A stretch of 48,315 nucleotides of DNA from Promethearchaeota archaeon Loki_b31. GTDB lineage: Archaea > Asgardarchaeota > Lokiarchaeia > Sigyniarchaeales > SOKP01. The stretch is from the NCBI GenBank assembly GCA_005222975.1, contig NJBI01000024.1, positions 1 through 48,315 on the forward strand, read 5' to 3'. Shown here in pieces: positions 1 to 48,315 of the stretch. The notes below the pieces were generated by a model. That model was given only the letters and a program-made list of their open reading frames with translations. It was not told the origin of the DNA and made no database searches. Both the position numbers and the translations under genes were made by a program. The stretch's first letter is position 1, and every line of letters starts with the position of its first letter.

Positions 1-677
1 CCACCGCTTAATTCTGAAGGAGCGTGATGCGAACGTTCTTCTAAACCAACAAGACTTAATAAATCCAAAGCTTTTTTTCTCTTTCCTCGTTTACTTAATT
101 TTCCTGAAAAATGTAAAGGAACCATTACATTTTCTAAAGATGTCATTTGAGGTAATAAATTATAAAATTGAAAGACAAATCCTATTCGTTCTCTTCTTAT
201 TTCTGCTAAAGCATTATCATTTAGCATAGAAATATTACGACCTTCTAAAAAGATTTTTCCTCTCGTAGGAGTGTCAAGACCACCAACTAGATTCAAGAGC
301 GTTGTCTTACCACTTCCAGAAGGACCCATAATATCAATGAAATCGCCTTTATCAATTGTTAAATCAACACCACGGAGAGCTGCAACGGCAGTTGTCCCTA
401 ACAAATAAGTCTTGTGTAAATTTTCAACAACAATTAGATGCTCGTAATCTTTCCCTACTTCTTTTTGTTGTTTCAATTCTGTTTTTACTTGTTTTCTTTC
501 TTGACGAGATAACGAGAGCGTTTCTATTTTTTGTTTTTTAATAGAATCTTTTTGCTTCTTTATTTGCCACTTCTTAAAATCTTTATTTACCTTACCTTTC
601 CATATTGCTAATTTTCCCGTTTCTTCTTCATAATTTTCCATTTCAGGAGTTTTTTTTATGATTCTTGATTCAGACAT
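1..677 (-). CDS. ABC transporter ATP-binding protein (LolD/MacB-type), runs off the window start
   Basis: Translated by hand from ATG 677: MSESRIIKK...LHKTYLLGTTAVAALRGVDLTIDKGDFIDIMGPSGSGKTTLLNLVGGLDTPTRG...IGFVFQFYNL...PSELSG. It has Walker A, the Q-loop and the start of the LSGG signature, plus an N-terminal extension of about 75 aa. Absent from the ORF track because there is no stop in the window. Confidence 0.93.
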   Translation of the reverse strand, partial: MSESRIIKKTPEMENYEEETGKLAIWKGKVNKDFKKWQIKKQKDSIKKQKIETLSLSRQERKQVKTELKQQKEVGKDYEHLIVVENLHKTYLLGTTAVAALRGVDLTIDKGDFIDIMGPSGSGKTTLLNLVGGLDTPTRGKIFLEGRNISMLNDNALAEIRRERIGFVFQFYNLLPQMTSLENVMVPLHFSGKLSKRGKRKKALDLLSLVGLEERSHHAPSELSG

Positions 678-873
678 AAAGGTTAACCCGTCAAAATTAA
701 AAAATTTAGATTTGATAATTATAACTTAAAATTATCTAATATGTGATTAAATAAATTTTAATGCTGTAAGAAAAGAAAGTATAAAAAGGCTTTAAACCTT
801 AAGGTTCTAATTTATTCGAACATTAAGACGTCTTTCATTTCTTTTTAAAAAAATATAATTTCGAGGACAGGAG

Positions 874-1599
874 TCAATTCGATTGTAAATATTTTAATAG
901 TTTTAAACTAAGATCTTTTTCAGCATCTTTTATTCTTCTAAATTTTTCTGATCTCAAATTATCGGGAAGATTTAATAATCTATTTTGTTTTTCATCTAAA
1001 ATCTCAGGATTTTTCACAATCCAACGAGCGTCATTGTCTGGGCCTAACTTTTCATATTCAAATTTAATTGTGGGCGTTATTTTGAATATGTCTTGTAAGT
1101 ATTCTAAGAGTTGGTTTTTGTATAAATTGGATGATTCCTTTATTAAAGCATCCCAATCATAGAAATAGATGTTAATTATTTTTTGCTCAACAATTTCGAG
1201 GTTATTTCCAGAATCAACATAAATAGCACCGCATATTGACTCAATAACATCGGCTAAAATTGAAGTGCTCCTAACTTTCTGTTTTTTTGATGAGATAATA
1301 TATTTCCATAATTCCATTTCGGTAGCTACCTTTAAAAAGGTCTGGTTATCTTCTAAACATTGTTTTGTTTTCGTTAATCTGCCGGGATCATTTTCACCTG
1401 AATTATATATTTTTAAGCTAAAGATTAATTTTATCACCGCATCTCCGAGAGTTTCTAATATTTCATAATGACCTAAATTATTTTCATTCCCATATTGAGG
1501 TGTTGTTAAGGCTTCGAGTAGTATTTCGGGGTTTTGAAATTGATAATTTATAAACTCTTGAAACAGTTTCAATTTGTCTCCTATAATAAGTTTATCCAT
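874..1599 (-). CDS. rnc: Ribonuclease III family protein (RNase III domain plus degenerate dsRBD-like C-terminus)
   Basis: Motifs LLEALT, YEILETLGDAVIKL (RNase III signature ERLEFLGD-like) and LADVIESICGAIYVDSG. The C-terminal YKNQLLEYLQ...GPD...KDAEKD resembles a dsRBD. Confidence 0.88.
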   Translation of the reverse strand: MDKLIIGDKLKLFQEFINYQFQNPEILLEALTTPQYGNENNLGHYEILETLGDAVIKLIFSLKIYNSGENDPGRLTKTKQCLEDNQTFLKVATEMELWKYIISSKKQKVRSTSILADVIESICGAIYVDSGNNLEIVEQKIINIYFYDWDALIKESSNLYKNQLLEYLQDIFKITPTIKFEYEKLGPDNDARWIVKNPEILDEKQNRLLNLPDNLRSEKFRRIKDAEKDLSLKLLKYLQSN

Positions 1600-1653
1600 A
1601 CCAATAAAATAAGTAAGGAAAAATTTAAAAATTTAGACAAGTCTAGTTTATAT

Positions 1654-2085
1654 ATGAAACAGGAAAAAGTAAACAAAACGCTTTTGATGATTAAGGATAT
1701 TGAGAAAAAAAACAGAGAAATGGAAGAATTTCTTTCAAACTTAACAATTTCCTCACGAAATGATCTTCTCAAAGAGATAACCAGCGATATTATTGAAAAA
1801 AATAGTTTTATTAAAGAACATGGCTTTTCTAAAGAAAATATTTGTGTTTCTGAATCGGTAAGCTCAGAACTTATTTCGATCAGTTCCATAATTGATAATC
1901 TCGTTTCCAATATCCAGAAAAATCCATCAAAAAAAGTTCTCTACTTGAGACTCTTTCTTGATAGATTTCATGATATCTCTGACCAAGATAAAAATGTACT
2001 TATTCAATCTGTCAAAGATGAGCCCTCTGAAGGATTAAAAGAAAAAATGTTATCATTAATTAATGTATTCAAATTAGAAATTTAA
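1654..2085 (+). CDS. Hypothetical helical protein; start more likely ATG 1654 than TTG 1534
   Basis: Open frame with charged helical composition. The 1654 start avoids overlap with the divergent rnc. Confidence 0.6.
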   Translation: MKQEKVNKTLLMIKDIEKKNREMEEFLSNLTISSRNDLLKEITSDIIEKNSFIKEHGFSKENICVSESVSSELISISSIIDNLVSNIQKNPSKKVLYLRLFLDRFHDISDQDKNVLIQSVKDEPSEGLKEKMLSLINVFKLEI

Positions 2086-2154
2086 AATTAGAAAAAAAAA
2101 GAAAAAATCAAATTCTTATCTTTAATTTTGATCTTATGAAATTCTAACAAAAGT

Positions 2155-2553
2155 TTATTCATATTCAAATAATTTCAGTAGAGTTAGAACGTTTTTAATT
2201 CCCTTAATTTTGATTCGGAAGGTAAGAATTTTCCAAATTATAGAGCCCGTCGAAATGTCGCCTCCACCTAGAAGCTCTACAAAAAGCTGCATTTTTGCTT
2301 CTAGAAAACCATCCCATCCAGCATTCTTCTTTTTGATGTTTTCCTTTGGTTTGTTTTCAATACTCTCTACATAAACTTTGCCTTTATCGATTACTAACAA
2401 GGCGGCATATTTTCCATCTTTGGCGTTTAAGAGAATTTTTAATTCAGAATCTTTAAAATCTTCCTTGAACTGCTCAATAGTATTTAAAACTTCGACCTCT
2501 TTAGCTACGACTTTAGCAAACCCTTTTAACCGTTTCGTTTTTTCTTCAGCCAT
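2155..2553 (-). CDS. SCP2-like (sterol carrier/lipid-binding fold) protein
   Basis: About 130 aa with an SCP2-like pattern (ALLVIDKGKVYV...WDGFLEA...ILTFRIKIKG). Start taken at MAEEK. Confidence 0.55.
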   Translation of the reverse strand: MAEEKTKRLKGFAKVVAKEVEVLNTIEQFKEDFKDSELKILLNAKDGKYAALLVIDKGKVYVESIENKPKENIKKKNAGWDGFLEAKMQLFVELLGGGDISTGSIIWKILTFRIKIKGIKNVLTLLKLFEYE

Positions 2554-2716
2554 TTTAATCAACTTTCAGCATTATTATAATCGAAATCGTTTTAAAAAAA
2601 GATTTCACTTAAATTAAATCTAATATGAAAGTTAAAAATATCTTTTTTCAATGAAATCTAAAATTTAAAACAAGGAAGATGGAATGAATAGAGTATAATA
2701 GTTTCTCTTCGCAAAA

Positions 2717-2968
2717 CTAATACCCGTTAGCATCGCCCATATCGAAGAATTCTTCAAAAGCTTTCCTATCTTGAGCAGAAATTTTCGACTTCGCAAGAAC
2801 TTTCTTTATCACTATAGGAGCTGCTTCTTTATCGTCGTGTTTTATCGTTTTAACTATATTATAATCGTTATTATTTGGATCTATCTCGAATTCTTTATCA
2901 CACGCTTTGCAGTATAGTTTTTTGTTTTTAGGTATCAGGATGTTATCGCAATCTGGGCAAAACCTCAT
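2717..2968 (-). CDS. RpoM/TFS-like protein with only the N-terminal Zn ribbon (83 aa)
   Basis: MRFCPDCDNILIP...LYCKACD matches the N-terminal ribbon of the TFS/RPB9 family. No C-terminal CxxC ribbon or ADE hairpin. Start set at ATG 2968. Confidence 0.75.
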   Translation of the reverse strand: MRFCPDCDNILIPKNKKLYCKACDKEFEIDPNNNDYNIVKTIKHDDKEAAPIVIKKVLAKSKISAQDRKAFEEFFDMGDANGY

Positions 2969-3310
2969 AATTTCGTTGACCACCAAATTTTTATTTTTAA
3001 AAATTTTACGCTTTTTATTACTTGTTAGTATTATACAATAATCTTCTATCAATTAATTATTAAAATATTCTATATTTATAAATTTAATGGCGACCAATAC
3101 TTGTTGCCGTATTTGAGTATTTAAATTTTTCTTTTACAATCTTATTGTATAACTAATAATTGGTTACGAGAAATTTGTTTGTGAAAGTATAAATTATCAG
3201 AAGGCGTATTTTTCTGAGTTAATAGTTTTTAATTTGCTAAAATAAAAATTTAATTAAAAAGTAATATTAAATTTCCTCAGCAATAACAAGTTTTAAGTGA
3301 GATTTATAAG

Positions 3311-4045
3311 ATGATTGAAAGCGAAAATAAAATTCTAATAGTAGGGCATCGTGGTGCAAGCTCGGATTCACCCGAAAATACACTAAAAGCGTTTCAAAAA
3401 GCTATTGAATTAAAAGCCGATTATGTGGAGTTTGATGTCCAAGAAACTCGAGATGGAAACATAGTAGTTACGCATGACGAAGACATTAAAAGAATAACCG
3501 GTAAAGATGGATTAATAAAAGATATGACGCTGAACGAATTGAGAAAACTGAACTTTGGAGAGGGGGAAAAAATTCCAATTTTGCAAGAATTAGTTGAACT
3601 GACAAAAAATAAGATTGGTTTAAATTGCGAAATTAAAGTAGAAGGAATTACAGAAAAAGTTATTCATATTTTTAGAGAATATGATATTATAGACACAACA
3701 TTGGTGAGTTCCTTTATACACGATGAGCTATTAAAAATTCAAAAGCTAGAGCCATCCCTAAAATTAGCTTCACTAGAACCAACTCCAGGCACTATAAAGA
3801 TTGATTGGGATAAAAAAAAAGAGATGATTCACTATTGTATAGATAATAACCTTTACGCGATTAATCCTTTAGTAATGATGGTAGATCAGCAGTTTGTGGA
3901 TTTTGCTCACGCTAATAATGTAAAAGTTTTTCCGTGGACGGTTGATTCTAAGGTATCTATTAAGAAACTTATAAGACTAGGCGTTGACGGCATAATTACT
4001 AATGATATTTCTCGGGCGAAAGATATCTTAAAATCATTTTCTTAA
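3311..4045 (+). CDS. Glycerophosphodiester phosphodiesterase (GDPD family)
   Basis: Motifs GHRGAS...PENTL, VEFDVQETRDG..VVTHD, NCEIK, WTVD and GVDGIITN. Confidence 0.95.
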   Translation: MIESENKILIVGHRGASSDSPENTLKAFQKAIELKADYVEFDVQETRDGNIVVTHDEDIKRITGKDGLIKDMTLNELRKLNFGEGEKIPILQELVELTKNKIGLNCEIKVEGITEKVIHIFREYDIIDTTLVSSFIHDELLKIQKLEPSLKLASLEPTPGTIKIDWDKKKEMIHYCIDNNLYAINPLVMMVDQQFVDFAHANNVKVFPWTVDSKVSIKKLIRLGVDGIITNDISRAKDILKSFS

Positions 4046-4064
4046 ATTCTAAGGGATTTTACTA

Positions 4065-4790
4065 ATGACATTAAAAAAAAAAGATGTTTTAATAATTGGA
4101 CATAAAGGCGCAAGCGCGATCGCCCCTGAAAACACATTAAAGGCTTTTAAGAAAGCAATTGAATTAAAAGCCGATCTGGTAGAATTTGACATACATAAAA
4201 CTAAAGATGGCGAAATTGTCATAATTCACGATCCAGATACCTTAAGCACTACAGGCGTTCAAGGATTGATTAAAGATATGACTTTGGAAGAAATTAAAAA
4301 ATTGGATGCTGGCGAAGGTGAAAAAATCCCTACTTTATTAGAGTTAATTAAAGTTGCAAAAGAGAAAGTGGGTTTGCAAATAGAAATTAAATCTAGTGGT
4401 CTACTTGAGAAGTTGATTAAACTTTTGAAAGAAGAAAATTTCGTAAATACTTCAATTGTTAGCTGTTTTGCATTTGACGAGTTAGTGAAGTTGAAAAATC
4501 TAGAGCCTAAAATAAAGCTAGGCTTTTTGTTACCCGCAGATCTTGTGCGAGCTCGCCAAATTAAAAGAAAGATTTTAAAAGTAGTTGATAAAAAATTTTA
4601 TGCAATTCATCCACATTATAATATAACTGACAAAGAAATCGTTGATTTTGCTCATGATAACGATCTTAAAGTTAATGTTTGGACCATAAACGATAAGGAT
4701 ATAATGGAGCGTTTAATAGAAATTGGGGTCGATGGAATTATTACTGATGATATTTCAATGGCCAATGAATTACTAGGAAGAGTTGTCTAA
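4065..4790 (+). CDS. Glycerophosphodiester phosphodiesterase (GDPD family), tandem paralog
   Basis: Motifs GHKGAS...PENTL, VEFDIHKTKDG..IIHD, QIEIK, WTIND and GVDGIITD. Confidence 0.95.
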   Translation: MTLKKKDVLIIGHKGASAIAPENTLKAFKKAIELKADLVEFDIHKTKDGEIVIIHDPDTLSTTGVQGLIKDMTLEEIKKLDAGEGEKIPTLLELIKVAKEKVGLQIEIKSSGLLEKLIKLLKEENFVNTSIVSCFAFDELVKLKNLEPKIKLGFLLPADLVRARQIKRKILKVVDKKFYAIHPHYNITDKEIVDFAHDNDLKVNVWTINDKDIMERLIEIGVDGIITDDISMANELLGRVV

Positions 4791-4895
4791 TAATTTTTTA
4801 AGAAAGATAGTTTCCCCATTAAACCATAATAAAATATTTTAGTCAAGTTCTATTTTATTCATTAATCTTTTAAACCGATTTTAGTTATTTTCTTC

Positions 4896-6395
4896 ATGTC
4901 TACATTACAAGAATCAAAAATTGATTTTAATAGATTATTCTTTCCAAGATCTATTGGAATTATTGGAGCAAGCTGGGATCCAGCAGGTGGGGGCTTTTTC
5001 GTCCGGGCAATGAAAGATAAGTTTCGAGGGCCGATGTATTTATTTAATCCTCGATTAGCTGGAAAAGAGCTCTTAGGTCATAAAGTCTATAACTCTATTT
5101 TAGATATTTCGGAACCCATCGATTACGTCATATTAGCTGTCCCTTCACGTCTGGTTCCTAAATTATTGGAGGAGATCGGTCAGAGAAATGTCCCTTTTTG
5201 CACAATTTTTTCTTCTGGTTTCCGCGAGGTAGGAAACGAATCCCTGGAAAACCAAACAATACAAGTTGCTCGAAAATATAACATCCGAATTATAGGACCT
5301 AACTGTATCGGCGTATATAATCCAAAAGGAGGTCTCTATTTTGCTTTTGAGCAATCCAGAAAATCAGGTAACTTTGGTGGAATATTTCAATCTGGTGGAA
5401 TTGCTCAAAATATCTCTCAGCTTATCGTTTCATATGGATTATATACCTCAAAATCGATTTCAATTGGTAATTCATTAGATTTATCTCCAGTAGAATTTTT
5501 AGAATATTTCTTAACTGACGAACACACTAAAATAATTGGTTTGTACATTGAGAACCTGAGGTCAATCGAACAGGGACGGAAATTTATGGAAATAGTTAAG
5601 AAGTGTAATTTAAATAGGAAACCCGTAATTCTTTGGAGGGCAGGATATGGAGAAGCAACAAAGAAAGCAATCTTATCTCACACTGGAGGTTTAGCCGGGA
5701 ACAATGAAATTTGGAAGGCAGTAGGGAAGCAAACAGGTAGTTGTTTAGCAAGTAATTCAAACGAGCTTGCCGCGCTAGCTTCAGCCTTCAATTTAACTCG
5801 CTTACCAAACACGCGCAATGTAGGGGTGATTGGAATTGGTGGTGGTTCCACGATTGAGGCAATAGACATATTAGAAAAATATAATTTAAAAATACCCCAA
5901 TTATCAGAGAAGTCAATGAATAAAATGAAAAGATTCATCCCAGATGTAAATACTAACTTATCAAATCCAATAGATCTAGGCGGAATGGGAATCCAACCAA
6001 ACACCTATTATCGTACAATTTTAACGCTAGATAAAGACCCTAACATTTCTTCTATTATCTTCGTTAAAGATCCCGAAAGATTTGGAGGGTTTGAAGAAAT
6101 TTTGGATGAATTGGGGTATAAAGGGCTCGATTTAAACAGAGAATTTATAAGATATATTTCTAAAGCAAAAAGCGTGTGTACAAAACCAATGTATTGCGTT
6201 ATGTTAAAAATAAACGAAGGATTCGAAGCGTATAAAAGTAGATACAAATTTAAGCTAAAATTGTTAAATCGCAATGTTCCAGTTTTCGAATCGTTAGAAC
6301 TTGCGGGTTCTGTTTTAGATAAGGTGAATTATTATCGAGAATTCTTGCAAAAGCATGGAAAATTCCCAAAAATTGAAACTATACAAACTTTTTAA
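4896..6395 (+). CDS. Acyl-CoA synthetase (ADP-forming) alpha subunit
   Basis: Motifs FFPRSIGIIGAS (CoA binding), IIGPNCIG, FQSGG, SHTG (catalytic His) and NPIDL. Confidence 0.9.
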   Translation: MSTLQESKIDFNRLFFPRSIGIIGASWDPAGGGFFVRAMKDKFRGPMYLFNPRLAGKELLGHKVYNSILDISEPIDYVILAVPSRLVPKLLEEIGQRNVPFCTIFSSGFREVGNESLENQTIQVARKYNIRIIGPNCIGVYNPKGGLYFAFEQSRKSGNFGGIFQSGGIAQNISQLIVSYGLYTSKSISIGNSLDLSPVEFLEYFLTDEHTKIIGLYIENLRSIEQGRKFMEIVKKCNLNRKPVILWRAGYGEATKKAILSHTGGLAGNNEIWKAVGKQTGSCLASNSNELAALASAFNLTRLPNTRNVGVIGIGGGSTIEAIDILEKYNLKIPQLSEKSMNKMKRFIPDVNTNLSNPIDLGGMGIQPNTYYRTILTLDKDPNISSIIFVKDPERFGGFEEILDELGYKGLDLNREFIRYISKAKSVCTKPMYCVMLKINEGFEAYKSRYKFKLKLLNRNVPVFESLELAGSVLDKVNYYREFLQKHGKFPKIETIQTF

Positions 6396-6421
6396 TTTAA
6401 AATAAAATTATAAGAAAGCTT

Positions 6422-7228
6422 TTAACTTTTTTCTAAATGCTTGATTTCTATGGGTCTACCGGGACTTCCTTGGTAATAGTATTTATCTGGCTTCCCTCTC
6501 CAATTTTTATGTAATACCGTATTTGGAAATATAACGTTATTATCCTTGGTTAAAGCGTTGGGACCGGCAATTATTCCAGGATAGAATGTCGTGTTTTTTC
6601 CAAGTTTAATTTCCATCATACTTATCTTTCCAAAGATTGTATTGACGGCGTGACTCGACAATGCAGCCGTAGGGTAGAAGAAGACGTTATCTCCTAAATC
6701 TGTGAATTCTAAACCTACATAGGAATCGCAATAAATTACATTTTTTCCGATTTTATTATGACTGATCCTTCTTAGTGTGCGATTCACGAGCCAAGGAAAA
6801 GGCGATTTGGACGTCAACCACATCGGATATTTTATTATGAATCCTCTTTTGTGGTAATACTTCATCATCTTTCCTTCTTCGCTATTAACATCGTCTAAAA
6901 CCCGTTTGAAAACTCCTTCTTTGGGAGGTGATTTTTTACTCCATCGTCGAGCCCATAATGCTGTGAACTCAATTAATAAAATAAGATAAACAAAATAAAG
7001 AAATAATAGGAAACCAGGGAGTATTAAAAAGTGAATTATTTGTGGAATTGAAAAATAGATAATAAAACCGTATTCAAATAGTAAAAAAAGCCCCAAACAT
7101 GCATAAAGAGGAACCAAGAAGCTAATAAAATTAATTTTGAGGAAGTCTAAAATGGGAAGTTCCACAACTTGCCCTTTCTTCTGCTCAAATTCGGAATTTA
7201 CTTTTCCTACTACTTTGTTCTCTTTCAT
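6422..7228 (-). CDS. Membrane-anchored left-handed beta-helix (hexapeptide repeat) acyltransferase-like protein
   Basis: Two N-terminal TM helices followed by the hexapeptide-like repeats KIGKNV, DLGDNV, KLGKNT and a terminal YQGSPG. Confidence 0.6.
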   Translation of the reverse strand: MKENKVVGKVNSEFEQKKGQVVELPILDFLKINFISFLVPLYACLGLFLLFEYGFIIYFSIPQIIHFLILPGFLLFLYFVYLILLIEFTALWARRWSKKSPPKEGVFKRVLDDVNSEEGKMMKYYHKRGFIIKYPMWLTSKSPFPWLVNRTLRRISHNKIGKNVIYCDSYVGLEFTDLGDNVFFYPTAALSSHAVNTIFGKISMMEIKLGKNTTFYPGIIAGPNALTKDNNVIFPNTVLHKNWRGKPDKYYYQGSPGRPIEIKHLEKS

Positions 7229-7434
7229 AGTATAATTATTGCTATAGTCTTATAAAAAATTATTTAACCAGATTATTCAGACAAAAAAAAAAGTAAAAAA
7301 TTCCCTTTTGACGATTTTAAAAACGAGTTATATGTCTAGTAAATGGTTAGATTTAAACAACATAATCTTTTTTTATGACAAAAATTTTTCCTTTATATAG
7401 TTCTTTTACACAGATATTACGCAAATTTAAATAA

Positions 7435-8718
7435 TTGTTAATAATAATTATAAAACAGTCATCAAATAATTTTTGGGATAATGAATTGTTCTTAAAAAAC
7501 AAGGCTATTTCTAAAGAAGATATTGAAAAACCAATAGTTACTATTAGAGAATTTCTTAACAAACATAGTAAATACAAAAACTTGGATCTCTATAAAGGTA
7601 TCTCTATTAAAAAGAAGACCTATTCAAAAACTCAGAAACTTAGCCCTTCTATTCAAATAGCAAAGCCAGAAGAAGCAAAAGATATTTCAGAAATTATTAA
7701 ACAAGCCTATAATGGTACTTATCCGTACAAAGAAATGGAGAGCGAATTAGAAGTACGGAAAATGATTGAAAATCCAACTTTTTATTGGCTCGTTTTTAAG
7801 GTAAATAATAACCACATAATTGGTTGTATCGGCTTTGATATTAATCTTAAAACCAAAAGTGCTACCTTCCACGGATTAGCTGTTAAGAAAGGATTTCAAG
7901 GTGTTACAGCTCTTTTTGAACTTTTACTAGCAGGATACTATTCAATATTGAATAATTATGAGAAAAAAATTCTATCATGGTCCTGCGAGATTCGTTCGGC
8001 TCATAATAAAACTCAGTTTTTAAGTATTTTTATAGATTTACTACCAATTGCTTTTTTTCCTAAGAAAGACATCTTCTTTAATCGTGAGGAATCAGAGTTT
8101 TTATTCATAATATATGATAGCGACGCATTGTATAAATACAGGTCTAAAGAAAAACCTAAAATAATCTATCAAATTTTAAATTGTTATGCTTATACTGCTA
8201 AAAAATTGCAAATTGGGCTTCCTCAAGTTAAAAAGTATAAAAAATTAAATTTTAACAAAAAAGAAATTAATTATATTAAAAATAATTTAATTGAAAAAGC
8301 AGAGAGTGATAGTATTGGAAATGAAAAATTTATCATTTCCATTAAAAATAGGGATTCTAACATCACATTTTTACATAATCCTATTAACAAAATTTTTGAA
8401 AAAACGGAATATCAAGTTTCAAATAAAGAAGAATTGTTAATTTTTGTTCAAAAAGTTAAGCAATTAATTAAAGATTATAATATTCGCTATTTTGAATGCT
8501 TCGTGTCAGCTTATCACCCCTCTCATCAAACTATTTTATGTGATGCTAATTTAACTCCATTCGGATATATTCCTAGTTTTAAATATAATGAGAAGAATGG
8601 TGTCTTCGAAGATCAAATTGTTTTTGTTTATTATGAAGGTAAAGTTAATAATCATTTAAAACTAATCCCAGAAACTGAAGATTTTCTAAGAACGATTAGA
8701 CCATTATGGGATTTCTGA
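7435..8718 (+). CDS. GNAT-fold N-acyltransferase (start uncertain)
   Basis: Motifs IQIAKPEEAKDISEIIKQAYNGTYPY, IIGCIG and GLAVKKGFQG (motif A-like). A second GNAT-like segment at the C-terminus (YFECFVSAYHPSHQ...PFGYIP). Confidence 0.7.
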   Translation: MLIIIIKQSSNNFWDNELFLKNKAISKEDIEKPIVTIREFLNKHSKYKNLDLYKGISIKKKTYSKTQKLSPSIQIAKPEEAKDISEIIKQAYNGTYPYKEMESELEVRKMIENPTFYWLVFKVNNNHIIGCIGFDINLKTKSATFHGLAVKKGFQGVTALFELLLAGYYSILNNYEKKILSWSCEIRSAHNKTQFLSIFIDLLPIAFFPKKDIFFNREESEFLFIIYDSDALYKYRSKEKPKIIYQILNCYAYTAKKLQIGLPQVKKYKKLNFNKKEINYIKNNLIEKAESDSIGNEKFIISIKNRDSNITFLHNPINKIFEKTEYQVSNKEELLIFVQKVKQLIKDYNIRYFECFVSAYHPSHQTILCDANLTPFGYIPSFKYNEKNGVFEDQIVFVYYEGKVNNHLKLIPETEDFLRTIRPLWDF

Positions 8719-8774
8719 TCAATAAAACTTAGCTTTTAAATTTGTTAATAATATTAAAAAAGAAGAATTTAGTA

Positions 8775-9821
8775 ATGAATAGTAAGATAAAATTAACTTT
8801 AGGGGAAGGAATAGAAATAGAAGCTGAAGAATTACCTTTTTCTCAAGAGATTAAAATTGTTAAGAATCCTAGAGATATTTTAAAGCTTCTTTGTATCGGT
8901 ACGAATATACCTCATTGGCCAGAATTTGATAAATATATATTACATGATCTTATCCATTTTCATGCCAATTCAATTGTTTTAGTTGAGACAGCTAATATTG
9001 TTGCTCATGTATTAGTGTATCATTATAAAAAGGATACATTATATTTTGGTTTTTTCGGAGTCATAGGCGATAAAACAGCTAAAATAGAATTTATGATTGA
9101 TAAACTAATAGAATATGCAAAAAAAACCAAGTATAAATTCATTCGGGGTCCTATTAATATCCCAACAATCATTTATGGGTGGGGTTTTATGGAAAAGGGA
9201 AGTTCTACAAAGCTTTCTATTCATAAACCTGTAAATCTACCAATTTATAATGAAATTTTTAGCCGAAAAGGTTTTTCTGTAATCTTAAAGGAGTTTTCAT
9301 ATGAAGGTGAATTTCAACCAATACCCTTACATTTTATTGAGAACTACGATTTCAGCGATTATGAACTAATTCATTTTAATAATTGGGATGATTTTGCTAA
9401 GATAAAGCATGAATTTTTACTATTAAACTCTAAAAATTTACCTCCTAAATCTGTGGTGACTCCAGATTCAGGGGGAATCTTCGATAATTATTTTGACTTT
9501 ATAAAACAGTATGGCAACCCGTTCATGCTCGTCTTTCTAAAATATATAAAAACTAATAAGTTAATCGGATGTTTTATTGGCACTCCAGATCCTTTTAATA
9601 AAGATTCTTTTGTTCTATTAACGATTGTAATTGATAAAGAACATAGAAATAAAGGTTTAGGATGGTTAATGGCTAAAGATCTTCTTGATAACGCATTAAA
9701 ACATAATATTCGATATTGTACAACTTTTGTCGGGAGCCATGTAGTTAGAACTAAAGAGATGAGCGAAAAAGACGGGCTTCCGCTTAAGCGAACGCATATA
9801 ATTTTTTTGTATTCAATATAA
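8775..9821 (+). CDS. Tandem-GNAT acyltransferase, YghO/bacterial ceramide synthase-like family
   Basis: N-terminal YFGFFG...IRGPINI...GFMEKG...PVNLPIYNEIFSRKGF pattern. C-terminal VIDKEHRNKGLG acyl-CoA-binding motif. Start set at ATG 8775. Confidence 0.65.
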   Translation: MNSKIKLTLGEGIEIEAEELPFSQEIKIVKNPRDILKLLCIGTNIPHWPEFDKYILHDLIHFHANSIVLVETANIVAHVLVYHYKKDTLYFGFFGVIGDKTAKIEFMIDKLIEYAKKTKYKFIRGPINIPTIIYGWGFMEKGSSTKLSIHKPVNLPIYNEIFSRKGFSVILKEFSYEGEFQPIPLHFIENYDFSDYELIHFNNWDDFAKIKHEFLLLNSKNLPPKSVVTPDSGGIFDNYFDFIKQYGNPFMLVFLKYIKTNKLIGCFIGTPDPFNKDSFVLLTIVIDKEHRNKGLGWLMAKDLLDNALKHNIRYCTTFVGSHVVRTKEMSEKDGLPLKRTHIIFLYSI

Positions 9822-9864
9822 ATTACATATACGAAGTTTTTGGATCTTATATTGAAAGTTAATA

Positions 9865-10716
9865 ATGGCTAAAAATAGGAAGCATGTAAATTGGTCAAAG
9901 TTTTACACGAATTTTATAAATAGGAACATTGGTTTAGTATCTGTTTTAGAACAGGAAAAAATTCGAGATACGACTGTAGCGATTTTTGGAGTTGGAGGGC
10001 TAGGTGGACCGCTCGCAGAAAATTTAGTAAGATCGGGATGCGAACATATTATTATTTGCGATCACGGAAAATTTGAAGAATCAAATCTTAATAGACAACT
10101 ATGTTTTAGAGAGGATATCGGAAAGCAAAAGATCGATGTTACTGAAGAAATTTTGAAAAAAATTAATCCAGACATAGAAGTATGTAAATCCCTTGAAGTA
10201 AACGAAGATAATATATCAATAATGTTAAAACATGTATCTATTGCAGTTTTAACCCTTGACGATCCTGTTACATCAATTTATATTGCCCGTAAGTGTTTAG
10301 AAGCGAAAATTCCATTATTAGAGTCGTGGGGTATTCCTTATCTTTGGGCTTGGTGGTTTACTTATGAAAGTATCGATTATGAAACATGCTATAAATTTAA
10401 CACAAAAAAATTGAGTATTAGTGAAATTAGAAATTCTGAAGATATTATAATTGACATGAAAATAAAAATTTTAGATAAGTTACAAAAATTCCCCGAAGTT
10501 CGGAAAAGGTACGATCGGGAAAAAGGTACAGTTAAAGGTTTATTATCCGGAAAACTACCGCTAGTGTCTTTTGCTCCAGTAGTAAGGATGACGGCTTCTT
10601 ATCTTGCGTTTGAAGTAATATTCTCTGGAATTATAAAAGCAAAAAAAATGATTTTAGCACCTAAAGTTTTAGGATATGATTATATCAATATGAATCCGCT
10701 AATTTTGGAATTATAA
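9865..10716 (+). CDS. ThiF/MoeB/E1-family adenylyltransferase
   Basis: Motifs RNIG...EQEKIRDTTVAIFGVGGLGG and CDHGKFEESNLNRQ...DIGKQK. Lacks the C-terminal CxxC Zn motifs. Confidence 0.9.
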   Translation: MAKNRKHVNWSKFYTNFINRNIGLVSVLEQEKIRDTTVAIFGVGGLGGPLAENLVRSGCEHIIICDHGKFEESNLNRQLCFREDIGKQKIDVTEEILKKINPDIEVCKSLEVNEDNISIMLKHVSIAVLTLDDPVTSIYIARKCLEAKIPLLESWGIPYLWAWWFTYESIDYETCYKFNTKKLSISEIRNSEDIIIDMKIKILDKLQKFPEVRKRYDREKGTVKGLLSGKLPLVSFAPVVRMTASYLAFEVIFSGIIKAKKMILAPKVLGYDYINMNPLILEL

Positions 10717-10847
10717 CTATTATCTACTTTTATGAAAAAATTGCATGACAAGTTAATATCAAAGGGTCTTAATATCTAAGTTTGTAAGGTTTTATATAGT
10801 TATAATGATATTCATAACCTAATAAATAAAAAATATAATAAGGTATA

Positions 10848-11558
10848 ATGATATTTCAAAGTGTAGATTGGACACGAATAATAATTGTTTTTATATCTCA
10901 AGCTTTCATAATAGTTCTGTTTTTTATTCTGGCATTTAAGATTTTGAAAAGAAAAAGGAATAGATCTACTATTACTCTATCTGCATTTTATATTCTTATG
11001 GCTATTGGGCTTATGTTTAATATTCTATTTATCATAATTACACCTTTAGGCAATAAAAATATTTTATTTATTATTTATATCTTAGCTTCTTACTTAATTT
11101 TATTTTCTTTCATTTTTATCGTTATGTTTATTAATATAATTTTAAAACTGGAAGAAATTTTTACAATTAAAAAAATAATTGGTATCATAGTAATTTATGG
11201 CGTTTTATGTTCGTTATTGTATTTTCTACCTGGAGGAATAAGTTTTACTTTAAATTGGATTCCAATATATAGCCTACCTTTATTTATTATTATATCTATT
11301 TTTTTTACCTGTTTTATTACTGTCCCAACTGTGCATTACTCCATACGATTGTATCGTGTGTTTAAAGCTCGTAATTTAAAAGAAAGATTACGCTTATACT
11401 TATTTGGGATTACCCTTATGATGATCGTATTTTACGGGGGTATATATTTTATAACTACATCTAATGAGCTCTTTAAAATGCTTTGGAGCGTCTTTGCTTT
11501 TGTTACGGAAATAGTTGCGGGATTATTAGTTTATTACGGGTTAGGGAGAAACTTGTAG
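10848..11558 (+). CDS. Stand-alone 7-TM membrane protein (HisKA_7TM-like sensor candidate)
   Basis: Seven hydrophobic segments counted by eye, basic cytoplasmic loops (KRKRNR, KARNLKERLR) and no catalytic domain. Confidence 0.6.
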   Translation: MIFQSVDWTRIIIVFISQAFIIVLFFILAFKILKRKRNRSTITLSAFYILMAIGLMFNILFIIITPLGNKNILFIIYILASYLILFSFIFIVMFINIILKLEEIFTIKKIIGIIVIYGVLCSLLYFLPGGISFTLNWIPIYSLPLFIIISIFFTCFITVPTVHYSIRLYRVFKARNLKERLRLYLFGITLMMIVFYGGIYFITTSNELFKMLWSVFAFVTEIVAGLLVYYGLGRNL

Positions 11559-11722
11559 CAGCTTTACGATTTTTTTTTAAAATTGAGTTTTAAAAGTTTA
11601 AATATTATAATTTTTATATTATCTGTGTATTATCTAATAATTCTCGCAAGGAATGTAGCATTTACGAAACTAGAAATAATATTCCAGATCACATTATAGA
11701 GCTTTTAGATACTCTAGAAGAA

Positions 11723-12040
11723 TTGATTAGTCCATTTCATATCAAAATTAAATCTCAAGGAAATACAATTAAAATAACTCTACAAGAAAAGGAACATCCT
11801 ACTCAAAAAGGATGCTTGCGTTGTATAACATTATCCCTTTTTGACAAACCTAAATCTTACTTACTTAGTTTGTATAAGATACACAATGATGCTGTAAATC
11901 ACGCGAATAAGGAGAAATTTGAACAAATATACGAAATTAAGGTGGAAGGAGATTACGAACTGAAATCAATTGAAAATGACTTGAAAAAACTAATTAAAGG
12001 CAAAAATCTTACCCATTCTCGTAAATATTATCCCTTTTAA
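11723..12040 (+). CDS. Hypothetical protein
   Basis: 105-aa ORF with a TTG start and one CxxC (CLRC). No recognisable family. Confidence 0.4.
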   Translation: MISPFHIKIKSQGNTIKITLQEKEHPTQKGCLRCITLSLFDKPKSYLLSLYKIHNDAVNHANKEKFEQIYEIKVEGDYELKSIENDLKKLIKGKNLTHSRKYYPF

Positions 12041-12111
12041 CAAAACCAATATGGATGAGTTAATCTGATAAGAATTGAAATATAGAATAAAAGTAAAAAA
12101 AAAATTTAGTT

Positions 12112-12189
12112 CTAATATCTGGAAAATATAATATTATATCCTGTAGGATTTAGGATCGCTTTATTATCTATTCTCTCTTTTCTTTTCAT
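12112..12189 (-). CDS. Small peptide P1 (25 aa): MKRKERIDNKAILNPTGYNIIFSRY
   Basis: Hand-translated. GAGTGA RBS-like motif just upstream of the ATG, T-run after the stop, and the same unit architecture as P2 and P3. Confidence 0.7.
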   Translation of the reverse strand: MKRKERIDNKAILNPTGYNIIFSRY

Positions 12190-12287
12190 TGTTTTTCACT
12201 CGTTTTTATTTCTTGGTTGTTTTTTTTGATTTGTTTTTTGTTTTGGTTAAATTTTGAATATTGAATTAAAAAAAAATTTAAGTTATA

Positions 12288-12359
12288 TTAAAACTCTAAA
12301 CGCTCAGGAAGGTATCCTGCGTTTTTGATTATTATTATTCTTTTCTCGTTTTCTTCCAT
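12288..12359 (-). CDS. Small peptide P2 (23 aa): MEENEKRIIIIKNAGYLPERLEF
   Basis: Hand-translated. GAGGT RBS 8 nt before the ATG and a T-run after the stop. Confidence 0.72.
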   Translation of the reverse strand: MEENEKRIIIIKNAGYLPERLEF

Positions 12360-12432
12360 CTTTTTTTACCTCGCTTTTTTTGGGGTTATGTTTTTTATTT
12401 TTGGTTTAAAATTAAAAAAAAAAAATTTATTA

Positions 12433-12513
12433 TTAAAATCTACAAATTAAGTATGCCGGATTAAATCCTTCAACTAATCTTACATCTTCTACTTCCTTTT
12501 CTTCTCTTCTCAT
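12433..12513 (-). CDS. Small peptide P3 (26 aa): MRREEKEVEDVRLVEGFNPAYLICRF
   Basis: Hand-translated. GAGGT RBS 8 nt before the ATG and a long T-run after the stop. Confidence 0.72.
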   Translation of the reverse strand: MRREEKEVEDVRLVEGFNPAYLICRF

Positions 12514-12593
12514 TTTTCTATACCTCTTTTCTGTTATTTTTGGTTTTTTTTCTTTCTTGTTTTTTATCTTGGTTAAAAAAAAATTATTTTTAA

Positions 12594-12881
12594 TTAGATT
12601 TTTAATATGAAATTGCGAACTCCAAGAAGCTTTGCGTCTACTTGCCCATTATACTTGTTTATACAGACTTCCTCTTCCGAAATCCTCGCGTTATACTTGA
12701 TTTTTGCAAACACTTTCAAGAGTTTTTTCTTAGGTGATTGTAATTTAACTTGATTTTTTTGCGCTGCTTTGACCTGCACCTGAGGCTTTAACACCTCAGG
12801 TGCCTGATCTTGGGCAGAAATTGGGTCCGCAATTTCTATGTCGTCCTTGGAAATGGATTTTTTTACTATTGCTTGTGCCAT
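12594..12881 (-). CDS. Small hypothetical protein (95 aa), first gene of the peptide array
   Basis: MAQAIVKK...LLGVRNFILKI. GTGA RBS-like motif before ATG 12881. Low-complexity Q/K/P/V-rich middle. Confidence 0.6.
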   Translation of the reverse strand: MAQAIVKKSISKDDIEIADPISAQDQAPEVLKPQVQVKAAQKNQVKLQSPKKKLLKVFAKIKYNARISEEEVCINKYNGQVDAKLLGVRNFILKI

Positions 12882-12944
12882 TTTTTTTATCACTTTTTTT
12901 TTTAAGTTCTTTTTTTTGTTGTTAATTTTATTAGATTCGCAGTT

Positions 12945-13013
12945 CTTATATAGTTTAACTTTAGGAAGTTCGAACGAACTTCGAAGTATAGTGCGAATAA
13001 CAAACCTTAAATA
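12945..13013. promoter_or_regulatory. Divergent promoter region with a palindromic operator-like site
   Basis: Minus-strand TATA-like CTATATAAG at 12945-12953. Inverted repeat GAAGTTCG-aa-CGAACTTC at 12965-12982 overlapping the palindrome ACTTCGAAGT at 12978-12987. Plus-strand TATA-like CTTAAATA at 13006-13013, about 23 nt before ATG 13036. Confidence 0.55.
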
Positions 13014-13035
13014 GCTACGAAACCGTTATATAAGT

Positions 13036-15996
13036 ATGAGTATAGTAAAATTTCCACCTGAAGGTATAATTACACCTATGAAAATCAACAAAGATTTTGA
13101 GCATATTATACTCTGGATGCTCTATAATAACGACCATTGTTCATGGTCTGATTTTAAATCGGATCCTGTAAATATAAGTCAAGCAACTTTGTCGAAATAT
13201 CTTACAATCCTAATTAATAATGGTTTTATTGAGAAGGAGAAGAAGGGTAAGTATAAGATTACACCTGAAGGTAGAAAAAAGTATACTGATCTTCAAGTTA
13301 AAGGTGCGCTTGAAAAAACATTGAATTATCCACCTGAGACTATAACAATTAAGAGAAATTACGATGATTGGATTCTTTGGATGTTATATAATAACCACCA
13401 TTGTAAATGGTCAGACTTCCTTGAGGAGCCCCTCAGAATTAATCAATCTTCATTGTCAAAGAATTTGAATTTATTACTTGAAACTGGTTATGTTAAAAAG
13501 GATAACCGTGAGTATCAGATTACTAATTCAGGTGAATTAGAATACTTCAATATGTTAAAAAAATACGATTTGGATCGCCAATCGATATTAGACGAAGAGA
13601 GCAAGAGAGTTGAGGTAATAACAGACAAGGTAATGGAGTTTTTTAACGATTACGATATCGATGATGATGGGATAAAATACAGATTTTTGAACATGGTGCT
13701 TAGGTTGGATTATACTAAGGTTGAAAGCACCTTGTCCGACGAGGTGGATTTTGATAAAATTTTGCTTTATCTCGCTATTAATCACCCGGATCAATACCCT
13801 AAGTATATCACGGCTAAAGATTTTGCTTTAGAATACGATATAAAGCTAACAACACTGAACTTCTTCATTGAGAAGATCGTTGAAGATAACATCTATCCGA
13901 TACACTTCTTTAAATTAAATGTAAGCGATAAATACACTTACTACATTCAGGCAGAAGAGCGGTTAGAAAAAATGCTAAATGTAATTATCGAGGATTATAT
14001 TAGGAAGTTTACCTATTTGAGTAAATTCCAGAACGCGAGTGGAGTTCAATATCGCATACCCGATATCAACGAGTTACTTGAAGATATAACGAGCGAAATG
14101 TGTAGTAATTTATTCCACGACGATTTGAAACCGGCTCTAAAAAAATTCCTTCCTGAGTATATCGAGCATTTGGCGTATAAATTTGAGAGCGAGAAAAGTT
14201 TGATAAACCACACAGATAAAATAAAAGGGATCGCTTTCCAAAATGTATTCGAGGTAATTCAAAGTTTTGATACATCTGAAACGGCGAGTACGATGTTCAA
14301 ATCGGCCGATAGCGAAGCGTATTACTTCTTACACAACAGAATTTTCGATACCTTGGACATATTCTATTTGACTAAAATAAATTTTATTAGAACATCTCAG
14401 TTCAAAAAGACATACTTTCCTAAGAATTCGGAATTTTTGATGAAAATTGAACGCAAATTAGCGAGAGGGAAACTATCTAAAGTAAACGATTTGCTAACAG
14501 AGAATCTAAAGAATTTAAGTAATATCGAGTTATTGCTTCTGAAAGATTTATTTTACACTTACAATGGGGAGTTAGAAGATTCGCTCGAGCTAACTGAAGA
14601 AATCATCAATAAATACCCTGACGAATATATTGGTTATTTGTTTCAATCAATAACCTATTTCTTTATGGGTAAACTCAATAGAGCGTTAGAAACCATCGAA
14701 TCAGGGTTAAGCAGGACTTACGATGTGTCGCTTATTGCTCAAAAAGCACAAATACTAATAAATCTGGATCACAATAAAGCTTTAGACATTGTTGAAGAAG
14801 CATTAGCTGAACATCCTGATAATTTTTTGCTCCAACGAACTAAATTCCTGAGCATCCTAACAGATAAAGAGTGCTGTGTAAAATCAATTGACGAACCTTT
14901 GGAACTTATTAATTCACTAATTGAAACAAATCCTAAGGACTTGGAACTCTCAGTAATGAAAGCTCTATTATACACGATCACAAACAATTATAAAGAGGGT
15001 AAAAATTGGATTAAACAGGTAGTAGAATTCAATTTACTCAAACATAACCCCCGCGTTGATACGGCAGCGTATTTGATACTATCTTACTCGTATTTAGCAC
15101 GAGGAAAATTCGAGAAAGCCTTAGAAATCGTCAACAAGGTAAAATTTCATTACGGAAATCACCCGCTTACTCACATTATCACCGGTTTTGTTCACGGATT
15201 CAATATAGTCTACAATTTGGATTCGAGTAAAGCAAACAAAGAGCTTTTTAGAGAAGAATTTCAGAAAGCAAAAACAATGGAACAAAGCGAGAAGAAATTG
15301 TCCAGGTATTATCAACTGGAAAGTTATATATTAAACGAAACAGATGGTTTTAACGAGGCAATAAAAGCAATTGATAAAGCGATCGAGTTAAGTCCGGAAC
15401 ACTTCGATATTTATAGTACAAAAGCTCACATATATTTAACTTATGACGATAAACAAGACGAAGTATTAGAGTTCTACGATGAATTATTTGAGAAATTTCC
15501 TAAAGAAGATAAAAATATTCTCCAGATGAAATCGTTCTCTTATTATGCATCAGGAAACATAACAGAGGGAGTTAAAATTCTTGAAGAAGGTCTTAAAGTT
15601 TACCCTGACTCGATAGGTATGCTAAACAACCTATCTATATTTCTAAGTAGTTTAGGAAAATTCGAAGAATCCTTAGACACAATTGAAAAAGCAATCGAAC
15701 TCGATCCACTTCAGGCAAATTTATATGATACATACGGTGAAATATTAATGTTTGCTAAGGAGTATAAAGCAGCTATAGAAAAATTTTATCAAGCGTTAGA
15801 GATGAATCCAACGGGATGGTTTGCGTTTCATACATTCCTAAAACTCTCGAAATGTTATAAAAGTATAGGAATGCTTGAGGAAGCTACAACCTGCTACGAT
15901 AAAGCAAAGATTTTAACTGAAAAAGTTATACCTGGAAAAAGAAAGGTATATTTAGATCAATTAGAAGAGAGTTTTGAAGAATTAAAAAATTCTTAG
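13036..15996 (+). CDS. Tandem winged-helix + TPR-repeat protein (probable transcriptional regulator, 986 aa)
   Basis: Two N-terminal repeats ILWMLYNNxHCxWSDF...[SN]Q[AS][TS]LSK.L..L...G[FY]...Y.IT..G. The C-terminal half has many TPR motifs (AIDKAIELSPEH, IEKAIELDPLQANLYDTYGEIL, ALEMNPTG). Confidence 0.85.
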   Translation: MSIVKFPPEGIITPMKINKDFEHIILWMLYNNDHCSWSDFKSDPVNISQATLSKYLTILINNGFIEKEKKGKYKITPEGRKKYTDLQVKGALEKTLNYPPETITIKRNYDDWILWMLYNNHHCKWSDFLEEPLRINQSSLSKNLNLLLETGYVKKDNREYQITNSGELEYFNMLKKYDLDRQSILDEESKRVEVITDKVMEFFNDYDIDDDGIKYRFLNMVLRLDYTKVESTLSDEVDFDKILLYLAINHPDQYPKYITAKDFALEYDIKLTTLNFFIEKIVEDNIYPIHFFKLNVSDKYTYYIQAEERLEKMLNVIIEDYIRKFTYLSKFQNASGVQYRIPDINELLEDITSEMCSNLFHDDLKPALKKFLPEYIEHLAYKFESEKSLINHTDKIKGIAFQNVFEVIQSFDTSETASTMFKSADSEAYYFLHNRIFDTLDIFYLTKINFIRTSQFKKTYFPKNSEFLMKIERKLARGKLSKVNDLLTENLKNLSNIELLLLKDLFYTYNGELEDSLELTEEIINKYPDEYIGYLFQSITYFFMGKLNRALETIESGLSRTYDVSLIAQKAQILINLDHNKALDIVEEALAEHPDNFLLQRTKFLSILTDKECCVKSIDEPLELINSLIETNPKDLELSVMKALLYTITNNYKEGKNWIKQVVEFNLLKHNPRVDTAAYLILSYSYLARGKFEKALEIVNKVKFHYGNHPLTHIITGFVHGFNIVYNLDSSKANKELFREEFQKAKTMEQSEKKLSRYYQLESYILNETDGFNEAIKAIDKAIELSPEHFDIYSTKAHIYLTYDDKQDEVLEFYDELFEKFPKEDKNILQMKSFSYYASGNITEGVKILEEGLKVYPDSIGMLNNLSIFLSSLGKFEESLDTIEKAIELDPLQANLYDTYGEILMFAKEYKAAIEKFYQALEMNPTGWFAFHTFLKLSKCYKSIGMLEEATTCYDKAKILTEKVIPGKRKVYLDQLEESFEELKNS

Positions 15997-16030
15997 ATGT
16001 AATTAAACATTACAATTAATTTTTTCTTTC

Positions 16031-17152
16031 TTATTTTTCATTATATTCTTTCACAAGTCGTACTAAGTCTGCTTTTCTATAAGAAGATCGCACTTTAATT
16101 TCATTTTTTTGGCAGAATTCCTTTAGTAGTTTTACCGTCCACTTGTTATAGTTAATCTCTTGTTCAGTAACACCTTGAGTGGGCCCGTGTTGAATAAGTT
16201 TTATAATATCTGCTTTTTTATACGACGAATGTATTTTTATGTCGTGTTCTTGGCAATATTGCTTCAAATCTTTTACTGTCCGTTTATTATAATCTAATTT
16301 GCTATCTTTTTCTTCAATTTGAAGAGCGCCAATTTTTTGAAGTATTTCTAATCCTTTAATTGTCCCATTTTCTCCATTGAAATAAATTCTTAAAGTGCGA
16401 TTATCTAACTCGACTACATCGTGAGGTAAGGAGTTAACGGGCTCCCAATCGACCTCTTCCACTTCTTTTCCGAAAATTTTTGCTTTCTTGATAACTGCTC
16501 CGTAAATTTCGAAGTTTCCCAAAATCAAATTTTGACGCTTAAAATTAGCTGGGACTTCATTTGCTATAATCTTTTCGATTCTTTTCTTAGTATCTAATTC
16601 GGGAGGTTTAATAATGTCTTTGCTTTTTGGCGTTATTGCTTTATCGGATTCTTTTACTTGTTTGATAATTGTATTATTAGCTTTTAAAGCAGGAGGAGGT
16701 CCCCCCCATTGATAAACTTTCTTTTCTATAGTTTTAGAAGTGATACTCGTAGAAACAAGTTGAATCTGTCCAAATTCGCTTTTATTAGCTTCCAAGATTT
16801 CTGGAATTTCTGTTGATTCAAAATCAAACGCTCTCAAAAAATCGCTTGGTTCGTCTCCTTGGTCGACCGAAATTATCTTACACCTATGAAAGTGACCATT
16901 AACGACTAAATCGTTTTGTAATTGTGCTGCGACTTGCGACGCAATAAATTTTTTTCTAACGGGGGACTTAACGCCCTTCCAAATATATATTCTCCTCAAC
17001 CCTTCTTTTACGATAACTAGTACTTGGTAAGGATTTAATATGTTCGTTCCATTATTAGCGCGAAAATCTTCTTCTGTTATATCTAACTTTATTTTTTCGC
17101 CAGTACTTTCTAATCCATAAATCATAAAGTTCTCATAAGTTTCAGACATCAT
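16031..17152 (-). CDS. Gelsolin-domain protein with two C-terminal SAP/Rho-N-like (HeH) repeats
   Basis: VLVIVKEGLRRIYIWKGVKSPVRKKFIAS...VDQGDEPSDFL is gelsolin/villin-repeat-like. C-terminal repeats YNKRTVKDLKQYCQEHDIKIHSSYKKADIIKLI and YNKWTVKLLKEFCQKNEIKVRSSYRKADLVRLV. Confidence 0.75.
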   Translation of the reverse strand: MMSETYENFMIYGLESTGEKIKLDITEEDFRANNGTNILNPYQVLVIVKEGLRRIYIWKGVKSPVRKKFIASQVAAQLQNDLVVNGHFHRCKIISVDQGDEPSDFLRAFDFESTEIPEILEANKSEFGQIQLVSTSITSKTIEKKVYQWGGPPPALKANNTIIKQVKESDKAITPKSKDIIKPPELDTKKRIEKIIANEVPANFKRQNLILGNFEIYGAVIKKAKIFGKEVEEVDWEPVNSLPHDVVELDNRTLRIYFNGENGTIKGLEILQKIGALQIEEKDSKLDYNKRTVKDLKQYCQEHDIKIHSSYKKADIIKLIQHGPTQGVTEQEINYNKWTVKLLKEFCQKNEIKVRSSYRKADLVRLVKEYNEK

Positions 17153-17310
17153 TAATTACGATTCTTTTTTTTTTCTTAAAAACAAAATAACTCTAATGAA
17201 TTTTAAAATTAACCTCTTTTTGAAGGACGATAAATAACTTTTAACTTTTTTTTGCTAGATTAATCATCTAGTATTAACATATAAAATTATTCAAATAGAG
17301 AGTCTTATAA

Positions 17311-18699
17311 TTGAACTACCACTACCTAAATGTAGTGGATTCGTAATTCATCGAGAATTGCTGACTCAACATCAGTCTTATATCCTCTCCAAACGCAGAA
17401 ACGGTAGTCCCTACCGCCTTATCATTATTATAAATGATCGCAATATTGTTTTCTTCTAAAATCTTTAATCCTTCAGTCTTTATATTAATGGAAGCATTAA
17501 TATCTCTGTAGTGATGTCTATTACACTTAGGACACGTCCATTCTTTATCACTTAGTTTCAGTTCTAAGTTTTTAAACCCACATTGAGAACAGAGCTTAGA
17601 AAATAACGACCTATCAATATCAAATGTTTTCCTTTTGATTCCATTTTATATCTTAATATAGAGACGAATTGATACCAAGAAAAGTCTAAAGTTATTGATT
17701 TAGAGACACTTGAATTAAATCGTTTCATCCCTTCAATATTTAGATTCTCTAAAACAACACATTCAAAATGTTTACTGAGAAGATGAGTGATCTTATGAAT
17801 CCAGTCCCTTTTTCTATTAGCTATTTTTTTATACTCTTTAGCCAATTCAATCCTTGTCCGATTTCGATTTTTAGATCCCTTCTTCTTTTTGCTAACTTCT
17901 CTATGGTATCTCTTTAGCTTGGACTCCTTTTTCCTATAAAACCGGGGACTTGAGAGCTCAAATTCTTTTGTTATCAGAAACTTAGAAGCACTCATATCAA
18001 ACCCAATAATTTTATTCTCTTCTAGAATTTGCTTAGGAGATATAGTATTATCAATCTCTATTAGGATTGAAGCAAAATACTTACCTGATCTGGACTTAGA
18101 AACTGTTATATGCCTTATCTTTTCATTAAAAACTCTGTCATCCTTATACTTGATCCAAGTCCTGATCTTGGGTAATTTTAATATCTTTTTTTTAAAATCT
18201 ATCTTACAATTATTATTTATGTTATATGTGGTATAAGATTGCCTATTTTTTTTAGATTTAAATTTAGGATATCCGACATATCGTATAGTCTTCTTTTGTC
18301 TTCTCTCTTTTATATTTTTAAAGAAATTTTCATAGGCGGAGTTTAAATGCCTCCATTCAGATTGCAATGCCTTCGCATCTACTTCTTTTAGAAAAGGACT
18401 TTCTTCCTTAAATTCTTTCTCAGTTTTATATTTATAGTTATAGAGTTCTTCTTTATTTTCCTTTAATTCTTGATAAATCGTCTTTCTTTCTTCTAACATT
18501 TTGTTATACACAAATCTACAACAGCCAAAAGTCTTATCTAAAAGCTCTTTCTGTTCTTTGTTAGGATACAACCTAAATTTATAAGCTCTATTCACATTAA
18601 AAAATAAATTAAGAATGTTTTTAAAAAATATGCCTTAATAGATTTAGTAATTGAGGTGTAAAACTCATCCAATCTATAAGGGAAGTGGCTTTCTTTTGC
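17311..18699 (-). mobile_element. IS200/IS605-family element carrying tnpB only (no tnpA, IS1341-like)
   Basis: Right end has the hairpin CCACTAC-ctaaat-GTAGTGG (17319-17338) and ends in TTCAA on the minus strand (17315-17311). The left end is approximate: a degenerate AAAGCCAC...TGGATGAG region preceded by TTTAA. Confidence 0.8.
17322..18595 (-). pseudogene. tnpB: TnpB RNA-guided endonuclease, frameshifted at about 17600
   Basis: N-terminal HTH (RAYKFRLYPNKEQ...FGCCRFVYN), RuvC-I (GFDM) and RuvC-II (VLENL). The frame breaks after GRYF. The shifted frame reads SKLCSQCG...WTCPKC...RDINASINI...ESTTFR-stop, giving the Zn finger and RuvC-III. Confidence 0.9.
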
Positions 18700-18863
18700 T
18701 TAAATGGTAAAATTACTTAAGCTAAAATCTCATCTATATAAAAAATACAAAATATTTTTAAGTATAATTTAATAGTCATCATCTATTTTACTTGATAAGT
18801 TTAGGGAATATTAAGTGCATTCTTGTCTTATTCTTCTTAAAAATAATTTAGGACTTTTAAAAT

Positions 18864-20054
18864 ATGACCGAAAATAGCAATAGAAAATTATTCAAATATC
18901 GAACATTAACGCCCTTATGGATTGCTATTTTCATTGATGTACTGGGGTTCACAATTTTCTTTCCTATGGTAGGTTTTTTCAGTGATCTCTTTAATACCTC
19001 TATGACGATGATCGGTTTAATATTCTCTGTTAATGCAATGTTCGGCTTTGTTTTTGGGCCAATTTTAGCAAAACTCAGCGATAAATATGGGAGAAGACCA
19101 TTACTTTTGGTTTCTCAATTCGGTACATGTTTAGCGTTTATATTAACCGCTTTTTCAAACTCAATATGGATGTTATTTTTAGCGCGCATGATTGATGGAA
19201 TGTTTGGAGGAAATTTTCCAATTGCTAAAGCTATCATTAGCGATAAAGTTCCACCAAAAGATAGAGGTATTCAAATGGCTAATGTTGGGATCGCCCATGT
19301 ATTAGCATCTCTAATAGGACCGGGAATTGGCGGTGTTCTTTTTACGTGGTTTGGTCTTTTAGGACCAGGATTATTTGCAGCCGGTCTAACAATAATTACA
19401 ATTATTGTTACGCTAGCTATGTTGGAAGAGACATGGCCGAAGGAAAAAAGAATTCAACCTCATGAAAGCAAAATTGAAGTTTTGCCTAAAATAATAAATA
19501 ATAAAAGCGCTCTTTATATTTTAGCTCTCTGGGGCTTTCATACAACTTCCTTTACTATTGTAATGTCTACCCTTTCCTTTTTCAGTGTTAGCGTTTTAAA
19601 TCTTACGCCAATCGACATTTCAATCTTATTTATGGCATCTGGAATATTTCGGGCAGGAATAAGATTTACTCTTTTTAAACCAACTATTAGGAAACTTGGG
19701 GAAGATAATGCTATACGCTTGGGTTTGGCTATTTTTCTAGTCTGCTTTTTCTTAGTGGGTTTTTCAACAAATATTTTTGGTATTTTTATTCTTTTCATGT
19801 TCATTAGCTTTGCCGCTTCCTTAACCCGGGGCCCTATGAATAGCAAAATTAGTCAAACAGTTTCACCAAAAGAACAAGGTAAAATAAATGGTATTTCTTC
19901 TGCTTTAGACAGTATTGCTCAAATTATTGGGCCATTATTAGGACCTTTCATACTTGATTCGCTCCCACCTTATTGGTTAGGGATTATTGTTGCAATTATT
20001 GCATTTCCGGCACTTGTTTTATCTTTCCAGAAAATTTTCACACATAAAAACTAA
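18864..20054 (+). CDS. MFS transporter (DHA1/TetA-like efflux)
   Basis: About 12 TM helices, motif A LSDKYGRRP, and ARMIDG. Confidence 0.92.
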   Translation: MTENSNRKLFKYRTLTPLWIAIFIDVLGFTIFFPMVGFFSDLFNTSMTMIGLIFSVNAMFGFVFGPILAKLSDKYGRRPLLLVSQFGTCLAFILTAFSNSIWMLFLARMIDGMFGGNFPIAKAIISDKVPPKDRGIQMANVGIAHVLASLIGPGIGGVLFTWFGLLGPGLFAAGLTIITIIVTLAMLEETWPKEKRIQPHESKIEVLPKIINNKSALYILALWGFHTTSFTIVMSTLSFFSVSVLNLTPIDISILFMASGIFRAGIRFTLFKPTIRKLGEDNAIRLGLAIFLVCFFLVGFSTNIFGIFILFMFISFAASLTRGPMNSKISQTVSPKEQGKINGISSALDSIAQIIGPLLGPFILDSLPPYWLGIIVAIIAFPALVLSFQKIFTHKN

Positions 20055-20080
20055 ATAAATGAAAAATTAGATTATAAAGT

Positions 20081-20932
20081 TTAATTCTTTAGAAAGTCTA
20101 TGATATATTGATTTATTTCTGGTGCTTTCTCTAAAGGAGAACCATGTCCTGCTTTTTCGATTACAATTAATTTACTATTTGGTATTTTTTCATGGATTTT
20201 TTCACTCAACATCTTTGGCAAAGTACGATCATGAGTGGCTGTAATTATCAGACTTTCACTCTTAATAGTGTGTAATTTATTTAATACATTATAATGCATA
20301 AGGGCATTGGTTTGATTTTCACTATCTTGTGGTGTTGATGGGTCATTAATCATTTCTTTCATCATATCCTCAGCAGAAAATAATCCATGAAATTTCTTTT
20401 TAGGATTTTCTTGTAGCATTTTTTTAAAATTACGAGAAAACCCTGAGATACCATATTCCCAAAACGCTTTTTCAGGATCTTTTAAAATGGCATTATATTT
20501 AGTAATTTTATTTCTTTTATACATCTCAATTCCGCTTGGATTACTTGGGAAACTAGGAGTTGTATTTATTAAAATTAATTTATTTATTCTATTAGGATAG
20601 TTTATTGCAAAAGTTTGTGCGATCATACCTCCTAATGAAGAACCTAATATATGCGCTTTCTCTATTTTAAGATACTCCATTAAAGCATTTGTATCATCTG
20701 CGAAAATTTCCATTAGATATGGTTCATTTGGGTGATCGGATTTCCCGGCACCTCTATTATCGAAAATTATTATTTTAAATTTTTCTGATAAAGTATCCAC
20801 TTGAGCTAATTTCCAATCATTTTTAGTAGTTCCAAATCCATGAATTAAAATAAGAGGATCACCATCCCCCCGAATTTCATAACAAATTTTGACTCCTTTT
20901 AAATCAGCATATTCTTCAGTCATAATTTCCAC
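20081..20932 (-). CDS. Alpha/beta hydrolase (enol-lactonase/lipase-like)
   Basis: Motifs LIHGFG, FDNRGAGKS, the GSSLGG nucleophile elbow, HD and AGH. Confidence 0.92.
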   Translation of the reverse strand: MEIMTEEYADLKGVKICYEIRGDGDPLILIHGFGTTKNDWKLAQVDTLSEKFKIIIFDNRGAGKSDHPNEPYLMEIFADDTNALMEYLKIEKAHILGSSLGGMIAQTFAINYPNRINKLILINTTPSFPSNPSGIEMYKRNKITKYNAILKDPEKAFWEYGISGFSRNFKKMLQENPKKKFHGLFSAEDMMKEMINDPSTPQDSENQTNALMHYNVLNKLHTIKSESLIITATHDRTLPKMLSEKIHEKIPNSKLIVIEKAGHGSPLEKAPEINQYIIDFLKN

Positions 20933-21084
20933 AATAATCTCTATTTAATAATTATTTTATCAAGGGATCAGTTCTATTTAAGATTTTTTGCTAAGAAATA
21001 TTCATTTAAAAATTAATTTTAAAAATGATTCTACTTTAAAATCATTACTTTTATTATACTTTTTTCATATAATAGGTAATTTCT

Positions 21085-21846
21085 ATGGAAGAAAGAAAAG
21101 TATTAATCCCCCGTATGAATGGGAATGATCTTCATGGAGTATATTTTATAGCATCAGAAGAAAACAATTCTACAAAACCTCCCATCCTTATAATGTGTCA
21201 TGGTTTTACAGGTGATAAATACGAGTGGGGGCGCTTTCCTGAAACAGCTAAAGCTTTAAATAAAGAAGGTTATGATGCACTTATCTTTGATTTCTCGGGC
21301 TCTGGTGAAAATAAAAGAGAGACTATTAATTTATCAAAACAAGCCTCTGATCTAGAAAAGGTTTATGAATGGATCAGAAATCAAGGATATTCAAGAATTG
21401 CTGTATTAGGTCTTTCATTTGGCGGTCAGACGGTATTAAAAGCAAGTTTACCTGGAATTATAACATACATATTTTGGGCTCCTTTCTTTTTACTTCACAC
21501 AGGAGGGGATCAAGCTGAGTGGTTTAAGGATTTAGATAAGGGTCCCGTAGAAATTCCATCATCTGGAGAAGGAGAACCTGTCATAATAGATATGAGTTTT
21601 ATGACGGAGATTGCTAAATTTCGAGTAAGACCTGCTTTAAAGAAATTAGATCTCCCAACTCTTATAGTCCAAGGCACTAAGGACGAAAAAGTCCCTTTGG
21701 AATTGACAAAGAAAGCATTCAGTTTGATGCCTCAAGATAACAATCATAAGTTAGTAGAAGTTCAAAACGCAACTCATGATTTTGAAAAAAAACACTTACA
21801 AGAATTTATTAAGGAAACAGTAAGTTGGTTGAAAAAGTATCTATGA
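21085..21846 (+). CDS. Alpha/beta hydrolase (esterase/peptidase S9-like)
   Basis: Motifs CHGFTG, FDFSGSGE, GLSFGG, QGTKDEKVP and ATHDF. Confidence 0.9.
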   Translation: MEERKVLIPRMNGNDLHGVYFIASEENNSTKPPILIMCHGFTGDKYEWGRFPETAKALNKEGYDALIFDFSGSGENKRETINLSKQASDLEKVYEWIRNQGYSRIAVLGLSFGGQTVLKASLPGIITYIFWAPFFLLHTGGDQAEWFKDLDKGPVEIPSSGEGEPVIIDMSFMTEIAKFRVRPALKKLDLPTLIVQGTKDEKVPLELTKKAFSLMPQDNNHKLVEVQNATHDFEKKHLQEFIKETVSWLKKYL

Positions 21847-21942
21847 GTTATGAAATAAATTATTAATCTTTCTTTCAATTATTTTAAAAAAATTTTAAAA
21901 TCTTTGTTTGATTTCTCTACCATTTTCATTTATTGTTAACCT

Positions 21943-23991
21943 TTATCTATAAAACTCTTTTACGATTATTTGGCAAAATTTCAGCATTTTGTTGCCTAAC
22001 TCTAATTCGTTTCGAGAACTTGTTAGTATCCAATCTTTCCCATACATTTTGTTCAAATATTCACCTTGGGAATCTATAGAAAACGCAAATATTTTGAAGC
22101 GTTTTCTAACATCATGAATATCGGGTATCGCATCAAACAAGCTATATCCCCCATTTGCCGAGGGTTGCCCATCTGATACGACTATTATAATATCTTTCTT
22201 TTCCAATCTTTCAGACTCGTGTTTTATTGAAATTCCATCTAAATTTTGACGAGAAGTATAGTGAAAACCAAACTTATCAAAGTAATTAAGTTTAAGAGGC
22301 TCGTTAAAATCCTTCACCAAAATATTTAAAGCGTCATATCCACCTGTAAACAAAACTATTCTAATTTTCGCCAAATCTTCAAGTGCTTCATACAACATTA
22401 CCATTGCTATTTTTGCTGCTCGAATTTTAACACCTTTCATACTCCCACTAATATCTACTATTAGTAGCAACCTCAATTCTTTCTTTATTATTTTTCTTGT
22501 AAAGCATTGCTTAAATTGATAATCACTGGTAATTGCCTTTATAAATTTGTTATTTAGCCTCCCTTTCTTTTGAAATGTATCAACTGCAGCTTTATTTTTC
22601 AAATCAGCAAAAATTGATTTCATTTTTTTGATTATCCCATGATATTTAGCTTTAATTTGGACATAAGTCATAGTATCAGGACACATTTTCTGACTTTCAA
22701 TTGTAACATCGATTACTTTTCTTTCACGTTCACACTTACTTGGACTAATAAAATATTTACCGCCCCCTAAAATCAATAGTCGTTCTTTCATAGCATCATC
22801 CGCGTTCTTAACAAGTTTTCTAATTTCTTTTATGAATTTATCTTTTTTTCTTTCATTGTTAATGGAGATATGGTCTTCTTTCTTTGGTTTTAAATCATCC
22901 AAATTAAATTTTTTTTTAATGAGATCATTAAGTTCATCATCTTGAGAACTATTTTTAATTTTTTTATTAGATTCCTTTAGATCTTCACTTTTATTGCTTT
23001 TACCATGTTCCTTATCTATTTTTTCATCTCCTTTTCCGTTCTTTTTCTTTTTACCTTTATTTTGATTCTTATATTTTCCTTTACTGCTTTTTTCTCCATT
23101 AGGATTTAATTCTTCAGTAAGGTCCTCTAAATCGTACAAATCCTCGGGACATAACTTAGTGTTTTTTAGCTTTTCTATGAGATTTTCGCTTATTTTATCT
23201 AAGTCTGTTTTTTCTTTTTTTTTTTTATTTCGAGCATTTATTTCCATGTAGTTGATAGTATTCATTTGAGGATGGGGGTTCATATTAGGATTAGGTTTAA
23301 TATTAGGATTGGGATTACCTCTCTTTTGTGTCGAACTCGAATTTTTTTCAGGGAAATACTTTTTGAGAATGTTGCATAACACATCACACGAAATAATAGA
23401 TGCACTAGGGTTTAACGACTTTAAAAGAAATTTTTTAACCTTCAAAATTCCTTTCCAATCTTTTTCACTTAGATTAAACATTCCTAAAGATGGTTTTTTT
23501 TGGAACTCGTCGAAATCTTCCATATACAAATTGATATATAATAATATGTCATTGTTCGATTTATTCGATGATTTAATTCGTGGTAACATCTTACATGTTA
23601 ACTCCCTCAAATTTCTATAAAAACCAGGGAATTTTTTATCATTTATACCATTAATTCTTACATCTTCAACGACGTTAATTAAATTTTTAATAAAGAGCGG
23701 TGGTAATTTATATTTTTTAGCAAGGCCATCAATCAATTTTATCAATCCTAGTTCAAATGAACCGTATCCTATGTGACCGCTTTCGTGAGCAACAAGTCCT
23801 TGGGCCGCTTTTATATCCTCTTTAAATTTGTTAGGTAAATATATAAATTTGCAATCAGTATAAACCGCAGGAATATTGCCTATATACTGTATCATTATAT
23901 CCTTGTTTCCACTAATTCTTTTTCCAATATTAGTTAAAGCTAATACATCGGAAGTAAAATCCCTTTCAAATAGGTCTATTAATTCAGTCAA
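21943..23991 (-). CDS. VWA-domain protein (CobT/NorD-like MoxR partner) with an N-terminal HExxH motif
   Basis: AHESGHIGY and NVVEDVRI at the N-terminus, a low-complexity NP/K-rich linker, and the MIDAS motifs VDISGSM and VSDGQP. Confidence 0.85.
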   Translation of the reverse strand: MTELIDLFERDFTSDVLALTNIGKRISGNKDIMIQYIGNIPAVYTDCKFIYLPNKFKEDIKAAQGLVAHESGHIGYGSFELGLIKLIDGLAKKYKLPPLFIKNLINVVEDVRINGINDKKFPGFYRNLRELTCKMLPRIKSSNKSNNDILLYINLYMEDFDEFQKKPSLGMFNLSEKDWKGILKVKKFLLKSLNPSASIISCDVLCNILKKYFPEKNSSSTQKRGNPNPNIKPNPNMNPHPQMNTINYMEINARNKKKKEKTDLDKISENLIEKLKNTKLCPEDLYDLEDLTEELNPNGEKSSKGKYKNQNKGKKKKNGKGDEKIDKEHGKSNKSEDLKESNKKIKNSSQDDELNDLIKKKFNLDDLKPKKEDHISINNERKKDKFIKEIRKLVKNADDAMKERLLILGGGKYFISPSKCERERKVIDVTIESQKMCPDTMTYVQIKAKYHGIIKKMKSIFADLKNKAAVDTFQKKGRLNNKFIKAITSDYQFKQCFTRKIIKKELRLLLIVDISGSMKGVKIRAAKIAMVMLYEALEDLAKIRIVLFTGGYDALNILVKDFNEPLKLNYFDKFGFHYTSRQNLDGISIKHESERLEKKDIIIVVSDGQPSANGGYSLFDAIPDIHDVRKRFKIFAFSIDSQGEYLNKMYGKDWILTSSRNELELGNKMLKFCQIIVKEFYR

Positions 23992-24044
23992 ATCGATTAC
24001 GCAGCTTTTTAATTTGATTTTAGGTAATTTACATATGTTTTAAG

Positions 24045-25277
24045 TTATAAAACAGGATATATATTTTTCATAAACTTCTTTAAATCTTCGGGTTTTTGTT
24101 GATATATCCACTTTATATAACTTAAAGTTATATTTCCGTTGTAAATGTAGTCTTTTCCTGTTTGTTGTTTGTATTGTGTATGTAAGCTTAGAATCTCTGT
24201 CAGTTGAAAATAATTTTGTAAAGTTTCCCTTTTATTTAACCACATCCATTGAATCAATTTCCACATTATATTTCCGTTATGTCTAAACGCATTTGATCGA
24301 CCATATTTACTAATATAATTAGTAAAACATGCTTTAGTATTAGTAAGTAGTTGGTCGAGTGAATCTTTATCTAACTTACATTCCCAGCTCATTAATGTTG
24401 TCTTTTTTCTAATTAATTCTTCCTTTAACTTGGTCTCGAACATCTTTCCATCAAGAATCATGGCGATACTTTTCTTTTCTTCAGTATTAGTTCCGAGTTT
24501 ATTGATAATTACATTTTCGATGTTATGTTTTAAGTATTTAGGGGGCATCAGAGAAATTACCATGCAGAAATTTACTACTAAGCGAGTTGAGAATATTTTT
24601 GTTATCGAATAATCCTGAATCGCCTGTTTCCTAATTTGGCGGGCAGCATCTACAACAATCTCTGCAATCTTTTTCTTACATCCCGAGATTTTGCTCGCAA
24701 TATCAATTTCTTTGTTTTTTAACGGATAAGATATTTCAGGGGATATGATAAAGCGGTCTTCAAAAGCCTCTTGTAATTTATTAATACCAATAACTCCTTT
24801 ATTCATAGTTCCTATAATGATTAATTTACTTTCAGAATTTAATTCGTGTTTTTCAAAGCCTTTTGAAATTAAGTTGATATGATTTTCAGATAAATGAGAA
24901 TTTAGCGATATTTGTTCATTTTCGCGAATAGCGTTAATTTCATTAATAATAATAAAAGCTATTCCCTCATTATTTGCATCCTTAATGGCTAAAGTAAGAG
25001 GCCCATAATTAAATTTAGTATCGCCCTTTAAAAGTTCCCAATTACCTTCGATATCTCTTCTATCAAGGTCAGGTGACCCGTCAATAATATAGTAAGAAGC
25101 TTTATATGCCTTAGCAAGCGAGATTGCTAATAGGGTCTTTCTTGTACCCGGTGGACCTTGTAGTAAAATTCCGACGCAATTGCCCTTTTCGAGAGAGTCG
25201 ATTAAGCTTTTTAAATAATCAAATTCGTCTTTTTGTTGGATATATTCAATTTTTTTTTTTGAAATAGAATCAGATAT
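24045..25277 (-). pseudogene. MoxR/CbbQ-type AAA+ ATPase (410 codons) lacking a canonical start and with altered Walker motifs
   Basis: The frame stays open 157 codons upstream of the track's ATG 24806, back to an ATA at 25277 behind a GGAGG RBS. It reads ILLQGPPGTRKTLLA...FIIINEINAI...IIGTMN...LQEAFEDRF...FSTR. It may be a functional CDS with a non-canonical start. Confidence 0.7.
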
Positions 25278-25505
25278 AATTTTCCCCCTCCTTTTTATGT
25301 TATTAGATGTAATTTTTTAATTGATTATTAGATTTCTTTAGAATTATGTTATAAAGCATAATTTTAGCTGTGAATAACTAAAATTTACCGATTTTCGGTC
25401 TTTTGTAATTAAATTATATTTTTAGTCCATATATAAATGGTATCTCTACCCAGAATTTCATTAAAAAAACCTTTATAAAGGAATTTTTTTTAAAAACCCT
25501 TAGTT

Positions 25506-26555
25506 TCATTTGGAAATATTTCTTCCACAAAATTTACAATTTCCATGAGAATTCAAAAAATCTCTATTAATTTCAAATCCAGATCGTTCAATAACTAAGC
25601 TTGAACATTTAGGACAATATGTGTTTTCATATTTCGAATTAGGCAAATTTCCTAAATAAACAAATTCTAAACCGACTTTTTTTGCGATATCATATGCTTT
25701 ATATAAAGATTTTATTGGAGTTGGATTAATAAGACCGTGTTCATGAGATTTGTAATGCGGAAAAAAACGAGTAATATGAAATGGAGTTTCTTTTCCCAGA
25801 TCAGTTATTATCCTTTCTGAAATTGATTTGATTATTTTTTCATCGGTGTTAAAATCTTCGATAAGAAGCGTTGTTATTTCTATGTGTACACCATGATTTT
25901 TCGCTAATTTTCCATTTCTCCATACATTTTCTATGTCGCTATCACAATATCTTTTGACCATAAAACTATCACCTTTTATATCTATATTCATGGCATCTAA
26001 TCCGCTTTTCACCAATTCTTTTAATACTTCCTCAGTCATATATCCATTAGTAACATATGTATTGTATAGCCCTTCCTTTTTTGCTAATTTAAAAACATCC
26101 AAGGAATATTCAAATAGTAGTGTAGGCTCATTAAATGAGATTGATGTACCTTGACAATCATTTTTAATAGCAAGCTCAATAATTTTTTCTGGAGAAAGGT
26201 AATCCTTTGATTTTCTGACTAAATCAATTAAAACTTCGCCTGGATGTGAAAGATGGTGGTTTTGACACCAAAAACAACTGAAATTACATCCATAGGTGCC
26301 AACAGTTACAGCCGTAGTCCCTGGATGAAAATGGAATAGCGGTTTCTTCTCGATGGGATTGAATGATAACGCAGGAATTAATCCATAAACAATTGTATAG
26401 ATGATCCCACCATTATTAATTCGAGTCTGACAATAGCCAGTCTTTCCTTTTGCTATTTTACATTTTCTCTCACAAGTTAAACATCGAGAGAACTTATCAT
26501 CGATTTTTTCGTAAAATCTTGCTTCTTTTAAGAAGTTAGGATTTATTAAATCCAT
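25506..26555 (-). CDS. amrS: AmmeMemoRadiSam-system radical SAM enzyme
   Basis: Motifs CLTCERKC...GYC, NPIEKKPLFHFHPG, GCNFSCFWCQN (CxxxCxxC) and YLGN...TYCPKC. Confidence 0.9.
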   Translation of the reverse strand: MDLINPNFLKEARFYEKIDDKFSRCLTCERKCKIAKGKTGYCQTRINNGGIIYTIVYGLIPALSFNPIEKKPLFHFHPGTTAVTVGTYGCNFSCFWCQNHHLSHPGEVLIDLVRKSKDYLSPEKIIELAIKNDCQGTSISFNEPTLLFEYSLDVFKLAKKEGLYNTYVTNGYMTEEVLKELVKSGLDAMNIDIKGDSFMVKRYCDSDIENVWRNGKLAKNHGVHIEITTLLIEDFNTDEKIIKSISERIITDLGKETPFHITRFFPHYKSHEHGLINPTPIKSLYKAYDIAKKVGLEFVYLGNLPNSKYENTYCPKCSSLVIERSGFEINRDFLNSHGNCKFCGRNISK

Positions 26556-26566
26556 TGAAACACTAT

Positions 26567-26848
26567 TTAAACTTTAATTAAATAATATACTTCAGGTAAT
26601 TTTAATACCCACTCATCAAAAGGATCGTCCTTTACAGCGTCTATCATGGTAGGTCTTGCGGCTAACCAATTTTCCTTAGAATCCCATATTGCTAAACCAA
26701 TAAGCCGATTTGTATCTTCATCTTTAGTTGTATGCGCCATAATTAATCCTTTTTGACCTTCCATAGATTTACCAAATCTATGCATGGATTCTATCAATAG
26801 GTTTTCTTTTCCTGGTTTAGGATAATGAATTGAAATATGAATATAGAC
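26567..26848 (-). CDS. ABM (antibiotic biosynthesis monooxygenase-like) domain protein; start uncertain
   Basis: The frame extends upstream of the TTG call to VYIHISIHYPKPGKENLL, with AIWDSKENW downstream. A GGTGA RBS precedes a GTC codon at 26848. Confidence 0.65.
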   Translation of the reverse strand, partial: VYIHISIHYPKPGKENLLIESMHRFGKSMEGQKGLIMAHTTKDEDTNRLIGLAIWDSKENWLAARPTMIDAVKDDPFDEWVLKLPEVYYLIKV

Positions 26849-26874
26849 TTTACATCACCAAAGGTTTGTTATCT

Positions 26875-28233
26875 TTATCTTGTTTTCATAATCGGCATTA
26901 TTGAACAAAATAATTTAGCGTAAACGATTCTAACTAACTTAAAATCAAACAGATACCTTATCAACCTTAATAGTAAATACTTCTTCGGTTTATATGTGCT
27001 TAAATCTTTGTCGTATGTAATACTTTTTATGTAAAAGTTTTTCTTAAAAGTCGATATTAGCAAAGAGTAAGTTATAATCGCAATGACATCCCAAGCTCGT
27101 TTAATGTGGTCTTTAGGGTAATTCAATTCTTCGCCCATTGACATTCTGACTATTTCAATGATATGATATAAATCGATTTTGCTCCTCAACAACTCTTTGG
27201 TAGCCCACATTAAATAAAGACATCCTCCACAGTAAGTTATAAGAGCTTTTGCGCCGGTCTCTTCTGCTTCATTAAATTTTTTTACCCCTTCAGAGATCAT
27301 ATCAAAAGGTAGCGACATATTCTTAACCCACGATGCCCCGGCTCCAAACCCGCAACATAACGAATCTTTTTTAATATGTTTCATCTCAAGTATTTTACAA
27401 CCACATTTCTCCAATATTGTTCTTGGCACATCCCAATATCCTCCTAGTGCTTTAGAAAAGCAGTTATCGTGAACGGTAACCGTTAGATTAAGTTGGTTTT
27501 GAAGATTGACTTCTCTGGAGCTAATATTATCCAATAACCAGCGATGAAAATTTATAAAATTCCGATCATGTTTCACCCCCATTTCCTTTGGATGGACTTC
27601 CTTGAAGATATACTCAACAGCATCTAAAGTGGCAACTATATTTTTGACGCCCCAACTGTCAAAATCTCTTTTTGTCCTCTCAGCTATCTTTTGTACAAGA
27701 TCTAAGTATCCTAGTTGGTATAAGTAAGCACCTCCTTCCCATTGATCGATCCGATCAATAGGCTTGAAGTAATCAAGCAGTTTACTACCCCCAATGATAA
27801 ATGGGAATAAATGTGTATAATTTCCAATTAACAAAACAGTATCCTCGCTTTTAGGAACATAATGCATCCACTTATATATCCATCTTCTTTCTCGATTAGA
27901 TAAAAACAAATTTAGAAGTTGCCAAACGTTACGATCTTCAGTGGGACAAACAAAATAGTAAAGGGGAGGCGCACCTCTCTCTTTATACAAAGCATTCCAT
28001 CTCTTGAGTATCAATTGATATGGATTAGCATTTTGTGGGCAGTATAGATTGCAAGATAAACAAGTATTGCATTTTTCAAGTACATATTTTGACTTTCGAC
28101 CTTTGATTAAATTTTGCATTTCTTCTTTTGCATCATCCAAAGGTAATTGTAGAACAGGACATAGATGAAAACAAAGTCCACACAAATCACATAAGTCTTC
28201 TCTGAAAGCAGGAGTTCTTTTTATTCTCACCAT
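26875..28233 (-). CDS. HdrD/GlpC-like Fe-S oxidoreductase (ferredoxin + CCG domains)
   Basis: Motifs CDLCGLCFHLCP, CNTCLSCNLYCP, HDNC, CCGFGAG and YCGGC. The first CCG domain is degenerate. Confidence 0.85.
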   Translation of the reverse strand: MVRIKRTPAFREDLCDLCGLCFHLCPVLQLPLDDAKEEMQNLIKGRKSKYVLEKCNTCLSCNLYCPQNANPYQLILKRWNALYKERGAPPLYYFVCPTEDRNVWQLLNLFLSNRERRWIYKWMHYVPKSEDTVLLIGNYTHLFPFIIGGSKLLDYFKPIDRIDQWEGGAYLYQLGYLDLVQKIAERTKRDFDSWGVKNIVATLDAVEYIFKEVHPKEMGVKHDRNFINFHRWLLDNISSREVNLQNQLNLTVTVHDNCFSKALGGYWDVPRTILEKCGCKILEMKHIKKDSLCCGFGAGASWVKNMSLPFDMISEGVKKFNEAEETGAKALITYCGGCLYLMWATKELLRSKIDLYHIIEIVRMSMGEELNYPKDHIKRAWDVIAIITYSLLISTFKKNFYIKSITYDKDLSTYKPKKYLLLRLIRYLFDFKLVRIVYAKLFCSIMPIMKTR

Positions 28234-28235
28234 TT

Positions 28236-29504
28236 TTAATACGCCTCGCTATACGGTGGTGGATCTTCTGGTAGATCCGCTATTTTAAATGTTTTTTTCG
28301 AAGGTAATTTCGGGAGTTGCTTTTTCATTATGCCCCAAAAGAAGTGTTTGGCTCTCTTTTTTTTCTCTTTATTGGACATAGGTTTTTCTCCCATTGCCAT
28401 CTGAAGCAGTTCGATAATATGGTACACTTTAAATTTCCCGAAGTATAATTTTTTGGCAGTGCTGTAAGTAGCTAAACACCCAGCGCAATAAACACAAACA
28501 GCGTCTACTTTCGCTTTATTAAATTCTTTTACGTTCCTTATCGTTGCTGATCTTATTTTCATTGTGTGATACGCTGAATCCATAGAAAATCCGCCCCCAA
28601 TTCCACAACACCTCATATTTTCGCGACATGCTTCGATTTCGATTACTTTTACCCCAATTGCTTCTAAAATTTTTCGAGGTAAATCCATGTAGTCATCTCC
28701 AAACATTTTTGAATAACAGGAATCTTGAATCGAAACCGTCATATCTAATTTATTTGTAATTTGAATTTTACCAGTCTCAATTTTTTCCCATAAATATTGG
28801 ATATAAGATTTAATAGAATCAAATTTATAGGTTAATCCATATTGAGGTAGTACATTTTTGAAAACATTAGTTCCTGCTGTACACAAAACTAGCAAATTTT
28901 TGGGTTTTAATATATTAAACCATTTATCTAACCTCTTAGTAACTTGAAATAACTCGTCTTCGTATCCCGTTCGAAATAATGTTTCTCCACAACAATATTC
29001 AAGCCTACCCCTAATATCTAGATCCTTAAAAAAGCTTGCTTGCGTTAACTCGGCAAAGGTAATTATGTTACATCCTGGATACGTAAGCGTGTCACCTTTT
29101 AAAGGAGATAAATCTGCCCATGATTTAACAAGTTCTTGTGTTTTTTTAGGCATGTGGTCCATAACATAAGATCGGAAGTTGGGGTAGTGCGGATAAAGCG
29201 TCATGTAATATTTCCCACGGATTCTTAACCCCTCTTTTTTGTACTTTTCATTCCATCTCTGCAAAATCAACTCTGCTGGATGAGCATTTTCAGGGCAATA
29301 AAAATTACATGAATGACAACTTTGACATTCTATTAACACTCGTTTTGTTTCATTCCCAGCTATTAATTTTTTCATTTCCTCAATAGATTCTTCAATAGAA
29401 AGTCCCATTATGGGGCAATTATGAAAACATTCTCCACAAAGAGTGCAAGCTTCTTTATTAAACGGAGAAAAAAAATCTCTATCAATGGGTTCAATTTTAG
29501 TCAT
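28236..29504 (-). CDS. HdrD/GlpC-like Fe-S oxidoreductase, tandem paralog
   Basis: Motifs CTLCGECFHNCP, CQSCHSCNFYCP, YPGC, YCCG, QDSC, CCGIGGG and YCAGC. Confidence 0.87.
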   Translation of the reverse strand: MTKIEPIDRDFFSPFNKEACTLCGECFHNCPIMGLSIEESIEEMKKLIAGNETKRVLIECQSCHSCNFYCPENAHPAELILQRWNEKYKKEGLRIRGKYYMTLYPHYPNFRSYVMDHMPKKTQELVKSWADLSPLKGDTLTYPGCNIITFAELTQASFFKDLDIRGRLEYCCGETLFRTGYEDELFQVTKRLDKWFNILKPKNLLVLCTAGTNVFKNVLPQYGLTYKFDSIKSYIQYLWEKIETGKIQITNKLDMTVSIQDSCYSKMFGDDYMDLPRKILEAIGVKVIEIEACRENMRCCGIGGGFSMDSAYHTMKIRSATIRNVKEFNKAKVDAVCVYCAGCLATYSTAKKLYFGKFKVYHIIELLQMAMGEKPMSNKEKKKRAKHFFWGIMKKQLPKLPSKKTFKIADLPEDPPPYSEAY

Positions 29505-29615
29505 TTCAAACTCAATTTTTTTGTTCTTTATCTCTTCTTGATTTTAATAATTCATTTATTTATTATTAGCTTAAAAGTATATAATCTTTTAAAATCGTTA
29601 TTAAGAATGGTTTTT

Positions 29616-30443
29616 TTAAGGTGCTATGATCAAAATTATAATATAAACGAAAGTAAGATTTCCTAATATGATTCCTATATCTTTTAACGAGCTTCTACCG
29701 GCTAAATCCGTTCTAGGTTTCCTAAAAATATATATAATTCCAAAAGGAAAGAAGACTACTGGTAGAAATATAATGTATTGAGTAATAACTAACGAAAATA
29801 TAGCGATTGTCAGCGATATTATAGATGCTATCCAGATTATTAATCGAGAAACCTTTGGAGATAATTTTGATAACGAATCTCCATCAATCATTTCGTGAAG
29901 CATTTGACCGGAAAATGCCACAGAAGCTATAGTAAGTATTATTAAAAACTCAAATAAAGTTAGATCAGGAAAGTAATTCATAGAAATATCGCCAGCGTTG
30001 ATTTTTATCATAAAATATGGTAAAAAAATATGCGATATTCCTAAAATAATATGGTTTATAATAACCAGCGATTTAAATAGGCAATAGAAAATTACAGAAA
30101 TAACGATAATAGCTAAATAAACGCCTAAGAGTAGGTTTGCTATGATACTATTCATGAAACATACGGTCCCTAATAAAAAACTTGCTAAAGAAATTGTGAA
30201 TATTTCTTTTCGTCTATAACCCTGTACTCTTTCTAGCGTTTCCTTTTCGTTTGGATCTTTCATATCGATTACGTCATTAAGCGTATTTCCCGTAATGGCG
30301 TAAAACCCAAATCCAGCTAATATCCAAATGTGAGGAAAAACATCGTAATCGTTTAAATATATGCTCAATAAACAAGGAACGAACACAGAAAAAAGATATT
30401 CAACCCTTAGAAGTCTAAATCCCTTACTCATCGAAAGAATCAC
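29616..30443 (-). CDS. UbiA-family prenyltransferase
   Basis: Multi-TM protein with the Asp-rich GNTLNDVIDMKD and a second motif HEMIDGD. Confidence 0.7.
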   Translation of the reverse strand: MILSMSKGFRLLRVEYLFSVFVPCLLSIYLNDYDVFPHIWILAGFGFYAITGNTLNDVIDMKDPNEKETLERVQGYRRKEIFTISLASFLLGTVCFMNSIIANLLLGVYLAIIVISVIFYCLFKSLVIINHIILGISHIFLPYFMIKINAGDISMNYFPDLTLFEFLIILTIASVAFSGQMLHEMIDGDSLSKLSPKVSRLIIWIASIISLTIAIFSLVITQYIIFLPVVFFPFGIIYIFRKPRTDLAGRSSLKDIGIILGNLTFVYIIILIIAP

Positions 30444-30534
30444 TTTAAGTTACGCGATATTAAATTAATATATATTATTCTAAAAAGGATTTAAGATTTA
30501 TAGAAATTATTTTAAGCGAATTTTTGTACTATTA

Positions 30535-31326
30535 TTAATTTCCAATAAAATTAGGATCCTTTTTGTCGTTTAGAGCAAATACGCCAATCTTATAATCTTC
30601 AGATTCAGCCGATTTTACTTGCATTTGGCGCTCAATTTCAAGGTGTTCTTCTAATGGAGTACTGAGGGCTTCAAAGAATAATTTTTTGGTCCTTGCATAT
30701 GTTAATGTTGGTCCCTTGGCGAGTCGCTCAGCCCATTGTAAAGAAGTCTCCTCTAAATCTTCATGAGGTACGATTTCGTTGATAAAACCAAGTTTTTTCA
30801 TCTCTTCAGCTGTATAAGTATCTCCGAAAAACGCCATTTGTGTTGCTTGTTGCCATGTGAGCTGACGGCTTAACAAAATAGTTCCTGCGAATCCAGGAAT
30901 TAGAGCGAGTTTGGAAAAAGATTGCCTAAATCTCGCTTTTTCTGAGGCAATTATAAAATCACACGAGAGAGCGAGGTTCATTCCAGCTCCTACAGCCCAG
31001 CCATTTACAGACGCGATAACAGGTTTTGGATAAAGACGCAGAGTTAACGCAATTTTATAAAGGTCTCGCGTTAAATCGTCCATAACTTGACCTGATGTGT
31101 CATTTTCAATACTCGCCTTAAATTGTTTTATGTCTCCACCTGCTGAAAAAGCCTTTCCGGAGCCAGTTATTATTAAACATCTTACAGCGCTATTATTTCG
31201 AATAGATTCTATAGTTTCTAATAGTTTTTTCCCGGTGTATTTATTTAAAGGGTTAAAATTCTCTGGATCCATTAGTCTTATAATCGCAATATTATCCTTA
31301 ATTACTAATTCAATTTTTTCGTTCAT
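30535..31326 (-). CDS. Enoyl-CoA hydratase/isomerase (PaaG-like)
   Basis: Motifs TGSGKAFSAGGDI and KPVIASVNGWAVGAGMNLALSCD. Confidence 0.92.
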   Translation of the reverse strand: MNEKIELVIKDNIAIIRLMDPENFNPLNKYTGKKLLETIESIRNNSAVRCLIITGSGKAFSAGGDIKQFKASIENDTSGQVMDDLTRDLYKIALTLRLYPKPVIASVNGWAVGAGMNLALSCDFIIASEKARFRQSFSKLALIPGFAGTILLSRQLTWQQATQMAFFGDTYTAEEMKKLGFINEIVPHEDLEETSLQWAERLAKGPTLTYARTKKLFFEALSTPLEEHLEIERQMQVKSAESEDYKIGVFALNDKKDPNFIGN

Positions 31327-31417
31327 TTTTTATCTTCATTTATTTTATTTTTCTTACATCATAATTCGTTTACATATAATATTATCAGTTTTCCATTATA
31401 TTTTTTTCATATTAACT

Positions 31418-32218
31418 CTAAAAAAACATTCTAATTGCTAAAACTAGTAAGATTACTGCCACAAAAAATTTTAAATATGTTTTCGATATTTTTCTTGATA
31501 TTTTTGCACCAAATATCGAACCTAAAATAGCGCCAGTGGTTATTAGAAGGCCAACTAGATAATCTATTTGCCCTAAGAGACATTTAATGATTGTATTATA
31601 TATAGCTGTGAAAAAAATTATTGAAGTTGAAATTGCTGTAGCATTATGGATAGGAAATCCAAATATTATATTGAGGGAAGGAGTATTTATAATCCCTCCG
31701 CCAATTCCTAGTAGATTGGCAACAAAACCTGCTAATATAAATAATGGAATAGCTTTTTTTAAATTGGTTTTATAATCGTAATCGTGCAATGAGAATTCTC
31801 CCTTTTCCAGGTCTTTACTCGTTAATCCTCCTTTTGTTTTAATAGCTTTATGGATCATATTTAATCCTGCCACGAGTAATGTCAATGCAAATAGAATCTT
31901 TAAAATTGAATTATCGATTTGAATAAATGAAAATAAAATAGTGGCTAAAACGCTTCCTAAAATAGAAAAAACACCAAATGTCAAAGCTAATTTGAAATTT
32001 GTTCTTTCTTGTTTTAGATAAGTTATAAATCCCGCACAAGAAGACGTTAAAATTATGAATGTAGATGTATCTATGGCAATATTAATCGGCAACGAAAACA
32101 AAAGAACCATTATGGATACAAAAAATACTCCGCCTCCAATTCCCGCAATAACTGAAAGAGTTCCCGTTAAAAAACCTAATAATATTAATAAAAATATTGT
32201 TGTAAGATATAAATCCAT
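31418..32218 (-). CDS. TauE/SafE sulfite exporter family protein
   Basis: Duplicated GIGGG motifs in a hydrophobic protein of about 8 TM helices. Confidence 0.9.
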   Translation of the reverse strand: MDLYLTTIFLLILLGFLTGTLSVIAGIGGGVFFVSIMVLLFSLPINIAIDTSTFIILTSSCAGFITYLKQERTNFKLALTFGVFSILGSVLATILFSFIQIDNSILKILFALTLLVAGLNMIHKAIKTKGGLTSKDLEKGEFSLHDYDYKTNLKKAIPLFILAGFVANLLGIGGGIINTPSLNIIFGFPIHNATAISTSIIFFTAIYNTIIKCLLGQIDYLVGLLITTGAILGSIFGAKISRKISKTYLKFFVAVILLVLAIRMFF

Positions 32219-32358
32219 AAAAAAAAATATGTAAAATTTATCATAAACTTTCTTGATAATGAGATACTATCAAAAAAATCAAGAATTAAATTATAAAAAA
32301 GTTATTAAATTAATAATTTAAAATTTAAAAAAATTTAAACTTTAATTAGTTATCTTTT

Positions 32359-32754
32359 ATGCCCGAACCTAACGATAAATTAATTGTTGCGCTCGTTGAA
32401 TGCTCTAGATGTGGAAATCCTTTTATGATTAAAAAAGGGCAAAATAAATCGGGGGAATTAATATGTGATAACTGCATTAAGTTAGAACAGAGAAAAAAGC
32501 AGTTAGCAGATTCAGTAATCGAATCACAAAAAAATTTAGAAAACTCGATTAAGGGTTATAAAAGTTCTCTAAGAGTTGCTAAATCTCAACAAATTAAGCA
32601 ACTATTTTTTGATAAAATCAAAAAAACTTCAACTGTATTAAATAATTCAGTAGAACTTCTTAAGAAAATAGAGGAAACTAATGACGAGAAATACATAGAA
32701 CAATATAAAAAGTTATTTGAAAAAATGAAAAAAGAATACGCTGAAAACAAATAA
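32359..32754 (+). CDS. Zn-finger + coiled-coil hypothetical protein
   Basis: CSRCG...CDNC followed by heptad-like charged helices. Confidence 0.6.
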   Translation: MPEPNDKLIVALVECSRCGNPFMIKKGQNKSGELICDNCIKLEQRKKQLADSVIESQKNLENSIKGYKSSLRVAKSQQIKQLFFDKIKKTSTVLNNSVELLKKIEETNDEKYIEQYKKLFEKMKKEYAENK

Positions 32755-32756
32755 GA

Positions 32757-33509
32757 TTATAATTTTAGAAATATAAATGCCATATTCATCATTCGTTTCG
32801 GAGAATAATACTTCGCATCTATTTTCATTAATGTCGAACTAAGTTTGACAAAAAGGTTCCAAATTTTTCTGAAAATTAAATTTGAGCGATATTTATTGCG
32901 TAAATTTATTAAATTTTTTTCTGTTTTTTTCGGATTAATCGATTGTAGTAAGGACATTTTCATTAATATCCCATAAACTCCAAAATGTTTTAAATATTTA
33001 AAATTATAGCGTTGGAATAATCCTAAAATTTGCTCAATTTCATATCTACGATAATGACCGATTATCTTATCTTGTTTTGAATAGTATTTCATCTTGTGTG
33101 GAACTGTTATTACAGCAAATCCTCCCTGTGTTAATATTCTTTTTATTTCAGAGATAGCTAAATCATCATTTTTTACGTGTTCTAACACATCTAAAGCAAG
33201 TACCAGATCAAAAGTATTGTTTTTATACGGTAATTTTACAATATCTCCACATAAAGGGTTCTGTTTAGAATATTGCTTTAAAGGTAGAGCAGATATATCG
33301 TAATATGATTTGTTTTGTACATTTTCTAAGATGTAAAGAAGAGAGTTTCCTGAACAACCTAAATCTATCGCGTTTTTAAATGTCCTACTATTACCAATTA
33401 TTTTTATTAATAAATCGAATTTACATCTAATTCCGGGAGAAAGATCGTATTCAGAAAGATTTCTAGCTGAAAAATTTTTATGGTGGTCGTAAAACTCTTT
33501 TAAACTCAT
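32757..33509 (-). CDS. Class I SAM-dependent methyltransferase
   Basis: Motifs AIDLGCSG, LPYKNNTFDLVLALDVLEHV, ITVP and GHYRRY. Confidence 0.88.
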   Translation of the reverse strand: MSLKEFYDHHKNFSARNLSEYDLSPGIRCKFDLLIKIIGNSRTFKNAIDLGCSGNSLLYILENVQNKSYYDISALPLKQYSKQNPLCGDIVKLPYKNNTFDLVLALDVLEHVKNDDLAISEIKRILTQGGFAVITVPHKMKYYSKQDKIIGHYRRYEIEQILGLFQRYNFKYLKHFGVYGILMKMSLLQSINPKKTEKNLINLRNKYRSNLIFRKIWNLFVKLSSTLMKIDAKYYSPKRMMNMAFIFLKL

Positions 33510-33526
33510 TAGCTTTTATCAATTCT

Positions 33527-34264
33527 TTAAATCTTCTTAAGGTAATAACCAAATATTGGGATAAATAAAAAATATTTATTACTTTCTATACTTTGTATAA
33601 TCAAAACTGAATTAAATTTTTTAGTATTTAAATTTTTTATGTAAAGATCTAAATCCTTGAGTAAACTAGCTTTATTTACGCTTGGAATCCATGGAAAACT
33701 TGAACAAAAATGTTCCACGAGTCTAAATTTATTTGAAAAGTATTGAGGTATTTTCCTTCCTATTTCGGGGTCTGCTCCTGAATTTTTAAGGCTATTATAT
33801 AACTCTTTCTTTAAACCCGTGTCAGGATACTCAATAATTCCTCCAAAATCGGGCTCGCCAAAAATCAAAAAAACTCCGTTATGTTTCAAAATTCTATGAA
33901 TTTCTGCTAAAATATAATTAAATTCCATTTCCCATAAGAAATAACAAGAAGTAATAACAACATCAAAAAAGTTATCTTCAAAGTTATTATTTAATATATT
34001 CATCGTTATGAGCTTTGCATCGATAAGATTTTTCTCTAAGTTGGCACTTGCGTATTCGATTTTATTTTTATCCATATCTATACCGAATAAATTTAAATTA
34101 TATTTTATTCCAATTTCTTTCAGTAATTCGCCAGTTCTGCAACCTAATTCTAATAAATTTTTTTTATGAGAGAATTCTGCTTTTTCATATAAACGATCTC
34201 TTAATTCAGCAGTCCATGTTAATTGCTCATTAAATTTTTTCTCCCAATTAATCATAATTACCAC
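33527..34264 (-). CDS. Class I SAM-dependent methyltransferase
   Basis: Motifs LLELGCRTG, GIDMD, FDVVIT and EIHRILKHNG. Confidence 0.85.
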   Translation of the reverse strand: MVIMINWEKKFNEQLTWTAELRDRLYEKAEFSHKKNLLELGCRTGELLKEIGIKYNLNLFGIDMDKNKIEYASANLEKNLIDAKLITMNILNNNFEDNFFDVVITSCYFLWEMEFNYILAEIHRILKHNGVFLIFGEPDFGGIIEYPDTGLKKELYNSLKNSGADPEIGRKIPQYFSNKFRLVEHFCSSFPWIPSVNKASLLKDLDLYIKNLNTKKFNSVLIIQSIESNKYFLFIPIFGYYLKKI

Positions 34265-34473
34265 TTTTATCCAAATTTAAACTATTAAGATTAAAAATAA
34301 ATGAAATTTCGCATTATAAATTCAGAAGTAAATTACATTTAAAAAATTAAGTGAGATCTTTAAAAATTTTCAATTTTCGCTATTTCAGTATTATTTTTAA
34401 ACGTAATTTAATTAAGTACAATTATCATTTAAGATAATATTTCGAATAAAAATTAATATAATTTGATTAAAAA

Positions 34474-34899
34474 ATGAAACTCAAACAAATTTCTGTGTTT
34501 CTCCCTAACGAACCAAGACAACTAGCCAATTTCTTCGAATTCCTTATGGAAAACAAAATATATATCAAATCTATAACTGTTGCCGAAACAGAAGACTATG
34601 GATTATTATTGCTGTTAGTTAAACCATTTGAGAAATGCGTTGAGTTATTAGAAGATAACGATTATATGCATTCAGTTACAGAAGTTATAGCAGTAAGGCT
34701 TACTGATAACATTTCTCAATTGTATAACATTGCTAAAACACTTGGAGATAACAAAGTTAACATTGAATATTTATATACATTTGCCGAAAAATCGTCAGAA
34801 ACTAGAACTATGACAGTATTAAGATTAGACGATAATGAAAATGGAGCTGAAGTGTTAAAAAAGAATGGCTTTGATGTAGTAGAAGATTTTGAACAATAG
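34474..34899 (+). CDS. Tandem ACT-domain protein
   Basis: KQISVFLPNEP...AETEDYG...VNIEYLYTF, the family usually found near iorAB/phenylacetate-CoA ligase. Confidence 0.88.
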   Translation: MKLKQISVFLPNEPRQLANFFEFLMENKIYIKSITVAETEDYGLLLLLVKPFEKCVELLEDNDYMHSVTEVIAVRLTDNISQLYNIAKTLGDNKVNIEYLYTFAEKSSETRTMTVLRLDDNENGAEVLKKNGFDVVEDFEQ

Positions 34900-34935
34900 T
34901 CTATTAAAAAAATTACTTTTTTTAAGAATTCCACT

Positions 34936-36300
34936 TTAAATTTTCAGTTTAAATCGTTCTACTAAAATTTTTATAGCGTATGCCGCTTCACGAGGAGTAT
35001 AAAAAATTGGAGCTTTTTCTTTTTTAGCAAATTTCTTTAGATCTTCAAAATCTTCTCCAAAAAAAATTAAAGGTATAATAGGTTTTAACCTCCCAGTTTC
35101 GTTCCAAGCTTTTAATATTCCACGATAATGCTCGTCAGATTTCATTTCTAAGAAAGGGGGAACTACCAAACATGGAACAACTATATCTATTTCTGAATCT
35201 TCTAACATAGCTTTGGTTATTTCGTAATACTGTTCCTCACCAGCAACACCTATCATATCAAGTGGGTTCTCTATCTTTACTAAAGATATCAAGTGAGGCG
35301 ATACTCTTTCTTTAAGTGTATCAGAAAATTCTACTAGTTTTAAATTAAATTCTTCCGCTTTATCACTGAATAAAACAGAGCTCCCTCCACTATTAGTTAA
35401 CACTCCTATCTTTTCACCTTTAGGAACTGGTAAAAAAGAGAATGTTTTTAAAGCGGTAATAAAATCGGAAGCATTTTCGCATAATGTTGCACCAGCTTGT
35501 TTAATGGATGTTTTCAACATTTTATAATTTGTTGCTATCGAACCTGTGTGGCTACTTGCCGCCTTCATTCCAGATGAAGTTCTTCCTCCTTTTAAGACAA
35601 TAATTGGTTTAATAGGAACAATAGATTTTAAAGATTTTAAAAATTTTCTTCCATCTTCAATCGTTTCCATGTAAATACAAATGATTCGGCTGTTAGGATC
35701 TTCCCTAAAAAATTCAAGAACTTCGACAAAAGAAATGTCAATGTTATTTCCAATATTAGCGAATTTTGAACATCCAAGATTTTCTCTTTCCATCGCATAA
35801 AAACTGGCACATCCGAACGAACCAGATTGGCTAATCATGCTAATAATTCCTGGGGGCGCTGCTTGAATAAACGATGCGTTAAGCCCTATATCTATATTTT
35901 GTATCCCTACACAATTAGGTCCCATAACTCGAATGCCCACTTTTGTACATTTTTCTGCGATTCGTTTTTCGGCTTTTTTACCTTCTTGATTAATTTCCCC
36001 AAAACCAGCGGTAACTATTATTATACATTTTACTTGTTTTTCTATGCATTGATCTATTACGCCATCAACTGCTTTTGCAGGGACTAAAATTATCGCGATA
36101 TCCACATCTTTTGGGACATCTAATATACTTTTATAACACTTTAATCCTAAAATTTCGTTGCTTTTTTGAGTTACAAGAAATAATTCGCTTTCTAAAATTT
36201 TATTCTTTAAAATATTAATCGTAACTGCGTTTCCGAACTTTCTAGGATTTGCGGTTGCACCTATTACTGCTATACTTTTAGGAAAAAAAAAATTATGCAT
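34936..36300 (-). CDS. acdA: Acyl-CoA synthetase (ADP-forming) alpha subunit
   Basis: Motifs FFPKSIAVIGA, GPNCVG, SQSG, KGGRT..G..AASSHTGS, TNSGG and NPLD. Confidence 0.92.
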   Translation of the reverse strand: MHNFFFPKSIAVIGATANPRKFGNAVTINILKNKILESELFLVTQKSNEILGLKCYKSILDVPKDVDIAIILVPAKAVDGVIDQCIEKQVKCIIIVTAGFGEINQEGKKAEKRIAEKCTKVGIRVMGPNCVGIQNIDIGLNASFIQAAPPGIISMISQSGSFGCASFYAMERENLGCSKFANIGNNIDISFVEVLEFFREDPNSRIICIYMETIEDGRKFLKSLKSIVPIKPIIVLKGGRTSSGMKAASSHTGSIATNYKMLKTSIKQAGATLCENASDFITALKTFSFLPVPKGEKIGVLTNSGGSSVLFSDKAEEFNLKLVEFSDTLKERVSPHLISLVKIENPLDMIGVAGEEQYYEITKAMLEDSEIDIVVPCLVVPPFLEMKSDEHYRGILKAWNETGRLKPIIPLIFFGEDFEDLKKFAKKEKAPIFYTPREAAYAIKILVERFKLKI

Positions 36301-38205
36301 TTAAGATTCAATCTCCTCATAAATTGCATTTTGAGGGCAAACATCGATACATACTTTGCACCCCCTACAAGTAGCTTGATCGATTATTACTTTTTCACTA
36401 TCATCAAAATTTAGTGCAGAACATCCAAATTTATTAACACATATAAGACACCCAACGCATTTGTCTTGATCTACTTTTACTATGGGTGGTTTTATATGTT
36501 GTACCCGAAGTTGATTAGCTTCTACTAAAGAACATAAGTGTCTAGAGATGAAAACTCGAACACCTTCAGCCTTAACAGCTATTTCTAGCTTTTCTATAGT
36601 TTTATTTAGATTGTTGGAATCTTCTACCCAAATCTTATCCGGAGATACGCCACATCCCTTTACGAGATCTTCTATAATTACGCGAATTCCCTGTTCTTTT
36701 GTGATCGTAATACCTGTACCTGGATTGTCTTGAAATCCCGTCATACTAGTTGACCTATTATCTAAAATAACAACTAAAATGTTATTTTTGTTATAAACAG
36801 CGTTTATTAAAGCGGGTATACCAGAATGGAAGAATGTGGAATCGCCTAATATTGCTAACACGGGATTTTTCTCCGGTTGTATTTTAGCAATTCCGTTTGC
36901 TAAACCAATAGAGCCCCCCATACAAACTTCAGTGTCTATTCCTTCAAGGGGTTTGTACACTGCGAGCGTGTAACAACCAATATCCGAAGAATTAACGAAC
37001 TTAGTTTTCATCTTCTTTTCTACTTGTTTAATTGCGTAAAAAGTTGCTCTATGACCACATCCAGGACATAAAATGGGAAGTCTTGGAGGTATAATCATCA
37101 TATTTTCTGGCACAAGTACTTTTTCGTAGGGCAATCCAACCAAACTAGCAACATTTTCTAAATAAATTTCTGCAGAGAATTCACCATTTTGAGGAAACAA
37201 GTCTTTACCATGAATTTTGAGTTCTTTTGAGATGCCTTCTTCTAATGCTAGTTGCTTTAAGATATTTTCAATAAATGGCTCTAGCTCCTCAACAACTACA
37301 ATTTCATCCGTAGAATCGAATAATTTTTTGATTAGTTTTTTAGGTGGAGGATAAACTAACCCGAGTTTTAAAATTGATACTTTATTAGTAATACCGAAAA
37401 AATTAAGAGCATCTAGCAATTGAGAGTATGGTATGCCAGCAGCAACAAATCCATATCTAACACCGTTAATTTTCTCTTTTGATAATTTTAACGAGTTAAA
37501 AGGAAATTCATCTGCAAATTCAGAGATGTCCTCTAACCTTTCTAACAATCTAACACGCAAAACTCGTGAGTGTGATGGCAAACAAACCCATCTGGAACGA
37601 TCCCAATCAAAACCGTAATCACGATTAATTTCTTTAACTTCTCCAAGAATAATGTCTCCTCTCCCGTGGTTCAACCTGGTTGTAGTCCGAAATAATACTA
37701 AAGAGTGATATTCTTCCGAAAAATCAAAAGCGTATTTTATCATATCTTTTGCTTCTTGTGGTGTCGCAGGTTCAAACACTGGTACTAAAGCGTGAAGCCC
37801 AAAATATCGATTATCTTGTTCATTTTGAGAAGAATAGCAATTAGGATCATCTGCCGAGATTACAACCATTCCACCTCGAGCTCCAGCATAGCAAGCCGTC
37901 ATGAACGCATCTGATGCGACATTTAACCCAACATGCTTCATTACCGCAACTGAGCGTACATTTGACATAGATCCGCCGTATGCTACTTCAAAACCTACTT
38001 TTTCATTAATACTCCATTCTAATTTGAGATGTGGAAAATATTTTTGCATTTCAGCTAAGGTTGGCAATATCTCGGACGATGGAGTGCCAGGATATCCCGC
38101 ACCAATGACAACGCCTGCTTCCAAAATTCCGCGAGCAATTGCTTCATTACCTAACATAACGATTTTTTTTCCGGGATTGTCTTCTGCATAGTATGGTTTA
38201 CTCAT
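36301..38205 (-). CDS. iorA: Indolepyruvate:ferredoxin oxidoreductase alpha subunit
   Basis: Motifs LGNEAIARG, YPGTPSSE, NEKV, MKHVGLNVA, LCPGCGHR, DIGCY, the TPP motif GDSTFFHSG and a C-terminal ferredoxin. Start at MSKPYY (38205). Confidence 0.96.
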   Translation of the reverse strand: MSKPYYAEDNPGKKIVMLGNEAIARGILEAGVVIGAGYPGTPSSEILPTLAEMQKYFPHLKLEWSINEKVGFEVAYGGSMSNVRSVAVMKHVGLNVASDAFMTACYAGARGGMVVISADDPNCYSSQNEQDNRYFGLHALVPVFEPATPQEAKDMIKYAFDFSEEYHSLVLFRTTTRLNHGRGDIILGEVKEINRDYGFDWDRSRWVCLPSHSRVLRVRLLERLEDISEFADEFPFNSLKLSKEKINGVRYGFVAAGIPYSQLLDALNFFGITNKVSILKLGLVYPPPKKLIKKLFDSTDEIVVVEELEPFIENILKQLALEEGISKELKIHGKDLFPQNGEFSAEIYLENVASLVGLPYEKVLVPENMMIIPPRLPILCPGCGHRATFYAIKQVEKKMKTKFVNSSDIGCYTLAVYKPLEGIDTEVCMGGSIGLANGIAKIQPEKNPVLAILGDSTFFHSGIPALINAVYNKNNILVVILDNRSTSMTGFQDNPGTGITITKEQGIRVIIEDLVKGCGVSPDKIWVEDSNNLNKTIEKLEIAVKAEGVRVFISRHLCSLVEANQLRVQHIKPPIVKVDQDKCVGCLICVNKFGCSALNFDDSEKVIIDQATCRGCKVCIDVCPQNAIYEEIES

Positions 38206-38818
38206 TAAAATCCCTCCGTATGTTTTTTCCTTTTTCAATTCCAATTTCAAATGCTTTTTTATTTACATTGTGTACTTTTGTTGGGAGATAGCTCAAAATA
38301 GCTTGTACAAGAGACTCCCTTTTAAGGGGAATAGCTTCTGAACCTAATAGAACGCCTAGCATTACAACATTCATAGTTCTAGGATTCCCCAAATTCATTG
38401 CCATCTCGTCAGCATTTATAAAATATATGTTTTGAGAAACATTCTTCAAAAATTCGCTTATTTGTTTTATATCTGGATAGTCCATACCCATTTGATGAAT
38501 CATAGGAGGGATAATGATATTCTCATTTATTAAAAAGACAGTTTTTGGTCCAGCATAATTAAAAATCCTAACCGCCTCACTTGCTTCAAAAGCCAAAATA
38601 GTGTCGGTTTTTCCTCGTGGAACAAGTGGTCCTTCCACCTTAGTACCAAATCGAAGATATGACGCAACTGAACCACCTCTCTGGGCCATACCATGCGTTT
38701 CTGCAGTCCTAACCTTATAGTCTTCCAATAAAGCCGCATATGAAAGAATTTGCGCTGCTCGAATCACGCCTTGGCCACCCACCCCTACATTCAATAAATT
38801 ATACCTTTCAATTTCCAT
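38198..38818 (-). CDS. iorB: Indolepyruvate:ferredoxin oxidoreductase beta subunit
   Basis: Motifs GVGGQG, ETHGMAQRGGSV and NVVMLG. Overlaps the iorA start. Confidence 0.95.
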   Translation of the reverse strand: MEIERYNLLNVGVGGQGVIRAAQILSYAALLEDYKVRTAETHGMAQRGGSVASYLRFGTKVEGPLVPRGKTDTILAFEASEAVRIFNYAGPKTVFLINENIIIPPMIHQMGMDYPDIKQISEFLKNVSQNIYFINADEMAMNLGNPRTMNVVMLGVLLGSEAIPLKRESLVQAILSYLPTKVHNVNKKAFEIGIEKGKNIRRDFNE

Positions 38819-39365
38819 GATTAAATTTCATCAAAAATTAAGAGATTTACTATCTTTAATAATTTTAATTAGGCTCTTAAATTTAATTAAATTATTCGTT
38901 ATTTACGATAATGGGAACATTTTCCCCCTCTCATTTCTATTTGTAAGTTAAAAAATATGGTTAAAAATCAAATAGAGAACAAATAAAAAGTTAAACAAAT
39001 TAGTATTTGAGTACGATGTATTAATCTCACATTTTATGACGCCTTTTTCCTTATTAAGTTCTTAATAAAATCGTACATTTTACAATTTTATTCTTAGCGA
39101 TCAAAAATTTTGTACACTAATTTGGATAATATTTTTGAAATAAATTGATTTTTGTCCCATGGAATTAGAGAAAAATATTTTTTTTTAATTAAAATTATGA
39201 GTTATCTTAGCAATTATATTTAATTCTAAGATTATATAGTTAAAATAATAGAGATATTATTTCAAACCAACTTATAACATGTAATTTTATTGAATATTCA
39301 AATAGAGCGTTTGTAAAATTAGCGAATTTTTCGAAATATTTTTATATCTGAATGATCTTTATTAT

Positions 39366-39490
39366 GATAGAAAATTTCGATTTTCTATTTGTAGTGGAAT
39401 GTTTCTATTTTAGCCCATAATTTATTCCTCCACGAATGAGTTTTTCCCGCTAAATATATTCGCATTCCATTACTAAATCTTTTTTTTCTT
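39366..39490 (+). ncRNA. Candidate structured small RNA or cis-regulatory element (strand uncertain)
   Basis: A 9-bp stem with a TTCG loop (39367-39388), then an 11-bp stem 39391-39401/39463-39473 enclosing nested stems. A TATA-like element lies about 25 nt upstream and a T-run lies downstream. Confidence 0.4.
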
Positions 39491-39741
39491 ACGCCTTGTA
39501 ATTCCTTTTTAATCGTAATTGAAAAGAAAATAGTAGCAAAAATATTATTATATTCATCGATCTAAAATATAGTACAAGTCAAAATAAAAGTTAGCGATAT
39601 AATTATAGAAAGTAATCTAGATCCAAATGTACTATCTTAAATAATAAAAATTTTAAATTCTTATTATTCTTCAAATTTATAATGAACAGTAAATTAAATA
39701 ACAAAAAGTATAAAAAAAACTAAAACTCGAGGTCGAATAAA

Positions 39742-40533
39742 ATGGGAAAATTTGATGGTAAAGTAGCCTTTCTCACGGGTGGAGCTTCTGGTTTAGCAGA
39801 AAGAGCCGCTAAGGATTTCGCAGCTGAAGGAGCAAAAGTGGTAATTCTTGATTTTGACAAAGAGAATGGGCTGCGGGTTGAGAAAGAAATTAAAGACGCA
39901 GGCGGAGAGGTCCTATTTATTGAGGGAGACGTACGAAAATCTGATTCGGTCGAAGCAGGGGTAAATAAAACATTTGAGAAATATGGAACGATTGATTTTC
40001 TAATTCATTCTGCCGGTATTTTAAAAGACGGAATGATACATAAATTATCAGAAGAGTATTGGGACGATGTGATAAATACGCATCTTAAAGGGTTTTACCT
40101 AACTTTACAAGCGTGTGCTAAGCGATGGATTGCCTATTGCAAGGAAAATCCAAAAGAAAGAATCGCTGATTATCCTGATAGGCGAGTAATTACAATCAGT
40201 AGTCAAGCTGCTGAGGGAAATATTGGTCAATTGAATTACGCTGCAGCCAAATCTGGGATGATTGGAATGGTTAAAACTGCAGGATTAGAATTAATTCGAT
40301 ACAATATACGATCCCACGCAATCATGCCTACACTTATCGAAACTCCGATTCTTGGTGAATTATTAAGTAAACAAGAAGGAAAATGGAGAAAATACTACTC
40401 AGGAAGAATTCCTTTAGGAATAGGTGAATCTAAATATGTTTCTCAAGTAATCTTATTCTTATGCAGCGATGCTGCGTGGTTTATGAATGGAGAGGTCATA
40501 GGAATAAACGGTGGCCGTCTAGATAAAGTCTAA
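39742..40533 (+). CDS. SDR family oxidoreductase (FabG/3-hydroxyacyl-CoA dehydrogenase-like)
   Basis: Motifs TGGASGLA, SAGILKD, SS and GQLNYAAAK (YxxxK). GAGG RBS upstream. Confidence 0.92.
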   Translation: MGKFDGKVAFLTGGASGLAERAAKDFAAEGAKVVILDFDKENGLRVEKEIKDAGGEVLFIEGDVRKSDSVEAGVNKTFEKYGTIDFLIHSAGILKDGMIHKLSEEYWDDVINTHLKGFYLTLQACAKRWIAYCKENPKERIADYPDRRVITISSQAAEGNIGQLNYAAAKSGMIGMVKTAGLELIRYNIRSHAIMPTLIETPILGELLSKQEGKWRKYYSGRIPLGIGESKYVSQVILFLCSDAAWFMNGEVIGINGGRLDKV

Positions 40534-40568
40534 AAACGAAAATATTTTATTTTTATTTTTTTATAATT

Positions 40569-41762
40569 TTACTCAGACTTAGTTTTTTTAAGTTCTTCAA
40601 TCAAAGCAGGTACAACTTTATGCAAATCGCCAATGATTCCATAGTGAGCTACTTGAAAAATCGGAGCAAGTGGATCTTTGTTAATTGCAACGATAATTTC
40701 TGAATTTTGCATTCCTACTAAATGTTGGATCGCTCCCGAAATTCCGCATGCAACATAGAGTTTTGGAGAAACAGTTTTCCCGGTTTGTCCAATTTGTCTA
40801 TCTTCGCCCAGCCAATTTAGTTCTACGGGAACTCTTGAACCTCCCAGTTCTGCTCCTAAGACATTAGCTAATTCCTCAATAATTTTAAAACCTTCCATTG
40901 AACCAACGCCTCTCCCTCCAGTAACAATTATTTCGGCGTCTTCTAGATTGACTTTCTCCTTTTGTCTTGCTATGATCTTTATGATTTTAGTTACTGTATC
41001 TTTTTCTTTAAATTCTTTTTCGATTTTAATAATTCTTACTTTTTTTTTAGCGGTTTTATCTGCTTTAAAAGTACCCGGTCTCACAGTTGCCATTTGTGGT
41101 CTGCTCGAAGGCGTACGAATGGTTGCCATGATATTTCCCCCAAATGTAGGTCTCGTTTGCATCAAATTACCCGTTTCCTCTTCGATATCTAACCCAGTAC
41201 AATCTGCTGTCAATCCGGCATTTAATCGCTTGGCAACTCGTGGAGCAAAATCTCTTCCTGTTGGAGTAGCCCCGATTAATATAATCTCCGGCTTATATTC
41301 GGTAATTAAATCGGTTAATGTGTTTACATACAAGTCCGAATAATAGTCTTTTAATATAGCAGATTTAACGTATATAACTTCGTCCACACCGTATTCACCA
41401 ACCTCTTCCAATTTATCGTCAAATTTATCTCCTAATATGACAAGAGTTAAATTCACATTTAATGTGTTTGATAACTCTCGTCCCTTCCCCAAGAGCTGAA
41501 ACGCAACTTTATGAATTTCGTTTTTATAATGTTCTGCTATTATCCAAACTCCTTTATACTGTGATTTATCCACCCTTTCGATTCGTTCTCCCCGTACCAA
41601 TGTAATGGCATCTACAGGGCATGATTCTATACACGCCCCACATAAATTACAGTCTTCAGTAAAAACAGCAATGTCATCGATAATTTCAACGCCTCCATAA
41701 GGACATGAAGTTAAACAAGCACCACAGCCTTCACATAAATCAGTATCTACAATAATACTCAT
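40569..41762 (-). CDS. etfA: Electron transfer flavoprotein alpha subunit with an N-terminal 2x[4Fe-4S] ferredoxin
   Basis: CEGCGACLTSCP and CNLCGACIESCP, then GLTADCT, RPTFGGN and QIGQTGKTV.PKLYVACGISGAIQH. Start at MSIIVD behind GGAGG. Confidence 0.95.
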   Translation of the reverse strand: MSIIVDTDLCEGCGACLTSCPYGGVEIIDDIAVFTEDCNLCGACIESCPVDAITLVRGERIERVDKSQYKGVWIIAEHYKNEIHKVAFQLLGKGRELSNTLNVNLTLVILGDKFDDKLEEVGEYGVDEVIYVKSAILKDYYSDLYVNTLTDLITEYKPEIILIGATPTGRDFAPRVAKRLNAGLTADCTGLDIEEETGNLMQTRPTFGGNIMATIRTPSSRPQMATVRPGTFKADKTAKKKVRIIKIEKEFKEKDTVTKIIKIIARQKEKVNLEDAEIIVTGGRGVGSMEGFKIIEELANVLGAELGGSRVPVELNWLGEDRQIGQTGKTVSPKLYVACGISGAIQHLVGMQNSEIIVAINKDPLAPIFQVAHYGIIGDLHKVVPALIEELKKTKSE

Positions 41763-41776
41763 CCTCAAACCTCCTT

Positions 41777-42586
41777 TCACAAAATTTTATCGTCTTTTAG
41801 ATTGTTAACTAATTCAGAAACCATTTCTTCTATAGTGCCATCCAATATGAGACGATCTCCTTTTCTTTGCGGAATAAATATTTTCCAAACTTCCGTCATC
41901 GACCCGTTTAATCCTACATCTGCTTTATTAGCGCTTAAATCTTCAGAATTTAAAAAATGAACTTCCTTTTCCTGATATGCTTTTACAATTCCTCCCATAC
42001 TTGGAGTTCGCGGCTTATTTATATTTTTTAATACAGAAATTAATACTGGTAACTTTGTTTCAATAACAACTACCTCTTCAGTTCTAAACACCCGCTCTAC
42101 AACAACAAGATCTTCGCTTTTTAACTGAAACTTTAATACATATGTTATTTGAGGGATTCCTAACTCTTCTGCCAATTCTGGTCCTACTTGAGCAGTGTCT
42201 CCATCAATTGCTTGAGTTCCACAGATCACAATGTATTTATCGCCTTTATCTACTTCTCTCAATATTTTTTTAATCGCCAAGGCTAGCGTGTGCGATGTAG
42301 CTAACGTATCTGCCCCAGCAAAAGCTCTATCAGTTAAAAGGTACGCTTTATCGACGCCCATTGATAATACTTCTCGTAAAGCTTGCTCCGTCTGGGGAGG
42401 TCCCATGCTTATTGCGATTACTTCACCACCGTAGCCTTCCTTAATTGAAAGCCCTAATTCGATCGCATGCTTGTCGTGTGGATTAATAATTGAAGGTATT
42501 CCTTCTCTTACTAATGTATTGGTTTTTGGGTCTATTTTGACCTCAGAAATACCCGGTACTTGTTTAATACAAACAAAGATTTTCAT
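41777..42586 (-). CDS. etfB: Electron transfer flavoprotein beta subunit
   Basis: Motifs VCIKQVP, SMGPP, DRAFAGADTLAT and AIDGDTAQVGPE. Confidence 0.95.
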   Translation of the reverse strand: MKIFVCIKQVPGISEVKIDPKTNTLVREGIPSIINPHDKHAIELGLSIKEGYGGEVIAISMGPPQTEQALREVLSMGVDKAYLLTDRAFAGADTLATSHTLALAIKKILREVDKGDKYIVICGTQAIDGDTAQVGPELAEELGIPQITYVLKFQLKSEDLVVVERVFRTEEVVVIETKLPVLISVLKNINKPRTPSMGGIVKAYQEKEVHFLNSEDLSANKADVGLNGSMTEVWKIFIPQRKGDRLILDGTIEEMVSELVNNLKDDKIL

Positions 42587-42753
42587 AGTTTCAAATATCC
42601 ATTTTTTAATGTAGTTAGATAGAATTAAATCGTCATTATGTTATATCAAATTATTAAAAGCCATTATAAAATCTTATTAAATTCATCAAAGTTATAGATT
42701 TTTTTAAGCTTATTGAAATAAATCTAAAAAAATTAGAAAATTGAAAAAATTAA

Positions 42754-43905
42754 TTATTTTTTCCTTAGCATATGATTAGCGATAACCAATCTTTGTATCT
42801 CAGATGTACCCTCATAGATTTCTCCCATCTTTGCATCCCGAAAGTATCTCTCAACAGCATACGCTTTCATTAAACCATAACCGCCGTGGATTTGAACAGC
42901 TTGGTGAGCTGCCATCATCGCAGCTTCAGAAGCTACAAGCTTAGCCATAGACCCAGACAATCCATAATCCATTCCTTGATCGCACATCCACGCAGCTCTA
43001 TAAGTTAATAACCGGGCTGATTCTATAGCAGTTGTCATATCAGCAATTTTCCATTGAATTCCTTGAAAACGCGATATTTTTTGTCCAAATTGTTCCCGCT
43101 CGTTGGCGTATTTAACGGCTGCTTCTAAACACGCTTGACCTAGCCCTACGCATTGAGAAGCTATGCTAATTCTACCGTAATCTAAGATTTGAAGGCCAAT
43201 CCTAAAGCCATTTCCAAGTTCGCCTAATATATTTACTTCGGGAACTCTAACGTCTTGAAATACTAACTCTGAAGTGTTAGATGCTCGAACACCTAACTTA
43301 TCTTCTTTCACACCTACTGAATAGCCAGGTGTGTCGGTATCTACTATAAAAATAGTTAATTGTTTTCTTTTATCTTTTTCGCCTGTTTTAGCAACTACTA
43401 AGAGCGTTTTTGATATCCCACCATTCGTTGCGAAAATTTTGCTACCATTTAGTATGTATTCATCTCCATCTTTCTCTGCGGTTAATTGAACGCCTCCAGC
43501 GTCAGAGCCCGCGTTCGCTTCAGTTAAACAGAAAGCGCCTATCTTATTACCTTTCGCAAGGTCAATTAGAAAATTTTGCTTTTGTTCTTCAGTTCCAAAC
43601 CTATAAATAGGATAAGCACACACACTTGCGTGAACTCCCGTAGTTATGGCCCAAGACGCATCTACTCGTCCTATCTCTTCAGTTAAAATCGCAAAACTTA
43701 TAGTATCGTTATGCAATCCAGCACCTCCATACTCTTCTGGAATACAAGAACCGAAGTATTTTAATTCTTTCATCTTCTCTAAAACAGTTGGGTCCAATTC
43801 AGATTTTTGATCGCTCTCTTGTGCCACTGGAGCAATATATTCTTCCGCAAATTCACGAGTTATTTTTTTGATCATTTTTTGCTTTTCAGTTAACGAAAAA
43901 TCCAT
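42754..43905 (-). CDS. Acyl-CoA dehydrogenase (butyryl-CoA dehydrogenase-like)
   Basis: Motifs FCLTEANAGSD, KLGVRAS, REQFG, QIHGGYG, ERYFRDAK and IYEGTSEIQ. Confidence 0.95.
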   Translation of the reverse strand: MDFSLTEKQKMIKKITREFAEEYIAPVAQESDQKSELDPTVLEKMKELKYFGSCIPEEYGGAGLHNDTISFAILTEEIGRVDASWAITTGVHASVCAYPIYRFGTEEQKQNFLIDLAKGNKIGAFCLTEANAGSDAGGVQLTAEKDGDEYILNGSKIFATNGGISKTLLVVAKTGEKDKRKQLTIFIVDTDTPGYSVGVKEDKLGVRASNTSELVFQDVRVPEVNILGELGNGFRIGLQILDYGRISIASQCVGLGQACLEAAVKYANEREQFGQKISRFQGIQWKIADMTTAIESARLLTYRAAWMCDQGMDYGLSGSMAKLVASEAAMMAAHQAVQIHGGYGLMKAYAVERYFRDAKMGEIYEGTSEIQRLVIANHMLRKK

Positions 43906-44030
43906 ATAAATCCTCTACTCTTTATTTATTTCGTATTTCATTACTTTAAATTATACTATCTTAAACGATTATATATTTTAGTAAGTAATTCTAATTAAAT
44001 TTAGTAGATCAAATGATATAATAGTCTTCT

Positions 44031-44798
44031 TTATTTTTTTTCTAAGAACGCCTTTAATTTTTCTTTAGGTTCTCCAGAAGTAAAAAGCTCGTGAAAAGCT
44101 TCTCCTTCCATTTGAAACCCCAGTTCATTATTATATATTCCCTTTTGAATCAATCGCTTACAAAGTGCAATTGCTCTACCTGAATTTTGTACCATCATTC
44201 TTGCCATTTCTTTGACTCGATTCTCAAGCTCCATCAACGGGACAACATCATTAACCAAACCCATTTTCAAAGCTTCTTGGGCGTCGATGATCCTTGAAGT
44301 GTATATAATATCTCTTGCTTTTAAAGGCCCTACTAAACGAATTAATCTTTGAGTTGCTCCTGCAGCAGGCGTCATACCCCATTTTGTCTCAACTTGCCCA
44401 AATCTTGCGTTATCGGCAGCAATGATAATATCTGCACACAGCATAAGTTCAAATCCCGCCGTAAGATTCAAACCTTTTATAGCCATTATAACGGGGATTG
44501 AAATGCTTTCAAACTTACCAAAAATTTTCTGTAACTTCCTTGTCATATCTTTTGCTTTAGATTCGTCCAGATTTACGAGCCATTTGATATCAAGCCCTAC
44601 GGTAAAAATATCGTCCATAGAAGTAGTGCAAACTAATACGCGAATTATGTTTAAATTTTGCTTTATTTCTTCTTCTAATATTTGGTCCAATTCATTAACG
44701 ACCTTAATATCAAATGCGTTTTTTTTATCCGGGTTATTAAGATAGAGCCAAAAGATGCCATCTTCGATTTTAGTCAGCCAGAATTTATAGTCTGCCAT
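44031..44798 (-). CDS. Enoyl-CoA hydratase (crotonase family)
   Basis: Motifs FTVGLDI, AGFELMLCAD and FGQVETKWGMTPAAGATQRL, with both catalytic Glu present. Confidence 0.9.
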   Translation of the reverse strand: MADYKFWLTKIEDGIFWLYLNNPDKKNAFDIKVVNELDQILEEEIKQNLNIIRVLVCTTSMDDIFTVGLDIKWLVNLDESKAKDMTRKLQKIFGKFESISIPVIMAIKGLNLTAGFELMLCADIIIAADNARFGQVETKWGMTPAAGATQRLIRLVGPLKARDIIYTSRIIDAQEALKMGLVNDVVPLMELENRVKEMARMMVQNSGRAIALCKRLIQKGIYNNELGFQMEGEAFHELFTSGEPKEKLKAFLEKK

Positions 44799-44853
44799 GA
44801 TTATTATGATATTTTTTAATTATTATTAAAACTAATTAATCATTAATTAAAGT

Positions 44854-45663
44854 ATGAGTAGTGAACAACAGCATTTTAAAGTTTCTAAACATAAAGAGCA
44901 TTTATATGTAATTAAAGAAAACATCTCTATTGTCCATCCCGTTTATACAAATGATCCTTTGAATATGTACTTGATTTTAGGGTCTCATTCTGCCCTTTTA
45001 GTTGATACAGGGTGTGGTCTTTTTCCCTTAAAACCTTTAGTAGAGAGTTTGATCCAGAACAGAAAATTAATAGTTATAAATACACATACTCATTGGGACC
45101 ATATTTTGGGTAATGAAGAATTTGGAGAGGTTTATGTTCATGAAAATGAAGCAAAAATGATTTCTAAGCATTATAATGTATCTTATTTTAAAGATTCTCC
45201 TAATGATATTGTAAAGATATATGAAGAACAAAATTTTTTAATTCCTCCCGCAAAAGTAATTAAAACTTTAAAAGATGGAGACCTTTTTACCTTAGGTGAA
45301 ATAGATGTAAAAGTTCTGCATTGTCCCGGACATTCTCCGGGATCTATTTGTCTTTTAACATCTAAAGGCGAACTTTTTACTAGTGATGTAGCTTATTATG
45401 GGGATCAATTCCTACCTAGACTAGATAAATTCCCCCAAGTTCTTGATACTCTTTCAAAATTGATAAAGCTATGCAAAAATCAAGGAATTGTTGAGATATA
45501 TCCTTCACATAGACAATATCCTTGTGATAAAACTCTTTTAACAGATCTTTATAATGGTATTGAAAATATAGAAAATCTATGGGATACTAAGAAGGTATTT
45601 GATTTTTTTGAAGCGTGGCAGATTGATGACGATAAATTTAGATACTATATTTCTAGAGAATAA
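44854..45663 (+). CDS. MBL-fold metallo-hydrolase
   Basis: Motifs VDTG, THTHWDH, PGHSPGS, FTSD and YPSH. Confidence 0.9.
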   Translation: MSSEQQHFKVSKHKEHLYVIKENISIVHPVYTNDPLNMYLILGSHSALLVDTGCGLFPLKPLVESLIQNRKLIVINTHTHWDHILGNEEFGEVYVHENEAKMISKHYNVSYFKDSPNDIVKIYEEQNFLIPPAKVIKTLKDGDLFTLGEIDVKVLHCPGHSPGSICLLTSKGELFTSDVAYYGDQFLPRLDKFPQVLDTLSKLIKLCKNQGIVEIYPSHRQYPCDKTLLTDLYNGIENIENLWDTKKVFDFFEAWQIDDDKFRYYISRE

Positions 45664-45716
45664 AACATTTAAAATGACATAAAGCTAAAAGCTTAACATT
45701 TTCTATAGATTATTTT

Positions 45717-46076
45717 CTAATTTTCTAAATATGATGATATTTTCTCAAACCTAAACTTATAAATTCTAATCCAAGTATTTAGTTCTTCTTGAGTTAATAA
45801 ATGAAATTCAAACGGGTGACTAAGCGGTAATCCGGCATTTTCTTCAATTTCTGCGATTAATTCTGCTCGTTTCAAGTGCTTTTTAGGGACATCTGCAATT
45901 ATCAATATATCTATATCACTCCCAGCAACTAGATCTCCTTTAAGTATACTCCCAAATAAATAAATTTGAGAATCATTTAATATAGTCTTTATACTGCTTT
46001 CAATTTTTTTTAAATATTTTTTGTTATTTTTAATCATATCATTCGTTCTTATCATCATCTCTAACATTTTCGACAA
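45717..46076 (-). CDS. Minimal nucleotidyltransferase (MNT), antitoxin of a HEPN-MNT pair
   Basis: YLFGSILKG...SDIDILI (GS-x10-DxD). Overlaps the HEPN gene. Confidence 0.88.
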   Translation of the reverse strand: MSKMLEMMIRTNDMIKNNKKYLKKIESSIKTILNDSQIYLFGSILKGDLVAGSDIDILIIADVPKKHLKRAELIAEIEENAGLPLSHPFEFHLLTQEELNTWIRIYKFRFEKISSYLEN

Positions 46077-46431
46077 GTTCTTTTACCTCTACTGCAATTT
46101 TTAAAGCTTCTTTAGCATCTTCTTTCTCATAAACAAAGCTAAAATATCTAGAGTTTAAATATGCACTTTCGAGAAATATTAAGGCTTTTCTATCGTATTT
46201 GAATACCTTATCTTTAGTCAATTGATACAATAATCCAAATAACTTCCTGATTGAATGTGTTTTGGGAACTTCACCACCTTTTTCTAGAATTATAGCTTTT
46301 ATAAAAAGTTGAACAGATTGCTCTGCCATGAAACAAGTTAAATCCCAATCTTCTTTCTGAAATCTCTCTTTAGCTCCATCCAAAAAATTTCTAGCTCGTT
46401 TTAGAAAAAGCTCGATTTCTTCCTTATGCAT
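46039..46431 (-). CDS. HEPN domain protein
   Basis: Motifs CFMAEQSVQLFIKA, PKTHSI and YLNSRY. Confidence 0.88.
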   Translation of the reverse strand: MHKEEIELFLKRARNFLDGAKERFQKEDWDLTCFMAEQSVQLFIKAIILEKGGEVPKTHSIRKLFGLLYQLTKDKVFKYDRKALIFLESAYLNSRYFSFVYEKEDAKEALKIAVEVKELVENVRDDDKNE

Positions 46432-46520
46432 ATATAATAATTTTGTTTTTTTAACTATATATGTTTACTTCATATTGAGGTTTATTATTACTAATTTCAA
46501 TGATTAAAAAAAAAGGTGTT

Positions 46521-46823
46521 TTAGTGTCCGTCTTGGACTCCTAAAACGACTAAGTTTTCAAGACATTTTATGCCTCTTATTTCATCAGCTTCTATAAAGA
46601 TAAAATCATTCTTTTTCAGTTTAAATTCTCCTGCCTTGTTTGTAAATATTCCCGAACCATCCAAAACTAGAAAGAAAACAGCGTAAGGTTCTGGGTGGGG
46701 TTCTATTTCCAGTCCTTTTTCTAAACAAATGCGAACTATGTTAAACTTCTTTTTTGATTTAACGATTCTCTTTAAAGCCGGCTTTTCTAATAAAAATTCT
46801 AAATTTTTTAAAAAATCTGCCAT
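46521..46823 (-). CDS. Cupin domain protein
   Basis: PHPEPYAVFFLVLDGSG...FIFIEADEIRG beta-barrel pattern. The metal ligands are only partly kept. Confidence 0.75.
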   Translation of the reverse strand: MADFLKNLEFLLEKPALKRIVKSKKKFNIVRICLEKGLEIEPHPEPYAVFFLVLDGSGIFTNKAGEFKLKKNDFIFIEADEIRGIKCLENLVVLGVQDGH

Positions 46824-46825
46824 AA

Positions 46826-47647
46826 TTACAACACCTTTGATGCTTCTATATTTTTTTTCATCATTCTCATTTTTTTCTTTGTTTTTCCCGTTTCTGCCAA
46901 CCTCTTAGGCATGGTTATTTTATGTAACATATAACCTGCAATAAATAATACAACAACCCACATGGTTAACAAGACGATATCAAATTGATACGCAAAGAAA
47001 TTGCTTCCGTCTACGCAAAATCTTAATAAGTCCGTTAGAAAGGTTATTGGTGAAATAAAGGATAAAAATAATAAATAAGGGGGCAAACCATGAAGAGGAA
47101 TAAAAATGCCGCTCACAAATAGTATAGGAAACTTAATAAGATTCATAATAATCATCACATTAGAAGTCATATCTGTAGGATATGCTGCAACTAATACCCC
47201 CAATAGCGATCCTAAGATTGACATTAAACCAATCCCTAAAAACATTAAAAAGATCGTTGCAATTGAATTAAACACAATTGAAAACAATAGGATAAAGATA
47301 ATGGTTATTATTGATGTAATTATTAGCGTGTATAGAGTCGAAGCGATGACTATCCCTAATAAAATTTCGTTTAATGAAATCGGAGAGACTAAAATTCTTT
47401 CTAACGATTTTTCACGAGTTTCAATTGGTAAAACAACGGGACTAATTGCTGTTGCTGTGAAAAAAGAAGTCATAGATACAATTCCAATAAATACGTGATT
47501 TATAGGGATGGCTCTACCAATAGCCCAAGAAAGCGTCATGAAGAAAGGAAATAACAAGCCAAAAATTAAAACTGGACCTCTTTTTATGTAGAGCAAGATG
47601 TTTTTCTTACTTAATATCCAAATTCTATTAAGACTATCGTTTATCAT
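46826..47647 (-). CDS. ABC-2 type transporter permease
   Basis: About 6 TM helices, ETREKSLERILVSP, FVSGIFIP and SPITF. Confidence 0.9.
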   Translation of the reverse strand: MINDSLNRIWILSKKNILLYIKRGPVLIFGLLFPFFMTLSWAIGRAIPINHVFIGIVSMTSFFTATAISPVVLPIETREKSLERILVSPISLNEILLGIVIASTLYTLIITSIITIIFILLFSIVFNSIATIFLMFLGIGLMSILGSLLGVLVAAYPTDMTSNVMIIMNLIKFPILFVSGIFIPLHGLPPYLLFLSFISPITFLTDLLRFCVDGSNFFAYQFDIVLLTMWVVVLFIAGYMLHKITMPKRLAETGKTKKKMRMMKKNIEASKVL

Positions 47648-48315
47648 TTTTCTAATCCTCGAATAGAAATTGAATCTTCTTTTATTAAATGGATAAACAC
47701 TTCTTCTAACGACGTTTCTTTCACTTTAAAATCAGAAATCTCTAAGTTATTTTCTTTAGAATAATTATATAACTTAGATATATCTTTTAAAACATCGTAG
47801 CTAGATATAGAGTAATATTCGTTTTTTTCCTTAATGCTATCGAATGTACCCATCAAGGAAGTTTTTTGATCGTTAGATAAAATTCCATCAATTTTAAATA
47901 GGATCGTAGAAGTAGATTTAAATCGTTCGCGAATATTATCAGGACTTTCATCAGCAATGATCTTTCCTCTATTCATAATTAAAATTCTATCGCAAATGGT
48001 TTCTGCTTCTTGCATATCGTGAGTAGTAATTAAGATCGTTTTACCTTCCTTTTTCAATTGAAGAATGCGGTTTCTCATTAATTTAACGGAAATTGGATCT
48101 AAACCACTTGTAGGCTCGTCAAGAATTAGAATAGATGGCTCGTGAAGTAACGCTAAACAAAAATTAAGACGCTGTTTTAGCCCTTTTGATAGCGCTTTTG
48201 TTTTAGAATGCATTTTATCGATTAAACCAAATTGTTCTAGTAGTTTTTTTGAGCGTTTTTCAATTTTTTCCTTCGGAAAACAATATATACCACCTGAGAA
48301 CTTAAGGTTTTGCCT
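47644..48315 (-). CDS. ABC transporter ATP-binding protein (5' end outside the window)
   Basis: Motifs LSKGLKQR, LILDEPTSGLDP and TTHDM. The frame continues upstream (ENLKFSGGIY...) to the window edge. Confidence 0.93.
   Translation of the reverse strand, partial: RQNLKFSGGIYCFPKEKIEKRSKKLLEQFGLIDKMHSKTKALSKGLKQRLNFCLALLHEPSILILDEPTSGLDPISVKLMRNRILQLKKEGKTILITTHDMQEAETICDRILIMNRGKIIADESPDNIRERFKSTSTILFKIDGILSNDQKTSLMGTFDSIKEKNEYYSISSYDVLKDISKLYNYSKENNLEISDFKVKETSLEEVFIHLIKEDSISIRGLEK

Follow-up and report, generated by a model that had tools for sequence, protein, structure and literature searches.

The groove of a canonical TPR domain typically holds a short extended peptide or a C-terminal tail, as in the APC/C TPR subunits with their IR tails, TOM70/HOP with EEVD, and PEX5 with PTS1. 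In Streptomyces, the SARP-NB-ARC-TPR STAND ATPase AfsR activates the adjacent downstream afsS, a single gene whose 63-aa product is an output rather than a ligand. The RRNPPA receptors of Bacillota and mobile elements are cytoplasmic DNA-binding/TPR fusions with an adjacent gene of 17–30 codons, and they combine one XRE-type HTH with 5 or 9 degenerate TPRs (PMC12700828, PMC8605241, PMC6703854); the family includes leaderless or unconventionally exported peptides (PMC12700828). The locus described here lies in a window of 48,315 nt (the whole stretch of contig NJBI01000024.1 that was analysed) from Promethearchaeota archaeon Loki_b31. Its ORFs have the coordinates, strands and head-to-head layout that a sequence-only reading had given them, with minus-strand mini-genes and a 95-aa ORF divergent from a 986-aa regulator:

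12112–12189, minus strand: P1, gene of a 25-aa micro-protein, stop codon included (ORF and SD site)
12288–12359, minus strand: P2, gene of a 23-aa micro-protein (ORF and SD site)
12433–12513, minus strand: P3, gene of a 26-aa micro-protein (ORF and SD site)
12594–12881, minus strand: gene of the 95-aa protein, first of the divergent unit (ORF, orthologues)
12775–12802, minus strand: inverted repeat inside the 95-aa ORF, 10-bp stem GCACCTGAGG-N8-CCTCAGGTGC
12946–12952, minus strand: TATA-like box of the micro-protein unit, TATATAA (within the block AAACTATATAAG, conserved in orthologues)
12965–12982, no strand: candidate operator, 18-bp palindrome GAAGTTCG-NN-CGAACTTC (orthologue alignment)
13007–13013, plus strand: TATA-like box TTAAATA of the regulator gene (conserved alignment block; putative promoter by its position)
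13036–15996, plus strand: 986-aa wHTH-TPR regulator (Pfam, AlphaFold model)

The mini-genes lie 0.5–0.9 kb from the start of the regulator, and a neighbouring gene encodes a Gelsolin+SAP protein (Pfam). We took the ATG at 12881 as the start of the 95-aa ORF; a GTG alternative would give 99 aa.

The locus resembles Rgg/SHP, ComR/ComS and other RRNPPA systems in that a DNA-binding protein is fused to a TPR domain next to very short genes, the C-terminal half is the conserved part of the peptide, and a genome holds numerous receptor paralogues that differ in their peptide types. Divergent transcription from a shared region recalls shp/rgg; here that region holds the candidate operator, a palindrome between outward-facing TATA-like boxes where the regulator would bind. 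Adjacency of the small peptide genes to the receptor-like gene, by which RRNPP systems are recognized, is kept in orthologues and many paralogues. Unlike the RRNPPA receptors, the archaeal protein has two to three MarR/ArsR-like winged helices instead of one XRE-type HTH, a roughly 230-residue helical linker, and about 13 canonical TPRs instead of 5 or 9 degenerate ones. The peptides are charged, not hydrophobic, and lack a signal sequence, and the module, hosted by an Asgard archaeon, holds up to six peptide genes and a constant 95-aa partner. With AfsR-AfsS, the module shares a big multidomain DNA-binding/TPR regulator and an adjacent small-protein gene as the apparent immediate, main target; in contrast to AfsR, the regulator has no NTPase domain (Pfam), the small genes are several and divergent, and sequence kinship is lacking.

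Pfam and the AlphaFold model (pLDDT 82) agree with the proposal that the 986-aa protein consists of two winged helices and a TPR solenoid. Pfam places HTH_34/HTH_45/MarR-type (also HTH_5) winged helices at residues 25–86 and about 129–168, and many TPR families across residues about 616 to 962. The model adds a third winged-helix-like unit at 211–305, long helices at 309–410, and a solenoid of about 13 regular TPRs at about 445–985. Among the top 50 Foldseek matches and the top 60 of the PDB profile search, the solenoid is surrounded by APC/C, OGT, TOM70/Tom71, TTC7 and designed TPRs; of these, the APC/C TPR subunits, TOM70/Tom71 and OGT are canonical peptide- or tail-binding TPRs. PlcR, NprR, Rgg, Rap, PrgX and AimR were missing from both lists, and we rejected the regulator as a homologue of the RRNPP receptors. 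The closest structural and sequence neighbours of the solenoid are receptors of the APC/C, TOM70/HOP and PEX5 kind, and the micro-proteins resemble the ligands of tail-binding TPRs in a conserved C-terminal stretch with an aromatic end and a free carboxylate. Those receptors differ in being eukaryotic scaffold or import proteins without DNA-binding domains, and their ligands are tails of large proteins, in contrast to the free-standing 23–26-aa products found here.

Public data contain 998 homologues of the regulator, labelled Lokiarchaeota or Promethearchaeota; with the Gelsolin+SAP neighbour, these labels make an Asgard assignment reasonable. The module is lineage-specific, belonging to one genus of Loki-type Asgard archaea that is rich in regulator paralogues. 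Orthologues in 11 genomes share 64–94% identity over the first 520 aa. In the six closest (L008–L013), the TPR part has diverged faster than the DNA-binding part (72–77% versus 87–96% identity).

Each mini-gene has its own RBS, as had been noted, GAGGT for P3 and P2 and GAGTGA for P1, 8–13 nt before the ATG; the 95-aa ORF has an SD site as well. A T9–T12 run follows every stop of these four genes within 14 nt (plus-strand A-runs at 12095–12104, 12268–12276, 12414–12425 and 12575–12583). The predicted C-terminal pattern of N-x-G/A-Y, a late Arg and an aromatic last residue is real and was seen again in relatives. P1 combines a charged N-terminal half with the core ILNPTGY, which is invariant, and finishes in R-[FY]; in P2, an Ile-rich strand and the core KNAGY precede a last residue that is aromatic or Met; and P3 finishes in R-F after the core GFNP-x-x-L. 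In all family members, Lys, Arg and Glu are abundant in the N-terminal half, which upholds the earlier remark that a hydrophobic signal is lacking.

All three peptide families are retained at orthologous loci in 11 genomes of the genus, and codon-level conservation was evident as in-frame indels and dN/dS of 0.35–0.49 over 7–9 orthologous loci: 0.43 (pooled) for P1 in 7 loci, 0.35 for P2 in 9, which makes it the most widely kept of the three, and 0.49 for P3 in 8. Start, frame and stop survive multiple-of-three indels in up to 9 loci, changes concentrate at third positions, and SD spacing is fixed; the SD block of P2, CGAGGTAAAA, is itself conserved in the orthologue alignment. Across the peptide families, 33 of 37 members have SD sites and T-runs. 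The array of mini-ORFs is far beyond chance: among 2000 dinucleotide-preserving shuffles of 12100–12593, minus-strand ATG-ORFs of at least 22 aa averaged 0.38 (0.027 when an SD was required), three or more ORFs arose with a probability of 0.003, and three with an SD never appeared (0/2000). By these comparative signals, P1–P3 and the 95-aa ORF (dN/dS 0.48) are real, conserved coding genes. P1, P2 and P3 are not several diverged alleles of one peptide, as had been supposed; they form three paralogous families, each with its own orthologues. Exact look-up in public protein collections (15 billion predicted proteins) did not find P1–P3; proteins of 23–26 residues are invisible to gene callers.

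The mini-ORFs are genetically coupled to the wHTH-TPR protein. Similar mini-ORFs with SD sites, which the sequence-only reading had proposed to look for, lie beside orthologous regulators and many paralogues, and HMMs built from orthologues alone retrieved related peptides beside paralogous long regulators (over 800 aa, versus about 640 aa for the short paralogues). In an unbiased six-frame scan of 41 genomes (E ≤ 1e-3), 34 of 36 matches fell within about 2.7 kb of a long regulator. Peptides occur at about 26 of about 40 long-regulator loci versus 0 of about 20 short-paralogue loci; within 1.5–2 kb, a peptide gene was undetected at roughly a third of the long regulators. The family is confined to this locus in genome G000, and the P1 HMM has a single match in the genome (E 1e-17). 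Some modules hold up to six peptide genes.

The 95-aa protein is a more constant partner of the regulator than the peptides. Three loci (L041, L051, L053) have a long regulator with a 95-aa-like gene and no peptide genes, and some long regulators are found without either. Its 180 homologues, which also occur at paralogous modules, are Loki-type hypothetical proteins without exception. The protein has a variable N-terminal half, predicted to be disordered, a basic middle with K-Y-N-A-R, and a helical C-terminal part that usually ends in N-F; the model (pLDDT 65) places helices at 50–61 and 65–94.

The palindrome belongs to a 23-nt stretch that does not vary among 8 orthologous loci, and the 3.52-Mb genome contains no second copy even when up to 2 mismatches are allowed. 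Of 61 family regulators, 42 have related half-sites in their upstream DNA, compared with 9.7% of random windows. The palindrome is upstream of both outward-facing TATA-like boxes: that of the micro-protein unit is 12 nt from the operator edge, and that of the regulator is 23 nt before the ATG, a spacing that implies a leaderless or near-leaderless regulator mRNA. At two orthologous loci that have lost the 95-aa gene (L011, L013), the operator-linked promoter would drive the peptide gene directly, and in paralogues L043 and L048 the peptide gene lies directly behind that promoter. The spacers between the mini-genes contain no operator, so P1–P3 may use their own promoters or terminator read-through.

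We tentatively favour, at somewhat less than even confidence, a micro-protein regulon under operator control, with products that probably act back on the TPR domain. A dimer of the regulator would bind the operator, using the conserved winged helices. Binding would most likely activate the micro-protein unit and the regulator's own gene, because the site is upstream of both TATA boxes and abuts the micro-protein BRE/TATA. As a weaker step, the micro-proteins, and perhaps the 95-aa protein, may be cognate partners of the canonical TPR groove, with the conserved C-terminal halves and their aromatic end feeding back on the regulator. The outcome would be an RRNPP/Rgg-SHP-like logic made from unrelated parts. 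The micro-proteins more likely act within the cell than after secretion, because there is no signal sequence and no exporter conserved with the module.

A second reading, doubtful yet quite possible, treats the small proteins as output only: the TPR solenoid would sense a protein partner or an unrelated ligand, and the small proteins would be the regulon, acting as effectors on other cellular targets or on competitors, much as AfsR turns on its neighbour afsS. With no second operator copy in the genome, the regulon appears to consist of the divergent unit alone, which fits this reading. The N-terminal and TPR halves of the regulator gene differ in synonymous divergence, which indicates recombination of the TPR half independently of the peptide-linked half; such an exchange would part a specific receptor surface from its linked peptides. 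A partial Mantel test, limited to only 7–9 orthologous loci, found no covariation between peptides and TPR part after controlling for the N-terminal domain, and the loci with a 95-aa-like gene and no peptides, or with neither, point the same way. Against it, the small products of a self-contained circuit that has no other target should serve some function, and we saw no sign of one: we found no membrane-spanning or signal segment and no toxin-like feature in them, and no conserved partner gene other than the regulator among the modules compared. That the peptides accompany long-TPR paralogues and never the short ones is consistent with a connection to the long TPR part.

The same evidence divides the earlier proposal of a circuit analogous to RRNPP. 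The conserved mini-genes, their coupling to the regulator and a divergent operator layout as in Rgg/SHP speak for it; the unrelated receptor and the lack of a signal sequence, of a common exporter and of peptide-TPR covariation speak against it. An RRNPP-type Sec or PptAB secretion route was rejected, since the peptides have no N-terminal hydrophobic segment and we found no exporter common to all modules; secretion by a leaderless route may still occur. In RRNPP systems, the propeptide matures outside the cell, is taken back up by an oligopeptide permease and switches the receptor by binding its TPR domain; in the present genome, three SBP_bac_5 (Opp/Dpp-type) binding-protein genes lie on other contigs, none linked to the module.

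An unlikely alternative is that the micro-proteins are RiPP- or bacteriocin-like precursors with a charged leader and a conserved core, modified by neighbouring enzymes and exported by a membrane protein, with the wHTH-TPR protein as a cluster-situated regulator. It draws on a fast-evolving cassette 0.1–12 kb beyond the peptides at every orthologous locus with a long enough contig, which encodes two GNAT-like proteins, a ThiF-family adenylyltransferase, a 236-aa polytopic membrane protein and a 105-aa ORF, and which shows 40–60% identity where flanking genes reach 85–97%. Three paralogous module groups have a 220–240-aa radical-SAM-like gene directly 3' of the regulator, plus DHA3-type MFS exporters, and all eight orthologous loci have an MFS gene two genes away from the regulator. 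However, no modifying enzyme is common to all modules: the ThiF/GNAT cassette is absent within 10–12 kb of the paralogous modules, and the radical-SAM-like gene is missing at this locus and, in half of the groups, no longer encodes the CxxxCxxC loop. Neither the cassette nor the MFS gene is preceded by an operator in G000. The conservation of the C-terminal 'core' and variability of the 'leader' are also the reverse of most RiPP families.

Microcin C-type clusters combine a short MccA peptide, ThiF-like MccB, the GNAT MccE and an MFS pump, and their ThiF enzymes require a precursor ending in Asn. The short peptide genes near a ThiF-family enzyme, GNAT-like proteins, a membrane protein and an MFS gene give the present locus a similar appearance. 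Here, however, the peptides end in Phe or Tyr, or in Met, rather than Asn; the Pfam match of the ThiF protein (residues 19–277 of 283 aa) leaves it without an extra N-terminal peptide-clamp domain; and the cassette, missing from paralogous modules, is tied to the regulator by no operator. The peptide ends and the extent of the ThiF domain ruled against a microcin C-like system.

It is improbable that the micro-proteins are exported without a leader, for example, through the nearby MFS pumps, to be sensed by the TPR solenoid, whole or trimmed to the conserved C-terminal part, and switch on their own promoter; this would be cell-to-cell peptide signalling in Asgard archaea that arose independently of RRNPP, with the many receptor/peptide paralogues per genome and the recombining sensor halves as 'pherotypes'. 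In the literature searched, we came across no description of archaea that regulate genes or communicate by peptides, nor any archaeal equivalent of the module; the sequence-only reading had likewise known of none. The module offers a concrete case, with a defined operator, a regulator and candidate synthetic-peptide ligands, in the archaeal lineage closest to eukaryotes, and has a canonical TPR superhelix of eukaryote-like type as its sensor domain. Should the peptides bind this domain, receptor-peptide circuitry would have been invented here independently; otherwise, the module still provides a sizeable set of conserved micro-proteins. It also displays the shuffling of regulator paralogues, sensor halves and peptide cassettes inside one genus.

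That the mini-ORFs are untranslated, the region producing small non-coding RNAs or being spacer DNA with chance short ORFs, as might happen on a purine-rich strand where, in an AT-rich genome, some stop codons are scarce, is scarcely credible given the shuffle test, the frame kept through indels with dN/dS below 0.5, the third-position excess and fixed SD distance, and the diverged paralogues that amino-acid-level HMMs find beside paralogous regulators.

The inverted repeat inside the 95-aa ORF has a stem that is nucleotide-invariant, third codon positions included, and a loop that varies freely; the two one-sided changes seen are both wobble-compatible on the sense strand.

The minus-strand unit comprises a 95-aa ORF followed by three mini-ORFs, P3, P2 and P1 (26, 23 and 25 aa), and is divergent from the gene of a 986-aa wHTH-TPR regulator:

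12594-12881, minus strand: 95-aa ORF, first gene of the unit
12433-12513, minus strand: P3 mini-ORF
12288-12359, minus strand: P2 mini-ORF
12112-12189, minus strand: P1 mini-ORF
13036-15996, plus strand: 986-aa regulator ORF, head-to-head with the 95-aa ORF/mini-ORF array

The sequence-only reading had described mini-ORFs with their own ribosome-binding sites head-to-head with the 986-aa protein, and the coordinates, strands and SD sites all proved to be as claimed. An SD-like site (GAGGT or GAGTGA) stands 8–13 nt 5' of the ATG of every mini-ORF, and a run of 9–12 T follows no more than 14 nt past the stop. As a chance test, the 494-nt stretch was shuffled 2000 times in a dinucleotide-preserving manner; ATG-ORFs of at least 22 codons on the array strand averaged 0.38 per shuffle, three or more arose in 0.3% of the shuffles, and three with an SD site in none. 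Six-frame reading upstream of the regulator orthologues recovered the P1, P2 and P3 families together with the 95-aa ORF. At these orthologous loci the ILNPTGY core of P1 is invariant and its end is R-[FY]; in P2, KNAGY comes after an Ile-rich strand; and P3 has the motif GFNP-x-x-L plus an R-F end. Conservation extended to the codon level: the frame is kept, length differences among orthologous peptide and 95-aa ORFs are multiples of three without exception, and pooled dN/dS is 0.43 for P1, 0.35 for P2, 0.49 for P3 and 0.48 for the 95-aa ORF. The mini-ORFs are real genes; none of the three is present in a collection of 15 billion proteins.

Alignment of the DNA disclosed a modular array, its unit being a T-run, a TTTAA(A)CC element, an A-rich leader, an SD site and an ORF. 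Some orthologous loci cleanly lack whole units: the 95-aa gene in L013, the 95-aa gene and P3 in L011, P3 in L010, and P1 in L009. Locus L082 (genome G008, contig C22) carries the three-peptide array twice (7082-7465 and 8965-9385) with a 204-aa gene between the copies. Beyond the doubled array lie small membrane proteins and then an 886-aa polytopic membrane protein, in whose C-terminal part a CPBP-protease-like E-x-x-x-R motif was seen by eye only.

Regulator orthologues occur in 11 other genomes of the genus (64–94% identity across the first 520 residues), and each genome of the genus holds 2–9 regulator paralogues, in size classes of about 640, 830 and 1000 aa. Paralogous long regulators also have related mini-genes next to them, picked up by an HMM trained on the orthologous peptides alone; the cores of these include KNAGYN..YFRF, HNPAY and QNAGYNPIY. 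The sequence-only reading had proposed looking for mini-ORFs near homologous regulators; at least one peptide gene was found at about 26 of ~40 long-regulator loci, and none at ~20 short-paralogue loci. When 41 whole genomes of the genus were scanned in six frames without bias, the HMM made 36 matches at E ≤ 1e-3. A long regulator lies no more than about 2.7 kb from 34 of these, and the remaining two are both in one genome, whose regulator lies at a contig end. Beyond the genus, the HMM yielded one marginal match in 111 genomes of the class. Within the Loki_b31 genome (3.52 Mb, 31.5% G+C) the peptide family is confined to this locus, and the mini-gene array is absent from the short (~640 aa) paralogues on contig C78 and from a 776-aa relative on contig C24. 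Public homologues of the regulator and the 95-aa protein are labelled Lokiarchaeota or Promethearchaeota, and database homologues are all annotated as 'hypothetical', 'TPR' or 'wHTH' proteins.

In genome G026 (L104, G026:C50:35000-43600, and L086), a 978-aa paralogue of only about 49% identity is accompanied by a 95-aa-like gene and two peptide genes of its own. The G026 module adjoins close homologues (88% and 78% identical) of the window's left-flank genes at 4896-6395 and 6422-7228, and from this sharing of flanks it follows that one chromosomal site can hold very different module variants.

A 23-nt block between the divergent genes is unchanged across eight aligned loci. It contains a palindrome flanked by two TATA-like boxes, and hence located upstream of each:

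12946-12952, minus strand: TATA-like box of the micro-protein unit
12965-12982: candidate operator palindrome GAAGTTCG-NN-CGAACTTC, within the invariant block
13007-13013: TATA-like box of the regulator, 23 nt before its ATG

This is the sole copy in the 3.52-Mb genome at up to 2 mismatches; two other sites, both at exactly 3 mismatches, are on other contigs. Paralogous regulators have variants of the motif, for example, a perfect 18-bp TTGAAGTTCGAACTTCAA in L028. For 42 of 61 family regulators, half-site words turn up in the roughly 280 nt upstream, versus 9.7% of random windows; this fits the very strong conservation seen in the winged-helix part. Where the 95-aa gene is missing, the operator-linked promoter stands directly before a peptide gene, an arrangement also present in paralogues L043 and L048. 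The regulator would bind the 12965-12982 palindrome as a dimer, and activation appears more likely than repression because the candidate operator is upstream of BRE/TATA. Very probably this locus is a micro-protein unit that is conserved, linked to an operator and coupled genetically to a wHTH-TPR transcription factor.

Homologues of the 95-aa protein accompany paralogous modules too, including three loci without a detected peptide, which makes it the most constant partner of the long regulators. When the peptides and the 95-aa family were compared profile to profile, the best local match fell on the Y-N-A/P motif (probability 5%, E 0.007); at a match probability of 5%, homology of the two is not established. 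The predicted 95-aa fold (pLDDT 65) was too weak to support a fold search, and an Atlas search with the protein returned no matches. A predicted complex of the TPR region (residues 440–986) with the 95-aa protein obtained a score of 0.01 and a mark of 0.32, which speaks neither for nor against binding.

By Pfam, winged-helix families (HTH_34, HTH_45, MarR) match the regulator at two places within residues 1–170, and numerous TPR families match the C-terminal third. An AlphaFold model built on 22 relatives (pLDDT 82) agrees with the two wHTH domains and long TPR solenoid described from the sequence, and adds a third winged-helix-like unit:

residues 21-90: winged helix 1
residues 109-177: winged helix 2
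residues 211-305: third winged-helix-like unit
residues 309-410: long helices
residues about 445 to 985: unbroken TPR solenoid

Foldseek and PDB profile searches with the TPR part matched TPR superhelices of the canonical kind (APC/C TPR subunits, OGT, TOM70/Tom71, TTC7 and designed consensus TPRs), and no RRNPP receptor was among the top 50 Foldseek or top 60 profile matches. The regulator is therefore not an RRNPP family member; at most, it may work like an RRNPP receptor. Of the analogy drawn earlier, the adjacent peptide genes and divergent layout stand. In our full-text literature searches no RRNPP-like or peptide/TPR regulator system of archaea came up, and published work on RRNPPA confines the family to Gram-positive bacteria and the mobile elements they carry (PMC12700828).

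Among the six closest orthologues (L008-L013), identity is 72–77% in the TPR part versus 87–96% in the N-terminal 440 residues. Positive selection does not account for this gap: omega is 0.13–0.26 in both halves, indicating purifying selection. The halves do differ in synonymous divergence (dS 0.67 vs 0.20 for Loki_b31/L008, 0.69 vs 3.2 for L012/L014), and comparison of 13036-15996 with L008-L014 indicates a recombination mosaic of TPR-coding and N-terminal halves, to which the excess TPR divergence is attributed. Physical linkage ties the peptide genes to the N-terminal end of the regulator gene. In a partial Mantel test on 7–9 loci, weak evidence at that number, peptides tracked the N-terminal half and not the TPR half, the correlation with TPR distances not being significant; the test lends no weight to the idea that peptides and TPR surface co-evolve in a pherotype-like way.

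By analogy, the micro-proteins may be TPR ligands that feed back on the regulator, more likely intracellularly, a model that we advance tentatively and at somewhat less than even chances. Its ligand step draws on Rgg/SHP, on the peptide-binding habit of canonical TPR grooves and on the restriction of peptides to long-TPR paralogues. Covariation was not seen, the halves of the regulator gene recombine and some long regulators are without peptides, all of which counts against that step and leaves room for the small products being purely outputs of the regulator, a reading just a little less likely than the feedback-ligand model. Within the feedback-ligand model, the variant with true secretion and cell-to-cell signalling is quite improbable.

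The genes around the module are as follows:

7435-12040: peptide-side cassette of two GNAT-like proteins (427 and 359 aa), a ThiF-family adenylyltransferase (283 aa), a 236-aa membrane protein and a 105-aa ORF
16031-17152: gelsolin+SAP protein of 373 aa, next gene to the regulator and convergent to it; the protein combines one gelsolin repeat with two SAP/HeH/LEM-like motifs at its C-terminus
17564-18595: TnpB/IS605 OrfB gene (HTH_OrfB_IS605 and OrfB_IS605), between the gelsolin-SAP and MFS genes

The cassette, whose 236-aa polytopic membrane protein comes from a multi-copy family, lies 0.1–12 kb beyond the peptides in every orthologous locus with a long contig. Its identity is just 40–60% versus 85–97% for flanking genes, its gene order is rearranged in Loki_b31, and it is absent within 10–12 kb of paralogous modules. 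In the Loki_b31 genome no palindrome precedes the cassette or the MFS gene. Three paralogue groups have a small radical-SAM-like gene (220–240 aa) immediately downstream of the regulator, plus DHA3-type MFS exporters (Mef/EntS-like) 2–5 kb further on.

Radical-SAM-like genes at paralogous loci
L106: 7582-8298
L110: 32-748
L111: 70-705 and 1595-2320
L104: 7811-8473
L107: 7704-8375
L108: 7524-8195

CxxxCxxC is kept in three copies, and an 18-residue deletion removes the Fe-S loop in three; Loki_b31 relatives of the gene are on other contigs only. The peptide side of paralogous modules has no recurring neighbours beyond three loci sharing TrmB-like and unknown genes. Since the cassette and the radical-SAM/MFS genes are patchy, the modules have no enzyme or exporter in common; the regulator, the 95-aa gene and the peptides form the conserved core. 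RiPP-like precursors are accordingly an unlikely account, despite the enzymes and exporters beside some modules. That the mini-ORFs are non-coding or chance ORFs is scarcely credible given the shuffles and the codon-level conservation.

On the 3' side of the regulator, gelsolin-SAP, MFS and alpha/beta hydrolase genes are in conserved synteny in 8/8 loci examined, where the gelsolin-SAP gene is fast-evolving (51–87% identity). Among the loci examined, the TnpB/IS605 insertion is confined to Loki_b31, being absent at the corresponding position of the seven other orthologous loci; the C-terminal Zn-ribbon part of this TnpB appears truncated.

Inside the 95-aa ORF, 12775-12802 forms an inverted repeat, GCACCTGAGG-N8-CCTCAGGTGC, with a 10-bp stem. 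The stem is nucleotide-invariant in 9 orthologues, third codon positions included, bar two changes that are both wobble-compatible on the sense strand, and the loop varies freely. Such a pattern points to either a hairpin formed by the mRNA or another palindrome to which a protein binds.
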